Below are positions 1 to 64,000 of a stretch of DNA of 64,000 bases, piece by piece (positions within the stretch are counted from its first letter, which is position 1; the number at the start of each line of letters is the position of its first letter). The stretch is from Magallana gigas (lineage: Eukaryota). The position numbers and the translations under genes are program-made. The notes under the pieces are model-generated. The model did not search any database. It saw only the letters and a program-made list of their open reading frames with translations, and was not told the DNA's origin. Location: assembly GCF_963853765.1 (NCBI RefSeq), contig NC_088859.1, forward strand, positions 45,756,001-45,820,000. Reading direction: 5' to 3'.

Positions 1-469
1 TTTATATGCCATCAAACAATCTGCAACATACATGTATCTTCAAATGTCTTAATATTTTGAGCAAGGATTCAACCACTTTTTCAATTAATCTTTGAATTTT
101 ATCACTGACAATTAATCTATCTTTATACCAAAGTTAAACTTGAATATTAAAGCTATCAAAAAATACTTAATACAAGTGAATATGACTATGCAATATACAT
201 GAGTAACACATCTTAATAGATCCCGTAATACACAATACAAAATTAACTTCTCTTCGGCCATTAAACTGAGCTCCAAAATATGACCAAAGAACCAAAATAG
301 TTCAAAATGACAGTGTCTAAAAAGATGCAATTAATAAAATATCAATCCAAATACATTTTGCAGCCCTGAGTTACATATTTCCATCAATGATCTTGAATAG
401 ATTCATATTACTAATAAAGTGGAACTACTTGAGCAGTTCTTTAGTCTAATTGATTCATCTGAAACTTAC

Positions 470-1241
470 TTTTTGGTAAAGTTTCCATTTGGCATTCAAG
501 GTTTCTAAAGATTCCAGGTTTTGTTTAAAGACAGCAAGGTCTGGTTGCAGGAATGATTGGCCGTATGACTGAAAAGGAAACCAAAAGCCATTGAAAGCAG
601 TGGAGTCTATATCAAAGATATACAATGTAGTCTTAAATCATAGCAACATCTTTCAATGGCCTTTCATTTGTTAGAGTTTAAATCACCAAATCAATGGTTT
701 TTTTTATAAATATACAGAAAAACATATGAAAAGTCATCATAGATACATCAAATAGACTATAAGATTTTTGTTTACCATTCCGCCTTCCTGTATCAATTCA
801 CTTGTTATGTAGTAGGTAACTAAGTATTACTTTTGAATATACATACAGTAGTTCTGAGTTACGAATTGAGGTCAACAGACCTCAGATGTCAGCATGCTAC
901 AAACCTGCATGATGGCAGTGAACTGTTGGGCGTTCTGGACATCCCCATTTCCATTCTGGGGGGACTGAGAATGTAAAGTCTTTAGGACACTTCCCTTGAA
1001 GAAATAACGCCAGTTGTTCATTATCAACTCATGGACTAGTCTATATAAACTTTGTTTAATATCAGGAGATGGACGCTGCAAGAAAAAAGAATAGCATGGA
1101 ATCATTTTTATGTTACGAACAATATGTAATAAAATTGGATGCAATAATAAAGGGTAGACAATAATTTTTAACATGTAATCATATTTATATGATTAAGCAC
1201 ATTTAAAACACAACATTCCTTTTTACACCTGCAAAAGATAA

Positions 1242-1278
<37 letters not shown>

Positions 1279-4200
1279 GAACAACAGGTATGATAAAGTC
1301 AGCTTAATGGAGTCATAATACAATCTGGACAATGTACATTAATACATGTAGATCCTGTATAAATAAAATCCATTTTTCCCCCTTGGAACTCGGATAGCCC
1401 TGATTGCTGCCAATATTTACAAGAGCAGACTTTAATCACCGCTCCTGCACATATATAGGGACTCAACGTTACGCAGGCAGGGATGACCGCACACCTACGC
1501 AACTCAACAGGTACAAACATTAACGCAAGCAGAGATAACGCAAGCAGGGATGACCGCACACTTGCGCCAACAGCTCAACCTAACGCAGGCGCCGCAATCA
1601 CCACCAATACAAGCAGGTATGACCGCACACTTGTATTAATGCGATACAGGGCAGAAATGACCACACATTCTGTATCGTTGGTTAGAAAAACACGAAGATT
1701 AGATAGACCAGGGATGTTAACACCCTCAATCTCTCCGTACCTGTTCAAGTTTAACCCCAAACAGTCGCTCGGTACAAAGCAATAGACACTGTCCCTATAT
1801 ATGTGCCGGCCTAAAATAATTCATAGTATCTAAAAATTGGAAATCAAAAATAAACAAACTAATCCAGCCTAACCCAAAACTACTTATGCAAAACAACTTA
1901 TATACATTGAATATTTATTATTGTATAAAAATAATCATCACAATAATTGGTTAACAGTGGATGCATTAATTAAAATAATCAAGAATCAATAAATCAAGGG
2001 CAATAACCCAAAACAGTAATACAAAAAGATTCTAATGAAAAAATAGCTGCCTGCTTCAATTTTATAGTCATATCACATGTTGAGTATTGCAGTTCTCAAA
2101 AAGATCCTTTACAATTGTTTATATATGGGATATTTTGCTACATCAAACTCTGAACCTTCTTGTGAGGCCGAAGAATTGTCCTGGAGCCAAAGTCTTAACA
2201 ATTATAAAGAATCATCTTGCTGATTAATTACTGGGGCAGTAAACAAAGGTGAGAAAAAGTCTGTAAATAAAACCCCAGAGACTGACCAAATAAAACAAAA
2301 AAAACTGGTTCAGCTGAATTTAAAGTCGGCGCCTTCATCAGTTAGAAATTTAGTGGTCTCGGACAAAAATCCCCCCAAGAAGCCTAGAACAAGCAGTAGT
2401 GATCAAACCCCAGACGGCGATTCAGACTTCATTACAACAATACAGGATAGTTTAGCAGAAATAAAGGAAACGATGGTGAAAAAATCCGACATTAAAGATA
2501 TAGTGACAGAAATAATAACTGGGCTCAAAAACGAGTTAAAAAAGGAAATAATTTCAGAAATAAAAAAAGATCTCACAAAATCAGTCACTGACCATGTCAA
2601 AACAGAGTTTGAAACCAAAATAGAGAAACAATACAAAGATTTCAACTCCAAAACAAAAGAAATCGAAGAGGGGTTCAATATGGATTTCGAAAGCCTTAAA
2701 GAAAAACTACATTCACAAACACGAGACATCAGAATCCTTCAAAGCTCTCTTAAAGACTGCCAAATAAAATCTGAATCTGCTATTGTCCTTTCAAATCAGA
2801 ATCAACAATATTCACAAAAAAACAACATAAAGTTTGTGAAATGGGCCGAAAAAACTAACGAAAATCTGCGCCATGATCTCTGCCACATTCTCAAGAATGC
2901 GATCAACCTTGACCTGGATCCTACCGATATTCTCGAAATCCACCGTATTCCGAACGGAAACCAGAGAGGACCCAGGCCAGTGATTGCTAAATTTCGAAAT
3001 TCCGAAAGTAAATTGAAGATCATTCGTAACAGGTCCAACAGCGAAATCAAAAAAGTGTTTACAATGCATGACCATTTGACACCAGCAAACGCCAAACTCA
3101 TACGTGATTTAAACAACGATGAACGTATCCAGACCGCATGGTATTATAACGGAAAGGTATTTGCACTTGACGAAGAGGGACAGCGGTACAAATTTGACAT
3201 CATGGACACAGTAAGTGATAAGTTGAAAAAACGGTAATAGCGGAGTCATTGTAAAATCAATTACCTCGGGATCGGTTTGACAAACTGAAAGTAGATCGGG
3301 ATCGGCTTTACCGGAAGTGACATTTACTGTTTACCTGTGTGTATGTGAGATGCTAGTGTGTGAAAGGAAATTAAAGCTAGGTGCGAGAGATTACTGTGTA
3401 TATGTTATTCAATCAGGTAGGGAGTTGCTTGTCTTGTTAATATTTACTGTAAATAATAGGTGATACTTTAAAAATTGCAAGGATTAACTGCCAGGGTTTA
3501 TCTACAATATCAAAGCGTATAGATGTTTTTGAATTTTATAGAAAAAAAGGTTATTCGATTTTATGTTTACAGGACACACATTTTATAACGGAAAGTGAAC
3601 CTATTATAGAATCACAGTGGGGATATCAGTGTATTTTTAACTCTTATAAGTCTAATGCGCGTGGGGTATGCGTATTGTTCAATAATAGTTTTGAGTTTCA
3701 TATCCACAATATTAAAAAAGATGGGGAAGGTAATTTCCTTGCTGTTGATCTTACCATAGAAGAAACCAGGGTTACTTGGTCCAAACTCTGACCAGCCAGG
3801 TTTTTATAAAAATATTAGAAATATATTTTTAGAATTGGATAATGAGTTTTTTATTTTATGTGGAGATTTCAATCTTGTTCTCAATCCAGATATAGATACC
3901 TACAACTATAAGTATATAAACAATCCAAAGGCTAGAGAAAAACTTTTAGAAATTATGGATGATTTGCAGATAGTGGATTACTACAGGGTCTTAAACCCAG
4001 GTAAAAAAATATATACATGGAGAAAAAAAACACCTTTAAAGCAAAGTCGCCTTGATTATATTTTGATTTCAAACAGTCTGTCTAATATAGTAGAAAATTT
4101 TGATATTAAATCAGGCTACAGATCTGACCATTCTATTGTTATTTTAGAACTAAAGTTTAACCCTTTTGAAAGAGGTAGGGGGCTTTGGAAATTTAATAGT

Positions 4201-7200
4201 AGTTTACTGACTGACATGGTTTTCATTGATAAGGTTAAAGAAACTATAGATAGAGTAAAGAGTCAGTATGCATACAATGCTGATATTCATACATTTTTCA
4301 GTAAGGATATAGACGACAGTATATTCCTAGAGGTGCTTCTCATGGAAATAAGGGGTCTTTCTATTTCATACTCATCTCATAAGAAAAAGGAAAGAGAGAA
4401 GATTGAAATCTCCCTAGTTAATGAAATAACATCCTTAGAATCTCAAGAACACATTAATTTTGAACTAATAGAACAAAAAAAATCAAATCTTGAAAATTTA
4501 AGAAAACACAAACTTCAAGGCCATTTCATAAGATCTCGAGCAAGATGGATCGAGCAGGGAGAAAAACCAACAAAATATTTTCTAAATTTGGAGTCTAGGA
4601 ATTTTCTGAACAAAACTATCAAAAAAGTGGAACTTGAAGAAGGGGAAATTATATACAAGCAATCGAATATATTGAATCACGTCAAAGAATTCTATGAAAA
4701 TCTATATACATGTGCTGATTCAGATTTAATAAATATTAACCTTGAAGAAATTATTAAAGTAGATATTCCTAAGTTAGAACCAGATATATCTAGCTCGTTA
4801 GAAGCTGAAATCTCTGAAAAAGAAGTTCTTGAGGTTCTAAAAAATATGAAAAATAACAAATCACCAGGTAGTGATGGTTTTACAGTTGAATTCTTTAAAT
4901 TCTTTTGGAAGGATCTAAAACTTTTTATCTTAAATGCAATCAACCTTATTTTTCTGAAAAAGGAACTTCCTATTTCCCAGAGATTGGGAATTATATCATG
5001 TTTACCAAAAGGTGACAAACCAAGACAGTATTTGAAAAACTGGAGACCCATCACTCTTCTGAATGTTCTCTATAAGCTTATATCAGGATGTATTAGTTAT
5101 CGAATTAAATCTACACTAGACTATATTATATCTGATACACAAACAGGCTTTCTTAAAGGAAGATATATTGGAGAAAATACTAGAATTATTTATGATTTAA
5201 TGTCATTCACTGAAAATGAAAACATACCAGGTCTTTTAGTTCTTATTGACTTTGAGAAAGCCTTCGATTCTGTTTCATGGTCCTTTATATACAAAGCTCT
5301 AGAATACTTTGGATTTGGAAATAATATTATAAATTGGATAAAGATTCTCAACAAAGATTTTAAGGCTTCTGTTTTACAATGTGGCTTCCTGTCAGAACAG
5401 TTTAAAATCCAAAGAGGATGTAGACAGGGTGACCCAGTAGCTCCTTACTTATTTTTGATATGTGCAGAAATTTTATCTATTCTCATAAAACAAAACTTTG
5501 ATATTAGAGGTATAATTGTTAATGGCAATGAACATAAGATTTCTCAGTATGCAGATGATACTTCACTCATCTTAGATGGTTCACCAATGTCACTTTTCGC
5601 AGCTCTTGATACTTTAGAATTTTTTTCACACATTTCAGGTTTGAAGATAAACAGCTCTAAAACAAAAATTGTATGGATAGGTTCTAAAAAATTTTCTAAT
5701 GAAGTTTTTCACCATTCACGTTGGAAACTTGATTGGGGCTCCACTTCTTTTAATTTACTTGGAATAGAATTTTCTGTCGACTTAGATAAAATGACATCAC
5801 TAAATTATAACAAACAACTGCCAAAAGTTTTTTCTCTAATTCAACAATGGAGGAGGAGAATTTTAACTCCCATTGGGCGCATCACGGTTGTAAAAAGTTT
5901 GATTATTCCAAAACTTAACCACCTGTTTATTTCACTTCCAAATCCAATACAAGATGTCATTCTATCTCTTAGTAAGAGCCTGTTCGAATTCATTTGGAAT
6001 TCAAAGTGTGATAAAGTTAAGAGAGAAATTGTTACTCTCGATTACCTAAAGGGTGGTTTAAAAATGGTTAACATTTCTAATTTCATGGCATCTCTTAAAT
6101 GTTCATGGATTAAGAAATTAACTCAAGGCTACAAACCATGGATGGACTTTTTTTTATCAATAAATGGTAATGATTTTGCAAAAAAACTTATTGATTTTGG
6201 TGATGATTTTCTATCATGCATGGTTGTTCAAAGAAACAATACTGTGGAATCATTAGATTTCGTGGTGGCTCAATTTTCGTGGATTTCGTGGGTACCTCTC
6301 ATCCACGAATTCACATCCTCCACGAATAATATATTAAGGTTATAAAGTCATATTTCGTTTTGTAGGTATAAGAAAATACACGAAATTACGTCCCCACGAA
6401 CCTATAAAATTTCAGCAATCCACGAAAATTGGCCCCCACGAAAATTAATGATTCCACAGTATTTTTTGGCAAGATGTTTTTAATTCTTGGCTATGCTATA
6501 CTAAGAAAATGATTAAAAGCTCATTAAATACCAAGAATGTTTTCAATATTCCTGTGTGGTACAACCCAAATATAAAAATTGCATGTAAATATGTATTTAT
6601 CAAAGATTGGTATATGAAAGGGGTTAAAATCATTGGAGATTTTATGAATGAAAATGGAAACATATTGTCAAGAATAGATTTTACTGAAAGATTCCATTTT
6701 TCATATATACCTCCAATGTTATATAATAGTGTTATATGTGCAATATCAAAATACTTGACATATTTGTCTATTGATAAGTCTACTTTGAAGAGAGACTGCA
6801 CTACATTTATGCCATTTTATTATGAGTCTATTTTTTTGAAAGAAAAAGTAACAAAGCATATATACATATGTTTAACCTTAAATGATTGTGTACCTACAGC
6901 TATCAACAAATGGAATGCTGAGCTATGTGATATTTTGCCAAATGATCTCTGTGTACATGATGTTTTTAAAATATGTTTTAGAACTACCAATGATTCAACT
7001 ATTAATTGGTTACAATATAGAATTCTCCATAGAATTCTTCCTGTTAAATATTATCTTAAGAAAATCAGAATTACTACCTCTGACTGCTGTACTTTCTGTA
7101 ATGATATGCCTGAAACTATAAAACATGTTTTTGCAACTTGCAAGAAAATCCAGTCTCTATGGAATGCACTTAGTATACTTATATATGAGAAATGCAACAA

Positions 7201-7729
7201 AAATGTTAATTTTGATGTTTGTAATGTATTATTTGGTGTTTATCCCCTTGTTTGGGAGAACAGAATTCTAAACTTTATAATCCTATATACAAAACAATAT
7301 ATATTTTTATGTTTAAAACAAAGTAAGAAGCCACATTTTTTAGGGCTTTTACACTATTTAAATCAAAGATACAAGACTGAAAAGTATATTTATATTCAGA
7401 AATCAGAAATTGATGAATTTGAAAAAGCATGGTCTCCTTGGATTGATTTTATTAATCATCTGGCAGTTTAGAATTAACATGTGTACAATAATGCATCAAT
7501 TTAATATTTTATGTTTTTTGTTTTTTTGGTATTCTGTTTTTTTTCTTTCTTTGTTTTTTTTGTCTGGTTTTTTTCACATGGATTGCAGTTTTACTGCATA
7601 GGCATAACTATCACAAGCAACTACCCTACTCTTTATTTTATAATACAATATGGGATGAAATGTGAGTATGTGAGAAGTGAGAGAGTAAATGTTTCATAAA
7701 ATGATTTATATATTTAACCTTTGTTTACA

Positions 7730-7768
<39 letters not shown>

Positions 7769-9021
7769 CTGAGAAGAAGATTTTTAAAGATTTACTCTTT
7801 ATTCCTATGTAAAACTTTAACACCCCCCCCCCCTATGTGGCCTCACCCTACCCCCAGGGGTCATGATTTTCACAACTTTGAATCTACACTACCTGAAGAT
7901 ACTTCCCACAAGTTTCAGCTTTCCTGGCTGTTTAGTTTCTGAGAAGAAGATTTTTAAAGATTTACTCTATATATTCCTATGTAAAATTTTAACACCCCCC
8001 CCCAATGTGGCCTCACCCTACCCCTAGGGATCATGATTTTCACAACTTTGAATCTACACTACCTGAGGATGCTTCCACACAAGTTTCAGCTTTCCTGGCT
8101 GATTAGTTTCTGAGAAGAAGATTTTTAAAGATTTACTCTATATATTCCTATGTAAAACTTCGACACTCCATTGTGGCCCCAACCTAACCCCAGGGGTCAT
8201 GATTTTCACAACTTTGAATCTACACTACCTGAGGATGCTTCCACACAAGTTTCAGCTTTCCTGGCTGATTAGTTTCTAAGAAGAAGATTTTTAAAGATTT
8301 ACTCTATATATTCCTATGTGAAACTTCGACCTCCCACTGTGGCCCCACCCTACCCCTGGGGGTCATGATTTTCACAAATTTGAATCTACACTACCTGAGG
8401 ATGCTTCCACACAAGTTTCAGCTTTCCTGGCTGATTAGTTTCTAAGAAGAAGATTTTTTAAAGATTTACTCTATATATACCTATGTAAAACTTCGACCCC
8501 CCATTGTGGCCCCACCCTACCACCGGGGGTCATGATTTTCACAACTTTGAATCTACACTACCTGAGGATGCTTCCACACAAGTTTCAGCTTTCCTGGCTG
8601 TTTAGTTTCTGAGAAGAAGATTTTTAAAGATTTACTCTATATATTCCTATGTAAAACTTCGACCCCCCATTGTGGCCCCACCCTACCCCCGGGGGTCATG
8701 ATTTTCACAACTTTGAATCTACACTACCTGAGGATGCTTCCACACAAGTTTCAGCTTTCCTGGCTTTCTGGTTCTTGAGAAGAAGATTTTTGAAAATTTC
8801 TCGAAATTTTTCATTAATTTCTAATTATCTCCCCTTGAAAACGGGTGTGACCCTTAATGTTCACAACTTTGAATCCCCTTTGCCTAAGGATGATTTGTGC
8901 CAAGTTTGGTTGAAATTGGCCTAGTAGTTCTTGAGAAGATGTTGAAAATGTGAAAAGTTTACGGACAGACGGACGGACGGACAGACGGACAGACGGACGA
9001 CAGACAAAATGTGATCAGAAT

Positions 9022-9059
<38 letters not shown>

Positions 9060-12000
9060 TAAACAATCTCCCTCAACACTACCAGGTTTCTCTCAATACA
9101 GATGTACATCTCTGTACAGGGGTCAATGACATCTCATCCAAACTTTTCAATGACACAAAAACTCATCAAAACAACTAGCTGCAGAACTGTAACTCCACAG
9201 GAAATTCAGATTGAAGGATCATGAAGCTACAGAACTGTAACTCCACAGGAAATTCAGATTGAAGGATCATGAAGCTACAGAACTGTAACTCCACAGGACA
9301 TTCAGATTGAAGGATCATGAAGCTACAGAACTGTAACTCCACAGGAAATTCAGATTGAAGGATCACGAAGCTACAGTTCCATATATACAAAAAACTGTAC
9401 ATTTATTTTACAGAAAAAGTTGCTCAAGGTTTTGGACTTATTAAATTTATTTCGATGATATTCTGTGAAAATTATAATTGTACGGATTGAACTGTAGATC
9501 CACAGTCGGTCAATCCAAATTTTCCGTGGAGATACAGTTCTGCAGCTACTAGACAACAAGTGGTAGAATGAACAACTTGTAGATATGACACCTAATTGAC
9601 ACAACAATTTACTGACACTCATTGCAAAATGAATAAAATTGTGACCTGTTTTTATCTTTATTGAAAAAACAAAATTGATAACATCAATAGGAGTTGTTAT
9701 GCTCAAAACCTTCAGGGATGGACATCAATGTCACCTGAGTTCTATTAGTTACCTGTATCATATCATTACAACTGGTAATTTACCTGTGCTATGATAGGGT
9801 GAATTTGATCCATTAATATCACACTCAGGTAAAAATACAATGAAACTGTACTAGCATCAGGTTCCGCAATCATAATTTTCTTTTTCCAACCAATACATTT
9901 CAATCATATCTTGAAACTGCATGTGACAATTTTAATATTGTCTTGTGTATGTGCAAAATTGGGATCAATTGCAGTATGTGAAAATATATATATATATATT
10001 ACTTTTGTTAACATGCATTTTGAAGTAAAAGATAGTGTTGTAATGTGACATTTAAACCAACTAATAACAAAGAATTTACCTGTGCTATGATAGGATAAAT
10101 CTGATCCATACATATAGATATCACATTGGGTAAGAATGCTTTAAAGGCAGACCCTGGTTCTTGTACAATCAGCTCCAAAATCTTCAGGAATCTATAACAA
10201 AAAAATTCATTTTGTTAAACAGATCACAATGCACAAACACATGTAACCCTATCCCCAAATATTGCAGATGTCTATAGTCTTACAGGACAACAAAAAATGC
10301 GCGTACAAAATAACTTAAGGAGAAGAATTTAAAATCAGTCTTTCCAGTAAACATCTACATGGATATATGGTGAAGTTTTTAAACAATTAATTTTATATGC
10401 ATTAATTTCAAGCTGCAATCTGCAAATCTTTTGGATGCAAAAATAATTCAACATATAGTACTCAATGTACAATGTTCAACATATACCGGTAGTACTCAAT
10501 GTACATGTACATACTTTTCAACCACTTTATGTGCAGCACTACTTTCATGGCAAATGCTTTCTGCTAGTTGTTCTCTGTAAAATATCAACAAATATTTGCA
10601 TTAAAGAAAGTTATTAATGGCAATGGAAATAATGCAGAATTTGTTAAAACAATTGTGTGTACAGTATTAAGATACATGTATCTGTGTGGAGTCATTTTAG
10701 ACAATATCTACCCCAAAACAACCTAAGAAATATTCTTATCATTATACTTGTACATGTATGTTCATCTTGATAAGTAGTATTACAAACAATTGAATTCTAA
10801 AAATAAAATGTCACCATTCTGCCAGAGAAAAAGATCTATTTTCACAAGGAATTTTAAACAATTGTAAGGAATGCTTTTCAAATATACATAAACTTAACTC
10901 AGGACATCAAATACAAGTACATGTATTATACACAATGAGATTCTTTGACATCTATGTAATGGTCTTTATTTTTTATCTTTTCGATCTGACTTTGGTAAAA
11001 CTGATTATTGAAATTGAAAAAATATGAGTCAGTTAAGATGTTACAACAACATACTGTGTGAAAAGAGTCATAAAAGTCTGTATGGTTTGTTCTGCAAAAG
11101 GAACTCCCATCTGAACCCGAAGCCCTTGGAACAAGGACAGGAAGAAACTCATCAAGGAGTCAACCACATCTATAAAGGTAAGAAAACCAATCGGTTTAAT
11201 ATCAAATTACAATTCAATACACAACACAACATTATTTCCTTATAATAACTGAAATTTTTTTCAATTCCTTACAAGCAAATTTTACTGTAAAAATATGCAT
11301 TCAAAACTTCTTTCACAGTCATTCTAAATTTCCCAATGACCTCACTTTTAACAATCACAATAATCAAATAAGAATAAGGGGAATTTCAAATGAGAAATTT
11401 GAATTTCCCTCTTCCTTGCATTGAATTCAATCACGTAATTTTATACTGAGAAAATAACAAACATCTCGCAAAAACTGAAATCAAGTTCTGCATCTAGTTA
11501 CATCACACCTACCTGGCTGATGCAAATAGACAGGAAATACAGCTAGCGCCACTTCAATGACTTCCTGTAGAGACCGATAACAGATTTGTTTACTTTTAAC
11601 CACCTCCCCGGCAACATTCTCTATCCAATCCTCAAAAATCTGCAAGGTCCTCTTTATCACAGATTTAGCTGAAATTTTGATTAGCCACAATAAAGATATT
11701 TCTAGATCCTAACACTGTACAGAAAAGAGTCATAAACACATCAATTGGCAAAAAGTGAAAACAATATCTCTGACATGTCTTATCAAGTCAAGTCATATGC
11801 AAAAAATATCAGGTGTGTAGGGTGAAAAAAATATATCCAGTATATTGTTTTTTCTAGGTATGGAGGGGCACTGAGCCATAAAATGAATATATCAAAATGG
11901 AATACTGGTTGTAAATTTTTATTATGAATATGTACCCTCCTCCAGCAATCCTTTGTTGGCTGCTAAAGCCCTGGGATTGCTAAGCTGAAGAAAATGCCTG

Positions 12001-15000
12001 GCTATCTGTCTGACAAATGCTTGATGATCCTCTGCCCGACTGGTCCAGTTCTGGTCTGCATCTGCTACATTAGGCCAAGGCAGGATCAAGCTGTGAGACA
12101 GGGCTCTGTAAACCAACAGCTGTACCTGTCAAAGCAAAGACATCAAATCAAAATATACAAGTATCAAGAATCCATGTACCAGTAGTAAGAATGCAGGTAT
12201 GATTAAAAAGAATAAAGGACAGTAAAATATTTTAGTTTATTCCACTACCAATATTTACCATCAAGTTTAACTATGATATGAATTTTGAATAAAATCATAA
12301 ACAAATTAAATCAGTGAGAGTAACAAAGGAAAAGTATGGATACTAACCTCCATTGTGAGCTCAACATACGCTCCTTGACTAGCGTGTTTACACAGGGTCT
12401 GTGTACTGGAGAGGTGAAGAAGGAACTGGGGCCGCACTGTGGTGGTGATTGACAGTAACAGGTGTGCACTGGAATGGACTATTTTCTCTGGAATCTGAGA
12501 CAGAATAAAACCACATTATATACATATATATACAGATATGTATATATACACTGCATTGGCATGTACTCTAAAAAACTTTTATGCATTTTCAATGCTTGCT
12601 TTTTTTGGTCAAATAAAAAGAATTACAAATTAAAAGAATTAATTCTACAATACTGGACAAATCTTTGTAAGATTAACAGCACCCGGTAAATTTTCCAGAT
12701 TCACAATCAATCATTGACAAATAGATTTTAATGTGTTATATACTAATATGTACTAATAATAAGAGTTTACCTCTTTAGAAAACATAGGTACAATAGAGTC
12801 TAGAAGAGTTGATATAAGAGATGCAAATTTATCTTTATCCAAGTTGACTTTGTGTGTCTCACTGTAAAACTGTGACAGCCAATGGGCAAAGGCCTGTATT
12901 GATGAAATGGCTTGAGCATGCCTGTCAAAATAGAATCATTTTAAGAAGAATGTGTAAATGAATGTACTTCGAAAAGGAACAAATCTTCTGAATATAATTT
13001 TTAAAAACATTATCAAAGTTTATATCACATGTGGATGTCATCTTAGTAGAAGTTATATCTTTTAAATACTTACACCCCAACAAAATCGGTGTGAAGGACA
13101 TTTTGTATTGTTGATGTGACATTGAAAAGCTGTGACTTAGAACCATATACAACTGTATTTACTAATCTGAAACAAGAACACAACATAACACATGTATAAA
13201 TATACAAAGTCTACAGTTCTATCATATTCACAATCAACAGTCTCAAGAGCTTGGGTTTATTGAGAGAAACATGCCCACCTTTCCAACAACATCGTGCCAT
13301 CTGTAAATCGCTCCAGAAACTTCTCTCCAATAAAGTGTTCAGCCAGCCTTCCTAGTGCTTGTAAAAGAGAGGCCAAATCTCGCAGCGAACAATGCAGCTT
13401 CCGACATTCATTCTCTGCAGTTATTGTCAAGTGTCTGCCTTGTGCATTATTTCTGACAAACTGGTCCAGACCAAGATAAATATCCAAATGCTCCCTGAAT
13501 GGTTCATACTGCAGTCAAAATACAAAATGTGACATATTGCTTATTAAAAGGTCTATGCAATTGCAGTTTGAAATTTAAAATGATAAAGGAAACAATGTGC
13601 CTGCCATATTAACAGCATTAAAGACATACACATAGGTATAACAGTTAAAGAAGTGCGAGCTCTAAAATAGAGTTTCTTTCAGGAGGTCCTGCTTTTTTTA
13701 TTCTTTTTTTTTTTGGCATTTAATGCTTGTAGCACTGGAAGTTATAATTCTCACCAATAGCCGGAATGTCTCTGCTGTGTAAATTTCGGCCACTTTAGCA
13801 ACAATTTCCAAACTCTGACACAAGAAGGTCTGCCATTCTGTTTCATTCTGTTTTCAAAAAGGAGGACAATATTATGAAGCTCAAGTTTAACAGTTAATTA
13901 ATTCAGTACACCTTTGAACCAAAAACCTTCTATAATTACAATTTCACAACAGTTTTGAACTTTTAAATGCCGACATTATTCCAAACAAAATTCATTAATT
14001 GTGGGTAATACGAGGAACCTACATCGTCATCCAGAACTTCATCGTCCAGTTCCTCCAGCTGTGACTGGTTGTAGCGGAACTGGAGTTTGTGTAGCATATT
14101 AGAGACCAGGGATAACAGAGCTTCCTGGTATCTACAATCAAAAGCAAAATCAACTAAATATATCTCTGTATCTCTTAGTATCTGCTGAATATTACCAGTT
14201 GGCCATGTGTAGAATACCTTGACACAATTGCTGCGCTATTTGTGGATCTGTCTTTTAATTTATCATCCAGGTAATCCAGGAATGTATTCCATGTGTCCAG
14301 ACAGTTATAAAATCCTTCATTTGTTGGCTTCAAACAAAAATATGCATACACTAAACATTCAAAAGCGTGAGCATTCAAACATGTTCTGAATGCACTGTAA
14401 CAATTAAACTAAAGTCATACTAGAGCTTTTTACCTGTCTGAAAGTGTACTTCAACAATAAAGCCAAAAATTCTAAAACCGGGAACTGAGGATTGGATTCA
14501 AATCTCTTTAAATGTATACCAACAAATAATTTAAGAAAGTCTGTAAACTTCTCCACATAACTGTAATAAAATAACAACGTATTAAATACATGTAGTAATA
14601 TTTATCAATATTATTACAGTAATATTAATCAATAATAACAAATATGCAGATAAAGCAAGATTTTTAGATTCCAAAATTATACTGTTACAAAAAATTATTC
14701 AAAAAGATCTAAGTTTGCACTCATACCTTTCATCTATTTCTGACAACCTATTTCCTGTTGAATTTGTTCGACTATCTTTGGTTAATTTTTGTAGTAAATA
14801 AAATGTCTGTTGAAACATTTGAAGAAGATAGTCCTCAAATTCTACTGGAACACAGTTTTTGGACAGCAACTCATTAATACAGTTCATTGCTAGATTTCCT
14901 AGCACTTGTGTATTGGTGCTAAAGTTTGAATTCACACTGGTACTGGATTTCCGTATTTCACATCCAAATCCAGCAAAATGGAACACAGTACTCAATAGAG

Positions 15001-18000
15001 AAGGGGTAATCATTGAAGACAGAGGAATCCAGCTGAAGTACTGGGCTAAACATTTCAAAGCTAAACAACACAGATTTTGGGATTCAACATCTAAGGGAGG
15101 TAATGCTTCCAGTGGAATTCGACAGCTTGGCGATTTGAACATGTTGCTGAGCACATTTCCTGCTTTAAAGACAATAGAGCAACCCAGCTTCATTAAACAT
15201 TTTACAAAATATTTTCAAGTTCTTTTTTTTTCCCCTTCAGTATGGTTATTTCAATTAGTGTGTCAAAATTTTAGTCTTTAGTGCAAAACATTTGATCCAA
15301 AAATATTTTATACTCATCAAACAGTATATTTACCAGTATCACTAGATTCTAGAGGAGAACTGAACAGCATCACTGATGAGGATCTCCGGCGGGTGGATCC
15401 ATCTTCTCCTGAGGTGGGAGATGGAGGTGGAGTAGCAGCCACCAAATGGCGGTGCTTCTCAAGGACAGACTCCAAAATATCTACAAATATACAAAACAAT
15501 TTCAATACACATGTAATTACAGAAAAACTTGTTCAATCAAGCAATTGGTGGTTCTGTAATTTTTTGTTGTTTAAGAAAATGTGGCCAGATTGGAAAATAT
15601 TACATCTTCAAGGTCCAGTATTACATGTGTATTTTTTATAAAGAACTGCTAGTTTGCTACATAATAAGATTAACAAATTGTCACTATTGACCATGCATGA
15701 ATTTGTTTTATACATATTGCCAAAGATATATGCTCAAAAAATCTATTATGTTTATTGCCTCTGCACTGATATTGATATAATTTGCACAGTTTTATATTTT
15801 ATTACGGTAGTTAAAACTCAGTATTTTTCTGTATTTTTAAATACCATTGAATCAATTACTGTTCATGAACATTCCCAAAAAGGCAATGCTTTTGTGGCTC
15901 TTTTTTGTAACAAATTTTGATAAAAATTATGAAGTATCTCCATAATGTAAAGGAATCCAACACTTCATTAAACAAAAGATTTTTTGAGTCTATGTTGTAA
16001 GAACTGAAATTGCTGAGAGAGAACAGACAATAGGTCTATAATCGTCCAATAATTAACGAATGAGGTCAGTTAGGATCACTATTAAAAACAAGACGAAAAT
16101 AAATGGCTGGACTAAATGAGATAATTCACACTTATTAAAAGTAGGGTCTTAACCTGTAATCTGTCATTGATCAAAAAAGTTTTAGGCGCTTACATAAATA
16201 GTCTGGTTTGATTGGACATGCCAGGTTGCATGATATCCAGATTTTACAAATTTTACTGTATGTGTGTTTAAATTGAAATGCTAAATACAGTGTATTAATA
16301 AAAGATGAAAGCCCATAATCTTGCACTAATATCAATGAACTAGAAATTTTGTCATACTGCTTAGCAAGCTTAGAATTGTAGGAACTTGTCCAAGAAGAAG
16401 ACGCTGTAGCTCCTCTTTTCTTGCCATGCTGAGATCTTCTCTAGGAGAAGCGAGCTCTTCTGAAGAAGTGTGCAGAAGGATGATCCCAAGGACAGCTGTT
16501 TCTGGTTGTTGAGCAAGCTGTAAGTAGAATTCAATGCCCTTAATAATCAATTAACATGCATACTCAATTCCTTTTTTATTGGTACCTTCAAAAAATGATT
16601 TTAAAATATTTGTTTTATATATCCGGTTGTACTACATAAAGTATCATTCATGTGATGAACAGAATAATATATGTACTCCAATTTTAGTCATTAATATATT
16701 AATAACAATGGTAGGTTTTTTTTGTCTTCAAGCAAAATAGCCAACACAGTATCATTTCTGTGTGTACCTGTAGAATACTAGAGAAGAAGTCGGGGTAGAA
16801 GTGGGGCCAGTCTATTCTGCCAATATCCACTACTAACTTGACCAGTTTGTTTCTGATGTAGGTTGGTACTCTGTTGTGATGTTCCAGTAGGAAACGGTTA
16901 AGTGTGGAGCGGATTTCTAACTTATGCTGACCATCAAAACCAACCCACTGCTTGTTGATCAAGCTCTGAAAAATGAAAGAATAAACACTTCGTTTCTTTT
17001 CTCAACTTAAAACATACACACAGGAATTCTAGAAACCACAGATACCTGATACATATAATTATGTAGAATGAAGACAACCGTATTCACTTTTTTTTAATCT
17101 TAACCATTGTTACACCACAGGTTTTAACAAGTACCAATAAATGTGCAGATGTACATGTTCCTCTATCTGACATGTCAATATGAAGACAATTTGGAATGAG
17201 CAAAACCTTTACATCTGCTTGAAATTACCAGGGGTTTATTCTATGCAATAGGACTGGTAAACATAAAGTTAAAAACATTGGTCTATTTGATATATGATAT
17301 AATTAATTATAATGTACCCTCTCAAGTATTCATAGATTCTTCATCACTTCACTGCTGAAGTTTATAGTGAAGCCACAAAAAATGCATATTTTCAGTATGT
17401 TATATATTTATCATAAGAAATAGACATACAATTCTACATTGTAACTGATTGGCTTACAATATGCTCTGTAAGTATACTTCTTTATACATGTTTACTTCTT
17501 TATATGCCTTTGAGCACATTTTTTCTTCTTTTGATAAATCATAGATGCATATAGTATGTATACTAGCTTATATGTATTTCTAATACCCAGTACGGTATAT
17601 TACATCCCATATATTGGTACCAAAGTTAATATTCTAAAAAGAAATACAGGTGATTCTCGATAACTCGAACTTCAGGGGACCATGATTAAACTTCGAGAGA
17701 TCAAGAGTTCGCGAGATCGAAAGTTTTAAAAAATCTGGAAATTTTTGTTTCGGTCATTTTGGTTCTAAAATTATAGTAGCCGGAAATTTATATATTAATA
17801 ACTTGGAAGGATAGTCTGACATGATTTCAATCGTATTTTCTACTACATTACTTCAATTTCAACAATACAGAACTTAGTTGTGTGGTTTTTAATTGTATTT
17901 TTCACGTTAAAAAACTTTTAAGCATATTATGTTTTCTTAATCATTACGTTAGAATATTTTAAATAAAGATCGAGCAGTTTACCGTAACTTTATAAGTTAT

Positions 18001-19508
18001 TGAAATAAATAGATCAGTTACAAATTACCTATCTACCCTTTGAAGGAAGCAAGGGGTAGCGTCACTTACGTAATCAACCAATTACCACTATCTCGCTAGC
18101 CCCCAGGAGTTCACTCAACCATCCAGGTAAGGTCCACGCGGAGCTATAATTATACGCTTGATCGGCCGCGTGTGTACACAGCAACCACTTCGAGTTATCA
18201 AGAGTGAAAAACAATGAAATATGTATAACAGGACCCAGGTTTCACTTCCAGAGATCAAGAACTTCGAGAGATCGGAGTTCGAGAGATCAAGAGTTAATTT
18301 GCTTAGTTATATAGAGAAAAAAATTGGGACCGTGAGTTCACTTCGAGAGATCAAGAACTTCGAGAGATCGAAGTTCGAGCCATCGAGTGTCACCTGTACT
18401 TATTAATATTTAAGGTCAAGATCTAGTAAATGAAAGAAGCCTACAGGTTTATGAAATTCGGGATATAAATTCTTTCAATATTGCTTTGCAACAATAGCTT
18501 TGGTTGTTATGGTGTAGTAGCTCCTGAATTTCTGGTAAACACAACAAAAATCATGTTTTTGGTAGTAAATTTCTAAGTACATGTAATATGAAGAAAATAA
18601 GTAACAAATCTCAGAGCTTTAACCATTTTTAACCAATGAAATATATCTAGAATGCCTACAATTTCTCCAAAAATGACATTAAACAAGCTATTGGCCTCCT
18701 CTTCAAAATGATGTCAAATTTAATATAAGTATCGTGACTACATTTTCCAAAACTTGGTAAAGAATGTGAAGAAACAGTTTCATTTTCTACATAGCTCCTT
18801 TAAAGCCGTACAGTACGGAAAAAATTTTCATCAAATCAACTATGATATCATAATGGTTCTAGCACCTAAAAGACACTCTGGAATCATTAACTAGGGGTGC
18901 TTTCCATTAAACCAGCATCGCCAGATTTTCCGGTGTTGCCTTCATCACCAAATGCTGGAACACACGTTGCTGGCGAGCAATAGTGGCAACGCATTTTTTC
19001 ATTGCAGAATAGGAAACAATATGGTGTAAAGGTTACCATATTTTACAAAACTTGATTTCTGTAACTAAAGTTTGTCCTGCTACATCAAAAAACATTAAAA
19101 CTGCAAATAGCCAACTTTTCTGGACCACATTTTGATATAAGTATCAGTTTTAAGCTGCAATCGTCATTGTGACATTGCCAACTGTTCCATTAACGTCATC
19201 GTTTACCGATAACGTCGCCGACGAGGCAACGTTAATGGAAAGTGCGCTAGATCTTGACCTTAAACACAAAATACTTCATGTACTGTACAGGAGGGAGAGA
19301 GTTTTATCAAATTTGTGCAACATTCTAATATTTAGATATCTAATTAATAAAAGTTATTAAGCAAAATTTACCTCAATAGCAGTCATACAGAACATCATAA
19401 CATATTCATTGTTTGTGTTTGCCAAATAATATAAACAATGCTGCCAGGCATCTCTGGTCTGGGTAAAATTATTTAGGATTTCCTCTGAAATAGATCATTC
19501 TCTACTAT

Positions 19509-19573
<65 letters not shown>

Positions 19574-20655
19574 TTATACACTTATCCATATTGATAAAAT
19601 TTGGAAATAACTTTGAATTAAAATCATTTTCTCTGATTTGTCACTGTATATAAAAAATTTGCAAATAAAATTTCAAGAGTAAAATAAGTTGACCTGACAT
19701 TGCTGATTGAATTAAATATTGTATGGTTTATATTTCTTATATATTTCTCACCTATATTTCTTTTTCGTTCATTTGAAGTTCGTCCATCAAAGAACTCTGT
19801 CATCAAGTTCTCCAGGGCTTTGAGGGATGACTGGTCAGAGGCCTGAAATTTATAAGTACAAAATTAATTTCAAACAAGGTAGCTACCCAGTATTTTCCCC
19901 TGTACTATATATTGGCTCAATTTCATCCAGCATAAATGTGATCAAAGTGAGGTGATTCTAAAGTTGATTATTCATATTTATTTATTCACCAATCAAGGGC
20001 CCTCAGGGTGGCATATACATAAAAAAAAAATAATATCATGATTATAACAAATAATGAATGAAATAATAGTGCAGGTTCATATTACAGGCAATATGAAAAC
20101 AATCATTTCAAAGGTAAGGAAAATTAATATGGTTGGAACGCACAGAACACATATCAAAACGATAAACTGTATATCATTACAAAATTGATGCGCTTGCCGT
20201 AATGCTAGCACAGTTTACATATTAGTAATTAAAATCCCCAAGCTAAGACTGAACACTTTAAATGCCATAATGAGCAGGGAAAGAAGATCTATACATATAG
20301 TGATATACGTGGATTGAAAATTACCTAAAACTACAGAATTTCAACCCAATGTAATGCTATGAAATTTGGCATTATCAACTGGCTTATAATTCTTACAGTT
20401 GAAACCTCTGGACAATTAATTGAACATAGAAGGAAGCTCCAGTAACAGTTCACCAATGACTGGGGATATTTTTATGGTCGTTTAAAGTCTCCATTAGAAG
20501 GTTGAAACATACACAAAATATTGAAACGCTCCCAGATAAGCTTTTTAAAAAAATATTCATTCAGCATCAATTTACATTAAATTTCCTGCATTCAGCTTGT
20601 TAGGTCATCCCCCCTTTGAGTGATGGATAGAGGTTTTGTATACATTACTTACCAT
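470..20655 (-). CDS. XPO6: Exportin-6, 22 coding exons visible; 3' exons lie beyond the window start
   Basis: Exons in transcription order: 20653-20655 (ATG only), 19752-19842, 19372-19484, 16768-16965, 16358-16517, 15334-15480, 14727-15159, 14434-14560, 14218-14327, 14023-14131, 13755-13847, 13279-13508, 13074-13166, 12771-12921, 12348-12494, 11936-12125, 11513-11668, 11055-11169, 10515-10574, 10080-10191, 905-1075, 470-568. All are GT-AG and phase-consistent. Peptides match vertebrate XPO6 as recalled: LMTEFF, IRNKLVKLVVDIGRIDWP, AATPPPSPTSGE, ITAENECRKLHCSLRDL, GLRVQMGVPF, GQSFLQPDL. Confidence 0.95.
1447..1806. repeat. 360-bp segment bounded by a perfect 16-bp inverted repeat, with four internal degenerate direct repeats
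   Basis: GCACATATATAGGGAC (1447-1462) and GTCCCTATATATGTGC (1791-1806) are exact reverse complements. The motif GCAG(G/A)(G/T/A)ATGACC(G/A)CACA recurs near 1477, 1543, 1614 and 1651. No TSD is seen. Confidence 0.55.
2230..3237 (+). CDS. LINE ORF1p (coiled coil followed by L1-type RRM-like domain)
   Basis: The frame is open from 2224 to TAA at 3237 with no ATG at its 5' end, which suggests truncation. A coiled-coil region is followed by NNIKF..EKTNENL..IHRIP..RPVIAKF, typical of L1/Tx1 ORF1. Confidence 0.8.
   Translation, partial: TGAVNKGEKKSVNKTPETDQIKQKKLVQLNLKSAPSSVRNLVVSDKNPPKKPRTSSSDQTPDGDSDFITTIQDSLAEIKETMVKKSDIKDIVTEIITGLKNELKKEIISEIKKDLTKSVTDHVKTEFETKIEKQYKDFNSKTKEIEEGFNMDFESLKEKLHSQTRDIRILQSSLKDCQIKSESAIVLSNQNQQYSQKNNIKFVKWAEKTNENLRHDLCHILKNAINLDLDPTDILEIHRIPNGNQRGPRPVIAKFRNSESKLKIIRNRSNSEIKKVFTMHDHLTPANAKLIRDLNNDERIQTAWYYNGKVFALDEEGQRYKFDIMDTVSDKLKKR
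3456..7471 (+). pseudogene. LINE ORF2 (APE endonuclease, reverse transcriptase, C-terminal CCHC finger), broken by a frameshift and a MITE
   Basis: EN motifs INCQGL, LCLQDTHF, GPNSD, CGDFN, SRLDY and YRSDHS. RT motifs KSPGSDG, NWRPITLLN, DFEKAFDSV, GCRQGDP and QYADDT. Finger CTFC..ETIKHVFATC. There is a frameshift at ~3777 (the N-I-Y before GPN is missing) and a MITE at 6242-6459. Removing the MITE plus one TA rejoins RNN-IFWQDVF in frame with ORF 6509-7471. Confidence 0.9.
6242..6459. mobile_element. MITE with TA target duplication, inserted in LINE ORF2
   Basis: TA|CTGTGGAATCATTA ... TAATGATTCCACAG|TA, with multiple internal (TT)CGTGG/CCACGAA subrepeats. Confidence 0.9.
7767..8790. repeat. 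Tandem array of ~6 units of 166-171 bp (Cg170-like satellite of oyster Helentrons)
   Basis: The unit start TTCT(G/A)AGAAGAAGATTTTT recurs at 7767, 7937, 8108, 8274, 8440, 8607 and ~8772. The family name is from memory, not from a search. Confidence 0.88.
9183..9376. repeat. 48-bp minisatellite, 4 near-identical copies
   Basis: AGAACTGTAACTCCACAGGAAATTCAGATTGAAGGATCATGAAGCTAC x4, with only two substitutions seen. Confidence 0.95.
9776..9870 (-). pseudogene. Degenerate tandem copy of the XPO6 exon at 10080-10191 (pseudo-exon)
   Basis: The minus strand reads ..ATGGATCAAATTCACCCTATCATAGCACAG|GTAAAT, versus the true exon ..ATGGATCAGATTTATCCTATCATAGCACAG|GTAAAT. The upstream part is decayed and has indels. 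Confidence 0.7.
17647..18396. mobile_element. 750-bp MITE with TA TSD (Tc1/mariner-like)
   Basis: TA|CAGGTGATTCTCGATAACTCGAACTT ... AAGTTCGAGCCATCGAGTGTCACCTG|TA, with subterminal TTCGAGAGATC repeats. Confidence 0.85.
18414..19259. mobile_element. Kolobok-type non-autonomous DNA transposon
   Basis: TTAA|GGTCAAGATCTAG ... CTAGATCTTGACC|TTAA: a perfect 13-bp TIR with RR termini and a TTAA TSD. The TIR extends to 19/20 matches once the nested element is removed. Confidence 0.8.
18895..19247. mobile_element. 353-bp MITE with 3-bp TAG TSD (Harbinger-like), nested in the right TIR of the Kolobok element
   Basis: TAG|GGGTGCTTTCCATTAA ... TTAATGGAAAGTGCGC|TAG (13/16 TIR match). Confidence 0.65.
19511..19573. 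repeat. (CAT)21 microsatellite
   Basis: Perfect trinucleotide run starting ~27 nt upstream of the XPO6 exon 3 acceptor. Confidence 0.97.
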
Positions 20656-21136
20656 TCTTTTTCTTTTTTTATATACTACTGATTTTCGTCAACAAGTCTA
20701 GGTTAAACAGAAATAATTTTTCGCGATATTTTTCAAGAAACTGCTCAAAACATCTTCTAATTTGATCAACCCATTTTTTTTTCTTGTCAGACGACAGGTT
20801 GATGAAACTTCTCGAGGACTTCCGAGTATGACGCGTTTATTATACAATAGATCGTGATCAAATTATTCGACTTTGAAAAATATGAAACTCATTTTGCTTT
20901 CTGAAATAAATGAAATGTTCTGGGAAAATATAAATCTTGTGTCTGTAAACTTTTAGGGAAGATGACATCCTATATACAATGGTATTCGCTTCACCAAATG
21001 TAATCACCAAAATGTTTTGATCAGGATAATTATTCAAGCGCACTTTAAATAAGTTTGCTGACACTGATCAAGGTTAGAGCACGAGTTTGGTAATTCAACA
21101 TTGCATAGTGCTGGAAATTGCATGTCATATTAACTT
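20656..21136. promoter_or_regulatory. Putative bidirectional promoter / 5'UTRs of XPO6 and TOMM22
   Basis: 481 bp separate the two divergent ATGs, and the interval is locally richer in CpG than the flanking introns. Promoter function is inferred. Confidence 0.6.
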
Positions 21137-22569
21137 ATGGAAATACCTGCTTCTGGTGACCAGATAATGGAACTTACAGGGGACAAGTTGAAGGAGTTAA
21201 CTAATGCAATTGAGGACGAAGAGGATGACGATGAGGTAAAACTAAATACCACGGACTTGTAAATCTATAGTCCTATTTGTTGCTAAACAAATTGTGTTTG
21301 GAAAAAAATGTGTTACCTTTGCATTTTGCGTATTTAGATATGAAGTGCATCTTTTTAAAAGATGACACAATAATGCATTATTATGTGCAGTTAAAAGTTA
21401 GCTCAACATATGCATGTCGTCCAAAATTTATTTCATTTTGACAAGAAAACTAATTTATTAAATTTAATGTACTCATGTTGAATTGCCAAAAAATGTAGTT
21501 TAAATTTCCAGCTGCAACTCACATCCTTTCCCATTAAAATTAGAGAATCTCACATTTGATCTCTGACAATTTTTCTATACAATACTGATCTGACCTAACC
21601 TAACAGAAAGTAAACTTAAAGTTAAAACCCTTGGTTTACTAGAGTGGACACAGAAAGTAAAAACCGTTCAGAAGTATACCCCTGAAAGCAGACGCAAATG
21701 TGTATTTTGAATATACAAGGGGCAGGAATTACAAGCGAATTACCTTATAAGCAATAAGATGGTATGATAAAAGACGGGCCTGCTTCACACTTCATTGCGT
21801 TCAGTGGAAAAGGAAAACCGCAAGTAAACCCAAATTAACCAAGAGTGGACCCAAAGTAAACCCCAAGTGGATGCAAATTTTCAAAAAGCAAACTCAGAGT
21901 AAACTTCAAGATAACCCCGAAAGTAAACCTGTGGTTTAGTTGGGGTCTGCTCTGGCATTAGGTTGGGTCTGATCGGTACTGTATATGTATTCTTTTGTAA
22001 AGATGAGACCAACAAATACTGACAATGAACATAATTGTATTTGTTTCAGGAATTGGATGAAACCCTAGTAGAAAGATTAATTGGGCTAACAGAAATGTTT
22101 CCAGATTCAGTCCGTAATGCTGTCTGTAGTGCAGGATCCTTTTCATGGAAAGCCATGCAGTGGAGTTTCTCATTCAGCAAGAGTGCAATGTGGGTAGCTG
22201 TGTCTGCAGGAACAATACTGGTTCTACCAGTGATGTTCGAAAATGAAAGAGCACAAATGTTAGACCAGCAAAAGCAGCAGGAAAAACAGGTGTGTTAAGA
22301 TTGATCTTTACCTATTTTCATATCTTTTTTCATAATGGTAATCATGGTCAAAGAGTTAAAAAAAACCCATGTGATCAGAATACAGTTACTACTACATGGT
22401 AATGAGAGTATGCATTAAATAACACATGAAATGAAAAATTCTGTTTTAGATTTTATTAGGACCACATTCAGCTATGTCAGGGCCAGGAATGGTGCCTCCG
22501 GGAATGTTGCCACCAGGCATGGTACCCCCACCCCCATCAATGGCACCTCCCCCTCCTGCCTCGTCTTAA
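21137..22569 (+). CDS. TOMM22: Mitochondrial import receptor subunit TOM22, 3 exons, 152 aa
   Basis: Exons 21137-21235, 22050-22289 and 22450-22569. Acidic N-terminus EDEEDDDEELDETLVERLIGLTEMFP, TM segment MWVAVSAGTILVLPVMFE, then QKQQEKQ-ILLGP. Confidence 0.93.
21580..21981. mobile_element. 402-bp MITE with TA TSD in TOMM22 intron 1
   Basis: TA|CAATACTGATCTGACCTAACCTAA ... TTAGGTTGGGTCTGATCGGTACTG|TA (imperfect TIR), with internal AAGTAAACCC repeats. Confidence 0.7.
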
Positions 22570-23237
22570 CCCTTGGTCTTGTGTACAGATATGTGATTCA
22601 TTTTTCTGTTGTTTAAATGATCATTGTGTGTTGTATAAATGTGTGTGTGGAATATGTATGGATATGAGTTATTGTAGCAGAGTGATGAAAATTAAAGATA
22701 ATTTCGAAACACATAGTTTTTTATTTTTGTTTTTTTTATTAGGTTTTTGAAATACTGTAGAAGCAGAAATATTTGTTGAGGATTTAATTTTGTTATTTTC
22801 GTTGGCAGTATTTATTAATGAAATTAAATCCATGCTAATTTTTAACCAAAGTACATGTACATGTATTCATAAATACAAAGTTGAATTTAGAGATTAAGAT
22901 GTGACTATAAAATTAAATTTCAACGAGATTGTATTTGGTTTAAAAACAATGAAATTTATGTGCTTCTGCGGTATGCCTCTGCATTTCTGCTATGAAAATT
23001 TCACACACTTAGCATTTCTTTAGCCAAAGTTTTCTTGATCAGAAGAATGAAAAGAAAATGCACTTACTTAACTTAAAATGCATTTCATTATCTCAGATTA
23101 TTCTCATGACATTATACTACCCCACGATATTAGTCGCAGTAGGTGATTCGGAAATTGTTTTGATCTTTGGTCAGTCAGTCAGCCCAGTTTTAATGGTCAG
23201 TAGAACTCTTCTTAAACCACTGCACACAATTTGGAGT

Positions 23238-23297
23238 TAACAAGGTGATTCCTTTATACCCCCCCCCCCCCAACCTTCGTTTGCGGGGGTATAATAA
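23238..23297. mobile_element. Minimal Helentron-like remnant (AACAAG start plus terminal hairpin)
   Basis: AACAAGGTGATTCCTTTATACCCCC..AACCTTCGTTTGCGGGGGTATAA, a TATACCCCC/GGGGGTATA hairpin. Confidence 0.5.
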
Positions 23298-23501
23298 GGA
23301 CATAATTTATACATGAGCTTATGGGTCATTATCAAAATATGCAGACTTTTGAAAAATGTAAAACATGAGAAAATCATTGCTGAAAAAATTACTTTGATTG
23401 CAAAAAACACATTTAACAAACAATGAAGTATAACATCTAAAAATTTGCAAACATTGGAATCTACCATTTAGCTGATAATTAGACTAAAATGTAATGAACT
23501 G

Positions 23502-35000: not shown

Positions 35001-36398
35001 GCAGCTTATACTAAAAGAAATCAGATTATATATGTCCATTTTGCTATTCATTGTGACTAACGTTTGATCAAGTTTCACTAGTGTTTGAGTTGAAATACGG
35101 ATATAGTACAGATATATTTACCAAGCAATAGGAATTTGAAAACGACAGTATATAGAAATTTGACGTCAAGGCGGCGCAGCAAATATACATCAAATTGATG
35201 GAAATATTCTGAAAAAGACCTTTTAATGCCACACAGTTGCTTTAACAAAAACTATACGATGGCAAGGGATAAAGAACTTCAGTTTATCGTCTTTTTTCAC
35301 TAATTGTTTAGCTAGAATACAGACAAAGTGACCAAATAACAAGTACTTTTTACACACTAACTGATGTCAACAGTTCAAAAATATGTACACAGAATCACGG
35401 TAGAAGATATTTCACAGTAATTTGACCTTTGGTTAGAAATGACCCGATTTTCCCCCACAAAATTCAAGTATAGAGGGAATATGCAAATGTTGACATCTTG
35501 AAATGTAAACAAAAGATGAGAAATGAAGAATTAATTCTAATTTCCCTTTGTTTGTAAGCTGTTTAAAACATAGGATCAATAGGAAGCGTTAAAATGACGT
35601 TGCGGTAAGTTTGCGGTTGCGCCGGGTCACTGGGCGATGGCAACTTGGTCTGCTTACCAGGAATGTTCTAATCATGCTATGGACAATACATTTTTTACAT
35701 TGATAAACTCTATCCTTGTGTACATTTTGGTGAAATTTCAAGGGTTTATCTTTTCCCCCAAGGAAATAAGAGTACATGTCTCAATAATTTCCGAACAACC
35801 CTCGTACTATGTTGTTTAACATAGTACCTGCAGATAGAACATTTTGTATTTAAGTTGGTTGTTTTAAATTTCCACCAACTATATATTTGATCACAGTTAT
35901 GATAATGGAAGTAAATGTACTACATGTATTGGAAACATTTGTGTTTCCTTTGCTTTGGTAGTAGATACTGATTTCTCCACATGTGATTGGCAGACTAATG
36001 GTAGCACGACACTTGACTGATGTTACTGAGTATTATGCCCTCTTTTATATTATTGAAATAACAAAAATAAATGATCTTCATTGTCAGTTATTGGTAATCA
36101 TATATTTCGTTCTACAGGAAGCAGTTTTGACAATGAGTACCTGGTAGTTTATTTTCACTATTTTCTATTGTTTGAATTTTCAAGTTCTGATGACAGTGAA
36201 GAGGAAGAAGATGATGATGAAGAAGAGAAGGAGAGAGAGGAGAAGAACGAAAATGAGGAGGAGGAGGAAGAAGAGGAGAGTGAGGAGCAGCATTCTGCTG
36301 AGGAGTGCAATAAGAGGGACAGTGCTTGTGGAGGCACAGATAAAGGGGAATCTCCCAAATCCAAGCCTCACAAAGGAACCTCAACAAGTCCAACTTAA
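32082..36398 (+). CDS. TSR3: 18S rRNA aminocarboxypropyltransferase TSR3, 6 exons, ~328 aa
   Basis: Exons 32082-32202, 33502-33706, 33988-34181, 34311-34487, 34635-34710 and 36185-36398, all phase-consistent. Motifs [54 protein letters not shown] and KFKWG, with an acidic C-terminal tail. Confidence 0.95.
32422..33244. mobile_element. Degenerate ~820-bp MITE with TA flanks in TSR3 intron 1
   Basis: TA|CCATGTAACAGGTATTTTCTG ... CATAAAATACCTGTTAGACGG|TA (18/21 TIR match). Confidence 0.55.
34763..35804. mobile_element. Non-autonomous Mariner-type transposon (1042 bp) in TSR3 intron 5
   Basis: TA|CGAGGGTTGTTCGGAAATTATTGAGACAT ... ATGTCTCAATAATTTCCGAACAACCCTCG|TA: a perfect 29-bp TIR. No transposase ORF is present. 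Confidence 0.92.
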
Positions 36399-37334
36399 AA
36401 TCTCAATATAGTGAAGAAGCTAGTACATTAGAAGATACACTTTAAACCTGTTTTTAAATGTATATACATGTAATTTATAAAGTATTATGAAAAAGATAAA
36501 TAAATAATGAATTGATGCATTAAAATTGTTTTTTTAGTTACAGATAAAGCGTAAAGCTCTTTTTGTCAAGTAAAAAAAAAGGTGTTTTATTACATGTAGT
36601 ATTCACTGAGTATTAACACTAGTCCTATATTTCTTTTTTTTTTTTAATCTGTATTTTCATTTGAGCTATTTTATGCTGAATTACATACTCAAGTGCTGTA
36701 ATAACAAAATACCAAATTTCCACTTTTCATGGTATAGAGCACAAAAATACAATTTAAAAAAAAAGCATTTTAATATTAAACAAATGCCAAAAATTGCACA
36801 ATATTTAATCTTTGGAAAACAAAAGTAATCTAATGGGACTGCCATGACTATCAAAAAACAGACAATACACAAACTCACTTTTAAATAATGAAGCTAAAAT
36901 GTAAACTGGATTTCATTTATGCATAATAAGTTTTAAATTATATTGTACAAATATGTCAAATTTTAAAACATAAAAAATAAAGCTTACATGTATATGATCA
37001 TCATAACAGTGTAAATATATGGATACAAAATATTCCATCTAAGATCATGAAATTATTACTGACACAAAAATTATACTGTTTGTTGTTCGTTATTCAAATT
37101 CACTGAAATGATAAATGCTTGCAATAATATTTTTTACATACACTGTATAATATCAAAAAATATATTTACATTAATCACCCTAAACACAATGAATTATACA
37201 TGTATTCACTCAAAAATAACTTCTCAATCTTTAATACATGTACTTGGTTGGTCCATACAAGATTAGCAAATTGTCGTTTGCCTATATACACTTGTTGATC
37301 CCGTAATTGCAAGAGGAACAGTCTGAAAAGAAAT

Positions 37335-40300
37335 CTAGGTAACAGTTTCTGGTAAGATAGAATTAGCCTTTTCATTTTCACTATATTTTTTGTCCAGAAA
37401 ATCATCAAACGAAGACCTCAGCACAACACTCTGCAAAGCTCCAACCAAAAATGTCCAGCTGTAAAATGTAAATAATTACTTATATTATACAATAATACAT
37501 ATAATACATATATATCATATTATTACATAATATTGATATTAGTACGTGTATATGTTATATGGTGATAAAAGTCTGTTAAAACAAGGATAATGATCTATTC
37601 ATCGTACGATTGCCATTACCTTCTAGTGAGCATCTTTACTTTTTTGGTTATGAATTCTTTGACTCCATCCAAGAAAGTCTTTTCCTTTACTTCAGTGTGC
37701 CTTCTTTCAATTTCTTGCCTCACATCATCAACATATGGGTCCTGTCTGGATAGTTTTCTCTTGATAGCTGTTTCTGGAATGATAGAGACATGTAATACTA
37801 TATGCACCCTGGTACTTTTATTAAAAATATGCATTGAAAGGTTTAATTCAAAATTTCCAAAGCAAAGATGGATCATATACTGAATGTACAAAAAAATATT
37901 TAAAACATAGGTAATCACAGATTACAAAGCTCACCAAGAGGAGACATCACCCTTATGAGACTTCACCTTTATGTGACCACCTTAATCATATTTAATGAAA
38001 ATCATACTTTATGATCTTGGATATTCATGGATTCTGTTTTGACACAATATCGTATATCATCTGTTAAAAAATTGTATGATAATCATATGTTCATATGTTA
38101 ATCAATACAATAATATAAAATTAAATATTGCATCCTATCATATTAACAACATATATCATATACTACAATAAAATACCATAATAAACAATGATGAGATATA
38201 ATATTGTAACGTATGATATGACATTGTATAGTGTTATACGTTATTGTATTTGATCACATAATACAATATCATAATATATAAAACAATATAGTATTATATT
38301 AAAATATCATATTACATAATACATCTTAACATTGAAACATATGATATTATATTGTATAATATAGTATTATATTTTGTTATACTTTCATGTTAAATACTGA
38401 AATCTGATTGGTTAAGACGCAGTTAATAATATTTACTATTACCCTCAGCATTAGCAACGCACTTGGCAACGGGTAACATTAAAAAATGTTACATGCGCGA
38501 AAATTATGCGCGTACGGTTCGCTGTAGAATTCACGTTATTCCTATATAAAAGCAGTAAAATTTTCTTAAAAATTTAAAAAAAGACATTCAGTATAACAAA
38601 ATAAATAGTGCCTGTTTGGGAGGATAACAGTTGAAATTGACACCCCTCGAAAACCATTGTCAACCTCCGCTTCGCGTCGGTTGACAATGGTTTTCTCGGG
38701 GTGTCAATTTCAACTGTTACCCTCCCAAACAGGCACTATTTATATAGTATGATTCTTTATCATTTTTGATACATAATATGATATTGTATCATATGATACA
38801 ATATAATTTGATACAACATTGTATCATATCAAATGATACAATATTATGTGATAATATATAATATAACAGTATAATATTAAACAATTTCATGTGATATAAT
38901 TCTATATTACAGAAACTAATATCATATTATACAATATCGTATGATACAATATTATAGAACATACAATATTGTATCATAGGATACAATATTATATTTTGCA
39001 ATATCTTATGTAATAGTATCATGTGATAAAATAATAAATTAATAATACAAATAATATTATACAATATTGTATCATAATATACAATACTATACATATTAAA
39101 CGATATCATGATACAATATCATAACATAAAATATCAAACAAATTAATACAATATCATATCATATAACTTTTTATTATATTACATATGATATTATATTGTA
39201 TCATATTAAACAATATTGTTTCATACCATACAATACTATATCATAGGAATCATGTGATATGATTTATCAACAAACACATCTATCTATCAAGCAGGTTTGA
39301 GTGAGGTAGGAGATTTCTTTAGCATCCTTGATTATGGAGATCAGGCTCTGCATCTGAAGCAACCTCTGCCTTTCATTTATAATATAGTTAAATCAACTAT
39401 GCAAGCTATCATCTATAAAACATGTGACCTGTTCCAAAAAGCTAAACCTCATCCAGCATCCGAAACCTATGGCTCAGATTCAGCATTCAAGCCTGTCAGG
39501 TGCATCAGTATACATAAGACGCATCTCCATGCCAGTTTGGTGAAGTTCAGACCAGTCTAAGATATCATCATCAGAGGGCACTAGCAATTAAAACCTTAAC
39601 CTGCTCCAGCATCCGCAACCTATGGCTCAGATTCAACATCCATGCCTGTCAGGTGCATCTGTATCATAAGACACACCATCCATTCAAGTTTGGTGAAGTT
39701 AGGACCTGTAATAACTAAAATATATTTTTTAGCATCCTTGATAATGGAGATCAAGCTCTGCATCTGAAGCTTCCTCTGTGATTCATTCATATTACAGTTT
39801 AATCAACTATGCAAGTTTGAAATAGTACTATTATCTATTAAACATGTGACCTGTTCCAAAAAACTTAACCATATCCAGCATCTGAAACCTATGGCTCAGA
39901 CTCAGCATTCAAGCCTGTCAGGTGCATCAGTATCATAAGACGCACCATCCATGGAAGTCTGGTGAAGTTAGGACAAGTAATAACTAAGATATAATCATCA
40001 AAGGGCACCTGTTTCAAAAACTTTAACCAGCTCTAAAAACATTAACCACCTCCAGCATCCGAAACCTATGGTTCAGATTCAGCATTCAAGCCTGTCTGGT
40101 GCATCAGTATCATAAGACGCACCATCCATGGAAGTCTGGTGAAGTTAGGACAAGTAGTAACTAAGATATAATCATCAGAGGGCACCTGCAACAAAAACTT
40201 TAACAAGCTCTTAAAACCTTAACCTCATTCAGCATCTCTTACCTATAGCTCAGATTCAGCACCCAAGCCTGCCTGGTGCATCAGTATCATAAGACACACC

Positions 40301-42520
40301 ATCAATGCAAGTTTGGTGAAGTACGGACCAGCAGTAACTTAGATATTACTATCAAAGGGCACCTGCAACAAAAACTTTAACCTGCTCCAAAAACCTTAAC
40401 CTCCTCCAGCATCTGAAACCTATAGCTCAGATTGAGCACTCAAGCCTGTCTGGTGCATCAGTATCATAAGACACACCATCCATGCAAGTTTGGTGAAGTA
40501 TGGACCTGCAGTAACTTAGATATTGCTATCAAAGGGCACCTGCAACAAAAACTTTAACCTGGTCCAACAACCTTAACCTCCTCCAGCATCTGAAATTTAG
40601 GACTCAGATTCAGCATCCAAGTCTTTCAAGTCCATAAGTAGGTCCAGATGCATCATCCATGCAAGTTTGGTGAAGATAGGACAAGTAATAGCTTAGATAC
40701 AGGACCTGCAACAAAAACTTTAACCAGGTTCCGGACGCCGACGCCGAGGGTATAGCATAAGCTCCCCCTGACTTCGTCTCGGTGAGCTAAAAAATGACCA
40801 ACATTCACACAAGTAAACTCATTGCAACAGAATCAACTCACCTGCACTTATATTTTTCTCACTCATTGTTTTCTCAACTGTCTCCACCTTCTCCATAATT
40901 TCGACATAAGTAGTGTTGATATAGATATACATGTAACAGGAAGGTTCCTCAGACACTGTGTGAACTTTGTGGAACTGACCAGGGGGCACCTGCAAAATAC
41001 CCAAAAAATTTAATGTTGACTTCAGCAATGGTAAAAGTGAAACATCAACTGAATGTACATGTATTTATTTCTTTAAAAGAACATCATCATCAAGGGGGGA
41101 TTTGAATCAACATGTCTGTTTGTCCACCTGTCTGTCCAACTTTCATGTCCGATTCAAAACTTTTCTGAGAAGTTACACCAGTAAAGTTGCCTATGACCCA
41201 AGGATGACCCTGATGAGGTCATTGGGCAAGGTTAAGGTCACTCCATTGCATTACTTAAAATATTTAAGTGTCCCAGCTGCTCACCTGAATTTTATCACCT
41301 GGGTTGAGGCTGTAATTCTTTTTTAGCTCCACAAGCTCCACCAAAACACTCCCCGATAGTAAAGTGATGCTAGTGTTCCCAAGATCTTCTTGGATAAAAG
41401 CTTCCAGGTGAAGCCCTGAAGATGGAAATAAAGGGAGACTACTTGTGACTTCAGAGTGTTAAGAGAATACTTTATAATAATATAATTTAAAAGTATGAAT
41501 ACAATAGGTTAACAAACATTTAATGATTTACTGTACTGAATAGGTATTACAAATATATTACCTGGGAAATCTGCCACAAAAACAACATCTGTATAGTTAG
41601 AGGTATCTATCAGCTCCTTTTCCATCTCCTGTAACTTGGATCTCCATGGTGATAAATCAAGTAGCAATGGCATAGCAAAGGAGACCTCTTTAAAGGGGGA
41701 CCACTCCACATCCATTATATTTACTCTGGGGTCAAACATTCTGTCATGTTCAAATGCAAAATTTATTAACACAGTGCCTTTATTTAAGTATACAACCAAG
41801 TCAACTTTACATGATTTGCACTCGTAAAAGTAATGGTAGTTTATACAACATATATACAGGCAACAAAAGAAAAAAAAAATCGTAGGAGACATCAAAACAA
41901 ACCTTTGTTGAAATCTTTTATTCATTGATTTCCAAATGTCAAAATAGAGTTCCACTGACATGTTGTAATTTTTCAAGATGTCTGCCACACAATGTGCATA
42001 CTGGACTACCATGTCTCCATGGCTACTCCATCTTTTTCCAACACTATCAACAAATGCCTATGATAAAATAAAAACAACAAATGTTATTGTTTTTTATAAA
42101 ACTGAACCAACAGTTAAGGTTACTTATACCTGTAAAAGTGCCATCCCATCTGAAATTGTCTTTCTTTGTATATACCTAAAAATTTTCTTTGAAATATCTT
42201 GCCAATTGCAGTGATCTTAAAAAATGTGAGACTTACAGCCGGATCAAGGAACCCTTCTTTTCCTGAGATCTTGTCCTTATAGGAGAGTCGCACATGCTGT
42301 GTTGTCCAGGAATGAACCATCATATCCCAGGAGTAACCATAGAGACCATTGGTCCAGTTGTTGTACCCCTATAACACAGAGTCCCATTCTTACAGTTCTC
42401 TTTTATGTGTTAATAATATGTACAATATATACATGTACCAGTAAAAAACAAGTAGAGGTTACCTAAAAATCAACCATAGTTGTTCCAAAAATCAATAAAA
42501 CACCAAAAAAGCTTGCAACA

Positions 42521-42568
<48 letters not shown>

Positions 42569-45500
42569 CATGCTTACTTGATAATAGATTTAAAATGGTG
42601 ATACACAGGTAGAGAGAAAATGATGATTCATCAAAATTTTACCTTTGTTATTCCATGGGAATATGGCAGGAACAGTTGTATAGCAATATGTATAATGGTA
42701 AATGTGACTCCAAGTCTGTGAACCAGTGAGGGAGAGGTGGGTGGGGCTGATTGGGAGTTAACAGGAACTTTATTATCCTGTGCATAGGGAAAAAAGTTTT
42801 TAAAATAACATGAAATAAAGAAAATAATATAAGAAAAACATACCCAAAGAGTTTGAAACAATAACTTTTCTTTTTATTACATACATGTACATGAAAACTG
42901 AAGATTGTTTAGAATGAAAGTTCAGACTGTTTGGTTTTACAACTATCCTTAATTATCCATAATATGGGTAAGTTATGCACCATTATCATACCAGATTCTC
43001 TCCCTCTGGCTTGATCTCCTCTTTGCTATATAAACAGTGAGAACTGGATTGGATTTCTGTTTCGGTCGAAAACAGAACTCTCAAAAACTTTGGCAGTCTG
43101 GGAATGACTTTCCTTGGCCAATCCACAGCACAGAATAATGGCAGAGTTGCAAGCATGGCATAGGGAAACATTCCTGGAAAAATCATATAGTAATATATTT
43201 TATTATATACCCATCACTTTTCCCTTCTTGATAGTGTCAAGTTTACATCAATATCTATACTTACCTGCATCAACTTTTTGCATTTTCCCCGAGCTGCCTA
43301 CGATCATGCCTGAACTTTTGAGACCACCCCTGTGGTATCATCTAGTGTTTACCCATAATGCACAAGCATACTTCCGTTTCAGTTTTGTTCGGGCATTCGA
43401 GAAGAAAAGCCGCGTGTTTTTCTTCGATTAAAATTTCTTAAGCCTGCGGTCTTAAAATGTCTGATTCATTTAAAATTTGCGTAAAATGTAATAGAGAAAT
43501 GACCGTTTTGGATGACCACGCAGAGTGCTATAGACACAGAGTTTGCAACGAAGCATTTCCATGCGAAGTTTGCAGTAAGTGGTCAGAGGAAAAACGGACG
43601 TTGATCAGAAAGATGATCGAGCGAAAGAAATCTGAAGCGGGGAGAAAGTCAGCTACATTGCCAAATCCAGAAGTTCCCTCTGTGGGGAATAGTGGCAATC
43701 GTTCTGATAGTCAAGTTTCCTCTGCGGGAAACGTAGCTGCGTCAGAAATTCTTTCTCCGACAGAAATGAGTCAAAATGGCGGCGACTTGACGCAGGGTTC
43801 AGTCCCACCTCAAGTAGGTAATTTTCCGCCTTTCGTGTTGGGGAATTTCGAAGCCCAATGGCAGCAATATCAAGAGAATTGCATGAAAAGGTTGATTGAC
43901 GCTAGAATTAAAGAGTTGGTCCAGGATTCGAATAAACAACCGACTATTGCTATTACGTCTGATGTTCGTTCAGACAGGGCGTGTAACAGGTTCGATAGAT
44001 TTCGACCGTCAGATGATCAACGCTCCAGAGAATCGGTTGACGATGATCTGGTAAGCCACAGAGGTGAAACTGATCAAGTCTTAAGCAATTCACTTGATGA
44101 TGTTATTGATGTTCACGAGGATAATCGTTCAGAGTTTGATAACTCTGTCTTGGGTTCAGTACATACGCATGACACAGACTCTAATGGTTCATGCATGGTA
44201 GACTGGAAAAATTTTGTTAAAAAAGTGTCTACAGAACTGAACATCAACTCAGTTGATGCCTCTGAAACTCAGAGCCGAGACTTCAAATCATACATGTCAA
44301 ATCGTTTGATTGGGACAAAATCATCTACCCCACAACAGTCTTTGCCTATGGATGGGTACATTTTAAACACATTAACAGATGTTGATGAAGAATTCCAGCG
44401 AAAAGGTGCGATTCGGACTTATAAAGCATCAGATGATGAAAAATACCGAGTCGCTTCTTCCGACTTTGACAAGTACTGCACAACGCCGCGCCTTGATGAC
44501 AACATTGAGGACAGCAGTTTTACAACAGGGAGAAAAGGAAACAAAAATTCTTATCGTTTCCGCAACCCTATGTTGCATTCACGCAACAATGAGTTATGGA
44601 AGATAGATCAAGGATCTCGACTTCTTCTAAGAGAGTTGACATATGCCTCTCTAATTACGTCCTACGTTGATAACGTTGTATCTGATGAGGACAAGACAGA
44701 GGCCCTACAAGCACTCATGCAGGTGTTCAAGTCAATGGCTGATGTTACTTCCCGCATGTTAGTGGGTGCAGTTGCAGCCCGCAGAGCCATTCACATTGAG
44801 GATTTGGCTTTTAAAAACAAAGCAACTGAAAACAAACTCCTTGTACAGACAACTCTGAATCCTAAGCTCTTTTGTGGGAAGTATTTTGATATTCTTCACG
44901 CAAGTGCAGAAAGTATGCGCGATGCTAAAGAAACACAGCACCTGAGGGGTTCAAAGCAGAGAGATGGTTCAGCCCTCAGCTCTGCAAGGAAAAGAAAGAG
45001 AGATGATTCAGTGGGCACCTCGGAACCGAAAGAACAGCAGTCATCCTTTGCAAAGAAGGGAAAGTTTGCTGCAGAAAAGAATCAAAAGACTACTATAGGA
45101 AGAGGACGAAATTTCAATTCAAGAGGTTCCTTCAGAGGTCAAACTCGTGGCTCTGCACAAGATCGTTTGGGGTTTCGTCCCCCAAAGTAATTTTGACGGA
45201 TCAATTAGAGACTCGACTCGAGTTGCAGAAATCAGCCAAAGTAGGCTGTCGGATCATTTCGTACCACAGGGAGTGGATGAAAATTACATCCGACGATTGG
45301 ATTTTAAAAATAGTCCAGGAAGGACTCAAACTTGTGTTCATAAAACATCCTCCAAATACAGGAGTAAGAATAACAAATGTACAAGATGTCGTCCAAAGAC
45401 AATGTATTTTAGAAGAAATAGAAAGTTTATTAGAAAAGCATGCCATAGAGATTGTTCCCAAGACCCAGGAAGGTCAGGGGTTTTACAGCACCTTTTTTGT

Positions 45501-48500
45501 TGTTCCAAAACGAGACGGAGGTTACCGTCCGATTCTCAATTTGAAACCGTTAAATATATTTCTCCAAAATCAACATTTCAAGATGGAGTCTCTAAGGTCA
45601 GTAATACAGGCTCTGAATGTAGGAGACTGGGTGGCATCAATAGATCTAAAGGATGCATATCTACATGTTCCAATTTATCCAGAAGACAGGAAATACCTCA
45701 GGTTTTGCATAGACAATATCCATTATCAATTCAGGTCAATGCCCTTCGGTCTAGCAACAGCCCCAAGAGTGTTTACGAAATTAATGGGGGCAATAGGTGC
45801 ACATCTAAGAAGTCAACAGATTTCCATTTATATGTACCTGGACGATTGGCTTCTCAAAAATGCAGATCGAATGACATTAGTTCATCAACTAAGGAGAACT
45901 TTGTTTCTGCTGATGGACTTGGGCCTGGTAATAAATCAATCCAAGTCAATTCTGCAGCCAACGCAACAGATAACTTATCTTGGAGCACTATTCAACCTCC
46001 AACAGGGTATGGTCTACCCCAGTTTGGACCGTTTTCTCAGTCTGTTTGGGGCAATTTCTACCATGGTTATGGAATCTTTTATCCCAGCACGTACATTCCT
46101 CAGAATCCTTGGTTTAATGGCAGCCTGTATAGATTTGGTACCTCTTGCCAGACTCAAGATGCGTCCCATTCAGTTCTGCCTTCTGTCCCAGTGGCGTCCA
46201 CATGTGGACGAACTGGATCATCTGATTCAAATGGACAGTTTCCTCATCCCACATCTTCTCTGGTGGATAGAGAGAGGGAATGTTCTGGCAGGAACGTCTA
46301 TTCTGAGCTTCAGAGCAGACCTAACCTTGTGGACGGATGCATCAACTTACGGGTGGGGAGCCCACCTAGAGGATCGCAATGTGTCGGGGAAATGGACGGT
46401 GATAGAACAGTCATCACATATAAATCTGTTGGAACTCAGTGCAGTGGAGAATGCACTTCATCACTTCAGGGACAATGTCAAACACAGGCAAGTCTTGCTG
46501 AGGACAGACAATTCAACAGTAGTGTCTTACATCAATCGCCAAGGGGGGACAAAGTCTGCAGCCCTATGCGTGATGACATGGAGGATTCTGCATTGGTGTC
46601 ACCTTCTCGGGATACAGCTCAAAGCAGCTCACATTCCAGGGAAAAAGAATGTAATAGCGGATCAGTTGTCCAGAGGGCGACAAATTCCCAAGATGACAGA
46701 ATGGAGTCTCAACCAAGAAATAGTTCAGCAGATTTTTCGAGTTTTTCCCACTCCAAACATAGATTTATTCGCAACAAGGGAAAACCGGAAACTAGCAGTG
46801 TTTTGTTCTCCGTTTCCAGACCCCTTGGCATGGGAATGCGATGCGCTAGCTGTAGATTGGACAGGAATGTTTGCATATGCATTTCCGCCTCCCATATTAA
46901 TTCCGAAAGTACTCAGGAAAGTGGAACAGGAGTCGTGTGTTCTTCTCCTCATCGCTCCGTTTTCACCAAGACAGTCATGGTTTCCAGACCTACTACATCT
47001 ATTGGTCGACATTCCAAGGGAACTTCCAATAATAAGAGACATGTTGACTCAAAGAAGAGGGCAGTTCATTCATCCAAGTCCAGAAAGTCTGCATCTGGCG
47101 GTTTGGAAAATTTCAAACAACAAAGAACAGAGAATAGATTTTCTGAGAAAGCTAAGTCATTTATCTTCAACTCACGAAGACAGTCAACAAGAAAAATGTA
47201 TGATGCTAGAATACGAATCTACAAGGAATGGTGTGCCAAGAACCAAAAGGATTCAGTTGAGGCCACTGTAGCTGATTTAGCAGACTTCTTCATCTATTTG
47301 CATGAAGAACGTAGTTGTAAGCCAAATACTTTAATGGGTTATAGGTCAGCGATAGCATCTATGCATAAGGGTTGGAGCAATAGTTCTGTCAGTAACAACA
47401 CTGATCTGTCAAAGTTAATAAAAGGAATATACAATTCTGAACCTAATGTACGACCATTACTTCCAAATTGGGATTTGCCGACTGTTCTTTGGAAGTTGTG
47501 TGACTCCCCATTTGAACCGATGAATTCATGCGATATGAAGTACCTTACATGGAAGACAGTGTTCCTTGTGGCTCTGGCAACAGCATCAAGAGTAAGCGAA
47601 ATTCAAGCTCTTTCAATTGGAGAGTCACATTTACGTCTTGAGCAGAATGGAATACGTTTATTACCAAATATACAGTTTTTAGCCAAAACTCAGAGATTAG
47701 GAAAGCCATGGAAACCAATATTCATACCAGAGTTTAATAGCTTTGCAACAGACAGTAGAGACTTGCTTTTGTGTCCTTGTAGAGCACTTAAAATGTACCT
47801 AAAAAGGACAGAGTCTTCTCGTGGTGATGAAAAGTGTTTATTCTTGACTTACAAATCGGACTCGCAAAAACCAGCATCCAAGAATTCAATTTCAAGATGG
47901 ATTGTGTCACTAGTAAAGTTTGTGTATGAACATAACAGTGAGACCTTATCTCATGTGCGTGCACATGATACAAGACGATTGGCAACTTCATGGGCCCTTT
48001 TCAATGGTGCAACTCTAGAAGAAATTCTACAGACAGCTCATTGGGCAACAGAAAACACCTTTACTTCATTCTATATGAGAGATGTTCCTCAAGGAGAAGC
48101 TCGCTTTGCCAAGTCATCAGTTCTTGATACATCGAGATGGGCAAAAGAAAAAGAACAAAAATAGAATATCTTTTTGGGTGAGTGTATTCTTTATTTTACT
48201 ATTATATGATAGTGATTGTAATCCCGCCCAATATTTCTGCTACAAATTCTGCAAAAAGTTGATGCAGGTAAGTATAGATATTGATGTAAACTGGAGGTTT
48301 TTAAAGGTAAAACCCCTGTTTACGAGATATCTATACTTACCTGCATCACCCACCCCTGTTAATTGGGTCCTAGTTGTGTAGGCCCTCACAAAACTGAAAC
48401 GGAAGTATGCTTGTGCATTATGGGTAAACACTAGATGATACCACAGGGGTGGTCTCAAAAGTTCAGGCATGATCGTAGGCAGCTCGGGGAAAATGCAAAA

Positions 48501-58121: not shown

Positions 58122-58712
58122 TTAATAGACAAGTTGGTGTATTAATGAAACAATTAAAGTTATGATCATCAGTTAATTTTGATAATTTAATCTTTTAATA
58201 CACTTTGATTTTCTGTAGTTTGGAAAGGTCTTTGACAAACCATCTCAGTCTTATATTGCATATCCGGTAATTTTGACGATGATCTAATTTTAGCATTTTT
58301 TGCGACTTTTTTAAAATTGCAAATGATTGAAGACGCAGAAATTATATCCTGTATCATTTTCTATAAGAAACTTTTTAAATTGCAAAAAATGACTGATGCA
58401 AATTAAAAATGTTACAGATTTTCCCCATTTTTGCAAATTTTTGTAACACGCGCAAAAAAACCCCCTAATATACGGTTGTTCTTTTTTAAATTAATATATG
58501 CAGTTAGATTTTTGGTACAGGTTATGTGGATAAAAATTAGCTGTCACCCTGACACTTGCTGTGTACTCCCAAGAGTGGGATACATATGAATCTCTTCTCA
58601 GGTGTAACTGTTACAGCTTTACTGATGTATTAAAAATTGTCAGTGACAAAAATGAATGACTGGGAAAGTATCAATATCAATGTCAATTTCATCTAGATTG
58701 GCTACTTAAGAA

Positions 58713-59070
58713 ATAAACAGCAATTTAAAAAGTTCATTGGGATATGAACTTGGTTGGTCACGTGATCAAATCCTGTAAAGCCCAAAGGGCCCAAAGGGTT
58801 TCTCAGAAGATTTGATCACATACCAACCAAGTTCATATCCCAGTGAACTTTTTAACATTGCTGTTTATTACTTATGTTTACGTTTGAGAATGGCAAACTG
58901 TTCAGAATCATTAATACAACAGTGCTTTTACATTTACAATATTGCAATTATCAAGCGATAAGCGCATGCGGTTATCATTGTGACGTCACGAAAACATTCA
59001 TACCAAATTGAACGTTTTCGTTAGCTATTCTATAGGTTCATATAAGGAAGCATATTTGCAAATGTAAATA
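58713..59070. mobile_element. Second long-palindrome element (palindrome 58713-58869 plus ~200-bp body)
   Basis: The ~60-bp arms ATAAACAGCAAT..GTGATCAAATC / GATTTGATCAC..ATTGCTGTTTAT surround a 36-bp loop containing two GCCCAAAGGG copies. The right boundary of the body is approximate. Confidence 0.65.
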
Positions 59071-60409
59071 TTTGTTAATGTGACCAAACTGTTCATAGTG
59101 TCAAAATACATTGTATTATTCATACCAGTAACATGCTGTAATAAAAATCAGAAATGTCAATATTTCATGAAGGCATGCATTACTTTCATATTTATCCTTT
59201 GTGTAATTTGCACTATGTGCAGCAAATGACCAGATGCAGATTTATTAAAAAGTCCACCTGCTCGTAATGCAGTATGCCTTGCACATTGGCCATCAAATGC
59301 TACTTTGTGTGCAGAGCTACACTTATACAGGTGTGCCGACTGCTGTGAGTGATTTGGAACAGGAAGTCTCTCCAAGTTAGGATCCTGAATGTAATGAATG
59401 AAGTGATACAGCTGCTGAGTAAAAACTCAGTACACAATCATTTCTGATTCCAGTGCCATTTACTGGTTCTTGAGTCGATCTTGATGCTTTAGTATTAATT
59501 CTTCAGAATCTGTATAAGCCAGGATCACGATAAAAGTCATCATACAACTGTAATGGGGTCAAATGCTATTCACAGACTTGTACTGTTCATCCACTGTTAT
59601 TTCTTCTCCATGTAAAATGTATCAATAGTATATGTATGTAAAGTTACAAGTTGCTTAAGGATTTCTTAAACAGTTGTGATATGTATGTTTTGTATACAGA
59701 ACATTCAGATGGATGATTGTTGGGAGGATATGCTGTGTGTAATTATTTTCTACTCTGTGACTATTGCCTGGCAGTACAATATTTTATATAATGCTGTATA
59801 ATCACATTGAAATTGCACAAGCTGTGGAATTGTAAAGACAAGCTTTCACCACAGGTGATTTTTAGCTCACCTGAACCATGTCAGGGGCCAGATTTCATTT
59901 TATCTGGTGAAATATTTTGGAGCAGAACAAATTCAAGTAACTCCGAATCTTATATATGTATATAGTGGCAGGGTGGTGCATTTTTGGTTTCATTACATAG
60001 TTAAACATTTTCTATATGAATATCCAGTTTCAAACCTTTTAGAGAAGGTCAAAGATTTAGATGCAGGTCTTATTACCAAGTATCTATAGACCAATGTATG
60101 ATCCAGAGCTGCAAAAATAATGTATCTTGGGATGCAGAATGCAACTAGTTTTAAGTTCCGGTATCTATGAGCCAGGTACTAAAACAACACTTGCATGAAT
60201 GATGCATCTTTTGATGCAAAATACAAGTCATGCTGCATGTTACCTATAGTCTGTTCCACAATATTTATGCAGCACATTTGGCCAATTTTTAATTAAAATA
60301 CACATAAACATGAGAGAAGTGCAATTGAATTGACGAAATGGAAAATTTCCAAGATATCTTCATGGACATATCATTTTTCACTCAGAAAAATTCACGGATT
60401 TATTACAGA

Positions 60410-60606
60410 GATTTATAATGGGGAATGTTTACATTTTTTCTCCATTCGGAAGTCATTTGGAATACCTCGCGCAATTTTTCAATCGTATCATCTGTGCAGC
60501 AATACAAAATCCCTGTAGATATCACCTTTTAAGTTGTGTATTGAAACATGATAAGCTGGAGGGGGTGTTTCAACTCAGAAATCTTGGAAATTTTTCATAC
60601 TTTTGA
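60410..60606. repeat. Diverged ~200-bp repeat, copy 2
   Basis: Homologous to 52395-52591, in the same orientation. Confidence 0.7.
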
Positions 60607-62497
60607 ATGAACATCGTTTAAATCCTGAGTTATATATAAATATCGAGTACCGGTAATTAAGCAAAATGTGAATCGAGGATATCTTGGGACATAGTATAGG
60701 GTATATTCTAAGTGAATGAGTAGGTAACAGGCTGATTCTCAAACATTATATTCATGCATGCTATCTTTAGACAAGAAAAGGTTATAAATGACATGATACC
60801 AGAAAGCACCAACAAGACCATGGAATATGATACAGTACTAATATACATGTACCAGTATTTGAAAAAAAGTTTGGTCAATGTACCGGCAATATGCTTCTCG
60901 AGACTGTGTGGGTACAGTTTGAAATAACAATATCATTGCTACTTGAGTCTTGTTGGTACAATGTCTGATGACAATATCTATTTATCTTTCAAGAGAAAAA
61001 AAGAAAGAGAGGTAGACAATTCATTAATAGATTTTTTTTTTTTACCAAAGACTCAATAAGGTAAGCTTTGTGACCTAAACGTGGTGTTTGATACTGAAGT
61101 GAAGTAATTTGATGTCAACATCTCTATCTTCACACTTTATAATACTTTTAACGTATCCTTTAGATACACTTGATATACAGTTAGAATCGTTATCAGAGTC
61201 TTTTTTATGTCCGTCGGTGGTTAAGACACGCTATTGCTGAGGGTCTTTGGAGTGTCCCCTTCCGATTTTACGTTGATTGCGGTCACTAGCTGGTGATGTA
61301 ACTCAGTACCCACTTCACTACTTCTGTAGTGTATTTTGCTATAATAAGCTTATGCTTTTGTTGCACTTCTGGCTGATGTTAAATGTGTTTTTGATTGATA
61401 CTCTATTCACACAAACAAAGTACTTCACCTGCATGTTCGTCAGAAGCTGTTATTAAGCAATATGGTGTCACTGTTATAAAATTTGTTTTTATATTTTTTT
61501 AAATTGTTGTTTATTCATTTTTTTCCCCCCATTTTAATTTGACGTAAACAAAGTACATGTACATGTATGCTTTGATGGTCAAATCCAAATATAAGGTGCA
61601 TGAAATTTATCTTTTGAAATTCAATATTAAATTGATATTTACATGTAGATGTTCTGTATAAATTTTAGATTACATGGAGTCTGTACTCTGCACATCATCT
61701 TCAGGTCTTTGTCTGTAAAATCAAGTACAATGCACTCATTCATTCATTAAATGCTTCATTAGTAATGTCTGCATTGTAAGTGTTTATTTCGTGTCTGCAG
61801 ACATAATGTCAGATTTTTATGTACATGAATTAGGTGACTAGGTCAATTAATTACTGCATGTTAATTAATGCAAACACAAAGATCATGCCAAATTAAAACA
61901 ATTTTAAAGGTTTTCTGGTGCTCATGTTGTATTTTAACCATGTTATATACATGTACACCATTGTCAATTTAACATCTTTGTTTCACATAAAAAGGGCTGC
62001 TTTTGCAACTGAGACATAGATACTGAGTGTATTTATTTATGCATATATAATACAATTCTACTCTAACACTGTTGATCCATGTCAGCATCACAAGGAGTGT
62101 AGGTGAACAGTGATTATGATTAAATGCATCCTTACTAGTAACTAATTAAACAGAAGTACCCTAAATTGCATCTTTCCAAGTCAAGGGTTTCTGATCCAAA
62201 CCTCTAGATCTTGCATTTTTATATGTGGGGAGCGGAGTGGACTTAAAACCTTTGGCTAGCAAAGATGCCCCAGTTGATAACAGATGTATTATTGAATGCA
62301 TGAATAGGTAAATCAGCTTAATGAATGTGGATCCAGTGAATGAATTACAATGTAGAACTTTATTATTATGGAGTCCTTTACAAAAAGTCGATGATTCACC
62401 ACCAATAGAAACATATGTAAAACTGATAGTCGGGAGAATGGTGAATGGATGAATTTCACAGGAACATGACGAATCTTGGTCTATGAATGGTGATGGA

Positions 62498-63293
62498 TAG
62501 CTGCAATAATGTAGCCCTCTCCCGATTTTTTTTTTTTTTTTTTTTTGGGAGAGGGCTACAACTCCATAGGATCTCCGTAATGGTGCAAGTGCGGGAGTGA
62601 TTCACTCCCGCAACGATTTCGTCTCAAATCGTATATAAATGACGATAACATCTGCATTTCTTACCTGAACTCAAATATTGTAGATGTCTATGGCATAAAT
62701 TAATCCAAAAATATCAGGTATAGTCCATATATCGGTTATTTTTCGTGTATGTCAACAACGCAAGTTGAATTTGTCCGCCATGTTTACTGACCTTGACCGG
62801 TTTTATTTTGAGACAGCCAATGAGAATTTAGGAGCGGATCTTGAACTGAATATAGGAATTCCCCGATTTTAAACATAATTAACGCGGTAAATATGAATTT
62901 TTCATTACATACCAGTTCCTTAAATGATGTTTTAGTGATAGAACGAGGTTAGATAAATTATTTATAGTGACATTCACGTTATCAAGCCCATCAAAACTCC
63001 AAGCGTAAATCCCATAATATCACGCGAGAACTGTCATGGCTGCTGAAAAAGACGACTGGTAAACATGCTGATGTGTTTTATCTGTTTTTGATTTATATGC
63101 GGTTAGTTTGTTCAACCTGAATTAAAAAATCATTTTATCTAAAGGAAGTCAATTATAAAATCGATCTTTTCAGACCGAAGTCAGTCGCATTAAAAATTTA
63201 ATTTTGCACCATTACGGAGATCCTATGGAATTGTAGCCCTCTCCAGTAAACATCAGATATAAAAAATCGGAGAGGGCTACATTATTGCAGCTA
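62498..63293. mobile_element. AcademH-type non-autonomous DNA transposon (796 bp)
   Basis: A 9-bp TSD GGTGATGGA lies at 62489-62497 and 63294-63302. The termini are TAG..CTA, with outer TIR TAGCTGCAATAATGTAGCCCTCTCC and an inner ~41-bp inverted block (62549-62589 / 63203-63243). Confidence 0.88.
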
Positions 63294-64000
63294 GGTGATG
63301 GAGGACCTAAAATAAATAACAGTTTACTGTGATCGACTGCTGAAAACAAGTGTTATTAAACTTGGATAAACTCTGTAATTATTGAATGTGGTATATACAC
63401 CCAAAATTAAGGGAAATTTGTATCGAAGTTGAGTCATACAAAAGTGTTTTTAAAATGTCAACTCAAATTGTGTATATACATTGTGTATATGCGCAGTTCT
63501 TAATTTCAACCAAGTAAGAAAGATATGCATAGTATTGCAGCTACAAAAGCATCGATAAGTGTCATGGGGGATTAATTGGTAGTTTGATATTTTGCCGGGA
63601 ATTTTTTTTTTTTATCACTGATGCTCTAATTTTCATTATATCAGGAAATATAAGATGATGCACCCTACCAAGAGATTCCTGATTAATAATTCCTTGACAG
63701 TATTCACAGCAATAAACATTTATCTACAAAGTGAATGTTAACTCATGTAAAGAAACCCAGAGGGTGACATAAATAATAAATATTGACTGCTGCATTGAGT
63801 GGATTATATCTCAGGGCTATTGATCGCATGCATGGATGAGTTCTCCTCTGTTTTAGCACTAGCTACCTTGTATAAATGTGTGTCAGTTTATAGCACTCTG
63901 CAAATGATTAATGATTATTTACAAATGTTTGAAATATGCACTGTTTGATACAAACTTGATTTCCTGACTCTAATCAACTGAAAAAAAATATGCAGATGCA

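What the first reader, a model, noticed from the sequence alone, without database searches (positions are those of the whole stretch)
43241..48560. Intact, probably recently active DIRS1 retrotransposon with a complete, readable ITR/ICR circle-junction blueprint
Seen in the sequence: all three ORFs are free of stops, the two 138-bp ITRs show no mismatch by eye, and the ICR matches both termini. The ICR predicts the circular intermediate junction CCTCC-A-GTTTAC. The empty site reconstructs as GTGTCA-A-TTTTAGAG, so crossover falls at a shared A before (G/T)TTTA with no TSD. Established: DIRS1 elements integrate via a YR-recombined circle and carry a Dam-like methylase domain of unclear function. 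Inference: this is a young, possibly polymorphic, autonomous copy.
Basis: partly seen in the sequence, partly recalled or inferred. Interest (0 to 1): 0.72.

Follow-up and report, generated by a model that had tools for sequence, protein, structure and literature searches.

The report
Young active DIRS1 retrotransposon in oyster
This is an intact, recently inserted copy of a known kind of jumping gene (a DIRS1-type retrotransposon that uses a tyrosine recombinase); other oysters still carry the empty site, so the family is moving now, but the element itself is an ordinary member of its group.

Summary
Window 43241-48560 is a 5320-bp DIRS1-like element. It has two 138-bp ITRs with no mismatch and an ICR (48250-48348) that is exactly complementary to both termini. 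All three long reading frames are open.

The insertion is polymorphic. Contigs of two unrelated DNA runs join 43239/43240 directly to 48560/48561. Seven paralogous copies of the host repeat read straight through the site. There is no target-site duplication.

The genome, an oyster according to earlier notes of this scan, holds at least seven full-length copies that differ by 0.08-0.6 %. Poly(A) RNA covers the family at low depth.

From 21 left and 20 right flanks the target is T-N-A^N-T-T-T-(A/C), which mimics the circle junction CCA^GTTTAC. The exchange point lies outside the shared T-run.

The recombinase frame stays stop-free across all of pol, against about 35 stops expected. In metagenomic relatives this frame continues the gag frame, either fused or behind a single stop. 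That suggests a Gag-spacer-recombinase product.

The scan earlier found a protein-less DIRS1-type element elsewhere in this genome (s1-395822).

Verdict: a new member of a known kind. It is a useful natural data set for DIRS integration and expression.

The parts
43241..48560 (+). Whole DIRS1-like element, 5320 bp, inserted without target-site duplication
   Evidence: Boundaries are fixed three ways: by the empty-allele contigs, by the paralogous uninterrupted sites, and by 20 other copies with the same ends.
43241..43250 (+). Left terminal 10 nt (GTTTACATCA), outside the perfect ITR but copied in the ICR
   Evidence: The letters are the same in 20 of 21 left ends.
43251..43388 (+). Left ITR, conserved part, 138 nt
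   Evidence: 0 mismatches to the right ITR.
43457..45190 (+). ORF1, gag-like, 577 aa, with an N-terminal Cys/His-rich motif and an RG-rich tail
   Evidence: No Pfam hit. Nearest Atlas clusters are 'Putative GAG protein' and LAP2alpha-like at 0.88-0.90. The N-terminus is homologous to the first ORF of relative L043.
45007..47271 (+). pol frame: RT, RNase H and a C-terminal Dam-like segment. First ATG at 45277; -1 relative to ORF1.
   Evidence: Pfam RVT_1 E 4e-21 and RT_RNaseH E 1e-6. Dam PF05869 E 0.012 on 46690-47268, below the cut-off.
45099..48164 (+). Long recombinase frame, -1 relative to pol and +1 relative to ORF1. About 690 spacer codons overlap pol, followed by the YR domain.
   Evidence: 0 stops against 34.7 +/- 4.0 in 5000 synonymous shuffles. 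More than 100 database clusters of 920-1000 aa align end to end.
47178..48161 (+). Tyrosine recombinase domain (SAM-like N-domain plus catalytic domain) with R138, K170, H263, R266, W289 and Y299. Catalytic codons lie between 47589 and 48074.
   Evidence: Pfam Phage_integrase E 9e-6 and Phage_int_SAM_4 E 3e-4. The catalytic residues are conserved in 9 aligned relatives.
45179..45190 (+). A run of five C, then AAAG, then the ORF1 stop TAA. It ends the only stretch (45099-45187) where all three frames are open. Candidate recoding site.
   Evidence: Read from the sequence; function is inferred only.
48250..48291 (+). Left ICR, reverse complement of 43241-43282
   Evidence: 42/42.
48292..48348 (+). 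Right ICR, reverse complement of 48504-48560
   Evidence: 57/57.
48388..48525 (+). Right ITR, conserved part, 138 nt
48526..48560 (+). Right extension, 35 nt, ending CCTCCA; copied in the ICR
   Evidence: All 20 right ends finish with ...CA, 19 of them with CCTCCA.
43184..43240 (.). Left part of the MITE-like host repeat that received the insertion
   Evidence: Matches many genomic copies at 82-97 %. Contiguous with the right part in the paralogs.
48561..48888 (.). Right part of the same host repeat
   Evidence: 62 matches at 76-86 %.
42992..43173 (-). Coding exon of a vitamin-K-dependent gamma-carboxylase-like host gene. Its splice acceptor lies 67 bp from the insertion point.
   Evidence: Pfam HTTM and VKGC_lumenal hits on neighbouring exons. 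Exon borders come from the sequence and from spliced RNA reads ending at 42991.

Best explanation
Window 43241-48560 is a full-length, recently inserted and still polymorphic copy of an active DIRS1-like (tyrosine-recombinase) retrotransposon family. It sits antisense in an intron of a gamma-carboxylase-like gene.

Likely cycle, with the status of each step:
1. A genome-length RNA is made. Shown only as low-level poly(A) RNA over the whole family.
2. ORF1 (gag-like), pol (RT, RNase H, Dam-like) and the recombinase are translated from three mutually shifted frames. All three frames are open together only at the end of ORF1. The route is inferred.
3. The RNA is reverse-transcribed, and the ICR acts as a splint that brings the two cDNA ends together to give the junction CCTCCA|GTTTAC. 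This is inferred from the exact complementarity and from the Dictyostelium experiment showing that the ICR is essential.
4. The recombinase exchanges strands between this junction and a genomic site that resembles it, T-N-A^N-T-T-T-(A/C). The exchange falls exactly between the A and the next base, so no duplication or loss results. The end product is shown; the enzymology is inferred.
For: - Anatomy. Catalytic recombinase residues.
- Family: at least seven full-length copies differ by 4-31 substitutions per 5.3 kb, and six of them have identical ITRs. Five copies keep all three frames open.
- Polymorphism: empty-allele contigs occur in both DNA runs laid. In X2 the flanks show no other difference over about 490 nt.
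- RNA: depth is 1-6 over the whole element in a poly(A) library. Six RNA-run assemblies from three studies hold 82-87 % of the words.
- Target: A at -1 in 14/21 (p 0.0025). T at +2, +3 and +4 in 16, 15 and 18 of 20 (p 1e-5 to 1e-7). A or C at +5 in 16/20.
- Junction mimicry: sites match the circle junction at 5.1 of 12 positions on average, against 3.0 for random sites; no resample of random sites reached the observed mean.
- Ends: all left ends start GTTTAC and all right ends finish CA.
- Literature: the ICR is essential and the intermediates are single-stranded cDNA (PMC7192593). The general DIRS1 anatomy, including NTT termini and long ORF overlaps, is described (PMC3266345).
Against: - No transcript start or end, circle junction or protein was observed here.
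- RNA depth is low, and at five diagnostic positions every read carries the letter of other copies. This copy's own expression is therefore not shown.
- The Dam-like domain scores below Pfam's threshold, and ORF1 has no family hit.
- Only two other samples were examined, so the allele frequency is unknown.
- The organism's identity rests on earlier scan notes, on run labels ('oyster metagenome') and on a Pinctada protein among the nearest relatives.
Confidence: 0.9

Rival explanations
1. The family is active, but this copy is a passive passenger. It does not itself produce RNA or protein and would move only with enzymes supplied in trans, or never again.
For: - The copy and its sister L002 form a two-member sub-lineage marked by five shared letters, and the window copy has one private ORF1 change (V for D at codon 194).
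- All RNA reads and all collapsed DNA contigs of the other samples carry the alternative letters.
- It lies antisense in an intron, 67 bp from an exon.
Against: - All frames are open and the catalytic residues are intact.
- The RNA samples probably lack this insertion altogether, so they cannot report on it.
- The existence of L002, only 4 substitutions away at another locus, shows that this sub-lineage transposed very recently.
Confidence: 0.25
2. Integration follows the classical model. A double-stranded circle recombines within a 3-bp sequence identical in element and target (here GTT), with two staggered strand exchanges.
For: - This is the published comparative model (PMC3266345; discussed in PMC7192593).
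- The element starts with GTT, and targets are T-rich at the matching positions.
Against: - Only 2 of 20 right flanks begin GTT. Position +1 is T in 12, A in 5 and G in 3.
- The shared TTT lies wholly to one side of the switch from flank to element.
- A staggered exchange across a non-identical overlap should leave target letters in the left end, or element letters in the flank, in about half of the insertions. None of 21 left ends and none of 20 right flanks shows this.
- This pattern fits a single point of exchange, as expected if only one donor strand takes part (inference).
Confidence: 0.3
3. The copies arose by segmental duplication or by assembly error, not by transposition.
For: Near-identity of the copies alone would allow it.
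Against: - Every copy has different flanks right up to the same first and last letters.
- The exact empty site exists in other individuals and in the paralogs.
- Other samples carry element-flank junctions that are not among the flanks retrieved from this assembly (loose ends).
Confidence: 0.01

Closest known systems
Vertebrate-type DIRS1-like elements such as GaDIRS1 (stickleback) and the DrDIRS1 group, as tabulated in PMC3266345
   Same: - Size: 5322 bp there, 5320 bp here.
- GTT start with AAC in the ICR junction.
- A long conserved ITR (148 vs 138 nt) with a short divergent terminal part.
- A right extension of about 26-35 nt.
- ICR halves of 46 and 56 nt there, 42 and 57 nt here.
- A long overlap of the recombinase and pol frames.
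   Different: - The host is a bivalve.
- The nearest proteins I could name come from a pearl oyster (44 % identity), so nothing points to transfer from fish.
- No tree was built because no named fish sequences could be obtained with the tools.
Mollusc DIRS1-like elements described so far (AcaDIRS1/2 of Aplysia, LgDIRS1-3 of Lottia; PMC3266345)
   Same: Same superfamily and the same set of parts: gag-like ORF, RT/RH/MT, recombinase, ITRs, ICR and right extension.
   Different: - Those elements start with ATT or AAT.
- Most have short conserved ITRs (31-36 nt).
- They were reported to have no long ORF overlap.
- This element starts with GTT, has 138-nt ITRs and has a 2.1-kb overlap.
Dictyostelium discoideum DIRS-1, the founding and only experimentally studied member (PMC7192593, PMC3950715)
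   Same: - Three overlapping ORFs on one RNA.
- ITRs.
- An ICR complementary to both termini.
- No target-site duplication.
- Non-autonomous derivatives that can be served in trans.
   Different: - DIRS-1 has non-identical ITRs.
- DIRS-1 inserts mainly into other DIRS-1 copies at centromeres.
- Here the insertions are dispersed, lie next to a T-run, and sit in introns and repeats.
Single-strand donors of bacterial tyrosine recombinases (integron cassettes at attC, CTX phage). This is an analogy only, from general knowledge.
   Same: - A folded single strand supplies a double-stranded recombination site.
- Only one strand is exchanged, and replication resolves the product, giving a single sharp exchange point.
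- The DIRS ICR paired to both cDNA ends would make such a site.
   Different: - No homology is claimed.
- Nothing was tested here beyond the junction pattern.
- DIRS elements are eukaryotic retroelements.

Membership tests
DIRS1-like superfamily (order DIRS) | Encodes a tyrosine recombinase instead of a DDE integrase | tested here: met
   Pfam Phage_integrase E 9e-6 and the SAM-like N-domain E 3e-4, both just under the curated cut-offs. R, K, H-x-x-R, W and Y are all present and conserved in 9 relatives. 9915 database relatives. No integrase or protease family hit in any ORF.
DIRS1-like superfamily (order DIRS) | Reverse transcriptase and RNase H of the Ty3/gypsy type in one ORF | tested here: met
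   RVT_1 E 4e-21 (76 bits against a cut-off of 29.6) and RT_RNaseH E 1e-6 (29.2 against 24.8). The Y-L-D-D motif is visible in the translation.
DIRS1-like superfamily (order DIRS) | Dam-like methyltransferase domain after RNase H; this separates DIRS1-like from Ngaro and VIPER | tested here: inconclusive
   PF05869 Dam scores E 0.012 and 15.7 bits against a cut-off of 28.1, on 46690-47268, covering profile positions 12-104 of 169. No structure was predicted.
DIRS1-like superfamily (order DIRS) | Inverted terminal repeats | tested here: met
   138 nt, 100 %.
DIRS1-like superfamily (order DIRS) | Internal complementary region made of two adjoining halves complementary to the left end and to the right end with its extension | tested here: met
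   42/42 and 57/57. A 22-nt block is shared by both ITRs and both ICR halves (D3/I4), as described in PMC3266345.
DIRS1-like superfamily (order DIRS) | Insertion without target-site duplication | tested here: met
   Empty alleles and seven paralogous sites.
DIRS1-like superfamily (order DIRS) | The same NTT trinucleotide at the start of the element and just after its end, complementary to the ICR junction | tested here: inconclusive
   The start is GTT and the ICR junction is AAC. The flank after the right end is GTT in only 2 of 20 copies. The constant feature is T at +2 to +4.
DIRS1-like superfamily (order DIRS) | Gag-like first ORF | tested here: inconclusive
   No Pfam hit. Atlas leads to 'Putative GAG protein' and LAP2alpha-like clusters at 0.88-0.90. 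LAP2alpha domains are reported in Xenopus DIRS ORF1 (PMC9210276).
Ngaro / PAT-like elements | Split direct repeats instead of ITRs plus ICR | tested here: not met
   The only long repeats are inverted.
Crypton DNA transposons | Tyrosine recombinase without reverse transcriptase | tested here: not met
   RT and RNase H are present.

The most novel reading that the evidence does not exclude
In this DIRS1 clade the recombinase is not started at its own ATG. It is made as a C-terminal extension of Gag, through a spacer of about 650 codons that has to stay stop-free while overlapping pol. This would explain the long-noted but unexplained 'long ORF overlap'.

Evidence:
- The frame is open from the very end of gag in every element examined.
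- In four metagenomic lineages it is the gag frame itself, behind a single TAG or TGA (L044/L051, L045, L048, also L050) or with no stop at all (L043, 1626 aa; also protein P0126).
- In the window it is +1 of gag, with all three frames open only in the 89 nt before the gag stop.
- The first ATG of the frame lies 24-206 codons in, downstream of conserved sequence.

A second reading that the data do not exclude: integration is a one-strand, one-point exchange from a folded single-stranded cDNA.
Probability: 0.3. Interest if true: 0.6.

Novelty: new member of a known kind. Interest (0 to 1): 0.38.

Why it matters
DIRS elements are the least understood order of retrotransposons. Only one member has ever been mobilised experimentally. 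The recombinase's specificity has never been tested, the circle junction has never been recovered, and nobody knows how the two downstream ORFs are translated from the single RNA (PMC7192593, PMC3950715).

This oyster family is young enough that ends, flanks and empty sites can be read without noise.
- It gives a base-resolution picture of where the exchange falls: next to a T-run, not inside it.
- It shows that the long recombinase frame is under strong selection to stay open.
- With its relatives, it suggests that this frame continues gag.
- For oyster genetics it is a segregating 5.3-kb insertion 67 bp from a splice acceptor of a gamma-carboxylase-like gene.

Tried and rejected
- **Relatives' DNA context.** A metagenome scan replaced it.
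- **Other DIRS1 families of this genome.** The other families, at 57 %, 45 % and 32-37 % pol identity and many with open pol frames, could not be cut out and checked for the frame arrangement.
- The analysis was redone by reference.
- **Solved structures.** A PDB sequence search with the recombinase domain gave nothing at E <= 1.
- **Related loci.** The search for related loci with the first alignment had no usable conserved stretch. A closer alignment worked.
- **Earlier findings by sequence.** The search of earlier findings with the ITR was blank.
- **Diverged copies.** L024, L025, L027, L029 and L030 (78-90 %) are too decayed to inform on frame conservation.
- **-1 slippage into pol.** The heptamer C CCA AAG at the gag stop was considered. 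The RNA downstream folds only modestly better than shuffles (z -2.3). In the relatives pol is +1 of gag with no common slippery motif. This is kept only as a possibility.
- **Transfer from fish.** Considered because of the likeness to GaDIRS1. Not supported, since the nearest named relative is a pearl oyster protein.
- **Copy number from depth.** Element words are more than ten times deeper than the flanks, but the tool warns that summed contig depth is no copy number, so no number is claimed.
Full report
**1. The observation**

A repeat search over 42500-49500 finds inverted arms at 43251-43394 and 48382-48525, plus two shorter inverted pairs that tie an internal stretch (48250-48348) to both ends.

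Exact comparison gives the following.
- The ITRs are 138 nt each (43251-43388 and 48388-48525) with no mismatch.
- 48250-48291 is the perfect reverse complement of the first 42 nt of the element (43241-43282).
- 48292-48348 is the perfect reverse complement of the last 57 nt (48504-48560).
- A 22-nt block is common to both ITRs and both ICR halves, as described for the superfamily (PMC3266345).
- The window has no N.

**2. Coding content**

Three frames are used.

*ORF1* (43457-45190, 577 aa) has no Pfam match.
- A protein-language-model search places it next to clusters named 'Putative GAG protein' and a LAP2alpha-like cluster, at 0.88-0.90. This is a lead only.
- LAP2alpha domains are reported in ORF1 of Xenopus DIRS families (PMC9210276).

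*The pol frame* (open 45007-47271) carries three parts.
- RT: E 4e-21.
- RNase H: E 1e-6.
- A last segment of 193 residues with a sub-threshold match to the phage Dam methylase family: E 0.012.

*The third frame* (open 45099-48164) carries a tyrosine recombinase only in its last 328 residues.
- The Arg, Lys, His-x-x-Arg, Trp and Tyr of the active site are all present and conserved in nine relatives.
- No protease or DDE integrase is found.

**3. The long overlap is selected**

The recombinase frame runs through the whole pol ORF without a stop.
- Shuffling synonymous codons of pol gives 34.7 +/- 4.0 stops in that frame, with a minimum of 17 in 5000 shuffles.
- The other alternative frame has 65 stops.
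- None of the 168 pol codons that precede a codon starting AA, AG or GA ends in T.
- An exhaustive protein search finds 9915 relatives of the 1005-aa product. More than a hundred 50 %-identity clusters of 920-1000 aa align end to end.
- The overlapping part aligns collinearly at 23-33 % identity (E 1e-26 to 1e-80). The recombinase part aligns at 36-63 %.
- The conserved blocks of the spacer sit over conserved blocks of RT (inspection). Its sequence similarity may therefore be a by-product of pol, but its openness is not.

Long overlaps are known in about half of DIRS1-like families, and were reported as absent in the five mollusc elements examined in 2011 (PMC3266345). This oyster family, and a relative with a Pinctada member, show that they do occur in molluscs.

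**4. Family, age and polymorphism**

The window is C7:45756001-45820000 of a 564-Mb, 29-contig assembly. Earlier notes of this scan call the organism an oyster. Run labels and the nearest named protein agree.

Copies in the assembly:
- Seven full-length copies are 99.3-100 % identical to the window's, and three more are 96-97 % identical. There are many fragments and internal-deletion derivatives.
- Pairwise differences among the seven are 4-31 substitutions in 5.3 kb.
- Six of them have identical ITRs. The 96-97 % copies have 3-4 ITR mismatches and broken frames.
- Of the seven, five keep all three frames as in the window. One has an extra stop upstream of the first pol ATG, and one has a 1-bp insertion.

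Reads laid on 42901-48900 from four public runs:
- Both DNA runs, from different studies, contain a contig that joins 43239 to 48560. It skips 5320 bases, and one letter fits either side.
- In X2 that contig accounts for all the flank depth and shows no other difference from the window's flanks.
- No contig in either run bridges this flank into the element.
- The insertion is therefore absent from at least one haplotype in two of two other samples.
- Loose ends in these runs show element-flank junctions that are not among the 20 flanks I retrieved from this assembly.

RNA:
- Poly(A) RNA covers the whole element at depth 1-6.
- At the five positions that mark the window copy and its sister L002, every read has the other letter. 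Expression is shown for the family, not for this copy.
- Six RNA-run assemblies from three studies hold 82-87 % of the sampled words.

**5. Site of insertion**

- The last 57 nt of the left flank and the first 328 nt of the right flank belong to one MITE-like repeat with hundreds of copies.
- In seven paralogs the two parts abut and read ...TGTCAATTTTA....
- The element lies antisense in an intron of a vitamin-K-dependent gamma-carboxylase-like gene on the minus strand.
- It sits 67 bp upstream, in gene orientation, of the acceptor of the coding exon 42992-43173. The other border of that exon is confirmed by spliced RNA reads.

**6. Target choice and exchange point**

I collected 21 independent left flanks and 20 right flanks.
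- All left ends begin GTTTAC (one has a 4-nt insertion behind it), and all right ends finish CA.
- The base before the element is A in 14/21 (p 0.0025), and T is frequent at -3 (13/21).
- After the element, +1 is T in 12, A in 5, G in 3 and never C.
- +2, +3 and +4 are T in 16, 15 and 18 of 20 (p 1e-5 to 1e-7).
- +5 is A or C in 16/20.
- Complete sites match the circle junction at 5.1 of 12 positions, against 3.0 at random. No resample reached the observed mean.

T-rich or NTT termini are known for the superfamily (PMC3266345, PMC9210276).

What the clean data add is the position of the switch.
- The right end always keeps the element's A and is followed by the target's own +1 base.
- The left end always keeps the element's G, whatever the target had.
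- Both junctions therefore switch between -1 and +1, outside the shared T-run.
- Only 2 of 20 flanks repeat the element's GTT.

Two staggered exchanges across a non-identical overlap should leave 'mixed' junctions in about half of the insertions. None is seen. I take this as a pointer, by inference and not demonstration, to an exchange that involves a single donor strand. That would fit the single-stranded cDNA found in Dictyostelium (PMC7192593) and a double-stranded site made by the ICR pairing with both cDNA ends.

**7. How the recombinase frame is reached**

A scan of metagenome contigs gave 28 related loci.
- In L044, L045, L048, L051 and L050 the gag-like ORF and the long recombinase ORF are in the same frame, separated by one TAG or TGA.
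- In L043 they form one 1626-aa frame. L043 is the nearest relative, at 43 %. It has the same Cys/His motif at the start of ORF1, and its terminal nucleotides are nearly the same as the window's.
- Protein P0126 (1349 aa) is a similar fusion.
- In all of them pol sits in the +1 frame of gag, and its -1 frame is stop-free: 0-1 stops against 26-38 expected.
- The first ATG of the recombinase frame lies 24-206 codons in.

In the window the arrangement differs.
- Gag is frame 2, pol is -1 of it, and the recombinase frame is +1 of it.
- All three frames are open together only in 45099-45187. That stretch ends in five C, AAAG and the TAA stop.
- Sequence conserved with the relatives (W-G-F-V-P-Q-S, 45168-45188) lies upstream of the first ATG at 45402.

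The simplest common reading is that the recombinase is made as an extension of Gag: by direct fusion, by stop readthrough or, here, by a +1 shift. That would be why the spacer frame must stay open. I found no statement of this in the open literature I could search, but the founding papers are not in the library. It remains a hypothesis (about 0.3). How pol is reached is not explained by it.

**8. Comparison and verdict**

The element passes every structural test of the DIRS1-like superfamily. Three features were inconclusive: the methylase-like domain and the gag-like ORF have only weak support, and the strict 'same trinucleotide at both ends' rule is met by only 2 of 20 copies.
- In anatomy it is closest to the GTT-type elements of fishes, such as GaDIRS1 (PMC3266345).
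- It differs from the gastropod elements described so far.
- Its nearest sequence relatives are bivalve.
- The scan has already reported a protein-less DIRS1-type element elsewhere in this genome (s1-395822). I could not test whether the present family supplies its enzymes.

It is a new, well-preserved and currently mobile member of a known kind. It is ordinary in type and useful as material.

**9. Limits**

- Only one read-laying run was available.
- No copy is singled out for functional revival.

Noticed in passing
window 41509-42012(-), 42631-42861(-), 42992-43173(-), 48899-49123(-): Exons of a vitamin-K-dependent gamma-carboxylase-like gene (HTTM and lumenal domains). The DIRS element lies antisense in its intron, 67 bp from a splice acceptor, so the polymorphic insertion could affect splicing.
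   Followed up: partly
window 43184-43240 and 48561-48888: MITE-like repeat of about 370-385 bp with an internal inverted part and hundreds of genomic copies at 76-97 % identity. It is the direct target of this insertion.
   Followed up: partly
L015 (G000:C1:38416647-38422865): A truncated copy whose left ITR is followed outward by the reverse complement of the right extension instead of the normal 10-nt left end. It is an element with two 'right-type' ends, possibly a snap-back or inter-element recombination product.
   Followed up: no
L021, L022/L023, L032: Internal-deletion derivatives that keep both ends and the ICR: element positions 1-268 joined to 3691-5320, 1-1340 joined to 3700-5320, and a 635-bp mini-element (1-319 joined to 5005-5320). 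Run X12 holds a further variant that skips 44610-45727.
   Followed up: partly
G000, places listed: Many other DIRS1-like lineages with uninterrupted pol frames. They include one at 45 % identity with four equally scoring copies, two at 57-58 %, and dozens at 32-37 %. The first look found 1959 candidates.
   Followed up: no
L043:1192-1236 and 6399-6443: The metagenomic relative L043 shares about 30 identical nucleotides at the start of the ITR and the same A|GTTTA junction with the window's element, although its proteins are only about 43 % identical. The terminal sequence is far more conserved than the coding sequence.
   Followed up: partly
L034 (G000:C3:35764181-35764706): A copy with a 4-nt insertion (AATT) directly behind the first six letters of the left end.
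   Followed up: no
window 53446-53865(+): An ORF with a CARD (caspase recruitment) domain, E 1e-10.
   Followed up: no
window 48177, 48291 and 48561 (loose ends in RNA runs X21 and X23): RNA reads that run from the element into flanks of other copies, meaning read-through or chimeric transcripts at other insertion sites. Reads ending at 48291 are left ends of other copies aligned to the ICR.
   Followed up: no
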